Shown: piece after piece, positions 1 through 64,000 of the stretch | How positions within the stretch are numbered: position 1 is the first letter of the stretch | Layout: the number at the start of each line of letters is the position of its first letter | Source: Candidatus Atabeyarchaeum deiterrae | GTDB taxonomy: Archaea; Asgardarchaeota; Atabeyarchaeia; Atabeyarchaeales; Atabeyarchaeaceae | Direction: 5' to 3' | Assembly: GCA_037310415.1 (NCBI GenBank) | Contig: CP147780.1 | Coordinates: forward strand, 1,824,001 to 1,888,000 | DNA: 64,000 nucleotides | Notes under the pieces: model-generated | Seen by the model: only the letters and a program-made list of their open reading frames with translations | What the model was told of the DNA's origin: nothing | Databases searched by the model: none | Translations under genes and position numbers: made by a program

Positions 1-41
1 CGCTGAGCTTCTTTTTTTGGGACCTCGGCCAGAATCTATTC

Positions 42-602
42 TTATTCACCCTTGTAACCATTGATGTAGGCGAACTTCTCGAAGGGTAGCCTCTCGGGTC
101 TTTGCTTCTCACTTAACTTCTGTTTCTCTGAGAGAACTGGGCTTATTGCCTGCGAGCGCTTACCTATGTTGATGAGGGTAATCAGTATCATGTCGTTAGG
201 AATGCCGAGTATTGCTTTCACCTTGTCTTCAGCGTATCCAGCAACAGGATGCGCAACGAGCCCCAGTTCAGTTGCTCTGAGAATGAGGAACGCTGCAGCC
301 ATGCCTGTGTCAAACAGGTAGTATATCCTCTCTCCGAAGACGCAGTCAAGTTCTTTCTTGCTGAATACTGCAATAATCATCGATGATGCTCTCATCCATT
401 CATTTCCCTTGGAAAAGGTTGAATGCAACTTCTTCAAGATTTCAGGGTCGTAGACAAAGATGTACCTCCAAGGCTGGAAATTGTTACACGAAGGCGTCAG
501 CTGAGCGCACTCTGCTAAGTCTTTGATCAGGTCTTCAGTTATCTCTACCTGGCCGAGGGAGCGATAAGCTCTTCTTTCAAGCATTGCCTGCTTTACATTC
601 AT
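42..602 (-). CDS. Nitroreductase family protein
   Basis: RRAYRS FMN-binding start, TPSCNNFQPW, DTGMAAAFLILRATELGL. Start moved to the ATG at 602 (MNVKQ). Confidence 0.9.
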   Translation of the reverse strand: MNVKQAMLERRAYRSLGQVEITEDLIKDLAECAQLTPSCNNFQPWRYIFVYDPEILKKLHSTFSKGNEWMRASSMIIAVFSKKELDCVFGERIYYLFDTGMAAAFLILRATELGLVAHPVAGYAEDKVKAILGIPNDMILITLINIGKRSQAISPVLSEKQKLSEKQRPERLPFEKFAYINGYKGE

Positions 603-740
603 AAGACCATCCACCTCTGAGTCTTGAAACCACATCCCAATATCATAGTTTTAGCGTTTTGTCAGACCTGAACCACAGATGAAAAGTCGCATGTCTCCTG
701 TGAACTCGCATCATGGTCGACAGTAAGCAGTCGACGTTTC

Positions 741-1229
741 CTAGAGTTTGAAGACCCTTTTACCGTACTGATTGACTTTTACATTGTTACAGACAAACGA
801 CTTTGAAGAAAGATCAATCAGCATTATCCCGATTTCTTTCTTCAAACGGTTTCTCACAAAGTCTATCGTCACAGTGTCGAATCCCTTCTCAGACACGTAA
901 GCCAGCCACGACCACTTGATGCTATTCTTAGACATGTACTGCTCAGTCGAGGCGACCATTTTCTCTAGCTGTTGAACTGATGGGTTCTCTCCACCCCTGG
1001 GGGAGAAAACCACGGCAAGGGTCTCCCATGCCGGAACTGCTACACGTCCGATTCTGGACAGGAGGAAGCCCTTCACAGCCATATTCCCTCGGACGAGAAG
1101 ATCAGCTTTTGCCTCGCCAAGTCTAGCTTGTCTCAAAGAGGAGTACCAAGTGCTTAGCAATTTGCCCTTGCTGTAAATCCTCTTCTCGACTTTGTCCACG
1201 TATTCATCTATCTTCACGGACTCCACCAA
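741..1229 (-). CDS. Hypothetical protein, possible PD-(D/E)XK-like fold
   Basis: Long ORF. The C-terminal pattern LAYVSEKGF..IGIMLIDL resembles restriction-endonuclease-like folds. Start moved downstream of the poly-T terminator at about 1356; exact start uncertain. Confidence 0.45.
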   Translation of the reverse strand: MVESVKIDEYVDKVEKRIYSKGKLLSTWYSSLRQARLGEAKADLLVRGNMAVKGFLLSRIGRVAVPAWETLAVVFSPRGGENPSVQQLEKMVASTEQYMSKNSIKWSWLAYVSEKGFDTVTIDFVRNRLKKEIGIMLIDLSSKSFVCNNVKVNQYGKRVFKL

Positions 1230-1355
1230 GAATCGGGGTGACTGCCCTCCAACATTCAAGGAATATGAAGGTTTGTGGATATTATCTTTTGCCTTCGCCA
1301 GGTTGCCAAATGTGAAACTATGACTCATAGCTGAGACAAACAAGGAATAACACAG

Positions 1356-1363
1356 AAAAAAAA
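1356..1363 (-). terminator. Oligo-T archaeal terminator after the APC permease
   Basis: Run of 8 A on + (T8 on -) about 25 nt after the permease stop. Confidence 0.5.
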
Positions 1364-1387
1364 GGTGGGGTTTGTGAGGCAAACCTT

Positions 1388-2977
1388 CTACTCTGGCGGG
1401 ATCGCACCGTAGATCTTACTTACATCAATGCCGCGTTTCTTATTTCTGCTCTTGTAGTAGAGGTAGATCGCCGCGCCCACGACGAACGTGATCAATGTCA
1501 GGGCAACTTCCAAGAACGGGTTGTACAGATAGCCAGCCATACTCACAAGTTCTTGGTTAAAGACGACGTAGAACACAAAGCCAATCGCGAACAGCCAGAA
1601 TATTATGCCAACGATCCCAAAGAAGTACAATGTGGCGGGTCCGCCCAGCTTCGCACCTTTCTCATATGCAGACTTGAACTTCTTTATGAAGAACAATGCA
1701 GCGATGCAGATGAAAAGATACGTGAAGGTGTCGATGATGGTTATGAAGAACAAAGAGAACAGCGGGCCAATCCCAGTTAGAATCACTCCAGGGATAGCCA
1801 AAGCGCAGCAAAGCACTATCGACCAAACTGGACTATGGAATCTCTCACTGACGTCAGCGAATTTTTCAGGGAACTCGCGGTCAAATGCCCAAGCGAAAGT
1901 TGATCTTGTTGCTATCGCCAAGAACGGCGGCAAGTCATTCAAGAGCCACAACGCCCCAGTAATTGCCACGAAAATCGCGACTATTGGTATTTGGAAGAAA
2001 TAGACCGCTGCAAACAATGGCAGAGTTGCGGGGGCGACACTTTTACCGTAGCCACCATTGCCGTATGCGTAGAGGAAGTTCGGTCCCACAGACAATGCCA
2101 GACCGCCAACATAGGCCACGAAGAACACTATTATCAAAAGCATTCCAATAACGTTAGATGTGATCATATTTCTCTTCGGGTTCTTGACTTCTCCTCCAAC
2201 GTATGATGCTGCGTAGAAAGCCGTGAAGGCAAAGATTACCCCCGGAAGCGCTGCAAGACTACCAATGAAAGATGGGGTGTATGTTGCCCCCGATGTCATT
2301 ATAGTGCCGTACGTTGCCGTCGATCCGAATACCGCATTCCAGAAACCTTGGAAGTCTCCTGCCGTATGCACCAGCAATCCGAAAATTGTAATGAGGCTTC
2401 CTATGACTGGAATTATGAAGAGCAACTGTACTACCCGACCCCAAATGTTGAAGCCCAGCACTGCGATCAAGGATATCAATATCACAAGTACGATAGCCAG
2501 AATCATCTGAACCAAGACATCGCCCAACAAGGTTCCTGCTGCCGTCAAGCCTGCGACGCCAGTTACTGCTCCCGCTATAGTGAAGCTGCTTCCCCAGAAG
2601 GATATATCCCACCACGCAAGAAGTCCTGTCGATAGAGCAATGGATACCCATGAGCCCCATGTAGTGAGGAACCCTGCTGCTGGGCTGACTGTCCTGCTTA
2701 TAATAACGTAGGGTCCGCCGGATCTAGGCATGGCGGATGACATTATGCCCAAGCATACTGCTGAACACAGGAATGGTATAGCAGCAAAGAGCACCATAAT
2801 CAAGGGATCCACTGTGTTGACGCTACCGGAATATCCGTATGATTGTACTGCGAAGCCGTTGATCCCTGCTCCTATGACTGCGCTCATAACCATTGCTATT
2901 GCCGTGAACCAGCCGATTTCTCGTACTAAGCCTGTTGCCTCTCTGGCGAATACTGTCTTACCCTTTCCCTTTGACAA
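1388..2977 (-). CDS. APC superfamily amino acid/polyamine permease
   Basis: FAREATGLVREIG start, MPRSGGPY, GGEVKNPKR, AWAFDREFP; about 12 TM. Confidence 0.93.
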   Translation of the reverse strand: MSKGKGKTVFAREATGLVREIGWFTAIAMVMSAVIGAGINGFAVQSYGYSGSVNTVDPLIMVLFAAIPFLCSAVCLGIMSSAMPRSGGPYVIISRTVSPAAGFLTTWGSWVSIALSTGLLAWWDISFWGSSFTIAGAVTGVAGLTAAGTLLGDVLVQMILAIVLVILISLIAVLGFNIWGRVVQLLFIIPVIGSLITIFGLLVHTAGDFQGFWNAVFGSTATYGTIMTSGATYTPSFIGSLAALPGVIFAFTAFYAASYVGGEVKNPKRNMITSNVIGMLLIIVFFVAYVGGLALSVGPNFLYAYGNGGYGKSVAPATLPLFAAVYFFQIPIVAIFVAITGALWLLNDLPPFLAIATRSTFAWAFDREFPEKFADVSERFHSPVWSIVLCCALAIPGVILTGIGPLFSLFFITIIDTFTYLFICIAALFFIKKFKSAYEKGAKLGGPATLYFFGIVGIIFWLFAIGFVFYVVFNQELVSMAGYLYNPFLEVALTLITFVVGAAIYLYYKSRNKKRGIDVSKIYGAIPPE

Positions 2978-3075
2978 ACCCTCTTCTCCTCTTGTCTCTC
3001 CATTTCGGAGTGTTTACTAGGTCTGGTAGAAGATGAATATATAGTTTTACATCGAAGGGGTCGGAAAGGGTGATT

Positions 3076-3813
3076 CTACCTTCTGACTTCCTCCACGTCT
3101 TCGTACCATTTGACTTTTTCACCTACTCTGTCGCGCATTCGCCATCTCATTGACTTTGGCTCATCTTCCAGCCTCTTTGCAAAAGTCTTGATTCTAGTCT
3201 TGATTGTCCGCATATGCTCATCTTTAAGCGCGTAGTCATCGACGAATTTGGAAATCTTCTCAGCATTCGTCGTGAGCGTCTTGTAAAGTCCCCAGTCTTC
3301 GGAGCATAGCTTGGCAATGTAGCCAATGTCTATCATGTCGTTGTCCTTTTTCCCAAACTCATGGTCGTTAAGTATGGCTATGGTGTCTCGAATGTCCTTT
3401 TCATTGATTTTGACTATCTGAAGCTTAGTGATGAGAAGGTCTTCGAGCGGGACAGTATACTCATCAATTTCTATTCTATTCTTAAGGTCCAACTTGTGGC
3501 ACATCTCAAAGACATCAAGGAAGATGTCTATGTCGATCTTCTTCTTCGTGTCCCAGAACTGCAGCCTTTTCCTTCCGTGCAGGGCATTAAACCTCTTGTT
3601 AGGCTCAAAACCCATGTCGGTAAGTATGTTCTTTATGTCCCTGTCTTGTTTTGCGTGGCCGACGAGGTCTATGTCAGCGTAGGTTCGTGTCAAACTTCTA
3701 TGTTTTGCGCTGGGGCAGCGCATTCCTATTGCCACTCCACCTAAGGCTCTAAGAACAACATTGCGCTTCTGTGCCTCATCGATGATTTTCGTAGCCTGCT
3801 CGACAATGTCCAA
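3076..3813 (-). CDS. Uncharacterised nucleotidyltransferase (Pol-beta superfamily)
   Basis: LGGVAI, ADIDL (DxD), third Asp in DIDIF, and C-terminal DLLITKLQ..KDIRD. Confidence 0.7.
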   Translation of the reverse strand: MDIVEQATKIIDEAQKRNVVLRALGGVAIGMRCPSAKHRSLTRTYADIDLVGHAKQDRDIKNILTDMGFEPNKRFNALHGRKRLQFWDTKKKIDIDIFLDVFEMCHKLDLKNRIEIDEYTVPLEDLLITKLQIVKINEKDIRDTIAILNDHEFGKKDNDMIDIGYIAKLCSEDWGLYKTLTTNAEKISKFVDDYALKDEHMRTIKTRIKTFAKRLEDEPKSMRWRMRDRVGEKVKWYEDVEEVRR

Positions 3814-3894
3814 TTCAATTCACGTCCAGAAGCTTGTATTCATTTTCTGGGTACCTCATCGACTTGCAGTATTGAAACAACGCACCGCTCTGTT

Positions 3895-4839
3895 CTAGCC
3901 TTCGACTCTCCAGTATTTGGAGATCTTGTCTTTCTCTAAGTCGACAAGGAACCCTCTTAAGATTCCCTCTCCGTACTCTGACCCAGGATTGACGCATAGG
4001 GTTTTGCCGAGTTTCGCTACTCCAGCTGACTCGTGAACATGCCCATGAAGTCCGAGTTTGGGTTCGTATTTTCTGAGCAAGTCGTATACTGAGGTGCTGC
4101 CCACTGGAATCATGACCTGCTGTCCACCAGTTACGACTGGTTTGAGCGTCTTGTCTAGCTTTGGCGCGGTATCGAGGCTGGTTTTGAACGGCGGAGCATG
4201 AAGGTTTGCGATCAGGTGGCTATAATCATCTGTGAGTTTGAAGAGACGTTCAAAACGCTTCAGAAGCTTGGGTTCTGGTTCCTCCCTTGCAGTGTTCCAT
4301 GGAGTGGGGTTCACCCACCCAGAGGTGATCATGGAATGATACTTGTCTACGTCAACAAGTTTCTCCTCAGGGTTGATCACTTTTTTGCCTGAATCGAGTA
4401 TGGCATCGATCGCGAATCTGTCGTCATTACCAGGGGAAACGAATACCTTCACCTCTCCTTCGAGTTTCCTGTCAGCTATTTCCATCCATCTTTTCATTCC
4501 TTCGAGAATCAGTTTGTCGAAAAGCTTGTCGAGCTTGCTCTTGCTTTTTTCCAACTCTTCATACTCACTCTTGCCGCAGACATATGGGTAGTAGCCGGTG
4601 GTCATGATCTTCGCCTTCAGCTTTTCGACCTCTTCCTTTGATCTTAGGACCTCGTCCCTTCCAAATGCTCGGGCTTCATATGTACCGTTAGCCTCTTCAA
4701 CTATTGGGATGATGAGTTTGCCGGTAATGTCTCCCCCCATTATGGATACATCTGCTTTGTAGAATTTCGCAGCATTGAGAAACTTCTTCCAGCAGATCTC
4801 ACTCCCGTGAATATCTGACGTGAAATATAGTCGTGTCAA
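3895..4839 (-). CDS. Calcineurin-like (Icc-related) metallophosphoesterase
   Basis: SDIHG, GGDITG, PGNDD, LHAPP and HGHVHE motifs. Confidence 0.9.
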   Translation of the reverse strand: MTRLYFTSDIHGSEICWKKFLNAAKFYKADVSIMGGDITGKLIIPIVEEANGTYEARAFGRDEVLRSKEEVEKLKAKIMTTGYYPYVCGKSEYEELEKSKSKLDKLFDKLILEGMKRWMEIADRKLEGEVKVFVSPGNDDRFAIDAILDSGKKVINPEEKLVDVDKYHSMITSGWVNPTPWNTAREEPEPKLLKRFERLFKLTDDYSHLIANLHAPPFKTSLDTAPKLDKTLKPVVTGGQQVMIPVGSTSVYDLLRKYEPKLGLHGHVHESAGVAKLGKTLCVNPGSEYGEGILRGFLVDLEKDKISKYWRVEG

Positions 4840-5040
4840 CCCAGCCTCTCCTCATGAAGCTTGACTTTATGAGGTATTTCAATCTTTGCTTTTCTTACTC
4901 GGCAGAGTTGGCCATGGGCTTGATGCCTCCACCTATGCGTACATTCAACAGCTGTACTTCATTCAAAAAGAAACGTATAACAATGGCGCCTGGCGGAGAG
5001 TCTCAACAGCCGAGCGCCATTTGAGTTGATCGATTATGGT

Positions 5041-5847
5041 TCAGAAGGATTCTTCGGTGATGTGTTTCTCGCAAATGGGACAACGGTCCTTGGTCTTGAG
5101 CCACTCTAAAATATGTTCTTTGTGTGCTGGATTTCCGCAGTGAGGACAGAATACGACGTCATCCGCTTTGCTGATTTCTAAGTTGCATACCATACATCTT
5201 TTCGCAAGGGCAGATCTTTCAGAGGCGATAGTCCTAGTGGCCATCGGTCCAACTTCGGTATATTCGGCTAGTCTTTGTGGTGAGAGTCTGCGGCCCCCTG
5301 CGGCCATGTTGCGAGCTACTATTGCCACTATCATCACTATGAATATGGCGACGGACGATAGCGGAAGAAAAACGACTAACATGAGACCTCCAGATCCCAT
5401 GAATCCACCCGAGAACATGGGACCAAGAAATACGAAGAGGAAGCCGAAGACGAAGATCATCGGGACTAACAGAAATGGCAGAACGATGAGTGGAGTCTTG
5501 TTGAATCCTCTTGTTGGAAGGATCTCGTTAGTTTCATCGCATTCCAATCTATCCACATCTACTGACTCAGGCACATTGTCACCTGTTTTCCACTTTCTGG
5601 CTCTACCCCAGATGGTGACTGTATTGCCTGGCATAACGCCAATGTTCTGCGCTCTCATGTCGATCAGACAGGTAACTGGCTTCCCACCAACTCTAACGGT
5701 CATAGCCCCCACCTGCTTAACCCAACTGCTCGCGCTGCCCTGCGCGCCGCTAACGCGGGTCTCAGGTGATATCCGGACTTCTACAACTATTCCGGTGAAT
5801 CTGACTAATAACGGGCGTGAAGCATTGTAGTTAGGATTGTAAGACAT
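5041..5847 (-). CDS. Membrane protein with N-terminal OB-like region, 2 TM and C-terminal RING-type Zn finger
   Basis: CMVC..CPHC..HKEH..W..CPIC at the C-terminus; two hydrophobic helices in the middle. Confidence 0.75.
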   Translation of the reverse strand: MSYNPNYNASRPLLVRFTGIVVEVRISPETRVSGAQGSASSWVKQVGAMTVRVGGKPVTCLIDMRAQNIGVMPGNTVTIWGRARKWKTGDNVPESVDVDRLECDETNEILPTRGFNKTPLIVLPFLLVPMIFVFGFLFVFLGPMFSGGFMGSGGLMLVVFLPLSSVAIFIVMIVAIVARNMAAGGRRLSPQRLAEYTEVGPMATRTIASERSALAKRCMVCNLEISKADDVVFCPHCGNPAHKEHILEWLKTKDRCPICEKHITEESF

Positions 5848-6126
5848 CGAGTTCCCTCAATTTTCTTGCGATTATTCACCTATTTCCTCTTTTGGGATAT
5901 TGATGAATATAAAATTTCTGATAGGCGTTGACGGAGGCACCTTTGAGTCCTAACGGCGGCATCAGATTGGTTTTTACTCAAGAACCACACGGAGCGAGAG
6001 GAATCAACTCGCTATTCGCTGATGAGAGTCAATGTGTTCGAATAGTCATTCTGGAGAAATAAAGCTACTCTTTTGTTACATCCTCAAGAGGGAGGCAATC
6101 GATGCCTCTGCATCCCAAGATCCATA

Positions 6127-7260
6127 TCAGAGCATCTTCTCATCAATCTTGACGTTCCTCCTTCTGAGCTCCTCAAGTACTCGCTGGGATACTCCCTCAT
6201 CTTGGCCGAGAATCTCCAAAGGCACCACACCTTTCTGCCCTACTTCCCCACCCGCGACGAGGAGTGAAAGAATTGCTATAGGGTAGCCTGTCGTGCGTGC
6301 CATCGAGGAGATATTACTCCTCTCGTCGAAACGGTCAAGGACCCGATACCTCACGGCTCCACTTTCTCCACTAACGTCGACCTGAAGAATCGTCAAGTCC
6401 TTTTCTCCCTTCCTCAGCTTCAGTGTGGAGGAAATGAAGGACTCCATGAAATCCCTAGGCTTCACTCCAAGGACGACCGGCTCACGCGCAAAGAGACCAA
6501 GATCAACCAGCGTTTTGATTTTTTCAACATGTCCAGGATACCTGATAGTTTTCTCATCCATGTCCTTGAGCTTCACAGTATTCACCAGTGTCCTCAACCC
6601 ATCAGTGTAGAAACACTCAAGCTTTCCAACGCCCGGAAACTCAAAGAGTTCCAAGCCTGATAGGGCCTCAACATCCACGATCTTTCCGTTCTTAACTATT
6701 CGGGCCTTCCTTGTGTATTCGTCAACGACTGCTTCGGCCGAGAAAACGAGTCTATAGTTCAAAGGCGGTTCTGGTTTCTGGGGCAGACCACCGACTTTTA
6801 TGCGTGCCTCCCTTGGATTCTTGACTTTGGTCAAACCAAGCCCTACAAGAAAGTTGCTGAGACCAGGGGCAACGCCGCAGTCCGGTACGATGATGATTCC
6901 TGCATGTTTTGCTTTTTCCGTGAGTGCTAAGGGGTTCTCCTCTCCGAATGACACGTCAACGAGGTCTACCCTCGCCTCTATTGCTGTCTCCATGACTCGG
7001 AAGCCTAGACTCCCAGGAACAGCGGAGGCGACAACATCGTATCCGCCTTTCATAACACTTGCAAGTGAATTCCTATCTGTGACATCCATCTTCTGATATT
7101 TGCACCCAGGAACGGTTCTGATTTCTCGATCTCCAATTACTACGTCTGCTCCGCTCCTGGCAAGCTCTTGAGCGAGAACAGAGCCAATCATTCCGGCACC
7201 AAGAACTAGGATTTTTGCCCCTTTGATCAACTCGAATCGCCCCGCTTGAATGTTTGTCAT
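6127..7260 (-). CDS. Saccharopine dehydrogenase family / lysine 6-dehydrogenase-like
   Basis: LGAGMIG Rossmann motif, DCGVAPGLSN, TDGLRTL, KTIRYPGH, MARTTG. Start moved to MTNIQ. Confidence 0.88.
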   Translation of the reverse strand: MTNIQAGRFELIKGAKILVLGAGMIGSVLAQELARSGADVVIGDREIRTVPGCKYQKMDVTDRNSLASVMKGGYDVVASAVPGSLGFRVMETAIEARVDLVDVSFGEENPLALTEKAKHAGIIIVPDCGVAPGLSNFLVGLGLTKVKNPREARIKVGGLPQKPEPPLNYRLVFSAEAVVDEYTRKARIVKNGKIVDVEALSGLELFEFPGVGKLECFYTDGLRTLVNTVKLKDMDEKTIRYPGHVEKIKTLVDLGLFAREPVVLGVKPRDFMESFISSTLKLRKGEKDLTILQVDVSGESGAVRYRVLDRFDERSNISSMARTTGYPIAILSLLVAGGEVGQKGVVPLEILGQDEGVSQRVLEELRRRNVKIDEKML

Positions 7261-7403
7261 CGAGCGCCATGGGTTGGCGTTGTTATATACTTTCTTCTGA
7301 TGACTGCAAATCGTGTACGCTAGAAGATCCTTTGGTTGGTTCAAGAACGAAGACAATGCTTTCGTTTATTGTTAAGCTCGGCATGGTAAACGCTGGGTTC
7401 GGT

Positions 7404-8318
7404 CTACTTGTGCTTGATGAAAGTCCCGTTCTCATACTCTTCGAAAGCTATCCTCAGTTCTTCTTCTGTGTTCATGACTATTGGGCCATACCACGCAACT
7501 GGTTCGCGAATCGGCTTCCCAGACATCAGAAGAAACCTTACCCCCTTGTCCCCCGCCGTGATTGCCAGTTGATCGCCATCTTCGTACATGACCAAGTTCT
7601 CTGCGCTGATGTCGGCACTGCGCTCAAAGTCAGAGTAACTGAGGCTCTCTATCCTCAAAGCATGGGGGTCTCTCCGCTGATCAAAGTACCCGTTCCCTTC
7701 TATCACATATGCGATCACCGTATGACCGCGCTTGACATTGCGTGAGAAACTGGCTTTTGCTGGGACCATGACATCCAAGTATTCAGGATCTGTAACAATA
7801 TCCCTGACTGGTCCCTTGACCCCGCCTGCCTCGCCACAAATGATCTTAACCTTGATACCATTGTCAAGAACAACCTGCGGGATCTGATCGCCCTTGACTT
7901 CCCTGTAGCGGGGATCCATCATCTTATGAGATGCCGGAAGATTCGCCCACAGCTGAAAACCCCACATCAACCCATCCTTTTGACCCTTAGGCATTTCCTG
8001 ATGAATAATACCGCTACCAGCGGTCATCCACTGCACATCGCCTGAACCAATGATTCCCTTATTACCCATACTATCCCCATGCTCGACTCGCCCATACAGA
8101 ACATATGTGATGGTTTCGATGCCTCTGTGAGGATGCCATGGAAATCCCTTTACATAGTCTCGCGAGTTTTTTGAATGGAAGTCGTCCAGCAGCAAGAATG
8201 GATCAGGTTGTGGGACGTGGAATGATCCGAATGCTCGCTTCAGGTGAACCCCAGCGCCCTCAATAGTAGCAGCGCTTCTCAGTATCCTCCTGATTTTTCT
8301 GACAATACTCATTGCCAT
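7404..8318 (-). CDS. Pirin family protein
   Basis: DPFLLLD, HPHRGIETITY, QWMTAGSGIIHQE, GPIVMNT. Confidence 0.95.
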   Translation of the reverse strand: MAMSIVRKIRRILRSAATIEGAGVHLKRAFGSFHVPQPDPFLLLDDFHSKNSRDYVKGFPWHPHRGIETITYVLYGRVEHGDSMGNKGIIGSGDVQWMTAGSGIIHQEMPKGQKDGLMWGFQLWANLPASHKMMDPRYREVKGDQIPQVVLDNGIKVKIICGEAGGVKGPVRDIVTDPEYLDVMVPAKASFSRNVKRGHTVIAYVIEGNGYFDQRRDPHALRIESLSYSDFERSADISAENLVMYEDGDQLAITAGDKGVRFLLMSGKPIREPVAWYGPIVMNTEEELRIAFEEYENGTFIKHK

Positions 8319-8491
8319 CGCCCACCTTCTGATTATATGGGATGCCGTATAAGAACTCCGTCGTAACCTTTGATTTTACAGAAGCAATACAAAGGATCTG
8401 CAAACGGGGTCGGCTTACCTTCTGGAGCAACTGCTGCAGGGCTCCAATGAGATCATGGCAAAGCCCCGCTAAAAACAAGAAGGTGTCTCAT

Positions 8492-8707
8492 CTATACAGC
8501 AGGTGCCATGAGGGAGAGTCTATCTTCTGTCATCTGAAGGACGGGTCTGAATTCCATGCACATAATAGCTTTCAGGGTTCCGGAGAACCTGCTGTGCGCT
8601 GCAAGCATCGGGCAGCTCTCTGAGTTTCCGCAATCGAGGCAGATTCCTTCGATTCTACACACTTCGATCACCCAGTCTTCCTCATTTTTGGTGTCCATAT
8701 TATTCAC
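8492..8707 (-). CDS. Small Cys-rich hypothetical protein
   Basis: 71 aa with CLDC..C..CMEF pattern; fills the gap between co-oriented genes. Confidence 0.45.
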   Translation of the reverse strand: MNNMDTKNEEDWVIEVCRIEGICLDCGNSESCPMLAAHSRFSGTLKAIMCMEFRPVLQMTEDRLSLMAPAV

Positions 8708-8843
8708 AAGACTGGCTCAAGTATTAGGGGAGACCGACGTAAAAGTGAATGTGAGATAGAGAAATTGCCAAAAGGTCAGAACTAAGAAAGGCAAACGCTC
8801 TATATTATCAGCCAGTCAGGGTACGCGTTCTACCAAGGATCCT

Positions 8844-10220
8844 TCAGCCTGATACTGTCAAATCGCCGAGTACCATGCTTGGTATCTTGCCAACATCCAA
8901 AAGGCGAGCATCTGAACCGATATGCGGAACCTTCTTGAGCGCTTCGAAGAAGCTGCCGGCCACACTTATGGATTCAAGCGGACGCGTTATTTCTCCTTTC
9001 TCGATTAGATAAGCATTTGGCGCTACTACACTAAACTCACCCGTTGTTAAGTTGGACATTCCGATGCCTATCACCTGGTCGGTGACGAGAATACCATCTC
9101 CGACTTCCTCAACCAGTTCGCTGGCGCTCTTGAGTCCATGGTTGACTACCAGGTTTGTCGTCGAAGTTTTGGGTAACTGGAGGAATGGCTCAGGCCACTC
9201 TCTTTTTGCATTACCAGTACTCTCCACATTTTCTCTGTGGGATGAGTAGCTGTTGTAGATGTATGACTTCAATACACCCTTTTCGATTATTGTGGTAGTG
9301 CGCATAGGAATTCCCTCCCCATCTATCATTGAGGTTTCGATCCCTTCTGGTAGTTGACCATCGTCAACGGCAGTAACGTTCTTGCTCGCCACTCCTTTGC
9401 CAAGCATGTTCTTGTAGCAGCTTCTGCCTTCGATCACATTTTCGGCGTCTGCCGCGGCGCCCAACATGTACGTGTATAATTCTCCGATGGACACGCTTTC
9501 CCATATCACATCGTTCTTTCCCGTCCTCCCAAGCGGTTTGGCTTTCAGCATCTTAAGTGCCTTGGTGGTTGCGTTTTCGCCAAGTTGGCTAAAGTCTACG
9601 AGTTCTCGTGTAACGATTAGATCCGATCCAGTCTTCTGTTTGCCTTCATCCGCTACCGTGCTCCTGGCGCTTGCCTTCATATATGCGGTTCTTGCAGATC
9701 CTTCTATTCCCCTTGAGTTTGCAACGGCATAACATGCTCTGACCACCGATAGACTGCCGTACAGCGATTTCACACGCTCATCATTTTGGAGCGCCCCTTT
9801 TGCAAGCTCACTGACGGACGCGAGCGCATCATCCTCAGATAACCCAATGATCCGTCTGTCGATGATGCCATCCTTTGAAGACATTGCAACGGGGTCTGGC
9901 AAGTGCTTGAAGCTAGGGTCCAAAGGGCGTATTCTTGCAACTGACATGGCCTCAATGACTGCATTTTCAACGCTCTTGCTGCTGGTTCCGGTTTCAGCAG
10001 CGAACCCCACCTTTCCTTCTACTACCACTCGGATTCCAAGACCAGCCGGGAAACCGCGCCGGCATTCGACAGTCTTTTTTCTAATGTTGACTGAAATGAT
10101 GTCTGCGGCTGAGAGGAAAGCTTCTGCCTCATTTGCGCCTTTCTGTATTGCTTTCCTGACTGCCGAGTCAGACAGAGCCAGTAGATCGCTCCGAAGTGAG
10201 TTCAAGTCTATGGTTGCCAT
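8844..10220 (-). CDS. pmbA: TldE/PmbA family protein
   Basis: DGEGIP, STGNAKR, TGEFSV; lacks HExxH; overlaps tldD by 1 nt. Confidence 0.9.
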   Translation of the reverse strand: MATIDLNSLRSDLLALSDSAVRKAIQKGANEAEAFLSAADIISVNIRKKTVECRRGFPAGLGIRVVVEGKVGFAAETGTSSKSVENAVIEAMSVARIRPLDPSFKHLPDPVAMSSKDGIIDRRIIGLSEDDALASVSELAKGALQNDERVKSLYGSLSVVRACYAVANSRGIEGSARTAYMKASARSTVADEGKQKTGSDLIVTRELVDFSQLGENATTKALKMLKAKPLGRTGKNDVIWESVSIGELYTYMLGAAADAENVIEGRSCYKNMLGKGVASKNVTAVDDGQLPEGIETSMIDGEGIPMRTTTIIEKGVLKSYIYNSYSSHRENVESTGNAKREWPEPFLQLPKTSTTNLVVNHGLKSASELVEEVGDGILVTDQVIGIGMSNLTTGEFSVVAPNAYLIEKGEITRPLESISVAGSFFEALKKVPHIGSDARLLDVGKIPSMVLGDLTVSG

Positions 10221-11650
10221 TATTCCGCGCCTCCGAACTGCACTTCACTCAGCAAGAGGTGCGGTCCTCCTATTCCAACAGGAAGTGGGAACTGCTCGAA
10301 TTTGCCACAGCCACCAAAGTAGCTGCTCCATATGAGAAGCTCCTTTGTTGCACCTTCAATATGGCTTAGAAAAGACAATATTGAACCTGAGAGTGTAACT
10401 CCGCGCAGTGGGTATTTCATCTCGCCATTTTCAACGCAGTATCCCCTAGACGCTGTGAATGTAAAGGTCCCCTCGACGCTCGCTTGCCCGCCGGATGCCC
10501 TGATGGCATAGATCCCATCTTTCAATGACTCCAAGGCTTCCTCTAGAGACAGGTCGCCTGGCGCGAAGTACGTGTTTCTCATTCTGACGATCGGAGGGAA
10601 GTTATAGTCTACCGCCCTTGCGTTCCCAGTTGAATCAGTGTTCATTGCGGACGCTGTCTCTCGGCTATGCAAATAACCGAGCAGCTTTCCCCTATCCATT
10701 ATCACAACTTTCCTCGTTTTGACTCCCTGGTCATCAACAGGTACCCAAAACCCGTTCTTTCCGTCTTGCTGCGGGGTCCCTTCATCTATTATTGTTGCAT
10801 TCTCAGACCCCAGTTGCTCTCCAAGTTTTCCCTTGAGGGCTGACATCCCAGACGTTATGAAATCTGCCTCGGTCCAGTGACCGAAGCTCTCGTGCGCAAG
10901 TACTCCCACTAACATGTTCTCACACAGAGCTCTGTGCTTGCCTGCCGGAGCTGGCTTTGCCTCGAGCTTCTCCGCCGCCCATTTACCAGCATTCTCCCCT
11001 AGCGTCTCAGGAGTATGACCTTCTGTTTCGAACCCTTCAAGCCCGAAGCTGCCGCCGAACCAATCCATTCCATCACCAAGTATGCTTCCCCTGCCAGAAA
11101 CTACGTAGACTAGGATATCAACGACTATGGGAGACCACGAACTCTCGCTTCCACTGCTGTCGACGAAGCATCTCTCACCGTACAGTTCGTGGTATGCTGC
11201 ACTGATCGATGCTATTTCTTTTCCGTGTTCTTGGGAGCTTTCGATTGTACGCATGACAAGGTCTTTCTTGAGTTCCAAAGAGGTATCTTTAGGATGTTTC
11301 TTTACTTCTAACTTCATGTCTTTCTGATTGAAATCAGGAGTATCGGCAAGTCTCAGCTTCTCTCTGGATGCCAGACTAGTCGCCTTGGCGATTCTAAAGG
11401 CTCTGCTGGCGGCCTCACTTACAGCTGTCTTTGACAGATCCACAGTGTAAGAGTAGCCAATGGCGCCCCGATAGAAAGCGTCTATTCCGATGCCTGTCCT
11501 TCGTACAGACGTCACGTCTCTGACTGCCTTGTTCTCCGCAGTAATAGTGCGAACGAATTGATCCTCGAATCTGGCCTGCACGAATTCGCTGCCCAAAGCT
11601 TCAGCCTTTTTGACACCATGCTCTAGTAGGTCAGACAAACCAACCACCAC
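10220..11650 (-). CDS. tldD: TldD family metalloprotease
   Basis: HESFGH zinc motif, DDQGV, STGNAR, RMRNTY, GCGK..Q..PVGIGGPH. Confidence 0.93.
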   Translation of the reverse strand: MVVGLSDLLEHGVKKAEALGSEFVQARFEDQFVRTITAENKAVRDVTSVRRTGIGIDAFYRGAIGYSYTVDLSKTAVSEAASRAFRIAKATSLASREKLRLADTPDFNQKDMKLEVKKHPKDTSLELKKDLVMRTIESSQEHGKEIASISAAYHELYGERCFVDSSGSESSWSPIVVDILVYVVSGRGSILGDGMDWFGGSFGLEGFETEGHTPETLGENAGKWAAEKLEAKPAPAGKHRALCENMLVGVLAHESFGHWTEADFITSGMSALKGKLGEQLGSENATIIDEGTPQQDGKNGFWVPVDDQGVKTRKVVIMDRGKLLGYLHSRETASAMNTDSTGNARAVDYNFPPIVRMRNTYFAPGDLSLEEALESLKDGIYAIRASGGQASVEGTFTFTASRGYCVENGEMKYPLRGVTLSGSILSFLSHIEGATKELLIWSSYFGGCGKFEQFPLPVGIGGPHLLLSEVQFGGAE

Positions 11651-11903
11651 GTTGGAGTTGAATGAGGGAATGGATTCTTATAGGTTTCTTATCTGAGGGC
11701 CTGGGAAAAATGGCTATTTCTCAGAAGAAGTGAACTCCGTTGGGCCTTTGAGCTTGCTCGGTGACCCCAGCTCATTCCGCTCTTGTTCTTGAGCTGATGT
11801 CGCAAAAAGAAGTCGACAAGATAACCCAAAAATAGAATAAAGAATGCAGATACACAAACTGCATCCCGCAGGTTAACCTCTTCACTGATCTTCAAGTTCT
11901 TTC

Positions 11904-12638
11904 CTAGTCAAGTTTCTCGAATTCTGTCTTTGCCGCTCCGCACACGGGACAAACCCAGTCGTCCGGCAGATTCTCGAATGGCGTTCCGGGCTTTACTCCT
12001 GAGTCGGGGTCGCCTTGTGCCGGGTCATAAATGTACCCGCAAACGGAGCACTTGTACTTGGACATCTTCGGCTGAGCAGCCGCCTTAGCCGGTTTAGCAG
12101 CAGGTGCTTTCTTCGACATACCTTTAGCCTCCTCTTTTATGTATGTTGCAGCAGTCTTGGGTGTAAGTCCTTTTTTCACTTGATGGTAATAATCATAAGT
12201 CATTGGTTCTGCGTCGGATTTAAGAATATCGGCATCGACCACTTTTCCAAGGAAGACAGTATGAGTGCCACAGTCAAGGCTCCCGATGACTTGAGCCTCA
12301 AAGTAACCCATGCCATAGTCCAAGACTATTGGAGCACCAGTTACGCCAACCCTGTATTTTGCGTTCTTGAACTTGTCTACGTCTCTGCCAGACTTGAAAC
12401 CGAATGTTCCTATGAAAGTCATCGGCGTTTCAGTTGATAGAATCGTCGCGGTGTAGACTTTGCTCGTCTGTATGTAACTGTGAGTCAGGTTTTGTTTGTT
12501 GATACTCGCAACTATCTCTGGTGGCTCGCTTGTCACTTGGAAAAGGCTATTACAGATTTGCCCGTTGAATCTTCCTTCCTTCTTTGAAGAAACAACGAAC
12601 ATTCCGCAACAAATTCTGCGAAAAGTATCAGTATTCAT
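11904..12638 (-). CDS. hrb: Flavin reductase-rubredoxin fusion (high-molecular-weight rubredoxin)
   Basis: Flavin reductase domain ([20 protein letters not shown]) plus C-terminal [18 protein letters not shown]. Confidence 0.9.
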
Positions 12639-12794
12639 TCTACCTCTCCTCAGCGATGGTGATAGCACTTTAGCTTGAAGTTGATTTGAGCTGCTAAATA
12701 ATCTTTTCCGTCATGTTAGCGAGAGTCCATCGGACTACTCTTACTGGGTCCGCACTATGCTTATATACAATGTAATATAGCTTTTGACGAGGAG

Positions 12795-13088
12795 ATGGAT
12801 GCAATGAAGCTGACGGTGCGATACTTTACGATACTTCGCAGCATCACAGGGAAGCGTGAAGAGAGAATCGACGCCGACGAGGGCTCTACAATAGAAGACA
12901 TACTTAGAACGCTTGTAAAGAAATATGGAAAGGATTTCGAAAAACTTGTTCATTCGGGAAGGGAACAGAGAGGGCTGAAGATTCTTTTCTTTGTTGACGG
13001 GCGCAATATCGAGGAGATGGAGAGTCTGAAAACTAGGCTTAATGGCGGCAGTGTGGTTGCACTGATGCCTCCGGTTGCTGGCGGTTGA
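12795..13088 (+). CDS. MoaD/ThiS (SAMP-like) ubiquitin-fold sulfur carrier
   Basis: VRYF..LR..TG start and C-terminal PPVAGG. Confidence 0.9.
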   Translation: MDAMKLTVRYFTILRSITGKREERIDADEGSTIEDILRTLVKKYGKDFEKLVHSGREQRGLKILFFVDGRNIEEMESLKTRLNGGSVVALMPPVAGG

Positions 13089-13093
13089 TCGGA

Positions 13094-14038
13094 TCAGCGA
13101 AGCGTGCCAGGGTCGCTGTAGTGAGGCTTCTCTTTGTGAATTCTGTCAATGATTTCTGTCTGGAAAACATCGCTTTTGCTCAAGGGCTTTGAAATGTAGC
13201 CCATTTCTTTCAGCACAGGCACAAATGATAGCGTAGATTTCACATACTCTTCAGGGAGGCTTGCGCAGTATTTCGGTGAAACCTTGAACACTTCTAACAG
13301 AAAGTCTTTGCTCACGATGCCTATTGCCTTTGAAGCCATCCTCGCAGCCTCCTCGGGCTTCTCTCTTATGAGATTGGATGCTTCCTCGTGCAGTAAGAGA
13401 AAGTCTTCCAACATCTTGCTCGAGTTCCTTATCGTTTCAGAAGTTGCCACAATCCCGTAGCTTGGGTTGTAAGGCCACATGACTTCTGGTGGCAAGATCA
13501 TCCTTGCTTTGAGGAAGATAGCACATAAAATGGCGAGTTGAGGTGTGCCGCAGCCACCGTGAACAGTTTTTTCTTCCATTGCTTCCAGTACGAAATCAGT
13601 CCATGGGAAGTTCTTGATCTCTACATCTCCTTGTAGTCCTGCTTGGCTTACTAGTCTGCGAATAATTACATCATGGATTGATCCTTTAGTTGGTGTGCCA
13701 ATAGCTTTTCCCTTGAACTGTCTGAGAACCCCGCTGACTGTTCCGACTTCATTCAATGGGATGAAATCGCTCGTGGCAGTCAGGATCGTGCCTTCGACGT
13801 GTCCGCCAGCAACACACTTGACCGCAAGACCTTTGCTGATTCCGATCATGGTTGGGGGCAACCCAATGTAGGCAATGTCTAATTCTCCTCTAATGAATGC
13901 CTTGATCATCTCTGGACCAGTCCCGAAGATCCTCCAGCTTACGTCAACGTTCATTCGATTCTCAACCCATTCCCCTCCCATGAGGACGAAGGCTGTGTGA
14001 TATGCGGTTGAGAGATGACCGATCCTAAGCTGCTTCAT
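13094..14038 (-). CDS. SsuA/NMT1-THI5-like periplasmic-binding-fold protein without signal peptide
   Basis: LRIGHLST, GELDIAYIGLPP, GKAIGTP..GSIHDV. No hydrophobic N-terminus; no permease or ATPase adjacent. Confidence 0.8.
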   Translation of the reverse strand: MKQLRIGHLSTAYHTAFVLMGGEWVENRMNVDVSWRIFGTGPEMIKAFIRGELDIAYIGLPPTMIGISKGLAVKCVAGGHVEGTILTATSDFIPLNEVGTVSGVLRQFKGKAIGTPTKGSIHDVIIRRLVSQAGLQGDVEIKNFPWTDFVLEAMEEKTVHGGCGTPQLAILCAIFLKARMILPPEVMWPYNPSYGIVATSETIRNSSKMLEDFLLLHEEASNLIREKPEEAARMASKAIGIVSKDFLLEVFKVSPKYCASLPEEYVKSTLSFVPVLKEMGYISKPLSKSDVFQTEIIDRIHKEKPHYSDPGTLR

Positions 14039-14087
14039 TGATGTGAGGCCTCCATTGTGGCCAATGCCATGTTTGTTATGAGTTACC

Positions 14088-15227
14088 CTATTCCCTTAAA
14101 GCTTCCATTACGTTGCTCTTTATGTGGGTGGGGGTAAGAGGGACATCTGGAAGATCCGCATTTCCAGGCCTGGCTATCACATGAACGAAATTCGGACCAC
14201 CTTTGAGGCAATCCTCCAATACGGATAGAATCTCCACTCGGCTAGCAACTTTGGAAACCCTTCTTATGCCAAGACCTATTGCAGTGGTCGCGAGATCAAC
14301 GCCGTGGCTTGTTGCCGTCGCTTGGTTTCCGGTTGATCCATGCACACCGTTGTCTATTTCAAGAATGGTGAGATTACTCGGCTCAGCGATCGCTATCGTG
14401 GAGAGGGTGCCCAAGTTTGTTAATGTGCTACCATCTCCTTCGATCACGGTTACATGTTTCGAAGTGAACAGTGATATCCCTAGTCCTATTGATGAGGCTA
14501 AACCCATGCTTCCAAGCATGTAAAAGTTGGATTTCTGGTTAATTACGGAGTGCAATTCTTTGCATGGGACTCCCAGATTGCATACGACTACTTTTCCTTC
14601 AAGATAGGGAATAGCAGTCTTGAGTATCTCAAGCCTTGTTAGGATCGGTTCAGGGTGTCTCGACCGTTCGATCGTTTGGACATGAGCAGCTTTTCTGTTT
14701 CTGGATTCACCTGTGTTATCACTCGTGGGTACTTCATGTTCCCATATCGAAGGACTAAGTAGAACCGCGCGGACTTCATTATCTTCATATGCCTTGAGAG
14801 CTGCTTCAGCTATGCGGGGGGCATCTTTGCCGTCCTCAATAACGCTGTACTTGATGCCTACAGCCCTGAGTATCTTGGGTAGGTTTTCCCCGAGGGGAAC
14901 TTGAGCCGGAATCTTCTCCTTGTAGACTCCTCTCCAGCTAACTAAGATCAAAAGAGGCAATTGATAAGTTAGGGTCAGAGAGCATAATGCATTCATCATG
15001 TTACCTATTCCAGAGCTTTGAACTAGCATTGCGGGTTTGGCGCCTGCGAAATACGCCCCAGCACAGATTCCAACTCCTTCTTCTTCGCGAGATAATATGA
15101 CATGTCTAAACCTGCGTGCCGTTATTTGGTAAAGACGCTTCACCTTTTCGCATGGAAGCATTGCGAAGAAGTCTATACCTGCTTCTGCTAGTATTTCAAC
15201 TATTGTCTGAGAGATCTCGGAACCCAT
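14088..15227 (-). CDS. comDE: Fused sulfopyruvate decarboxylase ComDE (TPP enzyme; phosphonopyruvate decarboxylase not excluded)
   Basis: Alpha half REEEGVGICAGA, QSSGIGN, AQVPLG; beta half NFYMLGSMG, GDGS..NGVHGSTG. Confidence 0.82.
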   Translation of the reverse strand: MGSEISQTIVEILAEAGIDFFAMLPCEKVKRLYQITARRFRHVILSREEEGVGICAGAYFAGAKPAMLVQSSGIGNMMNALCSLTLTYQLPLLILVSWRGVYKEKIPAQVPLGENLPKILRAVGIKYSVIEDGKDAPRIAEAALKAYEDNEVRAVLLSPSIWEHEVPTSDNTGESRNRKAAHVQTIERSRHPEPILTRLEILKTAIPYLEGKVVVCNLGVPCKELHSVINQKSNFYMLGSMGLASSIGLGISLFTSKHVTVIEGDGSTLTNLGTLSTIAIAEPSNLTILEIDNGVHGSTGNQATATSHGVDLATTAIGLGIRRVSKVASRVEILSVLEDCLKGGPNFVHVIARPGNADLPDVPLTPTHIKSNVMEALRE

Positions 15228-15449
15228 CAGCGAATCCTCCTCTTTCAAGTTCAGCAATAGCGAGTTACTGATCCGCTTTCTGCACCATTCTCCTTTGAGA
15301 CTGTGACCAAGCTAGGTTAGAGTTTCTTGCATATTAATAGAATAGTGCTGGAGTCTCTTTTGATGATTGAGCATGGAATGCGCTCGTCGCCTAGATTGAC
15401 AATAATGCTTAAATTACATCACGCTTAATGGGAGAAGGAGGCGTGAAGT

Positions 15450-16622
15450 ATGGCTCCAAAGAAAGTTCAGGATGTCATTTCGAAGGATTTTGCAAGTTGC
15501 CGTGAGAATGATCCTCTGTCCCGTTGCCTTGAACTCTTTGAAAAAGGCAAACCGCCAGCATTAGTTGTGCTTGATGTCAAGGGCAAGTATAAAGGTGTTT
15601 TGGCTCAGCGGTGGATAACGAGATCTGGACTCGACCCATCCAAAGCCAAGGTCGAGAACCTGATGCGTTCCGCTCCTAAGCTTGCGCCTGAAGACTCACT
15701 AAGTAGGGCGGCTCAGCTCATGATAGAGAGTGAAATAAAGCAGCTTCCAGTTTTCGACAAAGACAAACTTGTGGGTTTCGTTACTGACGAGGATATTGCT
15801 CATGCGGCGGTCATTGACGAATGGGGAAACATGCACGTCAATCAAACTATGACAAAGAAACCCTACGTCGTTGAAGAAGACGAATCTGTCGGAGCTGTTC
15901 TAAGCCTCTTCAGAGAACATGACATATCTCACGCTCCCGTGATGAGCAAAGGAAAGCTAGTCGGGATGGTAAGTGTGATCGATTTCGTGAAACACTTGCT
16001 TAAGCCTCTAGAACGGCCAAGACGAAGCGGCTTCACAGTTGAGAAGTCGAAGATGCTGGGGGGTCTTGTAAAAGACATAATGTCATCACCTGTCGTCACC
16101 GTAACACCTTTCACTACCCTGAGGGATGCAGAAGAAAAAATGCATAAAAGCGGTGTGCACTCACTGGTAGTAATCGAAGAAGGCAAGATCGTAGGCATCG
16201 TAACAAAGAGAGACTTCCTTGAACCATTGGCGCAGACGGAAATGAAGGAGAGAGGTGTGAATGTTCAGTTTGCAAACAAGGAAGTAAGGATAGATGATAT
16301 CGAACGGCAACACATACTAGATGATTTCAAGTCTTTTGCGGAAAGATACCAGAAGTTGGTTGAGCCTGGTACGCTCTTCGTTTATATGAAAACCCATGGA
16401 GCAAACCACAGAGGGGAACAGCTAATTCATACTCGTCTCCAACTGAGAACAAAGACAGGCAATTTCTTCAGCTCCGCTGACGGATATAACGCCGAACAGA
16501 CGTTCCGGGTAGGTTTGGAGCACCTCGAAAGACAGTTGGTCAAAAGCAAGGAGTTCGAAGAGACCAAAGATTTTACTGAGAACTATCTGAGGCGAATAGG
16601 ATGGCCCAATTCAGAACTCTGA
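15450..16622 (+). CDS. 4xCBS protein with C-terminal HPF/RaiA-like domain
   Basis: Four CBS repeats, then a beta-alpha-beta-beta-beta-alpha domain ending FFSSADGYNAEQTFRVGLEHLERQL. Confidence 0.75.
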   Translation: MAPKKVQDVISKDFASCRENDPLSRCLELFEKGKPPALVVLDVKGKYKGVLAQRWITRSGLDPSKAKVENLMRSAPKLAPEDSLSRAAQLMIESEIKQLPVFDKDKLVGFVTDEDIAHAAVIDEWGNMHVNQTMTKKPYVVEEDESVGAVLSLFREHDISHAPVMSKGKLVGMVSVIDFVKHLLKPLERPRRSGFTVEKSKMLGGLVKDIMSSPVVTVTPFTTLRDAEEKMHKSGVHSLVVIEEGKIVGIVTKRDFLEPLAQTEMKERGVNVQFANKEVRIDDIERQHILDDFKSFAERYQKLVEPGTLFVYMKTHGANHRGEQLIHTRLQLRTKTGNFFSSADGYNAEQTFRVGLEHLERQLVKSKEFEETKDFTENYLRRIGWPNSEL

Positions 16623-16897
16623 ATCTCACCACATTCATTTGAACTGCCTTGTTAGATCTTAGACTAGAAGCACAAGTTACTGCTCTTACAGACCTACATT
16701 CTCCTTTTTGACGACCAGCCTCGCGCCAGAGTCTCCCTTCCATGAAGAAGGTGATTTGATGGAAGAAAGGTGCATCTCCTGTTTCTGCCAGATCTGCGTC
16801 AGTTATCTATCTCACGCTTGGTCCCTATCAGCGTAGTCTTTCGGATTACGCGATATGATGAACCTATTTACAGGATAGGAAACGCTTTTCGATAGTC

Positions 16898-17002
16898 GGC
16901 CCCAGAATGCCACACTTTGCCCTTTGTTGGATATCTATGATGACCAATCCAGACATGAGCCTCAACGTCCTCAAGCATGTAGTACTTGAGAACCTGCTCA
17001 GG
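16898..17002 (-). pseudogene. Relic of a glutamate synthase-like class II glutamine amidotransferase
   Basis: A minus-strand frame not in the ORF track reads PEQVLKYYMLEDVEAHVWIGHHRYPTKGKVWHSGA (HxRYPT motif), with no intact surrounding ORF. Confidence 0.65.
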
Positions 17003-17285
17003 ATGTCCTCCTTCGTGACACGTGGTGTATTCTCCCAGACCACCAGCACTAGACTTTCAAGGAGAGTCGCCAACTCCTCGTCGCCGTTTTCTTCAAGTTT
17101 CAGCCGAGCTCGAATCCCTACTATGGCCTAAGTCAGCTCCCCGAAGTTGGGATATGGGCTTTATATGTTTCGAGAGCGTTCTTGCCTTATGATGAAAGAT
17201 GATGGTGGGGTAGAAAATAGTGGTCAAAGACCTGGAGAAGGTCAAGCGGGAACTAGTTCATCAGTTCCCGCTGCACGTGTGCAAA

Positions 17286-18563
17286 TTGCTAAAACAGAAA
17301 GAAGTAATGACACTGCTTCTGTCACTTATCGTGTTGGTGTCGTTGCTCCCAGCAAATTGTAGCTCCTCGGCATTGACAACTGCGGTGGCTCAACAGCCGC
17401 CTATAAAGTTCATACGCACTGTTCAAGTAACGCCAGATGACCAATTCCTGACTGGCAGCTTCGCCCGCATCAATTATGTTCCTGCAACTGATCGTTTTGT
17501 TGTCACATTTGGAACGAAAGCCAGTACACAGACGAATGTAACTCTGGGAGCAGGATACGCCTACAAGGAGTATACCCTAGAAATGCAGGAGACCGGCCGT
17601 ACCGGTCTCCTCGAATGGTACGCCAATTCGAGTGAGGCAGGTGATTCAGGCTCATGCATGGTCAACAACACCTACTATTGTGCATTCGTGTCCCAGAACC
17701 AGGGAAACCCCTATGGCTGGCGCCTAATCAAATACGACGCTGCCAACTGGACGAGACTACAAGAGGCGTACGTTCCGCTTCCAGAACCAAACGAGGGAAA
17801 CACCGATCCAATGGTTGCATACATTAACGGGCAGCTTGACGTAAGTGGCCAGTATAACTCTTCAGGAATATGGCAGGAAGGGAATTCAACTGTTCATCAC
17901 TTCTTCACGGCCAATCTCGAACCGATACGACTGATTAACCTCGCAGATACTCCGCACATTTGTGGGTCCTCCATTGTTTTTGTGGATGACGTCTACTATT
18001 TTGTCTCGGCCAACTCTTACTTTGGCGGTTTGGTGCTAATGAAATACAATAGTGACTGGAACTATCTTGGGATGAAGAACTTGACTCAGCAGGCCCATTG
18101 GTCACAAGGCATGGTGTTTGACGGAGAACGCTTCTATGTCGCTTACTTGGACACCAGCGGGAGAAGTCATCCAACCTTCTTTCCAGTCTACCCGAACGTG
18201 CACCTCGCAGTATTTGACCGCAATTGGAACCTCTTGCACGACGCGATTCTCACAAATTTCCCCTACGGGGGTGACAAGAAGGGAGGAAGACCGTGGGTGA
18301 CGCTCCATGGGAACCTGCTGTACGTATCCTACGATGTGGACACGGTGAATACAACGACGGAAAATGAGGACCTAAAGTGGCAGGCCTATGTGGCTGTTTT
18401 TGAGATATCACAGGTAACGCAAGGAGTACCTTGGCCGTCGTTAATCTTTGCAGCAGGAATCGTGGTTGTTGCCGGTGTAGCAGTTACATATATCTTCCTG
18501 AAGAGACGTGAACGAAGGTCAACCTCCGGATATTCGAAGCATAGAAGATTCTACGACCACTGA
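17286..18563 (+). CDS. Secreted, C-terminally anchored beta-rich (propeller-like) protein
   Basis: Signal peptide, repeated beta-strand units, many NxS/T sequons, C-terminal TM plus basic tail. Start uncertain (17286 or 17307). Confidence 0.75.
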   Translation: MLKQKEVMTLLLSLIVLVSLLPANCSSSALTTAVAQQPPIKFIRTVQVTPDDQFLTGSFARINYVPATDRFVVTFGTKASTQTNVTLGAGYAYKEYTLEMQETGRTGLLEWYANSSEAGDSGSCMVNNTYYCAFVSQNQGNPYGWRLIKYDAANWTRLQEAYVPLPEPNEGNTDPMVAYINGQLDVSGQYNSSGIWQEGNSTVHHFFTANLEPIRLINLADTPHICGSSIVFVDDVYYFVSANSYFGGLVLMKYNSDWNYLGMKNLTQQAHWSQGMVFDGERFYVAYLDTSGRSHPTFFPVYPNVHLAVFDRNWNLLHDAILTNFPYGGDKKGGRPWVTLHGNLLYVSYDVDTVNTTTENEDLKWQAYVAVFEISQVTQGVPWPSLIFAAGIVVVAGVAVTYIFLKRRERRSTSGYSKHRRFYDH

Positions 18564-18761
18564 CAAAATCACCCTGCGGCTTTGAATGTCACTTAGTATA
18601 CAAATATGTGTGGTTATAGACCTACAGCCTTCTTTTTGGCGACCAATGTACGATAAGAATTTCTGTTGGAGTGTGTTGAAGAAAGAGAGATCTGTAAGGA
18701 CACGATTTCGTGGGCACAGGAAAGACTTATTCCTATTGCAGTCTGATTTCACTCGAGTCTT

Positions 18762-19634
18762 TCAATCCTTTTTCAATATTCTTGCCTTGGCTTTCTTCGC
18801 ATCGTCATGAACTGGATCAACGTTGAGCGCCTCATCGTAGCATTTTGTCGCTTCTTGGGTTATTCCAAGCTGCTCGAATGTTGTGCCCATACTGTACCAT
18901 GCGTCTGCATCTCTCGGGTTTATTCTGATTACCGTTTTGAAACATACGATTGCATCTTCAAACCTGCCCAGATCCTGCAGAGTGGCACCTCTATTGTACC
19001 ATGCTTCAAGATAATCCGGAGCTATCTTGATAGCTTCATCGTAGCATGTTATTGCTTCCTCAAGCCTGTCAAGCTGACCGAGAGTCGCGCCTTTGTTGAC
19101 CCATGCGCCAGCGAGTTTGGGGTCTAGTCTGATGGCTTCGTCATAGCATTTTATTGCTTCCTCGAACCTGCCCAGATGCTTCAACGCTAGGCCTTCGTTA
19201 TTCCAAGCCATAGTAAACTTCGGATCTAGCTTGGTCGCTTGCTGATAACAAGTTAGTGCTTCCTCAGCTCTACCACTCTCATAGAGAGCAACACCCTTGT
19301 TGCACCACGCTTCAGCGTGGTTGGAGTTCAGTTCAATTGCTTTTTCGTAGCATTTCAGCGCCTCTTCAATTCTGCTAAGCCCATGGAGAGCCACGCCCTT
19401 ATTCACCCAGGCTTCCACGAGTCTTGGATCGATTTCGGTCGCCTTGTTAAAACACTCAAGTGCATCGTTGGTTTTGCCTAGCCTAATCAGTTTAAGACCC
19501 TTGTTGTACCATTGAGCGGCCTCTTCGTTCTGTTTTGGTTGCGTTGGCAAGGTGCATTGCCTCTTGCATACGTGTCGTGTTCGTTGGCACTTCTTTTCCT
19601 GAAGAATTTCTCCTTTATATAGGTAGCTGCCCAC
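18762..19634 (-). CDS. Tetratricopeptide repeat protein
   Basis: About seven 34-aa AWxNKGxxL..EEAxxCY repeats. True start may be near 19550. Confidence 0.93.
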   Translation of the reverse strand: MGSYLYKGEILQEKKCQRTRHVCKRQCTLPTQPKQNEEAAQWYNKGLKLIRLGKTNDALECFNKATEIDPRLVEAWVNKGVALHGLSRIEEALKCYEKAIELNSNHAEAWCNKGVALYESGRAEEALTCYQQATKLDPKFTMAWNNEGLALKHLGRFEEAIKCYDEAIRLDPKLAGAWVNKGATLGQLDRLEEAITCYDEAIKIAPDYLEAWYNRGATLQDLGRFEDAIVCFKTVIRINPRDADAWYSMGTTFEQLGITQEATKCYDEALNVDPVHDDAKKAKARILKKD

Positions 19635-19753
19635 GTTAAACAGCTGCTTGTTGCGACCAAAAACTTATCATGAATCTGAGCTCATGTTGTGAAGCAAAAG
19701 GGCATAACTATAATGCTTTGAGATTCAGTTTGGTTAAGAAGGTGTTTGTTGAG

Positions 19754-20173
19754 ATGAAGGTTACGACAATACGAGACAAAGTTGTGATTGCCGCGACGCC
19801 TGACGAAGTCTACGATGCTTACATGGACGCAAAGAAGCACGCGGCGTTTACAGGTAGCAAGGCAACCTGCGATCCGAAGATTGGAGGAAAGTTCACGGCT
19901 TGGGATGGATACATTTCAGGAAAGAACCTTGAACTTGAGAAAGGCAAGAAGATTGTTCAAGAGTGGGTCACCACCGATTGGCTTGATGGCTATCTTCCCT
20001 CGAAACTCGAGTTGACTCTCAGTAAAATCAAAGGCGGCACGGAGCTAAGCATGGTACATTCAAACGTGCCAGAAGAGCAAGCTGAGGACATCAAACAAGG
20101 TTGGGTTGACTTCTACTGGGCGCCAATGAAGAAGTATTTCGATAAGCAGTCTGGGCATCAGCGAGGCAAATAG
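19754..20173 (+). CDS. SRPBCC/AHSA1 domain protein
   Basis: ATPDEVYDAY, GGKFTAWDG, KIVQEW, GWVDFYW. Confidence 0.9.
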   Translation: MKVTTIRDKVVIAATPDEVYDAYMDAKKHAAFTGSKATCDPKIGGKFTAWDGYISGKNLELEKGKKIVQEWVTTDWLDGYLPSKLELTLSKIKGGTELSMVHSNVPEEQAEDIKQGWVDFYWAPMKKYFDKQSGHQRGK

Positions 20174-20220
20174 CACAACTGGGCATTCTGCTTACGCAAT
20201 TTGAAAGCGGAGGAAATGGT

Positions 20221-20469
20221 ATGAAATTACATAGCTACGTAGGTGGCATTCTTGTCAAGCTTCTGAGTATCATCATGATAATGATAGGAGTCCTTCTATT
20301 CCTCTATTCAGACTACATATCTCAAGAGACCGGAGTGCCAATTGGGGCATATTGGATTGTATCGTGGATCCTCTTCATCATGGGCTTAATCGTTTTTGCA
20401 GGCGGTGTTGTTGTGCAGAGGCGCGCATTGAAGCGTCTTAGAACCCCAACTCCCCATCCTTCTGCTTAA
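20221..20469 (+). CDS. Small 2-TM membrane protein
   Basis: GGAGG upstream; two hydrophobic helices and a basic tail. Confidence 0.65.
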   Translation: MKLHSYVGGILVKLLSIIMIMIGVLLFLYSDYISQETGVPIGAYWIVSWILFIMGLIVFAGGVVVQRRALKRLRTPTPHPSA

Positions 20470-20601
20470 GGTTAGGCTGTTCGATACGTCTCAAGAGAGA
20501 ACTTGTGACTTCAAAGCAGGGGACCATCCTGAGCTGGACAACGACTCTAAGGTTTATTAGGTTCGGATTCCTTCAGTCAATAGAACAGGTGCTCGAAAGT
20601 C

Positions 20602-21447
20602 ATGTCTATCAAGATTCAGGATCTCCCCGACGTCGTCGAGATAGCATTGTTGTTGAATCTGGAAAAAGATGAAGCGGTTCCAGCGGCCGAATTGAAGCAA
20701 AGGATCGACAAGATCTGTGGAGAGAATTCTTGCATTGATAGCAGAGACTTCAACAAGGCGTCGGACAGGATGATGTCCGACAGGCTAATCACCGGGCGAA
20801 ATGGATTGGTTAAATTAACCAAGCGCGGTGCAAGTTTGGGAAGAGACTGGCGTAACCTGCTTTTGAAGAGAGAACCTACTCTTGAGGTAGTTGCAGGTTT
20901 AACTGATGGTTCAGTTACCGGACTCGTCGTTATACTCTCCGCATTTACGGCAAGCTTGGCGCCCAGCATAGCTATATTTGCGGCTTTGCTCACACTTTCT
21001 TCGGTGGCGATAACGAATTTCTCAAGTTTTCTGCTCGGCGGAATAACTGAGGATATATCAGATATGATAACTCTCGAGAGCCTGTTGAACCATAGCCTGA
21101 GTGACATTCCTAGCATCAAGGAGCGAGACAAGTCGCTTAGATTACTTAAAGAGCTTTTTGTGCTCTTGCACAGGCAGATAAGCAGGGCAAACATTTACGC
21201 AGCAACACTCTGCTGTACGACGACGCTTCTCGCTGGTTTCATTCCAATAGTTGTGTATTTGACACTACCGAAACCGTTCAATATCGTGTTGTCGCTTTGC
21301 ATAGTGGCGGTCACTGTAGGGTTTTTCTTGGTTCATTACCGTTCTAAGCGAACGAAGGTGCACTGGAAGGTTACGTTGCTGGAGACAATTGTGATCATAT
21401 TGATCGCAGTATTCGCCTCATTATTACTCGGCGCCGGAGGGATATAG
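20602..21447 (+). CDS. Winged-helix / VIT1-CCC1-like membrane protein fusion
   Basis: N-terminal wHTH ending LI..RNGLVKLTKRG; GLTDGSVT and LLAGFIP VIT1-like helices. Confidence 0.65.
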   Translation: MSIKIQDLPDVVEIALLLNLEKDEAVPAAELKQRIDKICGENSCIDSRDFNKASDRMMSDRLITGRNGLVKLTKRGASLGRDWRNLLLKREPTLEVVAGLTDGSVTGLVVILSAFTASLAPSIAIFAALLTLSSVAITNFSSFLLGGITEDISDMITLESLLNHSLSDIPSIKERDKSLRLLKELFVLLHRQISRANIYAATLCCTTTLLAGFIPIVVYLTLPKPFNIVLSLCIVAVTVGFFLVHYRSKRTKVHWKVTLLETIVIILIAVFASLLLGAGGI

Positions 21448-21545
21448 AACGAAAGATGGATGTCGCGTCCTGCCCTTTCCAGACACGCGCGTGGGAATGC
21501 CGCTTCAGAAGTGCTACTTTCTAAATCGATCCCGTTGAGAGCGGA

Positions 21546-22352
21546 TCAAGGTGGCTCCGCCCTCTTCGTCCTTTGTTCTGCGATCTCACAATACTCTGGG
21601 GTAATCTCAAACCCGACATAGTGTCTCCCAAGCTTCTTTGCTGCGACCGCTGTTGACCCACTTCCAATGAAGGGATCTAAGACGATCCCTTTCGGCGGGC
21701 AGAAACACGTTATGAAATCAATTGGGATCTGGTCTGGAAATGGTGCGGGATGTTTTCTTTTCAAAGGATCTTTATCTCCAGCCATCAAGTAATCCCAAAT
21801 GGTTCCCCGGCACTTGGTCGGGTTTATTGGTCTTGTGACTGTTTTCGTGGTTTCGCCGGTGGTTCTTCTGTTGCCGCTGCCAGTCAAGATTTCTCCGGCA
21901 TGCTTCGATGGAACCATTAGAAGCTTCTTGTTGAAGTATTGGGGTTTCTTGCCCTTCAAGAAGATCGGCATGTACTCATGGTCGACCCTGAATCTGGCTT
22001 TCCACCATGCGCCTTCTGTTCCATACTTTCTGTAGATTATCGTCTCAAATAACCTGAAGCCGATATTGTCGCACCAGTCAATTATTAATCGGAACGATGT
22101 GAGGGTTTTTGCGAAGGCTTTGGTCTGGTCTTGGATTACCATTACTGCTATTCCGCCATCTTTCAGAACTCTGTACGCTTCTTTGCCAGTTGAATGCAGG
22201 TCGACTGAGAATCCTTTGTACGTTCTAAGGTTATCGTATGGTGGAGACGTAACGACAAGGTCTATTGAGTCATCTGGAAGTTTTCTCATCCCTTCCAGGC
22301 AATCCATGCAGTAGATCTTGTTGAGCTCCAGTTCGCCTACCTTGATGGACAT
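21546..22352 (-). CDS. Beta-class N4C/N6A DNA methyltransferase
   Basis: TSPPY (motif IV) near the N-terminus, HPAPFP, LDPFIGSGST (motif I) near the C-terminus. Confidence 0.93.
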   Translation of the reverse strand: MSIKVGELELNKIYCMDCLEGMRKLPDDSIDLVVTSPPYDNLRTYKGFSVDLHSTGKEAYRVLKDGGIAVMVIQDQTKAFAKTLTSFRLIIDWCDNIGFRLFETIIYRKYGTEGAWWKARFRVDHEYMPIFLKGKKPQYFNKKLLMVPSKHAGEILTGSGNRRTTGETTKTVTRPINPTKCRGTIWDYLMAGDKDPLKRKHPAPFPDQIPIDFITCFCPPKGIVLDPFIGSGSTAVAAKKLGRHYVGFEITPEYCEIAEQRTKRAEPP

Positions 22353-22457
22353 GATGCTCCACCTTACTGTGCCCTTGACCGTTCTCCGTGAACCTAGGTA
22401 TTAAGAAATGCGGCTTCAGAAAGCTCCTAATGCCAATGAATGTTACGGCCATTCTGT

Positions 22458-23435
22458 CTACACTGAAAAGTCAATTGTGACCTCATGTTCGGCCATAGCT
22501 TTGCCGTCAGGCTGCGTTTTTGCTCGTGAGCCCTGAATTTCCAGTTCGCCAAACTTCAAACCGGAGGACTTAACGTCGGAGTTGTACGATTGGATTACTG
22601 CACGAGGGCCTTTTGGATTTGACTTTGCAGGATCCACACACTCTTCTTGGTTCTTGGCGCCAGTTCGCGAAAACATTGAGATCAAGATGTTCTTTCCATG
22701 TCTTTTGTAAACGTATGTTAATCGGGCTTCTCGTGGGTTAGGTAGATCCTCTGGACGAACACCTAACTTCAATTCCTTCTCTCCGTCAATTCGGAACGAC
22801 AGACGATCCTTGAAGGGTGCCAAGTGAGACGAAGGAATTGGATCGAAGTAATGAATCGGCTGCGCGTTTTTGGTGACTGGAATATTCACAGCCCCTGACC
22901 CGTCGTCCCCCAGTGGCACCTGCAAAATAGTCCATAGGGCAAAAGGTGACTCGAAGTTTTGGGCTGTCAGATGGTCGTGAATTCTCACCCTTCCCCACTG
23001 TGTGTCCTCTCTTTGTCGCACTTCAGCAAGTTCAATGCGCTTCGTAATTTTGCCAGTAAAGGTTTGTCCTGAAGCCATGTTTTTGGCGGATACGGTGCTT
23101 TCAAGTTCAACAGCATGAGCTTCCTTTAAAACTATTTTGAAGTTGGCAGGGTCTATTCCTTTCGGACACCGCCAACCTTTAAACTCCTCAGGGTCATCGT
23201 AGAAGTAAGTTCGTTCAGGCGAAATCCAAGTACGGATTCCTCCAGTGTTCCATTCTCTCTTTTTTAACACATCATCAATGTTCGGATTAACCCACAACAA
23301 GTTCCCTTTTCCGATGTCTACGCCCAGAACTCGTCCTCCGTACGAAAGGACTAGAATAGAAGCCCGCTCAGAGTGAATCTCCACTGTCTCAGCATATTCT
23401 CCAATTCGGTTCGACAGTTCTTCTAGCTCTGGCAA
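22458..23435 (-). CDS. DUF6786-like protein (possible aldose epimerase/mutarotase-like fold)
   Basis: YGGRVLG..LLWVNP..WNTGGIRTWISPE and FGELE motifs. Confidence 0.6.
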   Translation of the reverse strand: MPELEELSNRIGEYAETVEIHSERASILVLSYGGRVLGVDIGKGNLLWVNPNIDDVLKKREWNTGGIRTWISPERTYFYDDPEEFKGWRCPKGIDPANFKIVLKEAHAVELESTVSAKNMASGQTFTGKITKRIELAEVRQREDTQWGRVRIHDHLTAQNFESPFALWTILQVPLGDDGSGAVNIPVTKNAQPIHYFDPIPSSHLAPFKDRLSFRIDGEKELKLGVRPEDLPNPREARLTYVYKRHGKNILISMFSRTGAKNQEECVDPAKSNPKGPRAVIQSYNSDVKSSGLKFGELEIQGSRAKTQPDGKAMAEHEVTIDFSV

Positions 23436-23474
23436 ATAGATGGTTCACCCTCCCTGATGTTATAGCCTACCTCT

Positions 23475-24032
23475 CTATTCTGTCTTCCTATCCGAGACGA
23501 TCGTCTCGCGTCTGATTTCGGGATCGGTAAATACGTCTGTTTCATCTCGACTGCGGGTGGAAAACTCTGAGACTATGGCACCCTTGTCTCCACCTTGGAA
23601 CCAGTGAAGTACATTCGGCAGTAACGTGAACTGGTCTCCAGGTTTCAGAACCACTTCGTTCCAGACTGTGAAGTAGCGCTTCCTTTTGGCAGGCACAATT
23701 GCCTTTGGCCTTGGCGTAGGCTTCCCAGGGACATGGAGGTACACTTCGCCCCAGCGGCAGCGGAAAGTCTCCTCCTTGCCGGGATCGGCGCCGATTGGTG
23801 CGTGCCTGTGTTCGGGGCAGATTTGGCGTGGAAAGAGCACGAGTTCCTTTGCACATACACGTTCTGTGTTCACGTAGACGATTAATTCGAGACCAATGTT
23901 CTTGAGATCCCCAAGACATAGATCAGCTACCTCAATATGAGACCGCTCCTTAGGCGTCACAACAATGCCAGCTTTTCTCAACATCTCGTTGGCACGCGTA
24001 CGAGCAGTTTCATATTCTTCTCGAGAGATCAT
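23475..24032 (-). CDS. D-lyxose/D-mannose family ketol-isomerase
   Basis: CAKEL, QICPEHRH, PGKEETFRCRWG, HWFQGG, SEFST. Confidence 0.92.
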   Translation of the reverse strand: MISREEYETARTRANEMLRKAGIVVTPKERSHIEVADLCLGDLKNIGLELIVYVNTERVCAKELVLFPRQICPEHRHAPIGADPGKEETFRCRWGEVYLHVPGKPTPRPKAIVPAKRKRYFTVWNEVVLKPGDQFTLLPNVLHWFQGGDKGAIVSEFSTRSRDETDVFTDPEIRRETIVSDRKTE

Positions 24033-24162
24033 GGCATGTCTTCCTCCTGCAACGATACGTCTTGTATAGGGCTATGAGATGTGTAGCGGCTGAAATAAGA
24101 ATTGCTGAGGTCACCTGCTGCAACCCAAAGGCTAATAATCTCAGCCAAGGATAACAGGTGCC

Positions 24163-24648
24163 ATGACATATCACTTGAGACGAAAAGATAAGGAAATAAC
24201 TGACGAAGCGGAACTCATCAAAATACTCAAATCAACCAAGTACATCACCATGGCGCTGTGCAAGAATAATCAGCCTTACCTGGTCACGCTGAGCCACGGA
24301 TATGATGACCAACGGAAGTGCATCTACTTTCATTGCGCCTCAGAAGGAAAGAAGATAGACTACATGAAATCGAACAACGAAGTCTGGGGCCAAGCATTCG
24401 TGGACCATGGTTATGACGAGGGCCAATGCAACCATCTTTTCTCATCAGTCCACTTCTCAGGCAAAGTGACCTTCATCGAAAAACCTGAGGAAAAAGTGAA
24501 AGCAATGCAATGCATGATGAGGCAACTCGAAAAGAATCCTGAACCCATGATAGCCAAACTCAATGCTGAGAAACTAAAGGATGCGCTCTTAGGTAGAATA
24601 GACATAGAGCACATGAGTGGCAAGCAGCCAGAAAAGAAGGGCAAGTAG
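24163..24648 (+). CDS. Pyridoxamine 5'-phosphate oxidase-like / NimA family flavoprotein
   Basis: LRRKDKEI, PYLV.LSHGY, YFHCASEGKK, MSGK. Confidence 0.88.
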   Translation: MTYHLRRKDKEITDEAELIKILKSTKYITMALCKNNQPYLVTLSHGYDDQRKCIYFHCASEGKKIDYMKSNNEVWGQAFVDHGYDEGQCNHLFSSVHFSGKVTFIEKPEEKVKAMQCMMRQLEKNPEPMIAKLNAEKLKDALLGRIDIEHMSGKQPEKKGK

Positions 24649-24689
24649 ACCGAGCCCGAGAAAACAAGGAACGATATGAAGGAAGAGAC

Positions 24690-25016
24690 ATGGTACGCAA
24701 GACTCATCCATATAGACGCGGATACACCTTTGAGAGACGGGTTCGTGCTCACCTTGAAAAGGACGGATGGTTTGTAGTTAGGCAAGGCAAATCAGCTTTT
24801 CCAGATCTCATTTGCCTGAAGAAAGGTAAAGTCATGCTTGTGGAGTGCAAGGTCGATGGCTACCTCCGCCCTGAAGAGAGGAGAACGCTATTGGAGACCT
24901 CAACAAAGATTGGCGCAGAATCAGTTATTGCTTTCCGCGAGGGCAAGAAGATAATCTTGAGAAATCTAGGGAAAGAGGGCGTTACTGCACCCCATGAACA
25001 GGTCATACAGAATTGA
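24690..25016 (+). CDS. hjc: Archaeal Holliday junction resolvase-like nuclease
   Basis: G..FER....LE..GWFVVR..S..PDLI..VECK. Confidence 0.75.
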   Translation: MVRKTHPYRRGYTFERRVRAHLEKDGWFVVRQGKSAFPDLICLKKGKVMLVECKVDGYLRPEERRTLLETSTKIGAESVIAFREGKKIILRNLGKEGVTAPHEQVIQN

Positions 25017-25162
25017 GAATATTATTCGGGATTTTTCTTGTAGTTGCTCATGACAATCTACCAAGAAAGTCATCCCGCAAGAGAAATCATTCTAGCGCCA
25101 ATACTCTTACCTTTCCAGATATAGTAGTCCTGCTTTTCCATGAAGACTTCTCCAGCGCTCAT

Positions 25163-26014
25163 CTAAGTGAACTCTTTTCTTTCGAACAGTACCAGGCCCA
25201 AAACTGCCGTGACGATAAAGTACACTGACATAATCAATAATCCTTCAGGTATTGTGACGTTGAAGGTGGTAAAGGTGCGCGGGCCAAAATGCTGTACGGA
25301 AGTCTGCGACGGATACGGGTCTACGAGTACGTTTCCTATTACTCCCGCTCCGTAAGTTAGGATGAACCAGGGCTCAATCTGGGCAAAGGTAGCAACGAAG
25401 AGTTGAACAATGTTGAACGCGAAAAGAAAGAGAATGGCAGTGACTAGGATGGACATGGAGCTGCTCTTAAATAGCGAGCTGAAGAAAAATGTCAAGCCCA
25501 GAACTGCAACAAGATAGAAACATGCAAGAAGCAGGGAATCGACAAACTGGTAAGGTATACTTGAGAAGTAGTACAATCCGTTGGCCACGGTGATTGCAGC
25601 GAACACGCCCAGTATTGCCAATGATGCGATGAGAGCTGACAACCATTTTCCTATATATATTGACGATCTTCTAATGGGGTTTGGAACTCCGAAATAGCCA
25701 GTCTTGTTTTGGAATTCGCCAGAAATAGCATCACCACCGAAGAAGATTCCAGAAAGCACTATCACATAAGTGGCGATATTTCCCCACCAATCATCATAAA
25801 ACGACAAATCACTTGCAAGAAAACTTTCTGGACGATAATATCCAACAACCAGAGTGAGAACGGCGCTTATCAAAATCGCTATGGTCAGAAGTATGAAGAA
25901 CCTTCGGGATCTTACGTAATCCAGAAGCGTGTACTTCATGGTAATGCCAACTTGCTTTATGCTGCTCGGCACCTTGTTTCCGACTGCAATTTTGGTTTTG
26001 CTCATGTTTATCAC
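25163..26014 (-). CDS. ABC-2 type exporter permease
   Basis: DAISGEFQNKT..PIRRSSIYIGKW; 6 TM; FERKE end. Confidence 0.9.
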   Translation of the reverse strand: MINMSKTKIAVGNKVPSSIKQVGITMKYTLLDYVRSRRFFILLTIAILISAVLTLVVGYYRPESFLASDLSFYDDWWGNIATYVIVLSGIFFGGDAISGEFQNKTGYFGVPNPIRRSSIYIGKWLSALIASLAILGVFAAITVANGLYYFSSIPYQFVDSLLLACFYLVAVLGLTFFFSSLFKSSSMSILVTAILFLFAFNIVQLFVATFAQIEPWFILTYGAGVIGNVLVDPYPSQTSVQHFGPRTFTTFNVTIPEGLLIMSVYFIVTAVLGLVLFERKEFT

Positions 26015-26952
26015 AACGTGCTCTTTATCAGTTTGAGATATGCGTCTTCGAGGTCTGAGGTCGCCTGCCTGTAGCTAACTACGCCGACGTTCAGCGCTAC
26101 AATGCCCGCAAGAATTCTTTCCTGTGCGTCCAACCCGCCTTTGAAACTTATCTGGAAGGTTGTATCGCCGCTCTTTTCAATTTTGTCGATGCTTGGGACG
26201 CTTGCAGCTATCTTGTTTAGCAGTTCCGCATCCAACTGGCGGCGCAGTCCAACCTCAATAACGTTTTCTCCACCCGAAACTCTAGCCGTTACATTAGAAA
26301 TCGTATCATAAACGATCAATTTCCCATGGTCTATCATGGCCACTTCGTCGCAGACATCTGCTACTTCGCTGAGAATATGAGAGCTCATGAAAATCAGCCT
26401 CTCCTTACCCTTCAGAGATTTTATAATACCCCTGACCTCACTCATGCCTCTGGGATCTAGCCCAGTGGTAGGCTCATCCAGCAGAACCACGGACGGCTCA
26501 CTGAGAAGCGCAGATGCGACACATATTCGCTGTTTCATTCCCTTCGAGAACTTGCCAACTCTCTTGTCGATCCATTTTTCCATTCGGACTTCAGATACAA
26601 CCTCTTCTATTCTCTTTTTTCGTTCGGCGCGTGACACTCCTCGGATCTCAGCAATCATCGTCAATGCCTCTCGTGGTGTTAGCGCAGGGTAAATCTCGGG
26701 TATTTCGATAAGTGCGCCTACAGAAGCAAGCGCCCTTTTCTTATCCGTATGTACGTTAACACCATTTATCAGAGCTTTTCCTGAGGAAGGTCTAATCAGA
26801 TCAGTAAACAACTTGAGGGCAGTTGATTTCCCAGCACCGTTGGGGCCCAGCAAACCGACGCACTTCGCGCCCTCAATCTCCAGATTCAAATTGGAGAGAG
26901 CTGGAAAGGACCCGTATTTTTTCGAGAGTTTAATCGCTTCAATCGATGGCAT
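26011..26952 (-). CDS. ABC exporter ATP-binding subunit
   Basis: GPNGAGKST, FSKGMKQR, LLDEPT, SSH. Start moved to MPSIEA. Confidence 0.95.
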   Translation of the reverse strand: MPSIEAIKLSKKYGSFPALSNLNLEIEGAKCVGLLGPNGAGKSTALKLFTDLIRPSSGKALINGVNVHTDKKRALASVGALIEIPEIYPALTPREALTMIAEIRGVSRAERKKRIEEVVSEVRMEKWIDKRVGKFSKGMKQRICVASALLSEPSVVLLDEPTTGLDPRGMSEVRGIIKSLKGKERLIFMSSHILSEVADVCDEVAMIDHGKLIVYDTISNVTARVSGGENVIEVGLRRQLDAELLNKIAASVPSIDKIEKSGDTTFQISFKGGLDAQERILAGIVALNVGVVSYRQATSDLEDAYLKLIKSTL

Positions 26953-27037
26953 CCTAATCGCTTCCCAATATAACGTAACTGTATAACTTAAAAGGCGAAC
27001 TAACTCGGAGGGAGTTGCTTTTGTTAAGAAGCAAGAT

Positions 27038-27334
27038 TCAGGTTCTAAAGCGTAGTCTTGGAAACTTGAGCTGTCCCACATACTTCATTATCCAGCTTAC
27101 CAGCTCATCATAAGCTTCGACCCCCGCTTTGGCAAGGATCACGGAGCCGTCGATGTCTATCTCGATGAAGCCTTTGTTGGACATCCAAGCCAAGTACTTC
27201 ATCAGTTTGTCGTAGGCTAATCCAGTGTTGGTCGCGAGGGCTGTCTTGTTCATCCTGTTCTTCTCTTTTAACGCCTTGATTACCCTCGCGATGACGTAGA
27301 GATCAGGCTTGGAACTCGTCTCTTTTGAATTCAA
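27038..27334 (-). CDS. Winged-helix transcriptional regulator
   Basis: KTALATNTGLAYDKLMKYL..GFI..LAKAG. Confidence 0.85.
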   Translation of the reverse strand: MNSKETSSKPDLYVIARVIKALKEKNRMNKTALATNTGLAYDKLMKYLAWMSNKGFIEIDIDGSVILAKAGVEAYDELVSWIMKYVGQLKFPRLRFRT

Positions 27335-27974
27335 GGCTCAACCACCGCAATTCTAAAAGTAACATGTCCAGTGCGTGGATCTCCTTATAGCGTCTAAGAA
27401 GATCTTTGCCTAGGACAAAAAGAACAATCAAAAGTGAAAACGGCGCCAAAATAAAGCCACTGAAAGGTATTATTCTATGGAAAATGAAGAAGTTGATTGC
27501 GTTCCATAAAAGATTTAATCCGAAAAATGTAACGAACCAATATGCTGCAGTTTTCAAGAACCCATATAATGCATAACCGAGTTTTCCCATTACTATTTCG
27601 TCAAGCGTCTTGTCCCAATTTAGCTCCGACAGCATCTTCAGAGCTGATGGAAAACCATGGGACAGCTCTTCTTTCCACTCTCCCGTCTTAGTCGAGTTTA
27701 CACGTCTCCGCACATGAAGAATTCCTGCGGCGATGCCTAAAACTGGAATGAGAAGCATGATAGAGGTTGCCAGAAGGAAAAGGGGTCTGTCGAGTGTAAG
27801 CCTTAGTTCGAAAAAGTCAAACAGCATGGCGAGGACAAGATTTACTGTCATGGAGCCTCCGACGATCAGTGCAAATCTCTTCAAAGATCTGGCAAGCGCG
27901 TCATATCTCTTTACATGGTCGAGCGTCTCCATGAGCTCCTCGACCTTGGAGACAACACTTTCTTCTCTCATCAT
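27303..27974 (-). CDS. 4-TM membrane protein
   Basis: Four hydrophobic segments; overlaps the wHTH gene. Confidence 0.75.
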   Translation of the reverse strand: MMREESVVSKVEELMETLDHVKRYDALARSLKRFALIVGGSMTVNLVLAMLFDFFELRLTLDRPLFLLATSIMLLIPVLGIAAGILHVRRRVNSTKTGEWKEELSHGFPSALKMLSELNWDKTLDEIVMGKLGYALYGFLKTAAYWFVTFFGLNLLWNAINFFIFHRIIPFSGFILAPFSLLIVLFVLGKDLLRRYKEIHALDMLLLELRWLSLEFKRDEFQA

Positions 27975-28203
27975 AGGCCTTTCACATTGGATACTACGTT
28001 TGGATATCCGTCGCAGTAAGGAAGGTTGCTTACTGCTGAACGTAAGCTAAGCATCTTTATTACAGATATAAGTTAAACTCCCTCCCGATGAGCAAATAGT
28101 AAGTGGCGCGGTTGCAGAACGTAGTAACAAATCTATTAGGCTTGAAGTCTGGAGGAATTAGACTCAAATACCCGAGAGTCCTAGAGTCTTTCGGTGGAGC
28201 CCT

Positions 28204-28234
28204 ATAAGCACAACTCTTCTATTTTTGTGCTTAT
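28204..28234. repeat. Perfect 10-bp inverted repeat ATAAGCACAA-N11-TTGTGCTTAT
   Basis: Read directly from the sequence; intergenic. Confidence 0.7.
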
Positions 28235-28400
28235 CTGAGGCACATGGACTTCAGTGCAGCTTGTGTATCGAGCGCTAGTTGAGTCTTACCGTTGATGTCA
28301 AGAAGACCATTGCGAAAAGGACTACGGCCTCGAAGCTCGCCAGACATGGGAAGCCCGGGGTAATTCGACATGTGGCTAAATAATCCTTAGAATCGGAGAC

Positions 28401-29015
28401 TCATGTTATTTGTTCGTCGAGTACTCCAACAAGGCAGGGGCAGCTACTGAGGACGCTGCAGAAGCCGTAGAGGTCAGACCTGCCGTCGAGCCTGCGGAGA
28501 CAACAAGAGCGCAAAGTAGGAACATCTTGTGAATTTGCAAAGGAAACACACATCAGGTTAGCTTTGCCAAATCTCTTTTCGTACTGTTCGAATACAGCAT
28601 CAACATAAGCATCCAGACTTTCTCGAAGCAATTCCTGCCAAACTGGGTGTTCCTTTACCTGCCGTTTTGTCAGCCAGTCGGTGTTTATTTCATTTCTGTC
28701 AAATGTTTTTCCTTTGAGTTGTTTGAATTGCTCTTCCGTGAGAATAAGAACACTGTTCCCAAGTTTTGTGTCAACCATGGGGCCAGTAAGGAGGTTTGAG
28801 ATTATTTTGATTTCGTTGTTGAAACAACCAACTGCGTCTGGTGTGTCAAAGTAGTTGAACCACCAGCCATTAATAAGTGTCTCATTTCCTGAGGTCAAGA
28901 CTTCCAGCCTCTTCTCTGCCACTTCTTTTGTTGTCATCAGCCTTCTTCTATCTGCCGTCGACGCCAAGACTCTAAGGGGCACAATTGAGTTGTCAAGGTT
29001 TGAATCAGCAGTCAT
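28401..29015 (-). pseudogene. Foreign-looking hypothetical gene, probably starting inside the acr3 3' end and interrupted by TAA
   Basis: Same frame as acr3, separated only by TAA(29037-39)+VAGGEIE. A GGAGGAG-preceded ATG (MSGKT) lies at about 29120. Confidence 0.5.
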
Positions 29016-29036
29016 TTCGATCTCGCCCCCAGCTAC

Positions 29037-30182
29037 TTACATACCTTGTTCGACGATTGGGTTTTTCGGTTTCAATGCTTCGTTGATCATTTTCTCTGCA
29101 ACTATTGTTTTGCCACTCATCTCTGGTCTCCTCCCCTTGGCGAACATCTTGGTCTTCAGCCACAGTGAAACGTAGACCAAGCCGATAAGCACAGGAACTT
29201 CGATTAGAGGTCCTATAACTGCCGCGAAAGCTTCTCCCGAGTTTATCCCAAACACTCCAATAGCCACGGCTATTGCAAGCTCAAAGTTGTTGCTCGCCGC
29301 CGTAAAGGAGAGCGTCGCTGTTTCAGGATAGCTGAATCTCAAACGCCAAGACAGGAGAAAAGAAGAGACAAACATTATCAGGAAATACAATGCCAGAGGC
29401 ACAGCCACTCTGAGAACATCAAAAGGCAAATTCAGTATATACTCACCTTTCACGGAGAACATTATGACTATTGTGAAGAGCAGACCGATGATGGCGGTGG
29501 GGCTCAGCCTCGGAATGAATTTCTCTTCATACCAAGCCTTCCCCTTTCGATGGATCAACGTGAACCTTGTGATTATTCCAGCGGCGAAAGGAACGCCAAG
29601 AAAGATCAATACGCTTTGCGCGATATCCCAAACCGAGATATTCACAACCATGCCCGCCGACCCACTTATCCAAGAAGAGAGCAAGGTAACAAAGAAGTAG
29701 GCGTAAATCGAGTAGAACACCATCTGGAAGATCGAATTGAGAGCAACCAATACAGCCGCATACTCACTGTCACCGCCTGCAAGCAGGTTCCATATCAAGA
29801 CCATAGCAATGCATCTAGCCAACCCAACTATTATGATCCCAACCCTGTAATCAGGCAAGTCGGGTAGAAAGAGCCAAGCCAGTGAAAACATGAGAAAGGG
29901 TCCAATCACCCAGTTGAGGAAGAGCGACACTCCAAACATCTTCTTAGCGCCCTTAATCTTCCCGAGCTCCTCATACTTCACCTTAGCAAGGGGAGGATAC
30001 ATCATCCATAGCAGTCCGATGGCAATGGGAAGCGAAACAGTTCCTATCTGGAGCATGTTAAAAATCGTCGCAATCTGTGGGAATGCCCACCCTGCTCCGA
30101 CGCCGATAGCCATCGCCAGGAAAATCCAGATCGGAAGTAACCTATCAAGCAGCGAGAGTCTCTTCAAGGATTTCTCGGGCAT
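29037..30182 (-). CDS. acr3: ACR3 family arsenite efflux transporter
   Basis: [43 protein letters not shown]. Confidence 0.97.
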
Positions 30183-30211
30183 GTTCCACGCCGCTATCTA
30201 AGTTTATATTT

Positions 30212-30235
30212 ACGTATTTAGATTCATTAATATGA
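30212..30235. promoter_or_regulatory. Putative ArsR operator upstream of acr3
   Basis: ACGTATT-N10-AATATGA, overlapping the palindrome GATTCAT-TAAT-ATGAATC. Confidence 0.65.
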
Positions 30236-30444
30236 ATCCACAAGAAGTGACATATATATCTTATTATGATCGGTTCAGAAGCGACAAGAGGTTAACATAG
30301 ATATTAGTTTGGAGTAATGTTCAGATGAGGTGCAGACCGTCACCGAAAGAAATAGGGGCAACGCGGCGCTAGCCGTTTCATAGATCTTTCTAGCTTCAAG
30401 GTGTCTCCATAGCTCAAGCGGCTGAGGTTACTTTCCGGCAAAAT

Positions 30445-30468
30445 ACATATTTGGTCTCGTTGATATGA
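30445..30468. promoter_or_regulatory. Putative ArsR operator upstream of arsR
   Basis: ACATATT-N10-GATATGA just before the start codon. Confidence 0.6.
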
Positions 30469-30475
30469 ACTAGCG

Positions 30476-30877
30476 GTGGATGAGAATATGTCGAAAAATC
30501 GTTCGGACCGAAGACTAGTTAGGCTGGTTGCTTCGCCCTATTGCCAGGGCAAGGATGCTTCTAAGTACGCGGGTGAGTTGAAGGAGTTGGCTGACAAGGT
30601 AGCGAACAGAGATTTGGCCATCAGAGAAAGCCGGCTCTTCAAGGCTCTGAGTGACGACAGCAGAATTAGAATATTGAAGTTATTAATGGTTCGCAGGATG
30701 TGTGTTTGCGAGATAATGGCTGCACTGGACATGACACAACCAACTGCGTCTCACCACCTGGTGCTGTTGGAGAAGGAGGGTTTGCTGGAAAGAAGGAAAG
30801 AAGGGAAGTGGGCTTACTATTCTCTTGCAAACCCGAAGATTGTTGAGGCCATAAAGAGGTTCATTATTGGGAGGTAA
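30476..30877 (+). CDS. arsR: ArsR/SmtB repressor with CVC As(III) site
   Basis: FKALSD..RIRIL, MCVCEI, QPTASHHL, GKWAYYSL. Confidence 0.93.
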   Translation: MDENMSKNRSDRRLVRLVASPYCQGKDASKYAGELKELADKVANRDLAIRESRLFKALSDDSRIRILKLLMVRRMCVCEIMAALDMTQPTASHHLVLLEKEGLLERRKEGKWAYYSLANPKIVEAIKRFIIGR

Positions 30878-30905
30878 CTCCTGACAAAGAGCTGGTGCTG
30901 GGTAG

Positions 30906-31622
30906 ATGAAGTACGCGATTTTCTCTGATGTTCACGGCAACCTTCCTGCCCTTGAGGCGGTTCTCCTTGACATTGAAGGGCAAGGCGTGAAAAAGATTCT
31001 CCACTGTGGGGATCTAGTTGGATACGGCCCCTTTCCAAATGAGGTGATAAGCCTCATAACGAGCAAGGGAATCGCAGGTGTGATGGGCAACTATGATGAA
31101 GGTGTCGGCTTCGAGAGAGATGACTGCGGGTGCGTCTATATAGACGAAACGCAGAGATTGCTCGGTCAGCGCTCCTTAGATTGGACGAAGGCCCACGTCC
31201 CAAGGAAGAATAAGGAATTCCTGAAGGCCTTGCCGCGCGAGTTGCGCTTCAGCCAAGCGGCATTCGAGATCCTTCTCACTCATGGTAGCCCCAGAAGGAT
31301 CAATGAGTACCTATATGAAGACAGACCAGCGAAAACCTTCAATCGCCTCCTGCAGGCGGGAAGATGCAATCTCCTCGTGTGTGGACATACGCATCTGCCC
31401 TACCACAAGGTGATAGACGACAAACATATCGTAAACGTTGGAAGTCTTGGAAAGCCCAAGGATGGTGACCCAAGAGCAACTTACGCTCTCTTGACTCCAG
31501 CTGCAGAGTTAAGCGTACGTTTTAGAAGAGTTCAATATGATGTGGAAAGAATGACGAGCGCCATCGAGGCTTCAGAGTTACCACACGAGTATGCAGAGAT
31601 GATAAGAAGAGGAACAGGGTAA
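30906..31622 (+). CDS. YfcE-like metallophosphoesterase
   Basis: SDVHGN, GDLVGYG, GNYD, HGSP, GHTH, NVGS; also a DDCGC insert. Confidence 0.92.
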   Translation: MKYAIFSDVHGNLPALEAVLLDIEGQGVKKILHCGDLVGYGPFPNEVISLITSKGIAGVMGNYDEGVGFERDDCGCVYIDETQRLLGQRSLDWTKAHVPRKNKEFLKALPRELRFSQAAFEILLTHGSPRRINEYLYEDRPAKTFNRLLQAGRCNLLVCGHTHLPYHKVIDDKHIVNVGSLGKPKDGDPRATYALLTPAAELSVRFRRVQYDVERMTSAIEASELPHEYAEMIRRGTG

Positions 31623-31830
31623 CATGCCATATTGGTTGTTTTCAGAACTTCTTAGGTTCGTACTTGACGCATCCGCTGGCCACCGCAATAAGGAAAACTA
31701 AGTATGACGTACAAATGGCGGGCGTAACCAAGGCAAAGACACCAAGGAGTGCTGCTTCTGCTTGACTCGAATAGATGACCTTCATATGTATAGCAGGTCC
31801 GACTCTATGGTTAATACGGCGAGAGGTGTG

Positions 31831-32271
31831 TTAACCCTTAATTGCTATCTCGGGCTCAATGACTACCTCAGGTCTTATTGATTCTGCCACCAGACTGAAT
31901 TTCCTCGCTAGCTGCATCGCCTGTTTGACCTTCTCTTCTGTCGACATTCTAACTACTATTCTTGGCTTCAAAATAATCTTCGTAAAGACGGATGTTCTAT
32001 CAAGTCTGTCCTGAACTGTTCCCTCCGCTTCACACTCATAAGACAGAAGTTCTATCTTCATCCTCTCTGCGACCCAAATAAACATCATGTGCACACACAT
32101 GTTCAGCGAAGCCACGAAACCGTCCTCGGGAGTCATCACCCCATGTTTGCCATGAAGGCTTGGAGGAGCGCTAAAACCCATTCGGGTGCCATTCCCACAC
32201 TCAAGGCTACCAGTATTCCCGCCCAACCAAGTCACCTTAGTTCTGTAAACTGGCAAGAGCCACCACACCAC
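31831..32271 (-). CDS. OsmC/Ohr family protein with a single canonical Cys
   Basis: FSAPP..HG..TPED.FVASLNMC. The second Cys position reads ARKFSLVAES (Ser). Start may be the TTG at 32256. Confidence 0.85.
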   Translation of the reverse strand: MVWWLLPVYRTKVTWLGGNTGSLECGNGTRMGFSAPPSLHGKHGVMTPEDGFVASLNMCVHMMFIWVAERMKIELLSYECEAEGTVQDRLDRTSVFTKIILKPRIVVRMSTEEKVKQAMQLARKFSLVAESIRPEVVIEPEIAIKG

Positions 32272-32333
32272 CCCTACATATTTGGCTTTAGAGTAAACAC
32301 GATGATCCCAGCGACGATGTCATATTGACATGT

Positions 32334-32789
32334 CTACTTACCCTGCTTGGATTGAACCTCACTGACCTTTTTCTTCATTAACTCAAAATAGGAGCTGTCA
32401 GAAAGCAAGTGCTTGAACTCTTTCTCTGTGTTACTCGCTTCAACTGTGACTATCCAGCCTTCGCCATACGGGTCGCTGTTCAAGAGCCCAGGCTCATCAA
32501 GAATCCTATCATTTCTTTCGACAACTTTGCCGGTGACGGGCATAGGAACTGAGATGATAATCTTAACAGTTTCAAACTGCGCCACCTCACCGCCTCTCTG
32601 AAAAGTTCTGCCCAAATCTGGCAATTGTGCAATTACCACGTCGCCACTCGTTTTCTGAAGGAAATCAGTTATCCCAATCCTCCACCTTCTCTCGCCCGCA
32701 CCGGCAAGCCAGACATCATCTTGAGAGTACTTGATGCCTTCAGCAACTTTGAAGATGAACTTGTCGATAGTAAATTCAAGAAACTCCAT
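32334..32789 (-). CDS. Glycine cleavage H-like lipoyl carrier protein
   Basis: RIGITDF.Q...GDV, FETVK (lipoyl-Lys), PVTGKVVERN, LNSDPYGEGW. Confidence 0.9.
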   Translation of the reverse strand: MEFLEFTIDKFIFKVAEGIKYSQDDVWLAGAGERRWRIGITDFLQKTSGDVVIAQLPDLGRTFQRGGEVAQFETVKIIISVPMPVTGKVVERNDRILDEPGLLNSDPYGEGWIVTVEASNTEKEFKHLLSDSSYFELMKKKVSEVQSKQGK

Positions 32790-33246
32790 GTTCCCACCCC
32801 TCCCTTCTCTCATTCACTTTGCGTTGAGCCTTCACGTAATCCTCGATGATGGCAGCGACCTTGGAAGCAATGGTGTTTGCTAACTCTGCACCCTTTGGCT
32901 CAAGTTCCCTTCGCGAATCTGTCTTGAGCTTGACGTGTTCTCTCTTCATGGAGTCAGTAACCACAACCGACGCTATGGGTCGACCCCCAACCTTCTCAAC
33001 ACTCCTTTTGGCGCAGAGCTTATCACAACCATCAATTGTGATCGTGGGCGACTTGGTTACAAAGCTTATCTCCTCCTCTCCTCCCGCCAAATAGAGTGGA
33101 ATACATATCGTCATAGTATCGTTGGGTTTGAGCTCTTCCAGGACTTTTCTCGCAGCCACTCTGGAGACCATTCCCTCGGGGATCTCTTCTCCGCTGCACG
33201 TGACTACGCCAACCTTTCTGCGCATCCAATCTCCATGCTCACTCAA
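32776..33246 (-). CDS. DGC-domain putative metal-binding protein
   Basis: TCSG, TICIP, ITIDGCDKLCAK; AGGAGG upstream. Confidence 0.88.
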   Translation of the reverse strand: MSEHGDWMRRKVGVVTCSGEEIPEGMVSRVAARKVLEELKPNDTMTICIPLYLAGGEEEISFVTKSPTITIDGCDKLCAKRSVEKVGGRPIASVVVTDSMKREHVKLKTDSRRELEPKGAELANTIASKVAAIIEDYVKAQRKVNERREGWEHGVS

Positions 33247-33265
33247 TCATGCGACCTCCTCAGAA

Positions 33266-33682
33266 CTAAATATCCTTGTTTGATAGCTTGTCGACCTCTA
33301 TACTCAACTGTTCAGCAATCTTTCGTGCAAGCGCCCTTCCGCCCGACCCAGGCTCCAACACCGAGACAGTTGAAGGCTTCAGGTCTTTGAACATCCGCAT
33401 GAACTCCGCCACAGTGAAGGCCTTGACTGTGGACGCACCAGCATTCTCAACAGAAACCTTCGCACACTTATTAGGGCAGCCGTCAATGGTTATGCATGGA
33501 TGCTTCCTAACGAGCGCGACAGCTTCTTTGTCCTTGAGCGCAACCATTGGCAAACAAGTCGTCGCTGTGCCTTCTCTCCTCATTTCATCTATTACGTGGT
33601 AGAGGGCCAGGCGGGTGATCGACCCTAGAACCTTACCGATGCCGCTACATGCTAAGACAACAACTTTGCCTTCCTCGCTCAA
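33266..33682 (-). CDS. DGC-domain putative metal-binding protein
   Basis: ACSG, TTCLP, ITIDGCPNKCAK. Confidence 0.88.
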   Translation of the reverse strand: MSEEGKVVVLACSGIGKVLGSITRLALYHVIDEMRREGTATTCLPMVALKDKEAVALVRKHPCITIDGCPNKCAKVSVENAGASTVKAFTVAEFMRMFKDLKPSTVSVLEPGSGGRALARKIAEQLSIEVDKLSNKDI

Positions 33683-33756
33683 ACTAGCTCAATCCCTCTT
33701 TTCACTTGCTCCGATGCATGCAAAGCACTCGGTTTACATTGGTTTTTCGTGTGTAA

Positions 33757-33825
33757 AAACATATTTATACATTTGAATATGTATCTTATGCGCGAAACAT
33801 ATTTATAAACTTGAATATGTATCTT
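33757..33825. promoter_or_regulatory. Two 31-bp direct repeats, each holding the palindrome ACATATT-N10-AATATGT (putative ArsR operators)
   Basis: 33757-33787 and 33795-33825 match at 29 of 31 positions and lie in a divergent promoter region. Confidence 0.8.
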
Positions 33826-33877
33826 CTGACTCATGGAACCGTAGACAACAACGGATGGATTTGGAGGGTTGCAGACC

Positions 33878-34147
33878 ATGAATAAGAAAGTCAAGGTCGA
33901 AGTGTTTGTTCCTACTGGTGCCTGCGCGTGTTCGTGGCAGAGCTTCATGGATAAAGTCTGGAGTGTTGTCCTGAAATTCAAGGACCAGGTTGACTTCCAA
34001 GTTAAACAAGCTTTCTCCGACGAAGCCTTGAAATATGGTCTGACATCAACCAAGGCCGTAGTCGTCAACGCGGACATCAAGATGACCGAGTACACGTTCG
34101 ACACACAAAAGCTCGAAGATGCCATCCGCAATGAAGTAGGAAAATAG
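33878..34147 (+). CDS. Small thioredoxin-like/ArsD-like Cys protein
   Basis: VEVFVPTGACAC, A.KYGL...AVVVN; GGAGG upstream. Confidence 0.65.
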   Translation: MNKKVKVEVFVPTGACACSWQSFMDKVWSVVLKFKDQVDFQVKQAFSDEALKYGLTSTKAVVVNADIKMTEYTFDTQKLEDAIRNEVGK

Positions 34148-34359
34148 AGCCCATGAGCTCACCGAAAAAAGAGGATGCCAGAGAACTAGACTCAAATGCC
34201 GTCGAGTCTTTGGGTCTTTCGGTATCAAATACTCTAATGCATTTGGGTTGAGTGCTAAGACTCCTCTAGAATATAGACCGCGAGCAAGTTCAAGGAATTC
34301 CTTAGCAAACCTTATCCTTCCATTTGCAAAGATTACTGTGGGTGGTATGCGAAGTGAAG

Positions 34360-34809
34360 GTGAATCGAGAGTTATTCGCTCCTTGTGGCTTGTATTGCGG
34401 TGCATGCGGTATCCGCTACGCAAATAAGCACAGCGATGAGAAGCTGAGAGGCAAGCTTGCCGAATTCTACGGCATGAAAGTTGACTCGCTCAAATGCGAC
34501 GGCTGCCTTTCGAACAACAGAATGGCGTTCTGTCAGTCCTGCAAAATAAGGGACTGCGTCAATGCAAGAAAGATATCAGGTTGCCATGTATGCTCCGAGT
34601 TTCCATGTGACAACATTAAGAACTTTCCCTTCAAGGTGGCCATACCGTACATGATGAGGGCCACTTCCTACAGAAAGGGGAAGACTGATGAACAATGGGT
34701 CAAATGGGAACAAGAGAACTGGAAATGCAAAGCATGCGGGACACCCATATTCAGAGGCGCAAGAAGATGTCCCAAATGCAAGAGTGAAATAACACCTGTG
34801 ACCGAATGA
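34360..34809 (+). CDS. DUF3795 Cys-rich protein with C-terminal Zn ribbon
   Basis: APCGLYCGAC, CDGC, CKIRDC, CHVCSEFPC, CKACG..CPKC. Confidence 0.88.
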   Translation: MNRELFAPCGLYCGACGIRYANKHSDEKLRGKLAEFYGMKVDSLKCDGCLSNNRMAFCQSCKIRDCVNARKISGCHVCSEFPCDNIKNFPFKVAIPYMMRATSYRKGKTDEQWVKWEQENWKCKACGTPIFRGARRCPKCKSEITPVTE

Positions 34810-34972
34810 AGCGAGAACCTCTTTTGCATCACCACTTGGTTTTTGCAGAACCTGGTGCTGAATTTGCAGAAAATCTGTACTCAGACTCATTTTGCTCTCC
34901 ACCCATATCAAATCTCGTGCAATAGGGAGAGCCTCTGTTCAAGCCGAATCGGCAAGCCCGGCAGGAAGCGTG

Positions 34973-35368
34973 CTACCAAGACACAAGATTTAGCATCCTC
35001 CCAATCTCTTGGAAATGTCTATCGTTAGATACCAGAAGCTCATCGTTGTACGCACAAATCCCTGCTATCAAGATGTCAAGCTCCCCGATGATCCTTCCCT
35101 TACTCGCGAGCTCACCATATATTGTTGCAGATGCCTCTGATGACTTTAGGCTTACTGGAAGTATCGGTATGCTCGAAAGTAGATCTTCAACTAGTTTGAG
35201 ATTCTCATTGCGCCTTGATGAAATAATCGCTCCCTTCAATAATTCATAGGCGGAAATGGCTGAAGTCGCAAGGTGCTCGCCCTCACCCTCAAGCTTCTCT
35301 ATCGATGAAACAGCTCTGGGCTCCCCTCTAAGCAGAGCAACCAGCAGATCGGTGTCAAGGCATACCAA
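34973..35368 (-). CDS. vapC: VapC PIN-domain toxin
   Basis: LDTD, SAYEL, LDILIAG, SNDRHF. Confidence 0.93.
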   Translation of the reverse strand: MVCLDTDLLVALLRGEPRAVSSIEKLEGEGEHLATSAISAYELLKGAIISSRRNENLKLVEDLLSSIPILPVSLKSSEASATIYGELASKGRIIGELDILIAGICAYNDELLVSNDRHFQEIGRMLNLVSW

Positions 35369-35593
35369 TCACAGCCTCACTTCCCTTGAAACGCTTTTCT
35401 CTCTCGTCTCCCCAATGAGCCTGAAAACCTTGTCCAAGTCATCTCCAGTCCACTTGCCAGCAAATGCTAGCAGGGGTTTCCTTTCCCCCTCTCTAGTTAG
35501 CCTTGCTATGACATCTGAGAAGGATTCTCCGTTCCGTTTCAGCTTCTTAAGGGCTTCATAAGCCTTCTGTGACAGCGAGATTATCTTAGTCAT
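35369..35593 (-). CDS. vapB: VapB-type antitoxin
   Basis: KIISLS..AYEALKKLK..GESFSDVI; abuts vapC. Confidence 0.9.
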   Translation of the reverse strand: MTKIISLSQKAYEALKKLKRNGESFSDVIARLTREGERKPLLAFAGKWTGDDLDKVFRLIGETREKSVSREVRL

Positions 35594-35594
35594 G

Positions 35595-35618
35595 ATATGT
35601 GCATATATATGTGCATAT
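35595..35618. promoter_or_regulatory. Tandem near-palindrome (ATATGTGCATAT)x2, likely vapBC autoregulatory operator
   Basis: Lies between a TATA-like element and the vapB ATG. Confidence 0.7.
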
Positions 35619-35666
35619 ATTTAAGTATTTGCTGTAAGGGGTTTAAAGTGACGGGCGGCGGACTCA

Positions 35667-35826
35667 TGACAACAAATAGACATTACGATGAGAAGCTGAA
35701 AGGGAAACTGTCTAAATCCCACCTGATGAAAATTGGCTCGTTGAAATGCGACGTTGCTTATCAAACAATAGGATCGCATTTTGCCAGTCATGCAGACCAA
35801 AGGACCGAGTCGCTGCAACAAATCTC
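35667..35826 (+). pseudogene. Frameshifted partial duplicate of the DUF3795 gene
   Basis: NRHYDEKLKGKLSKSHLMKIGSLKCD / CLSNNRIAFCQSC aligns to NKHSDEKLRGKLAEFYGMKVDSLKCDGCLSNNRMAFCQSC. Confidence 0.85.
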
Positions 35827-35840
35827 GATTCGTTTCCTTG

Positions 35841-36428
35841 TTACTTTTCAATATTCGAAACCTCATTGTGCCGAAAACAATCGACTATGTGGTCGTTCAC
35901 CATGCCCACCGCCTGCATAAAGGAATAGCAAATCGTGGAGCCCACGAATCTAAAACCTCGCTTTTGCAGGTCCTTGCTCATGGCATCAGATTCCTTGGTT
36001 TTCGTCGGTATTTCTGAACCTGATTTGAACTTGTTCTTGACTGGTTTCCCGCCAACGAATTGCCAGATATATTTGTCGAAAGAGCCGAATTCCTTCTTGA
36101 TTTCCAAGAGCTTCTGGGCGTTCGCGACTGCGGAATTCACCTTCAACCGATTCCGAACTATTCCTGGATCAGCGAGCAGGCGTTTCACATCTTCTTCGTT
36201 AAATTGAGCTACTTTCGCTGGGTCGAAGTTGATGAAGGCTTTGCGGTAGTTCTCCCTTTTCATCAGGATTGTATTCCAGTTCAATCCGGCTTGCGCGCCC
36301 TCCAGAACAAGTAGCTCGAAGAGCTTTCTGTCATCATGCACCAGCACGCCCCACTCTCTGTCATGATATTCTCTCTCCAATAGATTGCTGGTTGCCCAGC
36401 CACAACGCTTCCGAGCCTTTTCTCTCAT
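35841..36428 (-). CDS. tag: DNA-3-methyladenine glycosylase I
   Basis: RCGW, YHDREWG, LEGAQAGLNW, IVRNRLK, GFRFVG, MQAVGMVNDH..C. Confidence 0.96.
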   Translation of the reverse strand: MREKARKRCGWATSNLLEREYHDREWGVLVHDDRKLFELLVLEGAQAGLNWNTILMKRENYRKAFINFDPAKVAQFNEEDVKRLLADPGIVRNRLKVNSAVANAQKLLEIKKEFGSFDKYIWQFVGGKPVKNKFKSGSEIPTKTKESDAMSKDLQKRGFRFVGSTICYSFMQAVGMVNDHIVDCFRHNEVSNIEK

Positions 36429-36509
36429 GAAATCGCGACTCTCCGTTGCTGCAATTGGTATCACCACTTTGCCAAGAAGATGAATCCGTTCTGAAGAAGC
36501 CCTGCTTGG

Positions 36510-37370
36510 CTAGATTATCGATCGCGGCTGACCAGATCTTCGGCGCATCTTGGTATTCCTTTTCAGGCTCCTAGCTGCCGTCGAGCACCTCTCCTTCAAA
36601 GTATTGAAGGAGTTTCCCACGATCTCGATATTCGCGATGTTGCCTTCGCCGAGTCCCCTTTTAACGAATTCTTAGATTAGTCTCATCTTCTCGGGCCTCA
36701 ATCCAACAAGTGTGGCACCTACGGTTTCTACAGCAACTGCATCCCTTCCAGCGATAAGTGTGTTCATTCGTTGTCGCGCAGTGCCAGCCTGCTGCCAAAG
36801 GTACGTGCCATCAAGTATCGCCAAATCTATGCCGCCAATCCCCTCAAAAACGTCTGCGAGCAGCGGGTACAGTATCTCGTCCTTGTGATACTTCACTCTC
36901 TTTGTGTCCGGAATGCAGCCGAATAGGTTTTTCAGAATGCTCCCTTTTTCGAAACTGCGAAGTATGTGTGTGCTCACAAACACGTTCGGCTTAAATAGGA
37001 GATGAGATAAGTTGAAATCCTGGCCAATGGCTCGTGTTTTTCTCGTTTCTTTGTCCTCAGACAAGTTGAAAGGGACCACGTGGGCGCTGAAGAGTTGCTT
37101 CCATATTGTCAGCCTTTCCGACCCAGTTCCCTTGTAGTTATCAGACTCCACCAAGTGAATCGTAGGCGCATTGGTGAAGTTTCTAATTATTCCATCAACG
37201 ACATCGACTGATGCGTGGTTTTCCGCTTTGTGAGAGAACACGCCAACTTTAATCGTGATATTTCTCTCCGTGGTATTGAGAACATCAATCCCGCCGATGA
37301 GTTGAAGCGCTTCCTTGATTGATTCGTAGCCACCTTTGATTAGATCGACTATGGCGACTTTGGAAGTCAT
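36510..37370 (-). pseudogene. DUF362 family protein with in-frame TAA at 36672-36674
   Basis: LKNLFG, AILDG, DAVAVE. After the TAA the frame continues EFVKRGLGEGNIANIEIVG (typical family C-terminus) to TAG at 36510. Confidence 0.75.
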
Positions 37371-37627
37371 ACAAGCATCGCTCCAGATGGTACGTCGATT
37401 GATGTGATTCCGTCCATATGTAGATAGCATTTCCTTTAAAAGTACCTTCGCTGTGGGGACAATTGAAGACTTACGGCTTCGAGTTGCGATCAAGTGCCCA
37501 AAAAACACAGCACAAGAGAAGGAACTCGCTGAGCAAGATTTATATGTCGATCCCGCCTAAGACACGATTCGGCAGGAACTTATTAGCTACTGCTGCGTTT
37601 AAACGCACTAGGAGGAACAAAAGGAAA

Positions 37628-37960
37628 ATGGCAGAGAAAAAACCACTTTTCGGAATGTTGCTGAGCTTCATCGGTGGACTAATAATCATCATCGCGAGTA
37701 TTCTAGCAGCCATAAACATTACGATCGTCTTTGGTAGCTTGAATCTAATTCCCATGACAGGCATATACGCTTTCGTTTGGGGAATCTTGATCATAATCTT
37801 CTCGTTCTTGTTGTTCATGAAACCAAAGAGTAAGATGTACTGGGGACTATTGATCATCATCTTCGCAATCGTGAACATATTGCTCGGTTATGACATCATC
37901 TTCATCGGTTCGATACTTGCATTAATAGGCGGATTGGTCGGCTGGTTGATGGGCAAATAG
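37628..37960 (+). CDS. DUF6114-like 4-TM membrane protein
   Basis: LSFIGGLIII..WGLLIIIF..IGSILALIGG. Confidence 0.7.
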   Translation: MAEKKPLFGMLLSFIGGLIIIIASILAAINITIVFGSLNLIPMTGIYAFVWGILIIIFSFLLFMKPKSKMYWGLLIIIFAIVNILLGYDIIFIGSILALIGGLVGWLMGK

Positions 37961-39058
37961 ACCCACTTACTGACCCCGATTCAACCCGAAACTTTTCTTT
38001 TTTCGAAGAAGGAAAATCGTTTTCTATTGTGCTTCTGCGCTCTTTAGCTGAAGAATGGTTTTCTTAATATCGCTAGTTCCTTTAGGACGCAATGACAACA
38101 CAACCTAAAGTAACTCTTGAAGGGCGCGCAGCAGATTTAGTTGCGACAAGTGGTTTCACAAACCCTTTTTCGTGACCAGATAATGCAGAAGAGCGTGTTC
38201 CGAGCAGATAAACTGACGTCCTTGGAATACTCATCTGGAAACGATAGGATATATGCATTTATGCGGGTTTTGGCTCATACATTGTCCACTTCTTAGGGTC
38301 AATACGGCAAGGGGTCCAAGGGTCGCCTTAAAAGAAAGCGTGTTTGACTGCTTTGAGGCTAGAGGAGCTACCTTGTTCAGAGTGGTTTACCCCGCAGACC
38401 TAGAAATCGTGAGAGATATCATTGAGCCACGACTCAGGAGCAGACAAGAAAGAGACGAGATTTTGAGACAAATTCAGCGATTCAAGACGGGAGAGCATAG
38501 AGTCTTTTCGTTTGTTTGACGCTTTGCTAGAACGGGAGCTAGGTGTCCTCCTCACTCCAGTAATCCCTTTTTCTCATCAAAAAATCCTACATTTGTGGCA
38601 GCGTTCGCATCGATTGTGCCGTCCCTAGGTTTGGTTATTGGCCTGTCTTGGTGGGCGTCGGCTTGGGCACCAGGCGTGGATGTAGGCGCCGCAATCTTTT
38701 CCCTTCTCCTCAGAGGCACGTTGTTAGTAGCACTAGTCTTGTTCTTGGGGATTCTCTTATTTGCTTTACTTACCGCCAACATGGGTGTGCTGGCGAGAGA
38801 GTCAGCTTACCTGTAGACAGAAACTGGAATAAATGCTTTCAACGGAGTCGGTAAGTATGCCCAGGTGGCAAGGTTCACGCTTGGATTCACGTCTTGCATT
38901 CCTCTGTTTCTCTACGCGCAGGACCTCGGCAAACTGGGAAGAAATAGGTAGGCAGACCCTGCGGCAACCGCCGAATCGGACACAATTCATCCAATCTAGC
39001 ACGCCCGAGAAGGAAACGAGGTCAAGTAACGCGGCCAATGTGAGGGTTTGTTCGCTTT

Positions 39059-39634
39059 CTACTTATTAACTGTGGATGCTTCGGGGAAGAATGCTATCAT
39101 GAGTTTTTTGAGCCTATCGAAGGCGGTTCGGTCTCTAATGTTGAGGTTAATTTCACTTCCTGACTGTGGTATGATCTTGATGTATCCATGGTGTAGTGCT
39201 ATGATCCCTGGTTTCTTCATGTCTATCCTTTCTATGTCTTCTCTAAGTAGCTCAAATTCCTTCGGACTGCCGTCTAGTGCCTGGATTATTTGAGTGTTTT
39301 TCTCCTTTGATTTCTCCGGTTTGAAACTACGTACGTAGGTTTGAGACACATGACTAGTGATGCTGAGAGCATCAGCGACTCCGCCAAGGGCATTGGCAAT
39401 CCCCCACCCGGCCCGTCTCAGACCTCCAGATGCAGAGACTGCGAGCAGCCTCCTGTCAGTGGCGTGGACAGCGAATTTCCAATCCCATATCTTGTCCTTG
39501 CCTATGCTTGGGCTATATACTCCGCCCAGATAATTCTCTTCTCCAACTTTTGTGACTCCCTTCAGATTAGCGCCACACTTTTTGCAGTAGAAATCGGAAA
39601 CATTATTATCTGATCCACACGCAGGGCATCTCAT
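39059..39634 (-). CDS. Zinc-ribbon plus PH-like domain protein
   Basis: CPACG..N...FYCKKCGA, then HATDRRLL..DIERIDMKKPG. Confidence 0.7.
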   Translation of the reverse strand: MRCPACGSDNNVSDFYCKKCGANLKGVTKVGEENYLGGVYSPSIGKDKIWDWKFAVHATDRRLLAVSASGGLRRAGWGIANALGGVADALSITSHVSQTYVRSFKPEKSKEKNTQIIQALDGSPKEFELLREDIERIDMKKPGIIALHHGYIKIIPQSGSEINLNIRDRTAFDRLKKLMIAFFPEASTVNK

Positions 39635-40043
39635 CTTCTCTCATTCCCTCCAGTTAAACAGATCTCATTCCAGGAATATGCTGTGAGGAGCAAAGTCATG
39701 GCGTTGCATTTCAATGTTTCGTTACTACACGGAACCAGAAGTATGGATCAAATAGCTTTGTCACATGCTGCTTTCTTACTCCTACATCTTGGCATGCCGC
39801 GGAGGGTGACACACATGGCAACAGACATGAAAGCATTGTCCGTCATGCTTCAAGATCTGGGCGGCACGGATCTATTATCGTACGCAACAATACCTAAACG
39901 CTGAGGCTCCTAACCATACGTATATGTTGTCGTAAATAGGACATTTTGTTAGGATGAACTAATGTTTATCGAAACGCTAATTGGAATATTCGTTCTAGTT
40001 TCGGAGTGTGCTCTATTCCATCTAGAGGAGGAGGCGCTTGGAA

Positions 40044-40112
40044 ATGAAGGTTCCGCTTAAACGTCTTCTGACTAATGACCGGAGCATGATACTTGCTTAT
40101 GACCACGGTCTG
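40044..40112 (+). pseudogene. N-terminal relic of a class I (DhnA-type) aldolase
   Basis: Strong AGGAGGAGG RBS, then MKVPLKRLLTNDRSMILAYDHGL; similarity stops after this. Confidence 0.55.
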
Positions 40113-40372
40113 GATTCTCTCTCCTTGATGTTCGAGAAGAGCTACAATAACCTCACTTTCGACATCCCTTCCACTGGCACAACAGGACGGAGTCGTGGTG
40201 CAAACCTCCATTCCCAGAAATGTACTCCCACAAATAAGCAGCCTGATCTCAATAAATGCGATTGCCCAAAGTGAGAAGAGCAAACTACTCAAACTTGACC
40301 ATCCCTGACCAACTAAGAAAAAAGGAGGAGTTCCGAAGGGGAGACTTTGATAGGCGCGGGTTCTTGGACACT

Positions 40373-40849
40373 TCAAGGACCTTTCAAGAGCATCACGATT
40401 CCAAAAGTGAACAGCAAGGCGCCAGCGACCAAATCGAGGTAGAGCCCGATTCCTATGGCGGCCAGAGATGATAATTCTACCGCAATCGCTTGAGCCATAG
40501 GCAAGTATATGAGCAAACTTCCTGCAAACACCGCTAGGCCCATAGTTGATACCAAGACTGACAAGATCTTGGTCCTGCCAGCCATTGATCGAACCTGTGC
40601 AAGCGCTGAGAATATCACAGCAAATATGGCACCGGCTAAAACAAGATATACAAGAGGAAAAGGTACGTTGACAAGCGAACCGTCATAAAAGTCTGCAAAC
40701 TGAAACACTGCCAAACCGCCCCACACAAAGAATCGGGACACATCGTTCACCACAGCGTATGGTAGGAACATCACCCCGATGAGGCTCAAGATCCCCATGA
40801 TGAGATTCAGACTTGCCCAGTAATGTGCGCCGCTCGACTTTTTACTCAT
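40373..40849 (-). CDS. 4-TM membrane protein
   Basis: Four TM; GIGLYL before the last helix; GGAGAGG upstream. Confidence 0.75.
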   Translation of the reverse strand: MSKKSSGAHYWASLNLIMGILSLIGVMFLPYAVVNDVSRFFVWGGLAVFQFADFYDGSLVNVPFPLVYLVLAGAIFAVIFSALAQVRSMAGRTKILSVLVSTMGLAVFAGSLLIYLPMAQAIAVELSSLAAIGIGLYLDLVAGALLFTFGIVMLLKGP

Positions 40850-41576
40850 TTGTTATTACCCTCTCCAATTGCTGGTTAATCATCGCGTTGCCTAAAGGAT
40901 GTTGCACCACTAATAAGCATTTCTACCTGTTGAGCTGCTATACTAGCCATACAGAATGCAAAAAATGAAAACATGCACAGAAATCGAGGTGTGGTGCTCA
41001 AGAGTTTGGGCAAGTAATTACTTGTCCATGATGCCAAACGAAGTATGAACCAGTAGCCACGTTCGAAGACATTATCTCGTTATGTGGTGCTCAGTTTGAG
41101 ACACAATTTGCGTACCGAACTATGAAAGGCAAAGCATTACCGCCTGACTGTTGAGAGTACCGCGCACTACGGAGCGTACGTTGCGGAATAGTTAGAACGC
41201 GCGTCATAGCTACGCCAGCGCACGATCTGGGAAACCTTCCGTCGAAATTTCCTGAGACCCTAGTAACAAGTTAATTATGTTGCTGAATTGTCCTTACGGT
41301 TCGATTCTGGATTACAGTTTCGCGGGGGACATTACTTCGGTTGACAACTCATGCGAACTTTTGAGAAGTCGGTTCTCGACCAAACGAAAACGCTACGCAA
41401 CCACTTTGTCGTTCAAAGCGGATCTAAGAATTTGAATTAAGTCTCGAAACCAATATAAATCTGTTATTCTAATCCCATTCCTCATTCATGATAACCCAAC
41501 TTTCGAATGGAACTCCGTGCTTATCACAATCTTCCGGATATTCACGTGTAACAATCATAAGTGAGGGAAGAAAAAG

Positions 41577-42962
41577 GTGACCTCGAAATACGATGTCGTT
41601 GTGGTTGGTGCAGGACCCGGAGGTTCTCTTGCAGCTAAGACGGCAGGCGAAATGGGTCTGAAAACAGTCTTCATTGAACGGGGAAGAAAGCCAGGCGACA
41701 AAGCTTCCTCTGGGTGTGGGTTGCCGCCAAGAATGTGGCGGGAATTTGATTTCATGAAAGAAGTGGACATGCCAAGTGTGAAGATAATGTACCAGACGTT
41801 GCATATGCTCGACGAATCGTTGAACGAGAGATTCACCATGCGTTGGTCACCGAGCGATCTAGGGGAATACGCCGAGGCACGAGAATTCTTCCAAGTTAAC
41901 GTGTATCGTCGATACTTCGATCAATTCCTAGCAAGACTCGCGACAGAAGCCGGCGCCGAACTTAGAACTTCCACGCTTGTAACAAACGTCATTAAGGACT
42001 CCGAAGGTCGAGTTGCTGGAGTCATTACTGACAGAGGCGAGAAGATAGAGGCAGACGTCACAGTTGCAGCTGACGGGGCTATTTCACAGATCGCCTATCA
42101 GGCTGGTTTGCGGGAGAAATGGAAACAAGACGAGATCACCCTAGTTGTGGACTGCGATTTCAAGGCGTCCAGACGAAAGATGGATGAAGTATTAGGTTCA
42201 GACGAGTACGGCAACCATGTTTATGTCTCACCGCTCTATCCAGCAGCGTATGTTGCGACAATGCCCGAAGGATTCCATGTAGGATTCGGTCAATGGCTGG
42301 GGCGATTCACCAGAAGATCAAGCAGGAAACCCTACGAATATCTTCAAAATGCCGTCAACTCAAGACCATTAAAGAGATTTATGGAGAAAGTGCAGGCCAA
42401 ACCGAGAGAATTTCACGCACATCTGCTCCCATGGATGCCGAGGCTACCAACAAAGACGTTCGGCAACGGAATAATGCTTGTTGGTGACGCAGCTGGTTTC
42501 CCGTGTCCGCTTGAGGCTGAGGGGGTTGACTATGCCATGGTTTCTGGCAGAATTGCGGCTCAGGTTGCTGCAGAAGCAATCACTAATGAAGATGTGTCAG
42601 TGACCGGTCTGCAACTCTACGAGAGAAGGTGGAAGAACTCAACAATAGGTGAAGAATTCTCAGCCGCAAGAGAGTGGGCTCAGCTTTGGGCTGGAATCTT
42701 CTTCGATCCTCCCCAATGGAAAAAGATCACGCCATTAGCCAACAACCTGATGTTCTGGGCAAGCTGGTCAAGCCCACATATAAGGAACCTCAAAAGAGAA
42801 CTGTCAGATTATTCGAAGAACATTCCGTTCCTTTTTGAATTCATAAAAAGCTACGTGTTACCGTTAGCGCAGAGGTCTCGGATCCCTATGTTCAGGACTT
42901 TCATGAAACTAGGAATTCAGTGGCTTAGAACAAGAAGAAAAGAAGGTGTATTGAGCCAGTAG
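41577..42962 (+). CDS. FixC/geranylgeranyl reductase-family FAD oxidoreductase
   Basis: VVVGAGPGG, RRYFDQFL, AADG, LVGDAAG..EGVDYAMVSG. Confidence 0.9.
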   Translation: MTSKYDVVVVGAGPGGSLAAKTAGEMGLKTVFIERGRKPGDKASSGCGLPPRMWREFDFMKEVDMPSVKIMYQTLHMLDESLNERFTMRWSPSDLGEYAEAREFFQVNVYRRYFDQFLARLATEAGAELRTSTLVTNVIKDSEGRVAGVITDRGEKIEADVTVAADGAISQIAYQAGLREKWKQDEITLVVDCDFKASRRKMDEVLGSDEYGNHVYVSPLYPAAYVATMPEGFHVGFGQWLGRFTRRSSRKPYEYLQNAVNSRPLKRFMEKVQAKPREFHAHLLPWMPRLPTKTFGNGIMLVGDAAGFPCPLEAEGVDYAMVSGRIAAQVAAEAITNEDVSVTGLQLYERRWKNSTIGEEFSAAREWAQLWAGIFFDPPQWKKITPLANNLMFWASWSSPHIRNLKRELSDYSKNIPFLFEFIKSYVLPLAQRSRIPMFRTFMKLGIQWLRTRRKEGVLSQ

Positions 42963-42965
42963 TGA

Positions 42966-43253
42966 GTGGTGGAAATGAAAGAAAAAGAGCTCGAGCTAAG
43001 GACACTAGTGAGGCGGACCGGTGAAACGGGTGAATTCATACGTCAAGACAAGTCAAAGTGCACAGGTTGCGGGAAATGCGCCAAGATCTGTCCAATGGAG
43101 CTTTGGAGCATGAAGAAAGGCAAAGCTCTCATCGTAAAAGACTATGCTAAAAAGTGCGTTGAATGCGGAAGCTGCTGGCTTGTCTGCAACTTCAACGCCA
43201 TAGACTTCAGCTACCCCAAAGGAGGGACTGGAGTGACTTGGGAGTATGGCTGA
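42966..43253 (+). CDS. FixX-like 2x[4Fe-4S] ferredoxin
   Basis: CTGCGKCAKICP, CVECGSCWLVC, YPKGGTGV..EYG (FixX-type end). Confidence 0.9.
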   Translation: MVEMKEKELELRTLVRRTGETGEFIRQDKSKCTGCGKCAKICPMELWSMKKGKALIVKDYAKKCVECGSCWLVCNFNAIDFSYPKGGTGVTWEYG

Positions 43254-43306
43254 TACAAGACGACAATGACCGAAGTGACACGAACTCGAGATAAACATCA
43301 TACTGC

Positions 43307-43651
43307 CTAGATCTGGCTCCCTTGTCTCAGATCTTTACCACGCATGAGTGTCGCAACAATAATCTTCGAAGCTAACTTACTGTCGAGCACTATTTTGAAG
43401 TCTCTTACTGATACTTCTAGAGATCCGTTGGAATGAGAAGAATTCGTCAGGGTGACCTCGGTTCCGATAGGCACCCCCAGTTGTGTGATCCTTTGTACTG
43501 CTCCCCACCTGGAAGCGCAGTCGGTGGTGCAACTCACGCCCCTGCGTGCTCTTCTTTTGCCCCTTTCAGGGCAGTTCTCTGTCTCGACATCCACTACGAT
43601 CCCAGTCTCTCCTTCGGCCAACTCAGTTAGGTATCTCTCCGTTCTTTGCAT
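43307..43651 (-). CDS. FeoA domain protein
   Basis: LTELAEGETG.V..QRITQLGVPIGTEV..ASKIIV. Confidence 0.75.
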   Translation of the reverse strand: MQRTERYLTELAEGETGIVVDVETENCPERGKRRARRGVSCTTDCASRWGAVQRITQLGVPIGTEVTLTNSSHSNGSLEVSVRDFKIVLDSKLASKIIVATLMRGKDLRQGSQI

Positions 43652-43657
43652 AGTAGA

Positions 43658-46240
43658 TCAACTATCCGAGGCTTTTTGTTGTTTCTTGCTGACAAGCTTC
43701 ATCGTTTTTATCTCATGCTTGGATACCGGCAGTTTGACAGTTCCCTCTTCTGTAGCGAGGTTCGGGCCCTGTTTCTCCAAAAGGTCGGTTTCGGTAGCTT
43801 CACTCAGAGCATCGGCGGTTTGTAAAGTGGCTTCTGTGTCTTTTCCAGATGTCTCATAGAATCTGAGAATGGTGCTATCCGAGTCTTCTGCTCTCTTTAT
43901 CACTGTGACGATTATGTTGTCTGGGTGAACCGAAACGAAGGAGTACGACTTTGGGAGAACCCCCTTGTGATTGGGTTCAACGTGCGAAATCAGTGGGTAG
44001 TTGAATTCATATGCTTTTTTGGTTGTGAGAGCTCCTTTGAAGTCAGATCGGTGGGGGTATAACGCATAAGCGACGTAGTGTGGACCTTGGTCGCTTATCT
44101 CAGACGCATCCTTACTGTCCACGGGCAGACCGAAGATCCTGCCCAGTTCAGCTGGGCTTTTGGCGCTTCTTAGAAGAGTCATCCTCAACGTATCGTTGGC
44201 AACGTCGAAGCCATATTTGCAGTCGTTCAAGAGACTCACGCCGAAGCTTCCATCCTCACTACTGTGATCGATCCACTTCTGTGCAGGAACCTCGTATTTC
44301 GCTTTCTCCTCTGGCGTAGCTTCAGGAGAACTGGGATCCCGCCGAGTGATATGACCATAGGGTGCTTCGTACGTCGTGAAGTGACTGTGAATGGCGACAG
44401 GAAAAGCAACTTTTGCAAGCCTGTGTGCGGCATGCCAATCCACATTTAGCTTAAACTGAACCGATGGTATCCCTTTGTGGAGCATTATGTCTTGAGTGAA
44501 TACTGAGTCCGGACGTCCCTCTTGAGCGTATTTGTATTTCACGGTGACTCTTGCTCTAACTGGTCCCTCCTCGACGAGTTTCACCTCAAGTGGCTCCTTC
44601 AATTCTATGCAATGAATCCCGCCTTTCTGCTGGTAGATGTAGATTTCCCACGCGTCGAATATTTGAGCGTCAATTGGAGAATTGACTGCGGTTCTTCCGC
44701 GTACTGGTTCATCCTCGAATACATGGATTTTGTTTCCCTGTTCTCGAAGAGTCTCCTTTCCGTTTTTCTTGTTGAGAATGCTGTTTACGAGTCCGGTCCG
44801 CTTGTCCACTTTTATTATCAGAAACTCGTTCTCGAGTTTGATTTCCTTGTCGTATTCTTCTGCAGATAGGCTAGTTGACAGTTTCTGTCTTACATGTCCA
44901 GTTCTCCTGGCTTTGTATTCTTTGTATCCGACAGATGGTACATCTTCCGCGATGAATAGAACCGTATCATGTTCATCCAGAATCTGCGACGGAACGATCC
45001 GTTCCTTGTCATCATATATTTCGAACACATTTCCTAACTGAGTTGCAGGAACTTCAACAACATCAGTTCTTGGCCACGACAAGGAATTGAAGACCAGAAT
45101 AGACCTGCCCTGCTCTGCTGTATCAACCTTAGCTGCGATTGCCTTCATGGATTCCTGCACTATTGAGTCTGACTTGCTGAAGATTGACTCGAAGAGCTGT
45201 TCAGAGTCTCTGTATACTTCAGGTATCGCCGACCCTGGAAGAACGTCATGGAATTGGTTCAGAAGCAGTGTCTCCCAAACCTCTTTAAGCGCTTTTTCTG
45301 GATACTCGTAGCCATATTTGCTTGCCAATGTCGCGAGCTTCTCAGCTGTCTCGAGGAGGCATTCCGCCTTCCTGTTGTTCCTCTTGACCTTGGACTGATT
45401 AGTGTATGTGCCTCTATGAAATTGCAGATATAACTCATCCTTAACTTCAGGAGGCTTCTTGATCTTCTTGGCTATCATTCTTAGGTACGTGTCGGCTGTA
45501 GAGAATATCGCTTTGAAATGCTTTTTTCCTTCCACGAATGTTAGTGCCCTTTTGATCATGTCTTCTGTGACTCCGCCGCCGTGGTCTCCGGTTCCGAAGA
45601 GAACAAGCAAATCATCGAGTTTCTGTCGGGATTTGAGGAGTTCAATTTGCTTCAGGATTTCCGATTGCCCTACGTCCTCACTATATGTTCCGACTGTCTG
45701 ATGAGCTAATACTGAGGATCCGTCTGGAGCGATCCATCTGAAGAAATAGTAAGGAAAGACAGTCGTATCGTTCCAACTAAGTTTCTGCGTGAGGAAGAGT
45801 TCAATACCTGCCCCCTTCATTATTTGTGGCAGGGTGCACGCGTATCCGAAGGAGTCAGCCATAAAGCCGATTTTCACTTCAACGCCAAACTTTTCATTGA
45901 AGTATTTCTTACCGTAAAGGAGTTGTCTCACGAATGATTCTCCAGAGGGAAGATTTCCGTCTGGCTCAATCCACATGCCCCCGACAATCTCCCAGCGCCC
46001 TTCCTTCACTCTTCTCCTAACCTTTTCGAAGGTTTCGGGATGCTGCTCCTCCAGCCACTTGTAATACTGGGCGCTACTTTGACAGAAGTAGAAATCAGGG
46101 TACTTCTGCATAAGCCTGAGGATTGATTCGCAAGTATCATAAAATACCCGCATTGATTCGCTGAAGGGCCACAACCATGCGGCATCCAAGTGACTGTGCC
46201 CCAGAAAATAACAGGTTCCACTAACTTTTCGCGAAGTCAT
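43658..46240 (-). CDS. GH38 alpha-mannosidase
   Basis: HSHLDAAWLW, DSFGY, GDHGGG, HRGTYT, NQFHDVLPGS, NDCKYG. Confidence 0.96.
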   Translation of the reverse strand: MTSRKVSGTCYFLGHSHLDAAWLWPFSESMRVFYDTCESILRLMQKYPDFYFCQSSAQYYKWLEEQHPETFEKVRRRVKEGRWEIVGGMWIEPDGNLPSGESFVRQLLYGKKYFNEKFGVEVKIGFMADSFGYACTLPQIMKGAGIELFLTQKLSWNDTTVFPYYFFRWIAPDGSSVLAHQTVGTYSEDVGQSEILKQIELLKSRQKLDDLLVLFGTGDHGGGVTEDMIKRALTFVEGKKHFKAIFSTADTYLRMIAKKIKKPPEVKDELYLQFHRGTYTNQSKVKRNNRKAECLLETAEKLATLASKYGYEYPEKALKEVWETLLLNQFHDVLPGSAIPEVYRDSEQLFESIFSKSDSIVQESMKAIAAKVDTAEQGRSILVFNSLSWPRTDVVEVPATQLGNVFEIYDDKERIVPSQILDEHDTVLFIAEDVPSVGYKEYKARRTGHVRQKLSTSLSAEEYDKEIKLENEFLIIKVDKRTGLVNSILNKKNGKETLREQGNKIHVFEDEPVRGRTAVNSPIDAQIFDAWEIYIYQQKGGIHCIELKEPLEVKLVEEGPVRARVTVKYKYAQEGRPDSVFTQDIMLHKGIPSVQFKLNVDWHAAHRLAKVAFPVAIHSHFTTYEAPYGHITRRDPSSPEATPEEKAKYEVPAQKWIDHSSEDGSFGVSLLNDCKYGFDVANDTLRMTLLRSAKSPAELGRIFGLPVDSKDASEISDQGPHYVAYALYPHRSDFKGALTTKKAYEFNYPLISHVEPNHKGVLPKSYSFVSVHPDNIIVTVIKRAEDSDSTILRFYETSGKDTEATLQTADALSEATETDLLEKQGPNLATEEGTVKLPVSKHEIKTMKLVSKKQQKASDS

Positions 46241-46538
46241 TTTCTATCACTACCTGATCCATATTGATGGGCAGATCCACAATCACGCTCTTTTGAGTAA
46301 GGTTGAGGAGGGTTAATTCTTATGAAGAGTTTGACAGGGTTTAATTAAACAATAGTCGAGAATGGTGCCAGAAGTGTGGGTCTTACGGAGATGATAGACG
46401 CTTATCTGTTCTCCATTTGGCTCGCATCGAAAAAGAAAAGGAGGATTATTCAACAAAGGGTCAGTGCTTTCTAACCGATTCTTATTCAGTTTCTTTGAGT
46501 GTTGGCATTTCTGCGATCTGTTTCATGAGATCTCACAG

Positions 46539-46865
46539 TCACTTCTGTGGCTCCTTTGCCTGCCTCTTGGCAACGAGGAGCATGCCATAAACACAAACAA
46601 TCGTTACCATGACGGCACCGAACGCGAATAACAACCACTGGAGTCCCTGCCCTGGGGCTAAGCTGTTCGATGTCAATATTCCCATCGCGTTAAACGCCTG
46701 CACGACGACCTGAGTCCACACAAAACCGATGGTAATACCGAATGCCGTTCCTATGGAAGTGATCATTTGCTTCCGGACCTCTGACCAAGGTACCTTCTGT
46801 AGGACATCTGTCGGCACATATTTCTTCAGTCTGTCTCTCGTTGATTTTTCTTCTGAGTCGGACAC
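46539..46865 (-). CDS. DUF5654-like 2-TM protein
   Basis: ITSIGTAFG....VWTQVV plus a second TM. Confidence 0.65.
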   Translation of the reverse strand: MSDSEEKSTRDRLKKYVPTDVLQKVPWSEVRKQMITSIGTAFGITIGFVWTQVVVQAFNAMGILTSNSLAPGQGLQWLLFAFGAVMVTIVCVYGMLLVAKRQAKEPQK

Positions 46866-47096
46866 GGCTCTATCACCTCAAAGTTATTCTGAGTTGTTAC
46901 CTAATAGCTCACCTTAAATAAACCTTTTCTCAACTCGTGGCGGGCTTTTCGTCTTGCCAGAAGATCTCGAGTGTTGGAAGTAGACGGCAGCGATACGAAC
47001 AGCTGTCCTTGTGACTAGCCGAGCGCGCACTGATGATCAAGGATACTGCTATTCTGCCCCAACTGGACGTGAAATCTTCTTGTGTCTTCTGTGTGT

Positions 47097-47504
47097 TCAT
47101 GGCGCCAATGTGATGTTAATGTATTGAATGAACCCAAGGATCAGTGCAATGAACCAAAATGTAGCAGTTATCCGCATCCAGCGCCGGACGTTCTTTGGTT
47201 TCTTGTTGAAGACGAAAGCTATACCGAAAATCAATCCCAGCGCTCCAAAGATTCCATGAGCCATAGCCAGTAGCAGAGTAGTGAGCGCTAGCGTCCCTGG
47301 CGAGCTCAGAAACACTATTTCACTCGGGATCATGACCAGAAACAGTCCAACTAGGTTCAATACGATTGCTACGGCAATCCAGTTTCTGTGTTTGTTAGTG
47401 CCTTCCTTGGTTCCCTGCTTGGCGTATCTTATGGCAACGATGAGGATTATGAAGACGGCTATCTGCAGTATCAGATTGAGTGTTGATGTGATTAATATTG
47501 GCAT
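47097..47504 (-). CDS. DUF420-like 4-TM protein
   Basis: His in KHRNW and AHGIFG; four TM. Confidence 0.65.
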   Translation of the reverse strand: MPILITSTLNLILQIAVFIILIVAIRYAKQGTKEGTNKHRNWIAVAIVLNLVGLFLVMIPSEIVFLSSPGTLALTTLLLAMAHGIFGALGLIFGIAFVFNKKPKNVRRWMRITATFWFIALILGFIQYINITLAP

Positions 47505-47582
47505 GATTCTGACCTATTTATGACCATTCATATAAGAGTTTACTTGACAGAGGGTGCGAGGACTAGTTAAAAGTCGGCGGGC

Positions 47583-49007
47583 TCAGTTCTTCATTTTCGG
47601 GGAAGCTTCCAAACTAGATCGTTTTCCTCGTACCTTCCCTCTTGCGAGCGAGGCAAATATGCCAATGAAGCATAGCACAGCAAATGTGGCGAATAGTAGC
47701 TTCATGCTTTCAGTAAGCAGTGCTGGGTACCCAGAGTCAAAGGGCAACACCCCTCCTATGACTAAGCTGAAGAACATTGTTGCAATGCCAAGGCTAAGGG
47801 ATTGCCCCACGAGCCGCATCGTTCCAAGTGTCGCCGAGGCAACTCCGTAATAATTCCTATCTATTGAGCTCATGACAGCGTTCGTATTGGGCGACGAGAA
47901 AAAGGCAAATCCCAGACCCAAGAACATCAAGCTCGCAATAATGTAAGACAAAGCCGTGTCTGCACCTGTGAGGCTCAGGAAATAAAGTCCGCCGGCAGTC
48001 ACTGCCATCCCTAGTGAAGAGACTATTCGCGGTTCAACTCTGTCTGAAACCCAACCTGCAAGAGGCGAGAAAACTGCCATCATAATAGGTTGCGACACGA
48101 GAATCAGGCCGGCGTATTGGGAATCGAACCCTCTCACGTTCTGCAGGTATAGGCTCATAAGGAAGCTAACTGCGAAGGTTGCGCTATAGTTTATTAATGC
48201 GGCAAGATTAGAGAAAGCGAATGTGGCGTTATGTCTGAAGAATTTCATATCTAGCACAGGATATCTTGTCCTCGATTCCCGGATAATGAAAGCTAGGAGA
48301 CCAGCAACACCCGCCCCGATTGACCACAAAGCCAGTACGGACGGTAGTAAAGTGAAACCGAGGATTACGGTCAGAATTGTTAACCCGTAAAGGGTGGACC
48401 CGATAGAGTCGAACTTTTCTCCTTCTGCCCCAACCCACTCTCCCTTCAGCAATGAGAAGAGGGCGACGATTATTACTAGATCGAGGATCAATATGAATAT
48501 GAATGCACTTCTCCAGCCTAAGTTCTGTGTTAGAATGCCGCCAAGGAATGGTCCTATTGAGAGTCCGATGTAGGTCGAGGCCGTGCTTATCCCAAGAGCT
48601 TTGCCTCTTTGTTTGGGAGGATATACTGCAATGAGAATCGCTATGCTTGTGCCGAATATCATTGCATCTCCAAATCCTTGCAGGAACCGGAACGAGATAA
48701 GCCAAGGTGCAGAGATCGACATGGCGCAGAAGACAGTTGCAGCTGTGTCAATCAGTATTCCATATCTGTAGATTCGTTTTCTTCCGTGAATATCAGCGAC
48801 CTTTCCAAAAGGAACCAGAAACATTGCAGCAGCAAGTAGGTAGGCTGTTGCGACCCAGCTTACAGTGGCTGTGTCAATGTTGAACTCGCCTTGAATGGAG
48901 GGCGCAGCAACATTAATCGAAGACCCCATGAAGGGTGTAAGGAAAGAACTCATTGAAGCGATTATGAGGGCAGCCCTTCTGATCTTGGCAGGATACTCCA
49001 TTTGCAT
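47583..49007 (-). CDS. MFS transporter (DHA2-like, 14 TM)
   Basis: GKVADIHGRKR, RFLQGFG, GPFLGG, SSPNTNAVM. Start approximate. Confidence 0.93.
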   Translation of the reverse strand: MQMEYPAKIRRAALIIASMSSFLTPFMGSSINVAAPSIQGEFNIDTATVSWVATAYLLAAAMFLVPFGKVADIHGRKRIYRYGILIDTAATVFCAMSISAPWLISFRFLQGFGDAMIFGTSIAILIAVYPPKQRGKALGISTASTYIGLSIGPFLGGILTQNLGWRSAFIFILILDLVIIVALFSLLKGEWVGAEGEKFDSIGSTLYGLTILTVILGFTLLPSVLALWSIGAGVAGLLAFIIRESRTRYPVLDMKFFRHNATFAFSNLAALINYSATFAVSFLMSLYLQNVRGFDSQYAGLILVSQPIMMAVFSPLAGWVSDRVEPRIVSSLGMAVTAGGLYFLSLTGADTALSYIIASLMFLGLGFAFFSSPNTNAVMSSIDRNYYGVASATLGTMRLVGQSLSLGIATMFFSLVIGGVLPFDSGYPALLTESMKLLFATFAVLCFIGIFASLARGKVRGKRSSLEASPKMKN

Positions 49008-49319
49008 CCTTCCGTCTTTGGTTTTTCTATTCAGGAAGATTGAATCCAGCGACAGGATTGCCGAAACAACTGTTTGATAGTCGACCATTTAAGAACGAGA
49101 AGAGACTGATTTTGCCCTCTGGAAAGAGAGAGCGCGCATATAAGAATATGGGTGTTCGCCCCAGTCTCGTTGAATCCAAGAAATGGTGAGAACATGTACG
49201 GCAAACTGGCAAGCTCTCTGTGCTCGCGGGTTGAACTGGGTACTGATTGAGAACATAGTTCAAAGAGAAAAAAAGGAGGGATTTGTGGCAGTTCGCGCGT
49301 TTCTGACTTTGTCGTTTTC

Positions 49320-51575
49320 CTACTTCTTTGACATACTCTTGCGTCTGCGCATCATCATCAGCGCCGCCGCTATCACGGCGACGACAATTATAGCGGCAGC
49401 AATGATAATGACAAGTGTCAAGTCAGCAGCACCTGATGGTGGCGTAACTAGGCTGGGCATCATGTATGCGATCTCGTTCTCCCATAGTTCCAGCCTGTCT
49501 TGGTAAGTCGAGTTGTCGAGGTCACCAGCAAACTGATCGATAAGGTAACCATTGTATAAGGTATGACCATCATTGCGGAGGACTATGACAGCTTTGTCTG
49601 CCGTGGCTGAGGATGTGGTGCCTGCGAGAGCAGTGGCGTTGGCGAAGACTGTGAGCTGATCACCTTCGTCACCGTAGTCGATTATCGGTGTGAAGTTACC
49701 CGCAGCATAAGCATTCGGAGTCGTGAATATAGCATGACTTGGATTCCAAATGTATAGAGGAGCTGAACCAGGCATGTCTGACGCATAGGCGAAGCCAAGC
49801 TTAGCCCACAGTGGATGACTAGGAGAAAGGCTCACATAATAATAAGAGAAGATTAGGCGACCACCGGTATCTACGTAGTCAGAGATGTCGCTAAGGTACG
49901 CCCCAAAATCATACCACGGACAGTCGATGATTACCAAAGTCCAACTGTAGAGGTGCATCGATAGATTCAAGTATGAACGAGTGAAAGTCAAGGCAAATGG
50001 TATACCCAAGTCATTCAGCGCTTGGCACACAGGAGTTCTGTAGTAGTTGGAACTATAGGGTTCATCTACGTAGAGCAGAACATTTGCCTTTGAAGCGGTG
50101 AGCCAGTTGACAACGTTGATCGCATACTGATGGTGGCTAACGAGATTGATCCGGTTGTTGCGGAACATGCTAGTGTCTGGGATTAGGATGACGCGACCCC
50201 TTCCGTACTGTTGAGCCGCGATGATGATGTTCTGCGCATTAGTACCCCAGATTGGAAATGCAGGGCTGGTATAGTTGACGAATCCTGTTGCTAAGCAGCT
50301 AAGCTGAGTACAGCTCTCTACAGTTGGGTGCTCGACCTTATAGCTGAATGCGCCAGTATAGGCGGAGCTTGTGAGGTTGACGCGGAGATTGAAGTTCGTC
50401 AGGAGGTAGTTAACGTTTTCGTCGTAGTAGGTAATTGGGAGTCCAGGGCGTTCGCCAAAGATGATAGCGGAGCCACCGTTGCTGATCCAAGTTGTGACAG
50501 CCGATACCTCAGAGGATGTGAAGTTCAAATGCGGCAAAACGATGATAATCAGATCGTAGGGCGCTAAGTTGCTGGCAGTCAAGTTTTCAGAGGCGGACGG
50601 ATAGAGTTTATCGAAGGTATATGATCGATTCACGAGAGCGTTTCGCCATTCAGAGTGCTCTTGCGGCGTGACGGCAAGGCTATCCCAGGCATCCACTCCA
50701 TAGTCAGGCTGGTGAGAAAGGTCGTAGGCGATGCGAGCCTTTGGGTGTGGGCATAGCCAGTTTGCTGCGTCGACGATCATCTGATGAAGGCTGGGTAGGG
50801 CTTCATAGGCGTAGTCGTAGGCGAAGGTAACGACTTTGCCTCCACGATTCGTAGGGTCAAAAGCCAGAACGCTAGCGGTGTTGACATTGTCCTGAGAACG
50901 AGCAACCCGTATAAGGGCACTGTGAATCGATGAACCTTGTAGCGCTGTCCAGTTCCACCGCGCATAACCACTGCCAGTGCTGATGATGTTATTCACGTTG
51001 TAATGCTGCGAGACTGGATGCCTCGTGGTGACATTGATGTCGTTCGCAGAATACTTCCAATAAACGTTCAGACCGTTTACGCCCAGAGATTCAGGCGGTA
51101 ATATCCCAGAGTAGCAGAGGTATTCCACTCCGCTGTCGAAGATGAGCAGCCCACCTCCTCCAAGCCAGAACTCAGCTACCATGTTCGTGATGTTTTCTCG
51201 CGGGTCGTTGTCGACGATCGCCAAGACATCGTAGTCCGCTGTCTTCAGCTTATGACTTGATATGTCCTTGATGCTGAGAAGTGTTGTGCTTACTCCATGT
51301 GATTGGAGCATTGCTGCCAGCTGAGAAGCATTATTGTGAAACAAAGCAGGTCCAGAGACGTAACTTGGTTTCGTCGTGTTCGCCATATCGTAATCGTAGA
51401 TGGCGACCCGCACGGTGTGAGTCACCGATGGTACTAGGTCTGCTGTTCTTGAGTTTGTCACTGATGCAGACGTCAGATTTAGAGGTGAAGTGCAAGCAAG
51501 CATCGTTGCGGTTAACAGAAACGCGAGCGTAACAAAAGCTAGAGTTTTATGTCTGCGTTTTTCACTCTCAAACAA
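49320..51575 (-). CDS. Large secreted, C-terminally anchored protein with repeated GATase-like (DUF4350-like) domains
   Basis: Signal peptide; three modules (FWLGGGGLL, WISNGGSAI, YVDTGGRLI); many sequons; C-terminal TM+RRRK. Confidence 0.75.
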   Translation of the reverse strand: MFESEKRRHKTLAFVTLAFLLTATMLACTSPLNLTSASVTNSRTADLVPSVTHTVRVAIYDYDMANTTKPSYVSGPALFHNNASQLAAMLQSHGVSTTLLSIKDISSHKLKTADYDVLAIVDNDPRENITNMVAEFWLGGGGLLIFDSGVEYLCYSGILPPESLGVNGLNVYWKYSANDINVTTRHPVSQHYNVNNIISTGSGYARWNWTALQGSSIHSALIRVARSQDNVNTASVLAFDPTNRGGKVVTFAYDYAYEALPSLHQMIVDAANWLCPHPKARIAYDLSHQPDYGVDAWDSLAVTPQEHSEWRNALVNRSYTFDKLYPSASENLTASNLAPYDLIIIVLPHLNFTSSEVSAVTTWISNGGSAIIFGERPGLPITYYDENVNYLLTNFNLRVNLTSSAYTGAFSYKVEHPTVESCTQLSCLATGFVNYTSPAFPIWGTNAQNIIIAAQQYGRGRVILIPDTSMFRNNRINLVSHHQYAINVVNWLTASKANVLLYVDEPYSSNYYRTPVCQALNDLGIPFALTFTRSYLNLSMHLYSWTLVIIDCPWYDFGAYLSDISDYVDTGGRLIFSYYYVSLSPSHPLWAKLGFAYASDMPGSAPLYIWNPSHAIFTTPNAYAAGNFTPIIDYGDEGDQLTVFANATALAGTTSSATADKAVIVLRNDGHTLYNGYLIDQFAGDLDNSTYQDRLELWENEIAYMMPSLVTPPSGAADLTLVIIIAAAIIVVAVIAAALMMMRRRKSMSKK

Positions 51576-51693
51576 GTTTTCCTTTCCTCCCCAATAAAGG
51601 AGATGTACCTTCTAGAGAACGGATCTCCATATATCAGTTGCTGAGGGCGGTTAGTAGAGACCCAGCAGGTACGCTTCTCATATGCTTCCAGTC

Positions 51694-52317
51694 CTATTCA
51701 ATCCGCTTTCTTGGTCTCTTGCTTTCCCATCTTCTTGTTGCCCTTTGTGCTAGCAGCTGTGAGTGTTTTTCCCACTGCCCCTCGTCGCCTTTCTTTCTCC
51801 TCCAGATTCTAAACCGACATGTCTCTGCTCCGGCTGGAATTGTCCATTTGAACTCAAAGTCAAAGTTGGGGTCTATCTTCTCTCGAAGATATTTCAGAAT
51901 CCCTTCAACAAGATAACGCTGAACTCGGCAGTCGAAGGGCTTGTATGTGTCTTGATGAGGGCACCAGAGTATGTCGAATATTGCCTCTTCGGAGTTGAGG
52001 ATCTGGGGTCTTTCAATTGAACTCCAGGTAACAGTGTTCACCCATGTTGTCGCAAAACTCACCTTCTCTATGTCTGTCGTGCCTGCTGGAAACTTGGTGC
52101 CTTGAAACATCTGTTCTGCCACGTCGTGGCCCACCTTCGTCATCGCTTCGCTTGCAACTTTCTGCCCTTCAGACCCAAAGTTCTCTTCCACATCTTCCAT
52201 GATTTGTAGAACGGTCTTAGCCATGTAAGTTCCCCAGACAAGGAGTGTGGCAGGGTCAAAGTCTGGTCTTCCAGCTACCTCTCTTCTGAACGTCTCAATT
52301 GCTTTCGCGTAAGGCAT
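51694..52317 (-). CDS. ATC-hydrolase/V4R-like (HNOX clan) protein
   Basis: ENFGSEG, FDILWCP, DCRVQ, TIPAGAETCRF. Confidence 0.7.
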   Translation of the reverse strand: MPYAKAIETFRREVAGRPDFDPATLLVWGTYMAKTVLQIMEDVEENFGSEGQKVASEAMTKVGHDVAEQMFQGTKFPAGTTDIEKVSFATTWVNTVTWSSIERPQILNSEEAIFDILWCPHQDTYKPFDCRVQRYLVEGILKYLREKIDPNFDFEFKWTIPAGAETCRFRIWRRKKGDEGQWEKHSQLLAQRATRRWESKRPRKRIE

Positions 52318-52460
52318 ATTGAACTTCGTTCCTTTCCAATTCCTCTCCTTTCGTTGACCCTTTGATAGAATTCCATCGGTTATCAAACTTGGCACCCGAC
52401 CCATGATGTAACCTGAGAACCTATATATAGATCAGCCGACAAAGAATCAAAGGGCTAGCG

Positions 52461-52979
52461 ATGAGGGCGAGGACGTTTAAGGTCATCGTTGTCGGGGAAG
52501 GTGGTGTGGGGAAGACTAGCCTCGTCAGAAGATACGTGGACAGGGTTTTTACTGAAGGCACGATGTCTACTATCGGAGTGGACTTGTCTTCCAAGACTAT
52601 ATTGAACGATGGGGTGGAAGAGATCCTTCAGATTTGGGATCTGGGGGGTCAACCTAGATTCAGGAATATTGCAGACCTTTTCTTCAAGGGGGCTAGTGGC
52701 GCCATAGCAGTGTTCGATGTCACAAGGAAAGAAACCCTATGCGAGTTGAGCGATTGGATTAAACATCTGCGCTTTGTGACTGGGAGCATACCCCTAGTTT
52801 TCGTTGGAAACAAGGTGGATCTGAGAACCTCAAGAGACCATGTCTCGTCAGGCGTCTCTAGGGAAGAAGCAATCAGATTTGCACAAGATTATAGTTCACC
52901 CTATGTTGAAGCCTCAGCTAGAAAAGGCTCTGGCGTGGAAGAGGCGTTCAAGGCTCTCGTAGTAAGACTGGGAGCTTAG
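52461..52979 (+). CDS. Rab-like small GTPase
   Basis: GEGGVGKTS, TIGVD, WDLGGQ, NKVD, SAR; RabF-like LQIW, RFRNIA, FFKGA, VFDVT. Confidence 0.95.
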   Translation: MRARTFKVIVVGEGGVGKTSLVRRYVDRVFTEGTMSTIGVDLSSKTILNDGVEEILQIWDLGGQPRFRNIADLFFKGASGAIAVFDVTRKETLCELSDWIKHLRFVTGSIPLVFVGNKVDLRTSRDHVSSGVSREEAIRFAQDYSSPYVEASARKGSGVEEAFKALVVRLGA

Positions 52980-53043
52980 GTTCTGCAGTTGACTTTCTTC
53001 ACTTGCCCTGTCGTACGAAATATGAGTTTGAGAGCTGGGAAGG

Positions 53044-53544
53044 GTGGTGGATGACTTGAACGAAACTATCAGGCAGTACAGGATCTCTGACCGTGCGAGT
53101 ATGATCAAATGCATGGAAGGGTTGCAGGATTATCTTATCTCGATCGATGAAATGAGGAGAGAGAGGCGGATGCCAGGTTATGGGGAGAGCTATACGGAGA
53201 GACTGCTTATGCGAATTCGAAGAGAGGATGGCATTGCATATGTCGCTGAGGATCAGGGCAGGATCATCGGTCTCATTGCAGGTGTGATACTTCGGCAATC
53301 AAAAGAGGACTTGCTTGAGTGTGTTCCATCAAAGGATGGTAGAATACTCGAGTTATTCGTTGATCCGCAGCATCGGGGACGAGAGGTCGGCAGGATGTTG
53401 ATGGAAAAGATCGAGAGATATTTCGTTGAGAAAAAATGCGACGCTGTACACGTCGAAGTCTTCGCACCAAACCTCGACGCCCGCGCTTTCTACCGAAGAG
53501 TCGGGTACGGGGATCGGGTTGTCGACATGATGAAGAAACCGTGA
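53044..53544 (+). CDS. GNAT acetyltransferase
   Basis: LFVDPQHRGREVG, N..ARAFYRRVGY. Confidence 0.9.
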   Translation: MVDDLNETIRQYRISDRASMIKCMEGLQDYLISIDEMRRERRMPGYGESYTERLLMRIRREDGIAYVAEDQGRIIGLIAGVILRQSKEDLLECVPSKDGRILELFVDPQHRGREVGRMLMEKIERYFVEKKCDAVHVEVFAPNLDARAFYRRVGYGDRVVDMMKKP

Positions 53545-53785
53545 TAGGTCTCGGTGCGTGCGACAAAATTCGAATCTTCCATTTTCGAGACCAGCTGGAA
53601 AGCTCCACTCCTTCGGTGATGCGACATCCGCAACAATACTGAGAACCAGATGTGAAAGTAGACAAACTCTTTATTATGCCATACTATATAGGAGAGTTGT
53701 AGAACATACTAAGGAGGTCACATGCCTAGGTCCACAGTAGTCCTAGATAAAGTGTGAATAGGCAACTCGGGGGTCAGAGGCGTTC

Positions 53786-54037
53786 TTGCCTGAAAGAAAA
53801 CTTCACGACTTCCCTTGTCCAGTGTGCAAGAGTATTATCAGCGGGGTAGTGGTCAAGGAAGAAGACATACTGGGCGCGAAGCGCTCTCCGGCGCTTGTGC
53901 CAGCAAAGTGTCCCGGCAAACACGATGTGGCGTTGTATGTAGATAAGCAATTCAGAATAAGAGACGCGGAACCCCTGATTGATCCTAAGACTGCTGGAGG
54001 ATTGGACAAGGCTAGGAAGTGGATCTCTGAATTATGA
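53786..54037 (+). CDS. Small Zn-binding protein
   Basis: CPVC..CPGKH..LYVDKQFRIR; TTG start. Confidence 0.7.
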   Translation: MPERKLHDFPCPVCKSIISGVVVKEEDILGAKRSPALVPAKCPGKHDVALYVDKQFRIRDAEPLIDPKTAGGLDKARKWISEL

Positions 54038-54093
54038 GAAGCCTGGGGCCTGACCGATAGACATATCGATGAGCTGTGGGTGGGAAACAGTTC

Positions 54094-54483
54094 ATGATAC
54101 ATAATCTCTATGTATTTGATGAGAATGGACTGCCTCTTCTAACGATAAAACTTGGCAGTATAGAGGCCGATGGTGCTCTATTGACAGGCTTCCTATCAGC
54201 AATGCAGTCTTTTTCGAAGAAGATCTCACAGGGAGATGTTGAAGAGATCAACTTCAAGGACTTTAACTTTCATATCAGATCGCTTGGATCATTGTATGTT
54301 GCTCTGGTGGCTGATAAGACCGATCACGACATTGCCTTCAGGCTGGCTGAGGTCTCGAGCATTGTTGAGAAGCACAAAGACAGCCTTTCCGATAATGCAG
54401 TGCAGACAGATATTAAGAATGCCATAACAAAGAAGGTTGGCATCAGAGACAGGGCGAAAGATTGGGCGAACATAGGTCTCTAG
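54094..54483 (+). CDS. Longin-like domain protein
   Basis: MIHNLYVFDENGLPL, LLTGFLSAMQSFS, VEEINF, LYVALVAD (beta-beta-alpha-beta-beta-beta-alpha-alpha). Confidence 0.85.
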   Translation: MIHNLYVFDENGLPLLTIKLGSIEADGALLTGFLSAMQSFSKKISQGDVEEINFKDFNFHIRSLGSLYVALVADKTDHDIAFRLAEVSSIVEKHKDSLSDNAVQTDIKNAITKKVGIRDRAKDWANIGL

Positions 54484-54510
54484 TAGTCAAAGAGGAGATG
54501 ACCCGTAGAA

Positions 54511-56016
54511 ATGGAAGCATTACAAGCAGCTTCATTTGTGGTGGCAATAGCCTTTCTGCTTGCTTTTATCTCTACCCTAAGGTTCTATAGAGGCAGAGTG
54601 ACAAAGACACGAGCCGAACAGAGATCTGCACTGAGGCCTACCCTCATCATTTCAGTTTCCTTTTTGATGGGAGCGATTGCCCTCTTCGTCAATTTCTACT
54701 CACTACTGATCTACCCCGCCTTCCCAACGACATTTCCTCCACCGCTCGTCGTGGGCGTCTATCCTTGGGAGTTTGCCACTGAGTTGCTGACCCCACTGTT
54801 TGGATTCCTTGTCATGGTCGCCGTCGTCACAGCTTTGAGACGACCTCGGCTGTATGCGCTACCTGTAGCCCTACTTGCGGTGTGTTACATTCTGTCGCTG
54901 CTCTCTCCTAAGCATCCGATGGATGATCCTTTCCTTACGTTCTGGCTTACTTCAAGCTCTCTCATGATTTTTCTGCCCATGCTTCTCTTCCTTTATCTCT
55001 GGGCAAGCACTAAGAGGCCGACTGCTTTTGGGATGTTCACTGGTCTTCTGCTCTACCAGGTCTTCTACACACTTTTCTCCACAACTGAATCTGAGTACGT
55101 TGGAGTACTGGGCTTCTATGCTCCAGCGGAGTATGAGACTCACATTCTGAGATATGGCGTCTTCTATCCTTTCATATTTGTTGGCATATTGCTTGCAGTT
55201 GCTGGTCTGTCCTTTGTCATTTGGAGTTTCTTCTACTCTGAGAAGAAGCTTGGCGGGGAACTCATTGGATACTCTCTGTCGACTGCGGTCATCGGAACAG
55301 AACTCTCAATAATTCTTCTATCACTGGGGACCTTCGCGATTGGGTACTCTATTACGCTCCTCATAACAGCGTTTGGAGCAGGTATCTTCATTCTTACAGG
55401 TTCATACTTATACGGTCGGTATAGAGAGAGTCGTCATACCCAGACATTGATGCTTTCGATTTTCTCGTATTTCGCAGGTTTGAGTTTCTTAATGTTCAAC
55501 ATTGGTCAGCACATCTACCTACTATATGGGCGTCTTGCCTGGTTTGACATAGTGACGCTAACGCTTGGATTGCTCACTGGTGGTTTCCTGTTCCTTGCAG
55601 CGATAACTGCCATGGAGCGAAGATCCCTAGTTTTACTCCCGCCTGCGGTGATAATCCCTCTATTCATTATGTCACTGCTATTCATGCCTTTACCTCCATG
55701 GCTTCTTGCTGTTATGGCTGGAGCAGCGCTGCTGATGACTGTTCTTCCGGGCGTGATGTTCTTTGTTCTTTGGAGAAGAATGAGTAAGGGAAAGGAGAAA
55801 GGGAGAGGTCGAGTCTTAGGAATATTTCTTGGATTCCTCTTTTTGATATTGTCTTCCCCGATCTTGATCCTGAGCTCCACGGTTCCTGATCCAATAGCGT
55901 TCGTAGCCTCAATTGTGGGAATAGCCGGTTCGATTCTAGCATTCGTTGGATCATTCCTCTTCTATCTAGGTGTCTCAGGTAGATTGGACAGGTGGTTCCA
56001 CGAACGGAGGCACTAG
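54511..56016 (+). CDS. About 15-TM membrane protein made of two 7-TM repeats
   Basis: Internal repeat visible (see findings); no transporter motif recognised. Confidence 0.75.
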   Translation: MEALQAASFVVAIAFLLAFISTLRFYRGRVTKTRAEQRSALRPTLIISVSFLMGAIALFVNFYSLLIYPAFPTTFPPPLVVGVYPWEFATELLTPLFGFLVMVAVVTALRRPRLYALPVALLAVCYILSLLSPKHPMDDPFLTFWLTSSSLMIFLPMLLFLYLWASTKRPTAFGMFTGLLLYQVFYTLFSTTESEYVGVLGFYAPAEYETHILRYGVFYPFIFVGILLAVAGLSFVIWSFFYSEKKLGGELIGYSLSTAVIGTELSIILLSLGTFAIGYSITLLITAFGAGIFILTGSYLYGRYRESRHTQTLMLSIFSYFAGLSFLMFNIGQHIYLLYGRLAWFDIVTLTLGLLTGGFLFLAAITAMERRSLVLLPPAVIIPLFIMSLLFMPLPPWLLAVMAGAALLMTVLPGVMFFVLWRRMSKGKEKGRGRVLGIFLGFLFLILSSPILILSSTVPDPIAFVASIVGIAGSILAFVGSFLFYLGVSGRLDRWFHERRH

Positions 56017-56022
56017 GACGTA

Positions 56023-56565
56023 ATGATCAAGAAGAACGTGTTTAAGATCATCATAGTTGGGGAAGGCGGCGTAGGCAAGACCAGCCTTGTCAAAAGACAC
56101 GTAGATGAATCTTTCAAAGAAGACATGAAGATGACCATAGGAGTAGACTTGAGCGTCAAGAGGATGAGAGTGAATGATGAGGAAAGAATGCTTCAGATCT
56201 GGGATCTGGGAGGGCAACCCCACTTCAAGAGCGTTGCTGACCTATACTTCAAAGGAGCACACGGCATGATGTCTGTCTTCGATGTCACCAGAAGGGCATC
56301 CATGGATAGACTAGTCGACTGGATTGACCGCGTCTATGCTACTGTCGGACAAATACCTATGGTAGTAGTCGGAAACAAGGTGGATTTGAGGAACCCTGGT
56401 GAAGGTATAGCAGGAGTGAGCAAAGAAGAAGGAAGAGAGTTTGCAACCAGATACCAGTCACCATATCTTGAGACCTCTGCCAAAGATGGCTCAGGAGTAG
56501 ATGCGGCATTCCAAGATCTCGTCAGCACGTTGTGCCGTGAGAGTCAGTCAATCAAGCCTCCTTAA
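56023..56565 (+). CDS. Rab-like small GTPase
   Basis: GEGGVGKTS, TIGVD, WDLGGQ, NKVD, SAK; paralogue of 52461. Confidence 0.95.
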   Translation: MIKKNVFKIIIVGEGGVGKTSLVKRHVDESFKEDMKMTIGVDLSVKRMRVNDEERMLQIWDLGGQPHFKSVADLYFKGAHGMMSVFDVTRRASMDRLVDWIDRVYATVGQIPMVVVGNKVDLRNPGEGIAGVSKEEGREFATRYQSPYLETSAKDGSGVDAAFQDLVSTLCRESQSIKPP

Positions 56566-56781
56566 TCTTGGTTCCCTTTCCGAAAACCCTCTGTGGTCGA
56601 CAACCGTGCCCCTAGATATCTTTTGCTGGAATCCTACACAGTTAGTGCAGATCAGGCATATGATCCAACAAGACCGAAATCGATCTTCTGGTTACATCCA
56701 CCACCTTTAAGAGCAGGTCACCGAGTAAATAAGAACACCTTAAGCACGGGTCGACGAGAATCGCTGTGACCGGGATGTCAG

Positions 56782-58056
56782 ATGAATCCAACCAAGATAG
56801 ATGCGGGTCAACGACTCAAGAGCGTCTATCTTCTAGCATTTGCTAACGCGTTTTGGGCGGCTGGTTACGGGATGTATGGTTATATATTCCCGAATTTCCT
56901 CAAATCAGTAGGTGCGACTTCTGCCGATGTTGGTTTCGTGGCTACCATTCTGATCTTGCTTCAAGCTGTCACCTATATTCCTGGAGGCATCCTCAGTGAT
57001 GCAGGACACAGAAGAGCACTTATCATAGCATCATGGCTGCTGCCTGCTTTCGCACCCCTTTTCTTCATCGAAGCCGAGGCGACTCATTCATGGTTGAATA
57101 CGATTCCAGGGATCTTACTATTCGCCAGCGGTTGGATAGGTGCCCCAGCAGTTCAATCATATGTCAGCGAAGCGTCATCATTTGGAAAGAGAGGGCTTGC
57201 TTTTGGAATAATGGTGTCTTCTGGTCCTTTGGGACTTGTCCCATCTCCGCTAATCGGTGGTCTAATTTATGATCAATATGGGATTACGACTCTTTTCCAG
57301 GTAGCATTTGCTCTATACGTTATTTCCACTGCAATGGTCCTGGCGGTCCCGAGATTGAAGGGAGACTATGTCCACAGAGAGGCTCATCTAGTTGAGAAAC
57401 CCGCGAAACCGCTAGAACAAAAAAGCCGAAGCAATGCCTACGAAACAGGAGTTAAGAGTATCAAGGCCAAAAAAAGCCGTACAGGAAGCAACACGGGCAT
57501 TCTACTAAGGCGACTCGTCCCCATGGTCATTCTGAGTTGTCTCTTTCTTGGTTTGGTATACATCGGATCTTCCTTCGTCTCCCTATATCTGATGGAAGAA
57601 TATGGTTATCCTTACAGTCTGATACAGATCATGTTCGCTATTCAGAATCTGTCATCAGCCGTCGTAGTCACCCTACTCGGCAAACTAAGCGACAGATATC
57701 CACCAGCCAACAAATTAGCGCTGGTCGCGATACCTGCAATTGCACTGATCATGGGATACTCTATCCTGCTCCTAACATCAAACCCAGTAGTTCTATCCTT
57801 GGCTTTCGTGTTCATTGGTTCGGTTTCTGCCCTCTTCCCGATAGTCTTCAGCGTAGTGGGTGAGCTTAGCAAGGGGGGGCATGCTGCCCGAAGCTTTAGC
57901 ATAATCATGACTATCCTCTATGTAGCTGAGGCGTCGACGCCTTTCCTTGGGGGCGTCCTATACGGCATCTCGGCGCAGTTGCCTTTCGTCTTAATGCTAA
58001 GTTTAAGTCCTCTCGTGTTTGCATTAACGGTATACGCGCGCAGGAAAACACACTGA
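56782..58056 (+). CDS. MFS transporter (12 TM)
   Basis: GGILSDAGHRR, GKLSDRY, PLIGG. Confidence 0.9.
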   Translation: MNPTKIDAGQRLKSVYLLAFANAFWAAGYGMYGYIFPNFLKSVGATSADVGFVATILILLQAVTYIPGGILSDAGHRRALIIASWLLPAFAPLFFIEAEATHSWLNTIPGILLFASGWIGAPAVQSYVSEASSFGKRGLAFGIMVSSGPLGLVPSPLIGGLIYDQYGITTLFQVAFALYVISTAMVLAVPRLKGDYVHREAHLVEKPAKPLEQKSRSNAYETGVKSIKAKKSRTGSNTGILLRRLVPMVILSCLFLGLVYIGSSFVSLYLMEEYGYPYSLIQIMFAIQNLSSAVVVTLLGKLSDRYPPANKLALVAIPAIALIMGYSILLLTSNPVVLSLAFVFIGSVSALFPIVFSVVGELSKGGHAARSFSIIMTILYVAEASTPFLGGVLYGISAQLPFVLMLSLSPLVFALTVYARRKTH

Positions 58057-58166
58057 TGTTCAAAGTCAAGGTTGATTCTCATTTGCATATGAGCGCAATC
58101 GATCAGCCTGTCCTGCATTGCAGCTCAGGCTTTCCCTCAACTGTCGTGCGTAGGAGGAAGTCAATC

Positions 58167-58706
58167 GTGGGAAAAAGCGATGAATTGTCCATTAAGGGTT
58201 CCGTGATTCGCTTAGTAACTGGGGATATTACCGAACTCGATGTTGATGCAATAGTAAACGCGGCCAACTCGTACCTTAAGATGGGTGGGGGAGTTGCCGG
58301 TGCGATTCTTCGAAAGGGCGGAAGAAGGATCCAAGACGAATGCGACCGGATTGGTTACTGTCCTGTAGGGAGTGCGGTTATTACTACTGGGGGCGATCTC
58401 AGAGCCAAATACGTCATACATGCTGTTGGACCAAGAAATGGAGAAGGAGAGGAGGAAGACAAGCTAAGAAACGCTACATTGAGTAGTCTGAAATTAGCAG
58501 ACAAATATGATCTGAAGAGTACAGCATTCCCAGCGATCTCGACGGGAATATTCGGCTTCCCCGGAGACAGATGTGCAAGAGTAATGGTCCCGACGGTAAA
58601 GTCATACCTGCTGAACGAGAGAACAAGTCTGAAGCTAGTGGTCTTCTGTTTGTACGACAAGGACACTTCCCGAATCTTCAAAACTGAGCTGGAGAGATCA
58701 GTCTGA
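58167..58706 (+). CDS. Macro domain protein (O-acetyl-ADP-ribose deacetylase-like)
   Basis: GDIT, DAIVNAAN, GGGVAGAI, IHAVGP, FPAISTGIFG. GTG start after AGGAGG. Confidence 0.95.
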   Translation: MGKSDELSIKGSVIRLVTGDITELDVDAIVNAANSYLKMGGGVAGAILRKGGRRIQDECDRIGYCPVGSAVITTGGDLRAKYVIHAVGPRNGEGEEEDKLRNATLSSLKLADKYDLKSTAFPAISTGIFGFPGDRCARVMVPTVKSYLLNERTSLKLVVFCLYDKDTSRIFKTELERSV

Positions 58707-58969
58707 CTGATATTCTTGAAGACGGTCCACTTCGATTAAAGAGTTAAGGCAAATCTGAACACCTTGCTCTTGCGACAACCAAGCTACTTGTTCTTGTATT
58801 TCTTCATATGTGATTTTGTGGAAAAATGTGGGTATGTGCTGTGATGTCCTTGTGAGAATATCAGGGTAATACCACTTCTCGATAGTTTTTTATACAAATT
58901 CATCCTTCTTCTTAGAAAATAGGAAGGAAAACTGCGAATTTACCAAAACTCGTATCGGGGAGTAGTATC

Positions 58970-59158
58970 ATGGTAAGCAATCTCAGGAACTGTCAATGCG
59001 AGTTCTATAACCGGCGGTCGCGCGTGTGTACTCTTGATGGGTCCTCGTGGTGTGCCTTTCCCAAGAGCAATTACTGTGACCTTGCAGCAAGCGAACACGC
59101 GAAGAAGAAGAACATTCCTTCGGTCATACTAGAAATCCAAGAAGACGTAACTGGGTGA
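58970..59158 (+). CDS. Small Cys-rich hypothetical protein
   Basis: 62 aa with 5 Cys; GGGGAG RBS and TTTTTATA upstream. Confidence 0.5.
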   Translation: MVSNLRNCQCEFYNRRSRVCTLDGSSWCAFPKSNYCDLAASEHAKKKNIPSVILEIQEDVTG

Positions 59159-59310
59159 CTCAGTCGCGAACGAACTCGCACGGAACGAATCTGGAAAATC
59201 AGAATCACCTATTGCGTTCCCACTCAAGAAGTCGAAGAACTGAGCAACTTCTGATAGCCTGCTCATTCACCTACTTTGGACCTGGTTCCATCGGTGAGAC
59301 TCTTCCTTCT

Positions 59311-61104
59311 CTATTCTGTGGCCATTAGTCCTTTCTCTAGGATCTCAACATCCTTCTTGATCTGGTCGTCGCTGATCTTCTCGACGAGAGGTTTGGGCTC
59401 AACGATCTTGGTGCCAGGATTTACTCTGAATTTTCCCAGCGCTTCCCATGTAGGTCTCACCCCAAAACCTGGCTGACCTTCAACAGAAACCATCTGGCCC
59501 AATATCTGCTCCGACAAACTTGGTGTAATCGGTTGCAGATATATCGCTCCATCATGAATGAAGTTGATGCTAAGGTAGAGCGTTGTCTTGGCCGAAGACT
59601 CACCTTGCTCTCCGTTCTTCAACTTCTTCCACGGTTCTTTCGCATTGAAATATCTATTGGCTTCTCCGAAGGAGTCCACTATCTTCAGAAGAAGTTGCGT
59701 TAGGTTCACTGATTCATAAAGATCTTCGATCTCCTTCGGAAGCTTCGAAATGAACTCCTTGAACTTGATGTCTATGTCATTGCCAAGGTAGGTCTCCGGC
59801 TCAGGTACTTTGCCGCTGAAATTGCTGTTTATGAATTTCAGTGTTCTGTTCACGAAGTTGCCAATCATATCGGCAAGCCCGGTGTTCACCCTCGTCTGGA
59901 ACTCCTGCCAACTGAAATCGCTATCCCCGATGTTATTAGCTGCCTTTGATGCTAAGTAGAATCTTATATAATCGGTGGGATATCTGTCAACTATGTAGCG
60001 AAGTGGAATGAACCACTTCCTGCTTTTAGACATCTTCTTGCCGTCAAGATTCAGATACCCGTTGACAACATATTTTCGGGGCAACGGATAACCAGCAACA
60101 ATGAGCATAGCTGGCCAGAAGAGCAGATGATGATATATGATGTCCTTTCCCACAAAGTGAACTACCTTGGCAGCAGGGTTCTTCCAGTAGTGCTCCCAAT
60201 TCCGTCCAATTCTATTGCACAAGTTGACTGTTGAAGCGATATATCCGATGGGGGCATCCCACCAGACGTACGCATACTGGTCTGGCGCTGCATCTTTGAA
60301 GGGCAGTTTAAAACCCCAATAATCTTCCCTAGTGATGTCCCAGTCTTCGAGACCCCCTGTGATCCAGTTCAGTACGTAGTTTATTACCCCTCTCGGAAAG
60401 TCTCTTTCAGAAGACCTCAGGAGCCAACTTGATAGTTGGTCTGAGAGAGCCCTGAGCCTAAAAAAGAAGTGTCTTGCCTTCCTCTTAGTTGGCGTGGTTC
60501 TGCAGAGGATGCATTGCGGATTGATTATCTTTCCGGCTTCAATAACGCGTCCACAGGACTCACATACATCGCTGTACTGATCCGCGGCTCCACAATAGGG
60601 GCAGTTTCCTTTGACAAATCTGTCGGGGAGGAACCTCTTGTCTTTCTCACAGTACCATTGTTCAACTTCTTTCGCTTCGATGTAGCCTTTATCATAAGCT
60701 GCTTTCAGGAAATCTTGGGTCAAGATCCTGTTCTCTTCACTGGCAGTATGGTAGAAGTTGTCAAAGGAAATGTTCAATTTCTTGAAATCATCTATGTGTC
60801 TCAACCTGTAGTACTCTGCATAATCGGCAGGTTTCTTTCCTGTTGCTAAGGCAGCCACTTCAATCGGTGTCCCATGAACGTCGCTGCCGCAAACGAAGAG
60901 AATATCGTCTCCTTTAAGTCGTCTGAACCTGGAATACACATCAGCGGGTATGTAGGTGCTGGTAACATGACCGATGTGCAAAACATTGTTGGAATAAGGA
61001 AGAGCTGCCGTAACCAGGACAATGTCCTTCTCCTCGCCCTTTTTGCTGCTATCCCTGCCATGACTAGCAGTATTCGTGTTTTGCTGCTTGCTTGGGAGCG
61101 CCAA
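59311..61104 (-). CDS. metG: Methionyl-tRNA synthetase (no C-terminal tRNA-binding domain)
   Basis: ALPY, HIGH, Zn knuckles, YVWWDAPIGY, KMSKS. Confidence 0.97.
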   Translation of the reverse strand: MALPSKQQNTNTASHGRDSSKKGEEKDIVLVTAALPYSNNVLHIGHVTSTYIPADVYSRFRRLKGDDILFVCGSDVHGTPIEVAALATGKKPADYAEYYRLRHIDDFKKLNISFDNFYHTASEENRILTQDFLKAAYDKGYIEAKEVEQWYCEKDKRFLPDRFVKGNCPYCGAADQYSDVCESCGRVIEAGKIINPQCILCRTTPTKRKARHFFFRLRALSDQLSSWLLRSSERDFPRGVINYVLNWITGGLEDWDITREDYWGFKLPFKDAAPDQYAYVWWDAPIGYIASTVNLCNRIGRNWEHYWKNPAAKVVHFVGKDIIYHHLLFWPAMLIVAGYPLPRKYVVNGYLNLDGKKMSKSRKWFIPLRYIVDRYPTDYIRFYLASKAANNIGDSDFSWQEFQTRVNTGLADMIGNFVNRTLKFINSNFSGKVPEPETYLGNDIDIKFKEFISKLPKEIEDLYESVNLTQLLLKIVDSFGEANRYFNAKEPWKKLKNGEQGESSAKTTLYLSINFIHDGAIYLQPITPSLSEQILGQMVSVEGQPGFGVRPTWEALGKFRVNPGTKIVEPKPLVEKISDDQIKKDVEILEKGLMATE

Positions 61105-61322
61105 ACGCCTCCTAAAAACAAGGTGTTATGATAAGCTTTAACTTATTAGGATGCTTGGAGTTTTTAAGGTTTATTAATATCACCATATTAAGTCTGTTAT
61201 GAGGTCTCAACTTTCCAGTCGCGATGCCAGCGTTGAATCTAGATTAATGAAGTGCTACTCCATTCTGGAGATAGATGAAAAAGATTGAAGTCGCACGATC
61301 CGCATCTTGGAGGTTATGAATA

Positions 61323-61718
61323 ATGAAGAAGAAAGAGACTTTGGATTTCTGTAACAGATGGTTGCCAACTTGGGGAGGCGACAGACCGAATGAATTGATT
61401 GACTTCTACTCTGATGATGCGCTTTATTTTGATCCAGCTAACAAAGCAGGTTTAAGGGGGCGCGAGGAGATCCTGCCTTACTTCAAGAAGTTGCTTTCCG
61501 CCAACCCGAAATGGAAGTGGGAACCCGTGGAAGTTTATTCAACGGACCTTGGCTTTGTTGCAAAGTGGAGAGCGACAATTCCTGTCGGAACAGAAACAGT
61601 CGTTGAAGATGGAATGGACATCGTCGAAGTCAAGCATGGCAAAATAACGAGAAATGAGGTCTACTTCGATCGCTCGGCTCTGTTGGATGCTTTGAGAAAG
61701 TTGAAGTCTGGCAAATGA
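61323..61718 (+). CDS. SnoaL/NTF2-like protein
   Basis: FYSDDALYFDP..GREEI..YF, GKITRNEVYFD. Confidence 0.88.
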   Translation: MKKKETLDFCNRWLPTWGGDRPNELIDFYSDDALYFDPANKAGLRGREEILPYFKKLLSANPKWKWEPVEVYSTDLGFVAKWRATIPVGTETVVEDGMDIVEVKHGKITRNEVYFDRSALLDALRKLKSGK

Positions 61719-61757
61719 GGATCATCCTTATAGCTCATGTCGAGAGACGATACTGGT

Positions 61758-62978
61758 TCATATGATCGGTTTGGGGTCTTCAACAAAAACTCTAGCTTTG
61801 TTCGAAGCAAGTTTCTCTATTTCATTGATCCTGCTGTTTATGATGTCCTTATCTTTCCCGTCTATGCATCTGCCAGCGGCTTCTTTATAAAGCCTCAGTG
61901 CCCCGGCGGTGCCATCCGCCATATTCGCATATAGTGTAAGGCAGTCTAGAAACTCCTTGAAACCATTCTGTGACACGCCCATATACTCAAGCCATTGTTT
62001 TACGAGTTTCGCGTCGTCTTCAAAGTATTTCTTAACCGTATCCACGAGTTGAGAGAGCTCCTCTGATACGTTCAACTGCCAATACTGAGCCTCGCCTCTG
62101 AATCCATATACGAGACCCTCTAAGTGCCTTTGATCCATGTATTTGTGTATCTTCATCTGTCTGCGTCCCTGAGTGGTCTTGACTCTAATGAATGCTGCCT
62201 TGAGGCAAGACACTGCGCTGAGGTACTCATTGCGGATCGATATTCCATTTCTATATAGTGGCATCAGGCTCTCGTGCGCCCCTCGAAACTCGAGGAAGTC
62301 AGATCCAAACCTAGGACCAGCCACACTCTTGTCTTCCGCGAACTCAGCCTTCTTGGACCTACTGGCCACCATCTCCATTGAAGGCGCAGCCATAGGTAAC
62401 TGCAATTGAGGCTTACCTACCGTGACAGATATGCTTGCATCATACCCAAGTGCCCAACCCCTTGCTGATGGTGTGGCCGTCATTGCCAGTTGCGTGCGAA
62501 CTGCTGCAGCAAATTTGAGCAGGAGTGCCACGGTGTACTCCTCGCTCGTAACATCTATTTTCTCTCCTGTTTCGGTGTCTTCAACAGAGATTTCCTTTAT
62601 TCCAGCTTCACTGAAGGATATGCCTTCCACGATGTCCTCTAGTATCCTGGCTATATCCAAGAAGACACTGGCAGCGTCTGGCGTGTAGGTTTTGGAATTG
62701 ATGATTTTCTCCGCTTTCTCCAACAGGTTTCTGAGGCCTGCGAGGGACCGAATCTTGCCGATGATATCCTTTGGAAGTGAACTCTCGTACTTCGTTATGA
62801 AACTCTCAACGTCGTTTGCCTCTACAGCATTGACAAGCTCGTTGACCAGAGCGCTTTCTTCAACTTTTCCCTTCAGTTTCTTGTAAAGGATCTGGGCAAC
62901 CATCTTGGCGCGGCCCATAATTAGAGGTTTGACCAGGCTAAAGAGTATACTTCCGACTGAAGCAAGCGTTATTGCCAT
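61758..62978 (-). CDS. Hypothetical, mostly alpha-helical protein
   Basis: 406-aa ORF with GAGGT upstream; no family recognised. Confidence 0.7.
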   Translation of the reverse strand: MAITLASVGSILFSLVKPLIMGRAKMVAQILYKKLKGKVEESALVNELVNAVEANDVESFITKYESSLPKDIIGKIRSLAGLRNLLEKAEKIINSKTYTPDAASVFLDIARILEDIVEGISFSEAGIKEISVEDTETGEKIDVTSEEYTVALLLKFAAAVRTQLAMTATPSARGWALGYDASISVTVGKPQLQLPMAAPSMEMVASRSKKAEFAEDKSVAGPRFGSDFLEFRGAHESLMPLYRNGISIRNEYLSAVSCLKAAFIRVKTTQGRRQMKIHKYMDQRHLEGLVYGFRGEAQYWQLNVSEELSQLVDTVKKYFEDDAKLVKQWLEYMGVSQNGFKEFLDCLTLYANMADGTAGALRLYKEAAGRCIDGKDKDIINSRINEIEKLASNKARVFVEDPKPII

Positions 62979-63302
62979 AAAACCACTACCTCTGTAGTGA
63001 AGCAGATTGTGGATTACTTAAGCATTTCTTAATGGGCCACTTAGGGCACTGATTTCGGGTCCTGTTCCAAGTTGCATGCAAAAAAGGAATTGTACGTTGC
63101 CTGGAGACTTGGATTGCTTGAATTGGGCTCCATTTCGCATTTTTCTCCCAGAGAACTGACTATTTACCCACTTCTTATTGGGTTTTTATGGGTTAATATG
63201 ATAAAATATGATAAACCTTTATATCTCTGTGCAGACATGGGTTTACTCTATAACATACAACATTATACTCGAAAATACTTGATAGGAGGAGGCGGTTCCT
63301 CC

Positions 63303-64000
63303 TTGCAACTTGGGTTATACGTACCCAGCCGGCAAAGAGAGTTTAGTTCGCTAATTCCATCTGGGGTGCTCGCCAAGTGGCGGAACAAGGAGAACATCCT
63401 TTCTTTTACCCGCCCGAGACCGAGGAAGGGGTTTCGGGAGCCATTTGTGGAAATGCGCTTCCCCTCAGCGACTACAGCAATGTTCTACCTTGAGAAGTAC
63501 GGAGCTAAGAAAAAGCAGGACCTCGAGGAACTCGTACATGAATTTGAGAACGGCAAACCCGCCTTTGAAGAGGGCTTTGCGGGCTACGCTTTCCGGATCA
63601 TGGCTCTTCCACTGAGAGGAATTCTTGCCATCTCATCATTGGGAGGACCGTTGAACATGAGTGTCGGAGAAGAGGCGGTATCATCGGTGCTCGACATGAC
63701 CTTACCATCACCCAATGGATTTGAGAGATACGTTCCTGCGAGTGGAGACCTGAAGTCGCTATGCGAGCATTACTTGCAGGTCGTTCATGGAAGCGAAGTA
63801 TACAGAGTGCGCGCGACTGTTGAAAATGTGGAGGTTGAACTGAAAGGATACGACGTCATGAAGTCAGATATCTATGAAAGGATCGACAACGTAACGCAGA
63901 TAGGTTCCTCGCCGATTGAAGGAGCTGGGTACAGGTGGGAGAGTGACAGAGTTGGCAGACCCGTTACAATGCGAGTGTCTGCACCTGAAGGACGCGGAGT
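63303..64000 (+). CDS. Hypothetical protein, runs off the window
   Basis: AGGAGGAGG, then TTG start and an open frame MQLGLYVPSRQREF...RVSAPEGRG to the window end; absent from the ORF track. Confidence 0.75.
   Translation, partial: MQLGLYVPSRQREFSSLIPSGVLAKWRNKENILSFTRPRPRKGFREPFVEMRFPSATTAMFYLEKYGAKKKQDLEELVHEFENGKPAFEEGFAGYAFRIMALPLRGILAISSLGGPLNMSVGEEAVSSVLDMTLPSPNGFERYVPASGDLKSLCEHYLQVVHGSEVYRVRATVENVEVELKGYDVMKSDIYERIDNVTQIGSSPIEGAGYRWESDRVGRPVTMRVSAPEGRG

Follow-up and report, generated by a model that had tools for sequence, protein, structure and literature searches.

A lipoyl carrier and paired DGC-domain proteins in a putative arsenic regulon of Candidatus Atabeyarchaeum deiterrae

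Why would a lipoyl carrier, two DGC-domain proteins and an OsmC-like protein be encoded next to an arsenite pump and an ArsR-type repressor? The question is raised by a 5 kb block within the 64,000 nucleotides of the Candidatus Atabeyarchaeum deiterrae genome analyzed here (the window), in which all genes named in a preliminary description were recovered at their positions. At one end lies acr3 (29037–30182, reverse strand), an arsenite efflux permease matching the TIGR00832 equivalog model with 439.7 bits (cut-off 282.8) as well as PF01758. It is followed on the forward strand by arsR (30476–30877; PF01022 (HTH_5), 1.8e-15; NF033788, 96.8 bits, cut-off 55), coding for an ArsR/SmtB repressor with a C-V-C metalloid site in the motif MCVCEI. 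A YfcE-type metallophosphoesterase gene, not mentioned in the preliminary description, is located 3' of arsR (30906–31622, forward; PF12850, 6.7e-27; TIGR00040, 59.1 bits, cut-off 56.25); it adjoins arsR in the relatives L021 and L105 and is absent in L106. The reverse strand carries an operon of DGC_A (33266–33682; PF08859, 4e-14), DGC_B (32776–33246; PF08859, 1e-17), a GcvH-like lipoyl carrier (32334–32813; PF01597, 1.9e-30), whose likely start at 32789 overlaps the 3' end of the upstream DGC_B, and an OsmC-like protein (31831–32271; PF02566, 2.2e-14). Divergent from it, a small thioredoxin-fold protein with a C-A-C motif is encoded on the forward strand (33878–34147, with the ORF opening at 33869), assigned by structure model and homologue length. 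The block of thioredoxin-like gene, DGC_A-DGC_B-GcvH-OsmC, arsR and acr3 is kept in four related genomes, while the flanking genes differ.

The genes share a candidate operator. The palindrome CATAT-N12-ATATG occurs in three exact copies in the window (0.03 expected): at 30446–30467, 9 nt upstream of the arsR ORF, and twice in the divergent promoter region, at 33760–33781 on the side of the DGC operon and at 33798–33819 on the side of the thioredoxin-like gene. A copy with one mismatch (CGTAT-N12-ATATG) lies 5' of acr3 (30213–30234). Across the 2.76 Mb genome the exact palindrome occurs five times, including the three copies of this locus, and the genome-wide scan revealed none near other genes of interest. 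The half-sites are found at the same promoters in three related Asgard genomes with varying spacers. The acr3 site is exact in L105 and kept in L021 and L106; the half-sites of the arsR operator are kept in L021 and L106 with a different spacer. The palindrome at 33760–33781, which contains a TATA-like TTTATA, is conserved in L021, as is the one at 33798–33819, for which L105 and L106 carry the identical site. The palindrome noted in the preliminary description as common to these promoters is borne out. Among ArsR genes neighboring the module, 57 of 74 from bacteria encode C-x-C-[D/E], and 17 of 18 from Asgard genomes encode C-x-C. Since C-x-C sites in ArsR/SmtB proteins are also known from Cd/Pb sensors (CadC-type), the As(III) specificity of the putative sensor rests on its acr3 neighbor.

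Extension of the analysis to other genomes covered 80 loci with DGC_A from Chloroflexota, Thermodesulfobacteriota, Acidobacteriota, Verrucomicrobiota, Nitrospirota, Armatimonadota and archaea. DGC_B was found alongside in 79 and a GcvH-like gene in 77 of them. None of the 48 long loci (sequence of 15 kb or more) lacks the GcvH-like gene or either DGC gene, and 45 of them encode ArsR or Acr3 within 10 kb. The expected co-occurrence of DGC, GcvH and OsmC genes with acr3/arsR was therefore observed, and the homologous operons are in their great majority linked to ars genes. Acr3 was detected in 37, ArsM in 19 and ArsE-family thioredoxins in 42 of these loci, and LMWPc-type arsC candidates accompany the module in 18. 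In 20 other Asgard genomes, 19 loci combined GcvH with both DGC genes and 18 had ArsR, Acr3 or ArsP nearby, with Acr3 or ArsP within 8 kb in only seven of the 20 sampled. No ars marker accompanied two of these 20 and three of the 48 long loci. One such case is a Freyarchaeota-type locus (L047), in which the DGC/GcvH genes stand beside TauE, DsrE-like and LplA-like genes. The neighbor map covered the gene families of the window and of one bacterial ars island.

The carrier itself appears to be dedicated to this module. Its lipoyl lysine (K84) is kept in all 78 sequences compared, and the protein groups with the GcvHs of other modules, apart from the three other H-protein paralogues of the genome (SH-aLRT 97.9). 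Bacterial loci add a true Lpd (TIGR01350, 484.7 bits, cut-off 408.8), LipA (TIGR00510, 373 bits, cut-off 310) and an LplA-like ligase; Lpd together with LipA is present in 28 of the 48 long loci, and Lpd, LipA and ligase lie inside 28 to 33 of them. The window locus and many others are devoid of Lpd; the host genome encodes LipS2, LplA-like and Lpd-like genes.

Four cysteines of each DGC protein are invariant in the alignments: C12, C43, C69 and C73 in DGC_A, and C17, C48, C74 and C78 in DGC_B. The DGC_A model (pLDDT 89.7) has a flavodoxin-like alpha/beta fold, and the two proteins are predicted to form a heterodimer with an ipSAE of 0.83 against 0.00 for the best control, a mark that 58 of 80 solved complexes attain, as do 2 of 110 mismatched pairs. 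The model runs share at least 98% of contacts, and the partner pLDDT is at least 84. In the modeled interface, at which the invariant cysteines are predicted to meet, C43 of DGC_A contacts C17 and C78 of DGC_B. As(III) prefers three sulfur ligands, and sites of four cysteines would accommodate Zn or an Fe-S cluster equally well. NCBIfam has no model for DGC proteins, and no reductase emerged as similar in the fold searches. A low-molecular-weight tyrosine phosphatase (LMW-PTP)-type ArsC fold was considered and discarded, as the Foldseek values (E ~0.01–0.03, TM ~0.3) correspond to background. In Pseudodesulfovibrio mercurii ND132, a stand-alone DGC gene is part of an arsenic-induced ArsR5-ArsP-ArsE operon (bioRxiv 10.1101/2022.10.17.512643). 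The same source quotes Pfam for the DGC domain as probably Zn-binding.

C59 of the OsmC-like protein aligns with the peroxidatic cysteine and is present in all 69 sequences compared; C80 is conserved in at least 90% of them, and E49 stands ten residues ahead of C59, as in Ohr. K-Y-S replaces the C-P-Y-S of Ohr/OsmC, so that the canonical resolving cysteine is absent. The protein scores far under the cut-offs of the NCBIfam models for Ohr and OsmC, and its closest solved relative is Ta0195 (2onf). The gene is part of 40 of the 48 long loci; it is missing from the other eight and from every one of the 20 additional Asgard loci in the sample. Its membership in the module, as initially described, holds for most long loci but not for the universal core, outside of which OsmC stands; GcvH is linked more tightly to DGC than to OsmC. 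The CxC protein comprises 92 aa by ORF (33869) and 89 aa from the likely ATG (33878), matching the 89 aa of its homologues, one of which is encoded alongside the DGC/GcvH genes in 14 of the 20 other Asgard loci. Its model (pLDDT 89.8) resembles thioredoxins (Foldseek TM 0.6–0.7), with C-A-C in place of the thioredoxin CxxC. The earlier label "ArsD-like" is not supported: beyond the thioredoxin fold, neither a match to the ArsD family (E up to 0.01) nor the ArsD cysteine pattern was found.

The reported absence of arsC, arsM, arsA and gcvP/T is confirmed for the window. Elsewhere in the genome we located ArsM-like genes (C1:94093 and C1:1678768), GcvT (626248), GcvP (277880) and an ArsA/Get3-like gene (513379). 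The whole genome contains no PF03960 ArsC, and its two LMWPc genes, considered as ArsC candidates, rather resemble tyrosine phosphatases; it thus has no recognizable ArsC of either type. As 18 of the 48 long loci also contain LMWPc-type arsC candidates, the module is not simply an ArsC replacement.

Based on these data, it is very probable that the module belongs to the arsenic response. We propose that ArsR, through its C-V-C site, would bind the CATAT-N12-ATATG operators overlapping TATA-like elements of the four promoters (acr3, arsR-phosphoesterase, the DGC_A-DGC_B-GcvH-OsmC operon and the CxC thioredoxin-like gene), and that As(III) would derepress them jointly. Lipoylation of the GcvH-like protein would fall to host LplA-like ligases with LipS1/LipS2, and a host Lpd-like enzyme would keep the protein reduced. 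The dihydrolipoyl arm of this carrier may be deliberately employed as a dithiol that binds As(III) or methyl-As(III) with high affinity, in the manner of a protein-borne dimercaprol. The DGC_A/DGC_B heterodimer, with two composite four-cysteine sites at its interface, and the CxC protein would strip the metalloid from the arm through thiol exchange for delivery to Acr3, and the capture would protect the lipoyl and dithiol enzymes of the cell itself. The one-Cys OsmC-like protein could be an accessory client of the same arm, e.g., in sulfenate or peroxide repair. Observed are the gene set, the common operator with its conservation, the linkage to ars genes across phyla and the conserved residues, and the heterodimer is a model prediction; lipoylation of this carrier, As(III) binding, transfer of As(III) to Acr3 and the binding of ArsR to the operators are what we infer. 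The capture-and-hand-over mechanism is put forward tentatively, at clearly less than even odds, and the explanation as a whole, an As(III)-derepressed accessory module of arsenic resistance working by capture and hand-over, comes close to an even chance.

Classical ars operons combine arsR, acr3 or arsB, and arsC with accessory arsD, arsM, arsP, ArsE-family thioredoxin or arsT/arsX genes. The present locus shares with ArsR-controlled operons of this kind the C-V-C ArsR, the ACR3 pump, palindromic promoter operators and small accessory thiol proteins, but the window lacks arsC, and the accessories (lipoyl carrier, DGC pair and OsmC-like protein) include no named ars gene. The proposed hand-over would be a functional analogy to the metallochaperone ArsD, which delivers As(III) to ArsA, in that thioredoxin-fold or cysteine-site proteins bind As(III) and pass it to an export system. 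However, the CxC protein is without the Cys12-Cys13-Cys18 pattern of ArsD, and the pump is Acr3, for which we know of no chaperone.

The main competitor to capture and hand-over, which we regard as rather unlikely, is a private electron-supply relay from NAD(P)H via Lpd and lipoyl-GcvH to DGC_A/B and small thioredoxin-fold proteins, and on to arsenic-detoxification clients. Candidate clients are arsenate or methylarsonate reduction (as a stand-in for ArsC), disulfide recycling of ArsM and reduction of the OsmC-like protein. Such a relay would resemble the arsT/arsX thioredoxin pairs of some ars operons or the Lpd-SucB(lipoyl)-AhpD-AhpC relay of Mycobacterium tuberculosis, in which a lipoyl protein likewise carries electrons between Lpd and a cysteine adaptor, except that the adaptor would be the predicted DGC heterodimer, unrelated to AhpD. 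The dedicated Lpd of 28 long loci is at least as compatible with continuous redox cycling as with stoichiometric capture, and the Lpd, LipA and ligase genes inside 28 to 33 loci point in the same direction. So do the ArsM gene that immediately precedes the module in many Thermodesulfobacteriota loci, the RnfB-type Fe-S proteins and Trx/DsbD pairs as common neighbors, the lack of a recognizable ArsC, and compact ArsR-GcvH-DGC-DGC-OsmC-Trx-Acr3 operons that put the module at the usual place of arsC; the modeled C-x3-C motif at a helix start of DGC could be a redox pair. On the other hand, the inducer As(III) should poison a dihydrolipoyl relay. Dihydrolipoyl groups are tight binders of trivalent arsenicals, so that arsenylation would be expected for a lipoyl protein under As(III) induction, which makes direct interaction with the metalloid the more parsimonious reading. 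The arsC candidates beside the module in 18 long loci argue against a general ArsC substitute, and both the fold searches and the many loci without Lpd, including that of the window, speak against a relay.

We consider it improbable that carrier and DGC proteins handle persulfide or thiolated arsenic in sulfidic habitats, with the ars linkage reflecting thioarsenate chemistry. The ArsR/SmtB family includes sulfite and persulfide sensors, with BigR among the weak NCBIfam rows, the organisms with the module come from anoxic, often sulfidic settings (by record titles), and the Freyarchaeota-type locus has TauE, DsrE-like and LplA-like genes and no ars marker. P. mercurii ND132 produces what may be thioarsenicals (bioRxiv 10.1101/2022.10.17.512643). 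The model would be LbpA, a GcvH paralogue with its own maturation enzymes (sLpl ligase and LipS1/LipS2) and genes for cysteine-rich partners nearby, which works in sHdr sulfur oxidation (PMC10332631). Yet LbpA is partnered by sHdr, DsrE3 or TusA instead of DGC proteins, and the bacterial module uses LipA and Lpd in an arsenic context. Furthermore, the window has no sHdr, TusA or rhodanese gene, the regulators carry a C-x-C metalloid site, and ArsR or Acr3, not sulfur-transfer genes, are the general neighbors (45 of 48 long loci). Still less probable is a plain lipoyl-dependent peroxidase of GcvH-like protein, Lpd and OsmC, with DGC as structural Zn proteins and co-induction caused by arsenic-derived oxidative stress. 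Precedents, as cited in bioRxiv 10.64898/2026.10.01.755906, are the removal of peroxide by L-protein, H-protein and OsmC in hydrogenosomes of Trichomonas vaginalis (Nyvltova et al. 2016), an Ohr that depends on lipoyl groups (Cussiol et al. 2010) and, in Hyphomicrobium, a GcvH_1-OsmC pair. As in these systems, a GcvH-type carrier outside glycine cleavage is encoded with an OsmC-family protein and, in bacterial versions, would be recharged by dihydrolipoyl dehydrogenase, whose gene lies directly 3' of OsmC; the frequency of OsmC in long loci and the placement of C59 and E49 agree with this. Unlike them, the module always includes two DGC-domain cysteine proteins, stands under a putative ArsR operator within ars islands, and has an OsmC-like protein that lacks the resolving cysteine, falls far under the family cut-offs and is dispensable in many lineages, where GcvH and the DGC pair persist in tighter linkage. 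Least probable is a general soft-metal (Cd, Zn, Hg) buffer or thiol-stress module under a non-arsenic ArsR/SmtB sensor, in which case the adjacency of acr3 would say little about module function. The Zn annotation of DGC, the C-x-C sites of CadC-type sensors and the low share of Asgard loci (seven of 20) with Acr3 or ArsP within 8 kb are in line with it; against it stand the operator shared with acr3 in this genome and the recurrent neighbors Acr3, ArsM, ArsP and LMWPc across phyla, in a screen for the gene families of the window and of one bacterial ars island.

The literature search retrieved no paper describing a lipoyl-DGC module in ars context. Together with the ars linkage, the conserved operator, the invariant lipoyl lysine and the bacterial Lpd, LipA and ligase genes, this upholds the initial view of an undescribed lipoyl-based module within an arsenic regulon. 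Considering its adjacency to ars genes in many phyla, the gene set probably represents a hitherto unstudied route of arsenic handling in anaerobes.

The window is a piece of the complete 2.76 Mb chromosome (C1:1824001-1888000, with C1 denoting chromosome positions and plain coordinates those of the window), and the nearest public relatives of its proteins carry the labels Atabeyarchaeia or Njordarchaeota (Asgard archaea). ORF analysis and family searches between 29037 and 34147 bore out the gene set of the preliminary description, an ars regulon including a lipoyl carrier, two DGC proteins and an OsmC protein. The acr3 gene (29037-30182, -) is a full-length TIGR00832 equivalog, scoring 439.7 bits against a cut-off of 282.8; directly behind it, a 204 aa ORF (28401-29015, -) gave no Pfam or NCBIfam match. 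The arsR gene (30476-30877, +; motif MCVCEI) was recognized by HTH_5 (PF01022, 1.8e-15) and NF033788 (96.8 bits vs 55). On the reverse strand, DGC_A (33266-33682, -), DGC_B (32776-33246, -), the GcvH-like gene (32334-32813, -; PF01597 1.9e-30) and the OsmC-like gene (31831-32271, -; PF02566 2.2e-14) follow each other in this order of transcription, and a gene for a small protein with a C-A-C motif (CxC; 33878-34147, +) diverges from DGC_A. Since DGC_A and DGC_B are separated by a gap of only 19 nt and the 3' end of DGC_B overlaps the GcvH-like ORF, the four genes are regarded as one operon.

According to its translation, ArsR contains C-V-C (MCVCEIMAAL) and no cysteine at position +3. The corresponding site of E. 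coli R773 ArsR is C-V-C-D-L-C, located in the helix before the recognition helix; in the archaeal protein, a cysteine of the N-terminal extension might substitute for the third ligand. A YfcE-type metallophosphoesterase gene (30906-31622, +) lies directly behind arsR at a distance of 28 nt and probably shares its operator-controlled promoter. It also adjoins arsR in two loci of related Asgard genomes (L021 and L105) and is absent from a third (L106). Hydrolysis of arsenate esters is one guess at its role.

A common regulation of these genes is suggested by an operator-like palindrome, CATAT-N12-ATATG, which occurs in three exact copies within the 64 kb window, compared with 0.03 expected from shuffles. 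One copy is located 9 nt upstream of arsR (30446-30467) and two (33760-33781, 33798-33819) lie between the divergently oriented DGC_A and CxC genes, while a fourth copy with one mismatch (30213-30234) marks the acr3 promoter. The whole genome holds only five exact copies, three of them in the ars/DGC locus; the remaining two (C1:294347 and C1:2051165) are unrelated, being situated before a glycosyltransferase-like ORF (as read from the translation) and inside an ORF. When one mismatch is allowed, the genome contains 67 copies, fewer than the ~114 expected from base composition, so the palindrome is not generally common. In L021, L105 and L106 the half-sites are kept at the same promoters with differing 12-nt spacers, and the acr3 site of L105 is an exact CATAT-N12-ATATG. 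We infer that ArsR binds these palindromes; the sites of the divergent region include TTTATA-like sequences, which in our reading is what would be expected of a repressor blocking an archaeal TATA box. Judged from this operator, common to four promoters and conserved in the relatives, the module, arsR and acr3 would constitute one regulon. A scan allowing one mismatch detected no copy near the two ArsM-like genes of the genome, and the regulon is, judged by these data, confined to the locus. A search of positions 28000-36000 against Rfam returned nothing meaningful (two eukaryotic lncRNA rows, E 0.4-0.9). The arsR/acr3 spacer is almost identical in the closest relative, L021, and a noncoding RNA within it was rejected, with L105 and L106 conserving only the operators and a TATA-like element.

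Extension of the analysis beyond the Asgard archaea showed DGC_A homologues of ~45-50% identity in many bacteria. There, they belong to a fixed block encoding a small CxC protein, GcvH, two DGC proteins, OsmC, Lpd, a radical-SAM enzyme, an LplA-like ligase and a Trx_3 protein, which is embedded in clusters with ArsR, Acr3, ArsP, ArsM and LMWPc genes. The Asgard version differs in its gene order (DGC_A-DGC_B-GcvH-OsmC) from the bacterial one (GcvH-DGC-DGC-OsmC). Within a bacterial locus, a true dihydrolipoyl dehydrogenase (Lpd), LipA and an arsenite methyltransferase passed their NCBIfam cut-offs, and the Trx_3 protein was assigned to the MTH895/ArsE family. A locus scan restricted to one genome per species yielded 80 loci from Chloroflexota, Thermodesulfobacteriota, Acidobacteriota, Aminicenantes, Verrucomicrobiota, Kiritimatiellota, Nitrospirota, Armatimonadota, Bacillota, Methanobacterium, Freyarchaeota and Atabeyarchaeia, whose neighborhoods were mapped by tblastn with the window proteins and those of one bacterial locus. 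DGC_A was accompanied by DGC_B in 79, by a GcvH-like gene in 77 and by OsmC in 68 of them.

Neighbor genes within 10 kb were counted in the 48 loci with at least 15 kb of sequence. The GcvH-like gene and DGC_B were found in all 48, followed by Trx_3 (42), OsmC (40), the LplA-like ligase (33), Lpd and LipA (28 each), ArsM (19) and LMWPc (18). ArsR or Acr3 was present in 45 of these loci, Acr3 in 37. Genomes of several Mb usually carry only one or two copies of acr3, and the linkage of the module to ars genes is therefore far beyond chance. The check proposed in the preliminary description was co-occurrence of DGC, GcvH and OsmC with acr3 or arsR; DGC and GcvH accompany these genes in 45/48 long loci, and the counterpart of this check, homologous operons generally unlinked to ars genes, does not apply. 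Among the neighboring ArsR proteins, 57 of 74 from bacteria show C-x-C-[D/E] and 17 of 18 from Asgard archaea show C-x-C.

Across the Asgard phylum, the DGC_A profile matched 82 of 400 genomes, distributed over 39 of 85 genera. We inspected the neighborhoods in 20 genomes of different genera, covering 8-19 kb around the match as contigs allowed. The GcvH-like gene, DGC_A and DGC_B occurred together in 19 of these loci and an ArsR-family gene, Acr3 or ArsP was nearby in 18; taken separately, ArsR-family genes and homologues of the thioredoxin-like CxC protein were each detected in 14, Acr3 or ArsP in seven, and OsmC in none. These counts identify the lipoyl carrier plus the DGC pair as the universal core, to which a regulator of the ArsR type and a small protein with thioredoxin fold are usually added. 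OsmC, an accessory component in the bacterial versions and in the Atabeyarchaeia/Njordarchaeota lineage, is dispensable across Asgard archaea. A 5 kb block (CxC / DGC_A-DGC_B-GcvH-OsmC / (phosphoesterase) arsR / acr3) is kept in the window, L021, L105 and L106 with differing flanking genes and behaves as a unit. A deviating arrangement was observed in two Freyarchaeota-type loci (L047 and L145), which combine a GcvH-like gene with two DGC pairs and further single DGC genes and have no ars marker, next to TauE, a DsrE-like gene, two LplA-like genes, DUF5714 and radical-SAM/B12 enzymes; these may represent a sulfur-related use of the carrier-DGC partnership.

The flanks of the block carry further genes. 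The CxC gene is followed by a Cys-rich DUF3795 protein (34324-34809, +), and a degraded short DUF3795-like fragment is found at ~35639-35841 (within 35597-35920, +). Two DUF3795 paralogues (C1:95854-96572) adjoin the ArsM-like gene at C1:94093-94794, and DUF3795 is possibly a further family associated with arsenic. Immediately adjacent to the arsenic block, a VapC (PIN)/VapB antitoxin pair (34973-35593, -) is followed by a methyladenine glycosylase gene (35841-36467); at the edge of the block, a nucleotidyltransferase/HepT pair is found in L105 and a Cas12f/TnpB-like gene in L106. The VapC/VapB pair and the edge genes of the relatives fit an island-like nature of the block.

The GcvH-like carrier has the GCV_H fold and the lipoyl-lysine, with K84 and E81 invariant in 78/78 sequences. 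It remained below the GcvH equivalog (TIGR00527, 100.2 bits vs a cut-off of 115.85), and GcvT and GcvP are encoded more than 1 Mb away. In an H-protein tree, the three other paralogues of the genome split off from the module GcvHs with an SH-aLRT support of 97.9, the opposite side comprising all 75 GcvHs that neighbor DGC pairs, including that of the window. By these sequence criteria, the protein is best assigned as a specialized carrier, not as a glycine-cleavage H protein. The paralogues are located at C1:572796, 797887 and 1911943; a total of four is unusually many for a 2.76 Mb archaeon in which only one GcvT and one GcvP were found. In L106, the GcvH-like gene (8894-9342) is split into two called pieces (38 and 95 aa), which could reflect a frameshift, a decaying gene or an assembly error. 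In terms of lipoylation, the host genome encodes a LipS2 that passes its family cut-off and is adjoined by a second radical-SAM gene, together with an Lpd-like gene and three members of the LplA/BPL family; its gene inventory thereby predicts that the archaeon can make lipoyl proteins.

Both DGC proteins pass PF08859 (64.5 and 53.0 bits, cut-off 27). Four cysteines are invariant in each (C12, C43, C69 and C73 in DGC_A; C17, C48, C74 and C78 in DGC_B). The DGC_A model (pLDDT 89.7) shows a flavodoxin-like alpha/beta fold, its cysteines being placed at the C-terminal ends of strands as judged from the secondary structure of the model. Complex prediction of the two proteins reached an ipSAE of 0.83, a mark met by 58 of 80 solved complexes and 2 of 110 mismatched pairs, with the best control at 0.00; at least 98% of contacts agreed between runs and the partner pLDDT was at least 84. 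DGC_A and DGC_B are accordingly predicted to form a heterodimer with invariant cysteines at an interface made up of the Cys-bearing loops, in which DGC_A C43 touches DGC_B C17 and C78. In our reading of the model, this would generate two pseudo-symmetric sites, each combining three cysteines from one subunit with a single cysteine from its partner.

Fold searches with the DGC protein gave an uncharacterised Wolinella protein (3pu6; Z 9.2, rmsd 2.6, 109 residues aligned) as the best solved match, the others being generic alpha/beta domains and thus no informative relatives. A kinship to LMW-PTP-type ArsC was dismissed as background (Foldseek E 0.01-0.03, TM ~0.3). A DGC profile search of PDB sequences found nothing, and NCBIfam holds no model for either DGC protein or for the small bacterial CxC protein. 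A recent transfer from Deltaproteobacteria is unsupported by a quick, unrooted tree of 57 DGC pairs, in which the Asgard pairs formed their own clade (97) apart from a bacterial clade (99) after exclusion of extended ORFs outside 100-200 aa, a filter that removed many Chloroflexota and Acidobacteriota pairs. In addition, a third, stand-alone DGC protein (125 aa; PF08859 2e-36) was noticed at 4232-5168 of locus L004, recurring in many bacterial ars islands together with ArsP, a thioredoxin of the ArsE family and an RnfB-type Fe-S protein. Arsenic induces this same arrangement in P. mercurii ND132.

The OsmC-like protein has the OsmC fold (PF02566 2.2e-14) with C59 invariant at the peroxidatic position on the first long helix and C80 in at least 90% of sequences. 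The resolving-Cys motif C-P-Y-S of Ohr/OsmC is replaced by K-Y/F-S, scores stayed below the Ohr/OsmC cut-offs (TIGR03561, 18.1 bits vs 88.85; TIGR03563, 28 vs 166), and its nearest solved relative is the uncharacterised Ta0195. For the CxC protein, modeling and Foldseek indicated a thioredoxin fold (TM 0.6-0.7 to thioredoxins) and no Pfam family was found, either for the 89 aa form (E up to 1) or for the 92 aa ORF (E up to 0.01). It had been described as ArsD-like, a designation that finds no support here: its motif is C-A-C, not Cys12-Cys13-Cys18, there was no ArsD family match, and no ArsD appeared among the best 50 Foldseek rows. Its CxC motif aligns with that of the bacterial 112 aa CxC protein encoded before GcvH; homology of the two is unsupported at an hhalign probability of 7%. 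The Tso/Sao families of Haft's selenoprotein operons (TsoR, GcvH_rel_desulf, SaoT, TsoX, OsmC_like_Se; PMC13188914) were likewise rejected as assignments, all matches falling far under the NCBIfam cut-offs (e.g., NF045810, 38.5 bits vs 150; NF040730, 23.9 vs 65).

The initial observation that arsC, arsM, arsA and gcvP/T are missing from the window was confirmed, with homologues present only elsewhere in the genome: ArsM-like genes at C1:94093 and C1:1678768, GcvT at 626248, GcvP at 277880 and an ArsA/Get3-like gene at 513379. A search of the genome, at a completeness of 97%, gave no Grx-type ArsC (PF03960). There are two LMWPc genes remote from the locus, and one of their products has the D-P-Y-G-Y motif of tyrosine phosphatases. 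Neither has cysteines at the positions of the second pair (Cys82/Cys89) of Trx-type ArsC, and on this pattern both were rejected as ArsC. Lacking PF03960 and an LMWPc with the second Cys pair, the archaeon is without a recognisable arsenate reductase.

Taken together, we hold with high confidence that the module is real, far beyond a chance association, and belongs to the arsenic response; we class it as an accessory module of ars systems or a thiol relay based on lipoyl groups. Dihydrolipoyl groups have a very high affinity for trivalent arsenicals, the reason why dimercaprol serves as antidote. Consequently, a lipoyl carrier induced by As(III) will become arsenylated, and the simplest reading is that this is its job. 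In such a scheme, the lipoyl arm would capture As(III) or methyl-As(III), Lpd would hold it in the dithiol state, the DGC heterodimer and the CxC protein would take over the metalloid by thiol exchange, and Acr3 would export it. We favor this capture and hand-over tentatively, its likelihood lying somewhat short of an even chance. The more specific proposition, in which lipoate is an arsenic-handling cofactor, the DGC proteins transfer As(III) and the module acts as Acr3 chaperone, is put forward with slightly greater reserve.

As the main alternative, the same parts might form a private reductant chain from NAD(P)H via Lpd and the carrier to the DGC proteins, whose electrons would serve to reduce arsenate or methylarsonate, to recycle ArsM or to supply the OsmC-like protein. 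The dedicated Lpd of the bacterial versions, Fe-S and Trx/DsbD neighbors and a window genome without ArsC speak for such a chain, which is nevertheless doubtful: 18 of the 48 long loci have LMWPc genes alongside the module, and the relay would be poisoned by its own inducer. We regard a simple OsmC peroxidase dependent on lipoyl groups as unlikely, with OsmC being the least conserved part of the module. One Freyarchaeota-type locus beside TauE and DsrE-like genes would suit a sulfur or thioarsenic relay, which we consider improbable, and a general soft-metal buffer appears more improbable still. Among known systems, the Trichomonas chain of L-protein, H-protein and OsmC acting on peroxide and the lipoyl-dependent Ohr differ from the module in having no DGC protein and no tie to arsenic (cited in bioRxiv 10.64898/2026.10.01.755906). 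The same two differences apply to the LbpA proteins of sulfur oxidisers, which come with lipoylation enzymes of their own (PMC10332631). Another near system, the ordinary ars operon with thiol accessories, lacks DGC proteins. A literature search for ars operons that contain a module of lipoyl, GcvH, DGC or OsmC proteins found no description. The sole trace is a stand-alone DGC gene, listed with 'unknown function', within an operon of Pseudodesulfovibrio mercurii ND132 (ArsR5-ArsP-ArsE) that arsenic induces (bioRxiv 10.1101/2022.10.17.512643).

Arsenic resistance is among the best-mapped detoxification systems, and still this module, common in anaerobes, is nameless and without a curated DGC model. 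A lipoyl protein, the textbook victim of arsenite, inside an ars regulon suggests a protein-bound dithiol acting as chelator and chaperone, or else a new reductant chain. If the proposed hand-over is true, it would be the first metallochaperone pathway for Acr3, part of an arsenic pathway common to Asgard archaea and at least six bacterial phyla, and lipoic acid, a classical arsenite target, would have been turned into a detoxification cofactor. A first function would follow for the DGC domain as well as for the one-Cys OsmC subfamily. The module parts are small and soluble and thereby directly testable in E. coli. The module could explain how glutathione-free anaerobes and ArsC-less archaea cope with arsenic in wetland and aquifer sediments, where the mobility of this element matters for water and rice.

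Follow-up and report, generated by a model that had tools for sequence, protein, structure and literature searches.

The conserved unit described here consists of four genes, which encode a zinc-ribbon protein, a longin-fold protein, a tandem 7TM membrane protein, and a small GTPase. It is proposed, with a probability of roughly 55%, that this module is a membrane-docked small-GTPase switch, held by the 7TM protein and regulated by the longin-fold protein. No paper describing the module was found, and its novelty, claimed in an earlier sequence-only reading, holds as far as literature searches reached. In bacteria, the actinobacterial conservon is a functional analogue.

The module was found in a window of 64,000 nt, the whole stretch of Candidatus Atabeyarchaeum deiterrae DNA that was analysed. 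Six open reading frames on the plus strand occupy the locus (52461-56565), in the order G1 (a GTPase), GNAT, Zn protein, longin, membrane protein, and G2 (a GTPase) (Table 1). Their positions, and the gaps of 56 nt (Zn/longin), 27 nt (longin/membrane), and 6 nt (membrane/G2), had been read correctly, as confirmed by ORF calls. For the longin gene, ORF calling also offered an alternative GTG start at 54076; the ATG at 54094 is preferred, given the alignment of orthologues and a GGTGG 15 nt upstream. The run was said to be flanked by two paralogous GTPases. The paralogy stands, but G1 lies 806 nt away, outside the tight Zn-longin-membrane-G2 run, because the GNAT gene, which had been overlooked, intervenes between G1 and the Zn gene. 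The GNAT protein matches Acetyltransf_1 (3.3e-20; Pfam); phmmer found no homologue of it in 20 loci (L031-L050), and the gene is not at the corresponding loci of G003 and G002, the two closest genomes. It is a neighbour gene and not part of the conserved module. MFS transporter genes flank the locus here and in G003. Two TATA-like elements were picked out by eye, from their pattern only, and the one 5' of the Zn gene may provide Zn-longin-7TM-G2 with a promoter of its own. Two short metatranscriptome contigs lie inside the longin and membrane genes; none bridges genes.

Table 1. Features of the locus (positions within the window; residue numbers for the elements of the longin model).
Feature	Position	Strand	Basis
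TATATATA, TATA-box-like element, 39 nt 5' of G1 start	52422..52429	+	pattern only, by eye
G1, module-type GTPase paralogue, 172 aa	52461..52979	+	Pfam Ras
GNAT acetyltransferase gene	53044..53544	+	Acetyltransf_1
AT-rich TATA-like stretch in 241-nt gap 5' of Zn gene	53670..53693	+	pattern only, by eye
Small zinc-ribbon protein, 83 aa, gene opens the conserved module	53786..54037	+	Cys/His ligand set
Longin-fold protein, 129 aa	54094..54483	+	AF2 model
Polytopic membrane protein, 501 aa, 15 helices	54511..56016	+	AF2 model
G2, conserved module GTPase, Rab-like, 180 aa	56023..56565	+	Pfam Ras
Longin model, DSSP elements (residues)	E2-9, E14-19, H27-41, E50-54, E57-64, E67-74, H80-93, H101-112, H117-128		

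A homologue of the membrane protein is present in 47 of 400 Asgard genomes, and the hosts are mainly Thorarchaeota-type families and Atabeyarchaeia. Gene order was compared at 42 places with such a homologue, in 40 loci of other Asgard genomes. The longin gene lies directly upstream of the membrane gene in 41 of these places, the Zn gene is also present in 40, and an adjacent same-strand GTPase occurs in 37, following the membrane gene in 23 and preceding the Zn gene in 14. The longin-to-membrane spacing is -21 to +27 nt everywhere except in one place (137 nt, L038). Its recurrence at 40 loci outside this genome puts the arrangement far beyond chance. Gene order persists although the membrane proteins are only 20-26% identical between families, and it survives both the shift of the GTPase between the module ends and whole-module duplications within genomes. 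The synteny expected in Asgard genomes is, therefore, strong for Zn-longin-7TM and one GTPase. The four genes are co-inherited as one Asgard module and are probably co-translated.

The Rab-like nature of the two GTPases, also part of the sequence-only reading, is supported by Pfam and by solved structures. G1 and G2 match Pfam Ras (4.5e-42, 143.8 bits, and 3.5e-46, 157.2 bits; cut-off 21.6) and are mutual best paralogues (E 1e-56) among the approximately 20 small GTPases of the genome. The best solved relative of G2 is Thor-Rab 7ezb (9e-35), then Rab18 and Rab1; Rab, Ypt or Sec4 chains account for 58 of its best 60 PDB matches, the remaining two being 1zbd (Rab3A-rabphilin) and the Rab-like domain of RASEF. 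The G2 stretches IGVDL, MLQIW, YFKGA, and VFDVT resemble RabF signature motifs (RabF1-F5) and may correspond to them. In an alignment of 37 GTPases of the module clade, made up of G1, G2, and 35 sequences of other genomes, the G1-G5 motifs of the Ras superfamily are invariant (GxGGVGKTS, T38, DLxGQ, NKxD, SA), and switch II of G2 reads WDLGGQP, not WDTAGQE. A C-terminal Cys prenylation motif (CC, CXC, CAAX) was found in none of the 37, in line with what had been noticed for G1 (ending ...VVRLGA) and G2 (ending ...QSIKPP). In a tree of the module GTPases together with 15 further small GTPases of this genome and 2 non-module ones from Thorarchaeota loci, the module GTPases form one clade (support 100/98) that excludes these 17. 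G1 is a long branch (0.79) inside the module clade, sister to G2 and its G003 orthologue. In G002 and G003, an orthologue of G2 stands at the corresponding place; since it is also the best match to G1 in both genomes, neither holds a separate G1 copy. G1 is missing from the syntenic G003 locus, the flanks being otherwise syntenic in G002 and G003. G1 is a recent extra switch copy specific to the lineage of this genome, and a pair of flanking GTPases is not conserved.

The AF2 model of the membrane protein (pLDDT 91, pTM 0.88) arranges its 15 helices as 7TM, a linker helix, and 7TM. The tandem nature of the protein had been recognized beforehand, and an hhalign comparison of its N and C halves (97.7% probability, E 2e-12, 163 columns) establishes an internal duplication of a 7TM bundle. 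The N-terminus is outside and the C-terminus inside, with 27 K+R in the inside loops vs 2 in the outside ones, and loop conservation is 2.45 bits inside vs 1.30 outside (p 2e-27). The idea that the protein senses a ligand found no support: nothing points to a ligand site, and the outer loops are short, variable, and poorly conserved. Residues 272-494, the second bundle, superpose on ADGRL3 (8jmt_A; Z 17.7, rmsd 3.7, 210 aa), and the best 50 structural matches to them are all GPCR-fold chains. In the Atlas, each half is similar to bacterial 7TM sensor modules, and neighbours there carry 7TMR-DISM_7TM. A GPCR-like fold alone shows neither common descent nor receptor function. The protein matches no Pfam family, including 7TM-receptor and transporter families, and neither HATPase nor HisKA was found in it (Pfam); among 57 relatives, no Pfam family recurred at E up to 1. 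Only 69 representative clusters were found among 1.84 billion proteins, 0 of them fused to another domain.

The best-placed of the alternatives, though an unlikely one, is that the membrane protein is a transporter, 'transceptor' or cargo, controlled in its activity or placement by the GTPase with the longin and Zn proteins as regulators. It would then be no receptor acting on the GTPase, and the arrangement would be akin to lysosomal SLC38A9 with Ragulator-Rag or LYCHOS/GPR155 with GATOR1. An internal duplication in a 14-15-helix protein is likewise a common trait of transporters, the locus is flanked by the MFS transporter genes mentioned above, and a conserved cytoplasmic face would suit control from within the cell. 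However, the absence of any transporter match in Pfam speaks against it, conserved positions lie at the cytoplasmic helix ends with no conserved charged or polar residues within the membrane, and the repeats are parallel GPCR-type 7TM bundles, not an inverted transporter repeat. LYCHOS/GPR155, the top whole-chain Foldseek match, could be counted in favour of a transporter, but the match is weak (E 0.016, TM 0.29) and probably reflects the GPCR-like part only.

The longin-fold protein was modelled with moderate confidence (pLDDT 74). Its topology is b-b-a-b-b-b-a-a-a, without an N-terminal helix (DSSP), and an extra C-terminal helix bears a conserved Trp. The closest fold is synbindin/TRAPPC4 (2zmv_A; Z 14.4, rmsd 2.4, 114 aa), and VAMP7 (Z 12.3), Sec22 (Z 12.0), and the TRAPP core (Z 11.7) also match (all VIA). 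Structure searches further returned Mon1 and CPLANE longins and, with Foldseek, AP sigma, Bet5, and LAMTOR (E 1e-5). Roadblock chains score about Z 8-10, covering only residues 1-95 of the model, and MglB chains Z 9.5-10.4. The model topology and the synbindin match bear out the longin-like assignment made from the sequence, and the regulator is predicted to fold as a longin rather than as a roadblock protein. The protein stays below the Pfam cut-off, with Fuz_longin_1 as best family (14.2 bits vs 26.1, E 0.053); with E up to 1 allowed, 8 of the 42 orthologues hit that family (best 0.0016). MON1 in the PDB is reached at E 0.42 and Robl_LC7 only at E 0.065. The Zn protein carries the ligand set CPxC...C...H, in which 41 orthologues share C11, P12, C14, and C42 without exception and H46 almost without exception; it matches no Pfam or NCBIfam family (Pfam E up to 0.01), and its Atlas neighbours are Asgard-only and hypothetical. 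A Trp-bearing AxxW C-terminal tail is common to both proteins: in the Zn protein it reads DKAxxW(I/M)xx(L/F), with the Trp 5 residues from the C-terminus in 40/41 orthologues, and in the longin protein the Trp stands 6 residues from the C-terminus in 41/42.

Complex prediction for the longin and membrane proteins gave a score of 0.39 vs 0.00 for the best control. Of 80 solved complexes, 58 score at least this high, as do 2 of 110 mismatched pairs; the band from 0.39 up to 0.60 holds 7 of the solved complexes and both mismatches. At least 96% of contacts agree between runs, and partner pLDDT is at least 72; no interface was obtained. Translational coupling makes the prior for such a contact high. 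The prediction lends weak support to binding of the longin protein to the membrane protein. The predicted interactions expected in the sequence-only reading are upheld to this limited degree for that pair, whereas the contact of the GTPases with the membrane protein put forward there is hypothetical.

Next in standing, and improbable in our view, is a soluble switch similar to MglA/MglB or the conservons, in which the GTPase works with a longin GAP and a second regulator, the Zn protein. Its outputs would lie in polarity, the cytoskeleton or gene expression, and the membrane protein would serve as a passive, dispensable anchor. The membrane gene is absent from the Zn-longin-GTPase sets at L058 and L077, which shows that the three soluble components can occur on their own. 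The GTPase presumably cycles because its catalytic Gln is invariant, a further point for this alternative, as is the conservon precedent, a four-part system where the roadblock protein is probably a GAP and the small partner MfpC a GEF (PMC13621833, PMC11343762). Against it, the longin-membrane gene pair is retained in 41/42 places, usually overlapping or within 27 nt, the constraint on the cytoplasmic face exceeds the needs of a passive anchor, and the regulator is modelled as a longin, not a roadblock protein.

For the membrane-docked switch we infer the following mechanism, and with it every binding step, GEF or GAP role, sensing, and receptor function named here. The 15-helix protein in the cell membrane would offer its strongly conserved cytoplasmic face, on which the Zn and longin proteins may dock via their Trp-bearing tail helices, possibly one protein per 7TM bundle. 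The longin platform would bind the dedicated GTPase, itself without a lipid anchor, thereby fixing its membrane site, and would set its nucleotide state; a change in the 7TM bundles could gate the switch. A GEF-type role of the longin protein appears slightly more likely than a GAP-type one because it has no conserved Arg finger. Eukaryotic longin GEFs are heterodimers, which counts against this role, given one longin gene in the operon; a single longin gene per module is also found in most loci, and the longin protein may form a homodimer. Doubtful is the stronger claim that the tandem 7TM protein is a receptor of GPCR-type fold, whose conserved cytoplasmic face would drive exchange on the GTPase directly, jointly with the tail-docked longin and Zn proteins. 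That the genes are neighbours by descent only, with no joint function, is very improbable: the weak complex prediction would fit, but the order is kept despite the low identity, GTPase relocation, and module duplications, and the GTPases have a clade of their own.

Dimers of longin and roadblock proteins act as small-GTPase platforms (Levine 2013, PMC3747258; PMC10933270), and the actinobacterial conservon (CvnA-D; Mfp) has been likened to receptor-G-protein coupling (PMC13343842, PMC13621833, PMC11343762). Similar to the conservon, the module is a prokaryotic four-gene operon that combines a sensor-type membrane protein, a roadblock/longin-superfamily protein, a small partner without family, and a Ras-like GTPase. 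It differs in that the membrane part is a tandem 7TM without the histidine-kinase/ATPase domain of CvnA, the platform is a longin rather than the roadblock/LC7 protein CvnB, the small partner is a zinc ribbon rather than the DUF742 protein CvnC, the GTPase is Rab-like, and the hosts are Asgard archaea; no sequence relation between the two was found (Pfam/NCBIfam). MglA/MglB also place a small Ras-like GTPase gene beside that of a roadblock-superfamily regulator, whereas the module has longin topology, a Rab-like GTPase with DxxGQ, and two further conserved partners. With TRAPP (TRAPPC1/TRAPPC4 = Bet5/Trs23) and Mon1-Ccz1 it shares a longin fold near synbindin and a Rab-like partner GTPase; it has one longin gene vs their heterodimer, its GEF role is predicted, and its operon lacks the TRAPPC3/Bet3-type subunits of TRAPP. 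Another conserved Asgard operon encodes a LAMTOR1-like roadblock protein, a Rab-like GTPase, and a DENN protein (Liu et al. 2021; bioRxiv 10.1101/2020.10.19.343400). Both operons pair a Rab-like GTPase with roadblock/longin-superfamily regulators, but the present module, without DENN and with the zinc ribbon and membrane protein, is much rarer. GPCRs (adhesion class B2 best) and 7TMR-DISM proteins share the seven-helix bundle with N out and C in; the module protein differs in having neither sequence-family membership nor an ectodomain and, from GPCRs, in two bundles per chain joined by an eighth helix and an operon without heterotrimeric G protein or G-alpha. LYCHOS/GPR155-GATOR1 and SLC38A9-Ragulator-Rag are lysosomal nutrient sensors in which a polytopic protein is coupled to small-GTPase regulators. 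The module resembles LYCHOS in that longin/roadblock proteins, as small-GTPase regulators, are joined to a polytopic protein of which one part is a GPCR-like 7TM bundle, but it has no DEP, PIN-like transporter domain or Rag-type GTPase; the resemblance to LYCHOS and SLC38A9 is to be taken as an analogy rather than a shown relationship.

The operon points to a switch that can be tested, together with the likely regulators and the membrane partner of that switch. If the receptor claim is true, this would be prokaryotic 7TM-receptor-to-G-protein coupling in close relatives of eukaryotes, and it would either resemble an ancestor of GPCR signalling and of nutrient sensing of the LYCHOS/SLC38A9 type or parallel them by convergence.

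The longin-like protein, the small Zn protein, the membrane protein, and the Rab-like GTPase encoded side by side in the window are read here as parts of a membrane-docked small-GTPase switch, with a probability of roughly 0.55. It is proposed that the longin and Zn proteins would dock on the double-7TM protein, at its conserved cytoplasmic face, and would there recruit the GTPase, which carries no anchor of its own, and set its nucleotide state; either of the two might act as a GEF or as a GAP. The closest known system in function-level architecture is the actinobacterial conservon, in which a membrane sensor is combined with a roadblock protein, a small partner protein, and a GTPase of Ras-like type; its roadblock protein is the likely GAP and its small partner the GEF (PMC13621833, PMC11343762), so the two roles can be divided between two small partners. 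Every part of the Asgard module comes from a different family, and the module is therefore not a conservon member.

Genes of the module and those directly preceding it in the window
Feature	Position	Strand	Evidence
GTPase G1	52461-52979	+	ORF
GNAT acetyltransferase	53044-53544	+	Acetyltransf_1, 3.3e-20
Zn protein, 83 aa, Cys/His	53786-54037	+	ORF
Longin-like protein, 129 aa	54094-54483	+	ORF
Membrane protein, 501 aa	54511-56016	+	ORF
GTPase G2	56023-56565	+	ORF

The window occupies positions 1,824,001-1,888,000 of the source genome, which is complete (2.76 Mb). The sequence-only reading, which saw two Rabs flanking a Zn protein, a longin, and a tandem 7TM protein, gave the intergenic spacings of 56, 27, and 6 nt correctly, and all of its genes are present; it passed over the GNAT gene, and its interpretation is supported in part. 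The gap between the GNAT and Zn genes is 241 nt long and contains TATA-like stretches, and TATATATA is located 39 nt upstream of G1; given these sequence patterns, G1-GNAT and Zn-longin-membrane-G2 may be two transcription units. Genes of an MFS transporter and a Macro-domain protein (56782-58706), with a stop/start overlap at 58056, come after the module both here and in the relative G003, deposited as Atabeyarchaeia-1, an Asgard lineage from wetland soil. On the other side, a 751-aa protein (49320-51575, minus strand) has a signal-like N-terminus, a C-terminal membrane helix, and weak matches to DUF4350, the IFT52 GIFT domain, and GldG-type ABC auxiliary domains; its gene is absent at the syntenic place of G003. 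The gene at 51694-52404 was considered as a V4R/TRAPP-like partner and rejected, as Pfam identifies it as ATC_hydrolase and it is absent from the G003 locus. Its orthologue in G002 (isolate LC30; L032:3802-7216) is matched in three pieces (aa 4-57, 58-148, and 149-230), with other DNA, about 1.3 and 1.4 kb long, in between; the gene is thus interrupted twice.

Both GTPases score well beyond the Pfam Ras threshold and retain every G motif, the catalytic Gln included, and among solved structures the best matches of G2 are Thor-Rab (7ezb), Rab18, and Rab1. They are Rab-like, yet fail the defining Rab feature, since the C-terminal Cys motif is missing in G1, G2, and every orthologue, as the lack of a prenylation motif noticed from the sequence had indicated. 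In a maximum-likelihood tree of 20 sampled module GTPases, 15 other small GTPases of the window's genome, and two from Thorarchaeota loci that are not module GTPases, the module GTPases form one clade (support 100/98), with the switch II sequence WDLGGQP(R/H)F common to them. Thor-Rab 7ezb was rejected as a solved representative of this clade because it falls outside it, and for the clade GTPase of Thorarchaeota SMTZ1-45 (L105) the PDB gave no match at 1e-30. G1 lies within the clade on a long branch, and G1 and G2 are reciprocal best matches (E 1e-56) among the approximately 20 small GTPases of the genome. The best match of G1 in each of the two closest genomes, G002 and G003, is the G2 orthologue, and neither has a second copy. 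The order in G003 is MFS, Zn, longin, membrane, G2, MFS, Macro, MetRS, which is the window order minus the genes of the DUF4350-like and ATC_hydrolase-like proteins, G1, and GNAT. The last two are local additions; the two flanking Rabs, although present in the window, thus reflect a lineage-specific duplication and not the architecture of the system.

The AlphaFold2 model of the longin protein (42-sequence alignment; pLDDT 74, pTM 0.70) begins with a strand and runs b-b-a-b-b-b-a-a, followed by an additional final helix, a predicted topology that is longin and not roadblock. The all-against-all structural search places synbindin/TRAPPC4 first (Z 14.4, rmsd 2.4, 114 residues), followed by the longins of VAMP7, Sec22, TRAPP, AP sigma, and COPI zeta at Z 11-12, whereas roadblock proteins reach Z 8-10 and span only the first ~95 residues. 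Foldseek and ESM Atlas are consistent with the longin fold. At the sequence level, the protein reaches no Pfam threshold: Pfam and NCBIfam give nothing at E up to 0.01, and relaxing Pfam to E up to 1 brings up Fuz_longin_1 and Robl_LC7 alone, both sub-threshold. The profile search against PDB sequences gave nothing significant (MON1, E 0.42). The family alignment contains no conserved Arg, which argues against an Arg-finger GAP of the FLCN/Nprl2 type. The search for fused or longer proteins containing this longin found none, a weak negative.

The Zn protein, for which Pfam and NCBIfam give nothing at E up to 0.01, has the pattern of a zinc ribbon, with C11, C14, and C42 invariant and H46 near-invariant among orthologues. 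Its C-terminus reads DKAxxW(I/M)xx(L/F), and in 40 of 41 orthologues the Trp stands five residues from the terminus. The longin, an unrelated protein, closes with (K/R)AxxWAxxxL, whose Trp is six residues from the terminus in 41 of 42. The same C-terminal motif in two unrelated operon proteins, together with two homologous 7TM bundles, may point to two equivalent docking sites for the tails on the membrane protein. A second Zn-ribbon copy, 71% identical over residues 1-72, occurs at L071:13136-13606 (genome 91135-91605), with the Trp tail replaced by an unrelated ~84-aa extension and an EAP30/Vps36-like (ESCRT-II) gene ~5.5 kb upstream. This locus was rejected as a second module, as no longin, 7TM, or GTPase gene lies alongside.

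The membrane protein is modeled with 15 helices (pLDDT 91, pTM 0.88), and profile comparison of its N and C halves (97.7% probability, E 2e-12, 163 columns) identifies it as an internal duplication. The distribution of Lys and Arg, 27 in inside-assigned loops versus two outside, places the N-terminus out and the C-terminus in; helix 8 is a linker, so that the two seven-helix units are oriented alike, in the GPCR manner, which bears out the description as a tandem 7TM protein. It has no Pfam/NCBIfam match at E up to 0.01, nor a Pfam match at E up to 1. Its family, with 69 representative clusters among 1.84 billion proteins, is small and uniform, and neither fused nor longer relatives turned up among these proteins, which is a weak negative. 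Foldseek of the whole model against the PDB gave no match at E up to 0.001; the LYCHOS hits (E 0.016, TM 0.29) are retained as an analogy only. Atlas comparison shows each half to be similar to 7TM modules from bacterial sensors. That the protein is a transporter or transceptor under regulation is unlikely, although this is the best placed of the alternatives. Conservation averages 2.45 bits in inside loops and helix ends versus 1.30 outside (p 2e-27), and the invariant residues E250, Y254, R303, and G490 and the stretches TRRxT, YGRWRESR, and RMRK lie at the cytoplasmic boundary.

A soluble MglAB-like switch, for which the membrane protein would be merely a passive anchor, is slightly less probable. 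Variants without the membrane gene exist, with Zn-ribbon, longin, and module-clade GTPase genes in a row (L058:2421-3876 and L077:3179-4513), and that of L058 adjoins a complete module, directly upstream. It is also rather doubtful, and a little more so, that the tandem 7TM protein acts as a receptor directly driving nucleotide exchange on the GTPase. As to fold alone, residues 272-494 match GPCR 7TM domains, best ADGRL3 (Z 17.7, rmsd 3.7, 210 residues), and all 50 of the 50 best chains have the GPCR fold, designed ones among them, but helical bundles obtain high scores from arrangement alone below about Z 13 and only the top match is clearly above that.

Relatives of the membrane protein were found in 47 of the 400 Asgard genomes searched: both other genomes of the window's own family (2/2), 3/19 in a second family, and 41/89 in one large and two small families, mostly Thorarchaeota in public records; none occur in the other 28 families scored, one of 135 genomes among them. 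Synteny, compared at 40 loci with 42 homologue places, is kept: the longin gene is immediately upstream of the membrane gene on the same strand in 41 places, the remaining one being truncated by a contig end, and the Zn gene precedes the longin gene in 40. The GTPase gene follows the membrane gene in 23 places and precedes the Zn gene in 14. The other four longin-bearing places comprise one with the GTPase on the opposite strand, one at a contig end, one with a divergent pair, and one with a second membrane copy. The usual spacings, an overlap of 21 or 18 nt or a gap of 1-13 nt, suggest translational coupling. That the genes are mere neighbours is highly improbable. Several genomes contain two or three copies that have diverged; at L062:5001-10610 (G318, another Asgard genome) two diverged modules stand head to head, with more small-GTPase genes alongside.

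Complex prediction for the longin and membrane proteins scored 0.39 versus 0.00 for the best control, a mark that 58 of 80 solved complexes and two of 110 mismatched pairs attain, with scores of up to 0.60 at this mark in only seven of those 80 complexes and in both mismatches. At least 96% of contacts agree between runs, with a partner pLDDT of 72 or more; the prediction thus passed weakly and gave no interface, which, given the strong prior from gene coupling, is counted as mild support. One wetland metatranscriptome run yielded contigs of at least 99% identity within the longin gene (54256-54462) and the membrane gene (55313-55526); three other runs yielded none. No contig spans two module genes, and these two short ones are compatible with co-transcription or its absence. 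At 54393 the longin-gene contig has C where the genome has T, probably a strain difference.

Asgard genomes encode dozens of small GTPases, and dozens of longin/roadblock proteins. In strain MK-D1, operons that join a GTPase gene to roadblock, longin, or TRAPPC3 genes are not the general rule (Tran et al. 2024, PMC10933270), and so, at least in this cultured Lokiarchaeon, genome layout does not match GTPases to regulators. Liu et al. (bioRxiv 10.1101/2020.10.19.343400) described a conserved Asgard operon in which a Rab-like GTPase is joined by a LAMTOR1-like roadblock and a DENN protein; it differs from the Zn-longin-7TM-GTPase module. Among the Asgard-eukaryote structural families given in a 2026 preprint are 7TM and GPCR-like clusters; the preprint mentions no operon. 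Full-text literature searches and the Asgard papers checked contained no description of the module, in line with the initial impression that it had not been described.

The window's genome adds the Atabeyarchaeia lineage to the range of the module, and a recent duplication of its switch (G1). The module supplies a match between GTPase and regulators, pairing a single GTPase clade with a single longin, zinc protein, and membrane protein, and offers a concrete docking motif in a compact protein set open to expression and assay; being directly testable, it is of real interest to eukaryogenesis research. If the membrane protein gates the switch, an archaeon would be using eukaryote-like parts for a receptor-to-G-protein logic.

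What the first reader, a model, noticed from the sequence alone, without database searches (positions are those of the whole stretch)
54511..56016. Membrane protein is an internal duplication of a 7-TM receptor-like unit
Seen: the halves align by eye. RPTLIISVSFLMGAIALF matches TQTLMLSIFSYFAGLSFL; VAVVTALRRPRLYALP matches LAAITAMERRSLVLLP; LMIFLPMLLFLYLW matches LMTVLPGVMFFVLW; AFGMFTGLLL matches VLGIFLGFLF. One extra helix links them, which would keep both repeats in the same orientation. No retinal-binding Lys or kinase domain is evident. Inference: a covalent dimer of a HisKA_7TM-like or GPCR-like sensor whose output is the GTPase encoded 6 nt downstream.
Basis: partly seen in the sequence, partly recalled or inferred. 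Interest (0 to 1): 0.7.

Follow-up and report, generated by a model that had tools for sequence, protein, structure and literature searches.

The report
Asgard double seven-helix receptor-like protein
This Asgard archaeon (Atabeyarchaeia) gene encodes a 15-helix membrane protein made of two receptor-shaped seven-helix bundles joined by one extra helix; it sits in a conserved four-gene operon with a zinc-ribbon protein, a longin-fold protein and a Rab-like GTPase, so it is a testable candidate for how lipid-free Asgard GTPases are docked or switched at the membrane.

Summary
The ORF at 54511-56016 (501 aa) is an ancient internal duplication. Profile-profile comparison of its halves gives 97% probability, E 1e-10. 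Reversed and shuffled controls score 10-25 against 58-77. The predicted topology is 7+1+7 helices with the N-terminus outside and the C-terminus inside. K+R counts are 22 inside against 1 outside.

The gene is the third of a four-gene cassette: Zn-ribbon protein, longin-fold protein, double 7TM, Rab-like GTPase. All four genes, in that order, are present in at least 16 of 20 loci from three Asgard families; partial cassettes occur in the rest. Conserved residues lie almost entirely on the cytoplasmic face.

Best reading (about 50%): a membrane platform or receptor that docks the longin and Zn proteins and controls the GTPase. Sensing and binding are inferred, not shown.

This scan has already noted the module on other DNA (62 notes, at least 42 genomes). 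I found no description of it in the literature searched.

The parts
53786..54037 (+). Gene 1 of the cassette: an 83-aa Zn-ribbon-like protein (PCPxC ... CxxxH) ending in ...DKAxKW(I/M)xx(L/F).
   Evidence: Translation. tblastn finds it just upstream of the longin gene in 18 related loci. Alignment A4 has C11, C14, C42, H46, A76 and W79 invariant. Pfam gives only weak zinc-ribbon and Trm112p hits.
54095..54483 (+). Gene 2: longin-fold protein. The ORF opens at GTG 54076; the likely start is ATG 54095, giving 129 aa as in relatives. Its C-terminus is ...RAxxWAxxxL.
54511..55233 (+). Double-7TM protein, N-terminal 7TM unit (residues 1-241, TM1-TM7, N-terminus outside).
55234..55344 (+). Cytoplasmic post-TM7 motif (KKLGGELIGY; E250 and Y254 invariant) and linker helix TM8 (about residues 251-271), which returns the chain to the outside.
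   Evidence: Alignment A3 invariants. Helix H250-270 in the model. An odd linker helix is needed to keep both units in the same orientation.
55345..56016 (+). C-terminal 7TM unit (residues 279-489, TM9-TM15), a 12-aa cytoplasmic tail (G490, D493 conserved; GRLDRWF) and the stop codon.
56023..56565 (+). Gene 4: 180-aa Rab-like small GTPase with complete G1-G5 motifs and the catalytic Gln. It has no lipidation motif and no N-terminal amphipathic helix.
   Evidence: Pfam Ras 3.5e-46. Best PDB matches are Thorarchaeota Rab 7ezb (9e-35), then Rab18, Rab1, Rab23. Alignment A5 has GEGGVGKTS, T38, WDxGGQ, NKxD and SAK invariant or nearly so, with variable Cys-free C-termini.
53660..53705 (+). A/T-rich TATA-like stretch (CTTTATTATG...ACTATATAGG) in the 241-nt gap upstream of gene 1; a possible operon promoter (inferred only).
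   Evidence: Read directly. Gaps inside the cassette are 57, 27 and 6 nt, against 241 nt upstream and 216 nt downstream.

Best explanation
The protein is a polytopic membrane platform built from two diverged GPCR-fold 7TM bundles in one chain (N-out, C-in, joined by helix 8). Its conserved surface is the cytoplasmic face. I propose that this face docks the co-encoded longin-fold protein and Zn-ribbon protein. These two share a C-terminal A-x-x-W-x(3-4)-[FL] helix, and each may bind one of the two pseudo-symmetric units. Through them, the platform would recruit the co-encoded Rab-like GTPase, or control its nucleotide state. That GTPase has no lipid anchor of its own. The variable outer loops may receive a signal, so the platform may also be a true receptor.

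Shown: the duplication, the topology, the predicted fold, the identities of the partners, the operon conservation and the inward bias of conservation. Inferred: all binding, any GEF or GAP activity, and any ligand sensing.
For: (1) The duplication is significant and ancient. (2) Topology: 15 helices; across 31 sequences K+R averages 22.0 in the loops assigned inside and 1.0 in those assigned outside. (3) The fold is GPCR-like for both units. The Atlas's own ESMFold model splits at the same boundaries (275-491, 1-244) and resembles N-terminal 7TM modules of bacterial sensor proteins. (4) The Zn-ribbon -> longin -> double-7TM -> GTPase order, co-directional with short gaps, recurs across three Asgard families: tblastn finds the GTPase in 18 of 20 loci, the Zn gene in 19 and the longin in 13, and ORF maps show a 129-150 aa ORF at the longin position in the other loci that reach that far. 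All four genes are present in at least 16 loci. (5) Of 31 positions with >=80% consensus, 28 lie in cytoplasmic loops or the inner third of helices, and none lies in outer loops or the outer third. Outer loops carry lineage-specific insertions. (6) The partner is a longin-fold protein, the fold used by TRAPP, Mon1-Ccz1 and other GTPase regulators. In other Asgard genomes the same longin profile is fused N-terminally to a small GTPase: L052:851-1846 matches the longin at 3e-21 and the GTPase at 1.5e-42, and L051:844-1818 is similar. (7) The GTPase has a full catalytic set but no lipidation signal. (8) The Zn and longin proteins both end in an invariant A-x-x-W motif, 4-5 residues from the C-terminus.
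Against: No experiment and no supported complex prediction shows that any of these proteins bind. The fold rests on predicted models: AF2 with a shallow alignment of 18 sequences, by a predictor trained on many GPCR structures. Foldseek on the whole model gave only weak matches (best E 0.016). No conserved polar or charged residue marks a ligand pocket in the membrane core; the only mid-membrane conserved positions are P156, G232 and P413. That fits a passive scaffold as well as a receptor. Gene order alone cannot tell whether the membrane protein acts upstream of the GTPase (sensor or anchor) or downstream of it (effector or cargo).
Confidence: 0.5

Rival explanations
1. Direct GPCR-style coupling. 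The double 7TM is a ligand-activated receptor that itself acts as the exchange factor for the downstream Rab-like GTPase, as a GPCR does for G-alpha. The longin and Zn proteins are accessory.
For: GPCR-like fold. The GTPase gene lies 6 nt downstream and is always adjacent. The cytoplasmic helix ends and loops are conserved, including an acidic-basic pair at the inner end of the TM3-equivalent helix (A-M-E-R-R at residues 367-371; ALDW[KR] in other lineages). The outer loops are variable.
Against: No ligand pocket is conserved. The cassette always carries a longin-fold protein, the usual regulator platform for Rab-type GTPases. Longin-GTPase fusions exist elsewhere in Asgard genomes, which points to the longin, not the 7TM, as the direct partner of the GTPase. 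There are no GPCR sequence motifs or profile matches.
Confidence: 0.2
2. The membrane protein is the target rather than the sensor. The GTPase-longin-Zn module controls the insertion, sorting, turnover or activity of the double-7TM protein, which has its own function, for example as a lipid scramblase, channel or transporter.
For: Operon conservation fits either direction of control. Some GPCR-fold proteins scramble lipids (established knowledge, not tested here). A source auto-named two fragments of the family 'Na+/proline symporter'.
Against: No transporter or channel stands among the 50 listed structural matches; 49 are GPCR-fold chains and the one exception is a poorly superposed ceramidase. 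No charged or polar residues are conserved in the membrane core. There is no Pfam transporter match for any of 31 members, so the 'symporter' names are unsupported by any profile. Conservation sits on the cytoplasmic surface rather than along a pore.
Confidence: 0.15
3. A prokaryote-type 7TM sensor module, like 7TMR-DISM or the N-terminal 7TM domains of histidine kinases, that has lost or never had a fused output domain. The resemblance to eukaryotic GPCRs then reflects only the common 7TM bundle and the make-up of the PDB.
For: The Atlas structural neighbours include 7TMR-DISM_7TM proteins fused to SpoIIE or GGDEF, and several histidine kinases (TM by row 0.26-0.50). The nearest Pfam-bearing feature cluster carries HisKA_7TM on 10% of its members, at score 0.84. 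The PDB holds mainly eukaryotic GPCRs, so a PDB search cannot rank bacterial 7TM sensors.
Against: There is no Pfam match to 7TMR-DISM_7TM or HisKA_7TM even at E<=10. The Atlas scores are in the range the tool calls leads only. This rival concerns ancestry, not mechanism, and is compatible with the best explanation.
Confidence: 0.1

Closest known systems
Eukaryotic GPCR 7TM domains (best matches: adhesion/class B2 ADGRL3 8jmt_A, ADGRV1, ADGRG2; also classes B1, C, F, T and A)
   Different: No sequence-profile membership. Two units in one chain joined by an eighth helix. No extracellular domain. The linked GTPase is a monomeric Rab-like protein, not a heterotrimeric G protein. A longin and a Zn-ribbon protein are co-encoded. 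Known only from Asgard archaea.
Actinobacterial conservon (CvnA-CvnB-CvnC-CvnD; Mfp operon), as reviewed in PMC4316618
   Same: A four-gene operon joining a membrane protein, a roadblock/longin-superfamily protein, a small protein of unknown function and a Ras-superfamily GTPase. It is described as a membrane-associated complex resembling G-protein-coupled regulation.
Longin-platform regulators of Rab/Rag GTPases at membranes (TRAPP core Bet5/Trs23-synbindin, Mon1-Ccz1, Ragulator-LAMTOR with membrane partners such as LYCHOS/GPR155)
   Same: A longin or roadblock fold beside a Rab-like GTPase. A polytopic membrane protein with a GPCR-like domain may serve as the docking site. LYCHOS was the top, though weak, Foldseek match of the whole model (E 0.016, probability 0.94-0.98, TM 0.26-0.30).
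   Different: A single small longin protein instead of multi-subunit complexes. No sequence homology to LYCHOS, and the structural match is limited to the 7TM bundle. No evidence here of GEF or GAP activity.
n+1+n parallel-repeat membrane proteins (eukaryotic SWEET 3+1+3; tandem rhodopsin domains in bestrhodopsins)
   Same: Two homologous bundles with an odd helix count are kept in the same orientation by one linker helix. This comparison comes from my own knowledge of those families and was not tested here.
   Different: The repeat unit here is a GPCR-fold 7TM bundle without a retinal lysine and without transporter features.

Membership tests
GPCR superfamily (eukaryotic 7TM receptors) | Seven transmembrane helices, N-terminus outside, C-terminus inside | tested here: met
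   Each unit has 7 helices. K+R is 22.0 inside against 1.0 outside per protein over 31 sequences. Topology is inferred from the positive-inside rule, not measured.
GPCR superfamily (eukaryotic 7TM receptors) | GPCR-type packing of the seven helices | tested here: met
GPCR superfamily (eukaryotic 7TM receptors) | Match to a GPCR sequence family profile (7tm_1/2/3, Frizzled, Dicty_CAR and others) | tested here: not met
   No Pfam family at E<=10 for P0001. No GPCR family at E<=1 for any of 31 members.
GPCR superfamily (eukaryotic 7TM receptors) | Coupling to a heterotrimeric G protein or arrestin | not testable with these tools
   The linked GTPase is Rab-like. Binding was not established.
Microbial rhodopsins | Schiff-base lysine in the seventh helix | tested here: not met
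   No Lys in TM7 or TM15 in 31 of 31 sequences.
Prokaryotic 7TM sensor modules (7TMR-DISM_7TM PF07695, HisKA_7TM PF16927) | Profile match to the family | tested here: not met
   No Pfam match. There are only Atlas leads: structural rows with TM 0.26-0.50, and a feature score of 0.84 for a cluster with HisKA_7TM on 10% of members.
Prokaryotic 7TM sensor modules (7TMR-DISM_7TM PF07695, HisKA_7TM PF16927) | Fused cytoplasmic output domain (kinase, GGDEF, phosphatase) | tested here: not met
   The protein ends 12 residues after TM15, and no domain is detected.
Actinobacterial conservon (CvnA-D) | The membrane component is a histidine kinase | tested here: not met
   No HisKA or HATPase domain. The definition is taken from PMC4316618.
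Actinobacterial conservon (CvnA-D) | MglA-family GTPase with an MglB-type roadblock partner | tested here: not met
Longin-domain GTPase regulators (TRAPP, Mon1-Ccz1 and the like) | Longin fold (b-b-a-b-b-b-a) | tested here: met
   Applies to the neighbour gene 54095-54483, not to the membrane protein.
Longin-domain GTPase regulators (TRAPP, Mon1-Ccz1 and the like) | Measured GEF or GAP activity on the cognate GTPase | not testable with these tools
   Needs biochemistry.

The most novel reading that the evidence does not exclude
Asgard archaea possess a receptor-coupled small-GTPase system. In it, a covalent pair of GPCR-fold bundles transmits an outside signal through a longin-fold exchange factor (with a Zn-ribbon cofactor) to a Rab-like GTPase. 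That would be a prokaryotic counterpart of two things at once: GPCR-to-G-protein signalling, and receptor- or platform-dependent Rab/Rag recruitment to membranes. It would also suggest that the GPCR fold was already wired to GTPase switches before eukaryotes arose.
Probability: 0.25. Interest if true: 0.9.

Novelty: new variant of a known kind. Interest (0 to 1): 0.72.

Why it matters
Asgard genomes encode dozens of Ras-superfamily GTPases and longin or roadblock proteins. Which regulator serves which GTPase is usually unclear. One study of an Asgard isolate states that GTPase genes are generally not in operons with such regulators, which makes matching hard (PMC10933270). These GTPases also lack the lipid anchors that eukaryotic Rabs and Arfs use, so how they reach membranes is unknown.

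This cassette names one switch, its likely regulator, a small cofactor and a membrane partner. All four have been inherited together in three Asgard families. The membrane partner has the fold of eukaryotic G-protein-coupled receptors, as a covalent pair. That bears on the long-standing question of where the GPCR fold and its link to GTPases came from. All four proteins are small enough for co-expression, pull-down, nucleotide-exchange assays and cryo-EM.

Tried and rejected
1. Complex prediction with all four proteins, scoring the membrane protein as partner. Scores were 0.32, 0.36 and 0.24; controls with the partner replaced scored 0.00 and 0.00; the control with the GTPase replaced scored 0.29. 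The tool's verdict was 'no answer'. I do not use it as evidence either way.

2. Foldseek of the whole 501-residue model against the PDB gave no match at E<=0.001. The best were LYCHOS/GPR155 at 0.016, and KR2 and the ETB receptor at about 0.4-0.5. The domain-level signal appeared only with VIA-align.

3. Search for single-unit (about 240 aa) relatives. The 'shorter' search and a search with the C-unit profile returned only seven short proteins on short contigs (0.7-5.9 kb), most or all apparently fragments of full-length genes. The full-length profile found only 420-500 aa open frames in 400 genomes, apart from shorter frames on very short contigs. The Atlas lists Asgard clusters of 240-241 aa at feature score 0.93, but their sequences could not be retrieved, so this remains a lead only.

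4. The six long ORFs I fetched that hit the longin profile had no TM segments. Two were longin-GTPase fusions. Not confirmed here.

5. Retinal-binding rhodopsin, rejected: no Lys in the seventh helix of either unit.

7. Sequence profile of the longin family against the PDB: only non-significant rows (MON1 0.46, Bet5 0.97). The fold search was needed.

So I have no read-level evidence of expression or co-transcription, and read laying was not used.

9. Literature searches for Asgard with GPCR, 7TM or seven-transmembrane plus GTPase found no description of this protein or operon. One 2026 preprint mentions in passing '7TM proteins' and 'a class C GPCR' among Asgard-eukaryote structural clusters, without detail. 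Its supplements, and those of Liu et al., are not held.

Full report
**What is there.** The ORF at 54511-56016 (+) encodes 501 residues with no Pfam match, even at E<=10. Close homologues (50-61% identity, 470-507 aa) come from metagenomes. Two carry source names, an Atabeyarchaeia MAG and a Njordarchaeota archaeon, so the window is from an Asgard archaeon. Its genome is one 2.76-Mb contig with a single copy of the gene. An exhaustive HMMER search of 1.84 billion representative proteins found only 31 clusters. Full-length members are 428-491 aa (plus the 502-aa close relative); the shorter hits cover only part of the query. In 400 genomes of the same phylum, 43 have a match. These lie in three families: 2 of 2, 3 of 19, and 37 of 89 in a group reported together. 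Some genomes carry two or three copies.

**The duplication is real.**
- On the single sequence, Smith-Waterman of the N half against the C half scores 112 (187 columns, 34.8% identity). Shuffle maxima are 88 and 96 (z 9.6 and 6.8).
- Profile against profile, the halves align at 94.6% probability, E 7e-8, over N 6-241 and C 280-498. Thirty-four reversed or column-shuffled controls score 10-25, against 57.6 for the real pair.
- A broader 31-sequence alignment raises this to 97%, E 1e-10. The 26 distant members alone give 97.2%, E 3e-11.

The duplication is therefore older than the divergence of the three Asgard families. No single-unit relative was found by sequence.

**Topology.** Hydropathy and the AlphaFold2 model (pLDDT 85.4, pTM 0.79) agree on 15 long helices. 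Assigning sides by the positive-inside rule gives N-out and C-in. Over 31 sequences the inside loops average 22.0 Lys+Arg per protein and the outside loops 1.0. Each repeat is thus a 7TM unit with the N-terminus outside and the C-terminus inside. Helix 8 (about residues 251-271) carries the chain back out, so the second unit has the same orientation.

**Fold.** Foldseek on the whole model was weak (best E 0.016, LYCHOS/GPR155). VIA-align against 48,161 PDB representatives was clear.
- Forty-nine of the 50 listed entries are GPCR-fold chains: adhesion, secretin, class C, Frizzled/Smoothened, taste and class A receptors, LYCHOS, and two designed soluble GPCR-like folds. The one exception is an alkaline ceramidase at rmsd 16 Å.

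The Atlas's own ESMFold model splits at the same boundaries. It finds structural neighbours among bacterial 7TM sensor modules (7TMR-DISM, kinase N-termini), at TM-scores that are leads only.

No sequence family claims the protein. None of 31 members has a lysine in the seventh helix of either unit. There is no output domain: the chain ends 12 residues after TM15.

So the protein has the GPCR fold but is a member of no known family. Two caveats apply. The fold rests on predicted models. And the PDB is rich in eukaryotic GPCRs and poor in bacterial 7TM sensors, so the ranking cannot decide ancestry.

**Neighbourhood.** The gene is the third of four co-directional, closely spaced genes. Internal gaps are 57, 27 and 6 nt, flanked by gaps of 241 and 216 nt.
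- Gene 1 (53786-54037) is an 83-aa protein with invariant CPxC...CxxxH, which looks like a zinc ribbon.
- Gene 4 (56023-56565) is a complete Rab-like GTPase. Its best PDB match is the solved Thorarchaeota Rab, followed by Rab18, Rab1 and Rab23. It has all G motifs and no lipidation signal.

In 20 loci fetched around homologues of the membrane protein, tblastn finds the GTPase immediately downstream in 18, the Zn protein in 19 and the longin in 13. ORF maps show a 129-150 aa ORF at the longin position in the other loci that reach that far, and 19 such proteins align as one family. All four genes, in the same order, are present in at least 16 loci. The loci that lack a gene are short or cut by contig ends.

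Between the window's family and the other two, identities to the window's proteins are about 20-26% (7TM), 19-33% (longin), 39-49% (Zn) and 39-45% (GTPase). This fits a unit that has been inherited together for a long time.

**Where the constraint lies.** In the 31-sequence alignment, 28 of the 31 positions with >=80% consensus sit in cytoplasmic loops or the inner third of helices. Three sit mid-membrane (two Pro, one Gly). None sits in the outer third or the outer loops. The outer loops also carry lineage-specific insertions. The two units keep matching inner-face motifs:
- R-F-Y-R and G-R-Y-R after the first helix of each unit;
- R-P-T and x-Q-T at the start of the second;
- L-F-x-Y-L-W and M-F-x-V-L-W in the fifth;
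- G-G-E-x-x-G-Y and G-R-x-D-R-W after the seventh.

The C unit is the better conserved of the two. The Zn protein and the longin, otherwise unrelated, both end in an invariant A-x-x-W followed by 4-5 residues. An earlier first-reader note had pointed to this echo, and I confirmed its conservation. In other Asgard genomes the same longin profile is fused to a small GTPase in one chain. That is independent support for the longin and the GTPase working together.

**Mechanism proposed.** The double 7TM is most likely a membrane platform. Its conserved cytoplasmic face would dock the longin and Zn proteins, possibly one per unit through their shared C-terminal helix. Through them it would recruit or switch the anchor-less Rab-like GTPase. 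It may also sense an outside signal through its variable outer face. I put this at about 50%.

The steps shown are the duplication, topology, predicted fold, partner identities, synteny and inward conservation. Binding, catalytic regulation and sensing are inferences.

Rivals:
- direct GPCR-style exchange activity on the GTPase (about 20%);
- the membrane protein as target or effector of the GTPase module, with a transport or scramblase function of its own (about 15%);
- a bacterial-type 7TM sensor lineage, which is a statement about ancestry rather than mechanism (about 10%).

The single four-chain complex prediction gave no verdict and is not used.

**Comparison with what is known.** The nearest fold is the GPCR 7TM domain. 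The nearest system logic is the actinobacterial conservon: a membrane sensor kinase, a roadblock protein, a small unknown protein and an MglA-type GTPase (PMC4316618). Eukaryotic longin-platform regulators of Rab and Rag GTPases at membranes are also close in logic. The cassette fails the defining tests of each family. It has no GPCR profile, no kinase, a longin rather than an MglB-type roadblock, and a Rab-like rather than MglA-type GTPase.

Liu et al. describe a different Asgard operon, LAMTOR1-like roadblock + Rab-like GTPase + DENN. Tran et al. note that Asgard GTPases are generally not in operons with regulators. I found no paper describing this protein or cassette. One 2026 preprint only lists '7TM proteins' and 'a class C GPCR' among structural clusters.

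Within this scan the module has been noted before on other DNA: 62 notes in at least 42 genomes, mostly Thorarchaeota-type, with similar conclusions.

**Verdict.** This is a new variant of known kinds: a GPCR-fold receptor-like protein in an unprecedented covalent 7+1+7 form, wired by operon to a longin, a zinc ribbon and a Rab-like GTPase. Interest is 0.72.

Noticed in passing
window 52461-52979 (+): A second Rab-like GTPase (172 aa, Pfam Ras 4.5e-42), 54% identical to the cassette's GTPase. It lies about 800 nt upstream of the cassette on the same strand, separated from it by a GNAT acetyltransferase gene (53044-53544). I did not check whether it belongs to the module.
   Followed up: partly
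window 49320-51575 (-): A 751-aa protein with weak but above-threshold Pfam hits to DUF4350 and the IFT52 GIFT domain, plus DUF2194 and a below-threshold ABC_transp_aux hit. An IFT52-type GIFT domain in an Asgard genome may deserve its own look.
   Followed up: no
window 56782-58706 (+): An MFS transporter gene (56782-58056) whose last base overlaps the start of a Macro-domain protein gene (58056-58706). An odd pairing.
   Followed up: no
L052:851-1846:- and L051:844-1818:-: Other Asgard genomes encode single-chain fusions of this longin family (N-terminal, E 3e-21 and 5e-21) with a small GTPase (C-terminal, E 1.5e-42 and 7e-17) and no TM segments.
   Followed up: partly
window 54003-54034 and 54446-54480; tail of the 7TM at 55978-56013: The Zn-ribbon protein and the longin protein both end in an invariant A-x-x-W followed by 4-5 residues (DKAxKWxxx[LF] and RAxxWAxxxL). 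The membrane protein's tail (GRLDRWF) and its post-TM7 segment (GGELIGY) are weaker echoes. This may be a shared docking helix.
   Followed up: partly
proteins P0057 and P0024 (metagenome fragments): A source names these fragments of the family 'Na+/proline symporter'. No profile supports that name, so it is probably an automatic misannotation.
   Followed up: partly
G318:C119:18704-23878; proteins P0007 and P0008, each reported on a single contig of 34,749 bases: Some genomes carry two or three copies of the double-7TM gene, sometimes a few kb apart; one pair is in opposite orientation with longin genes between them. This points to local duplication of the module.
   Followed up: no
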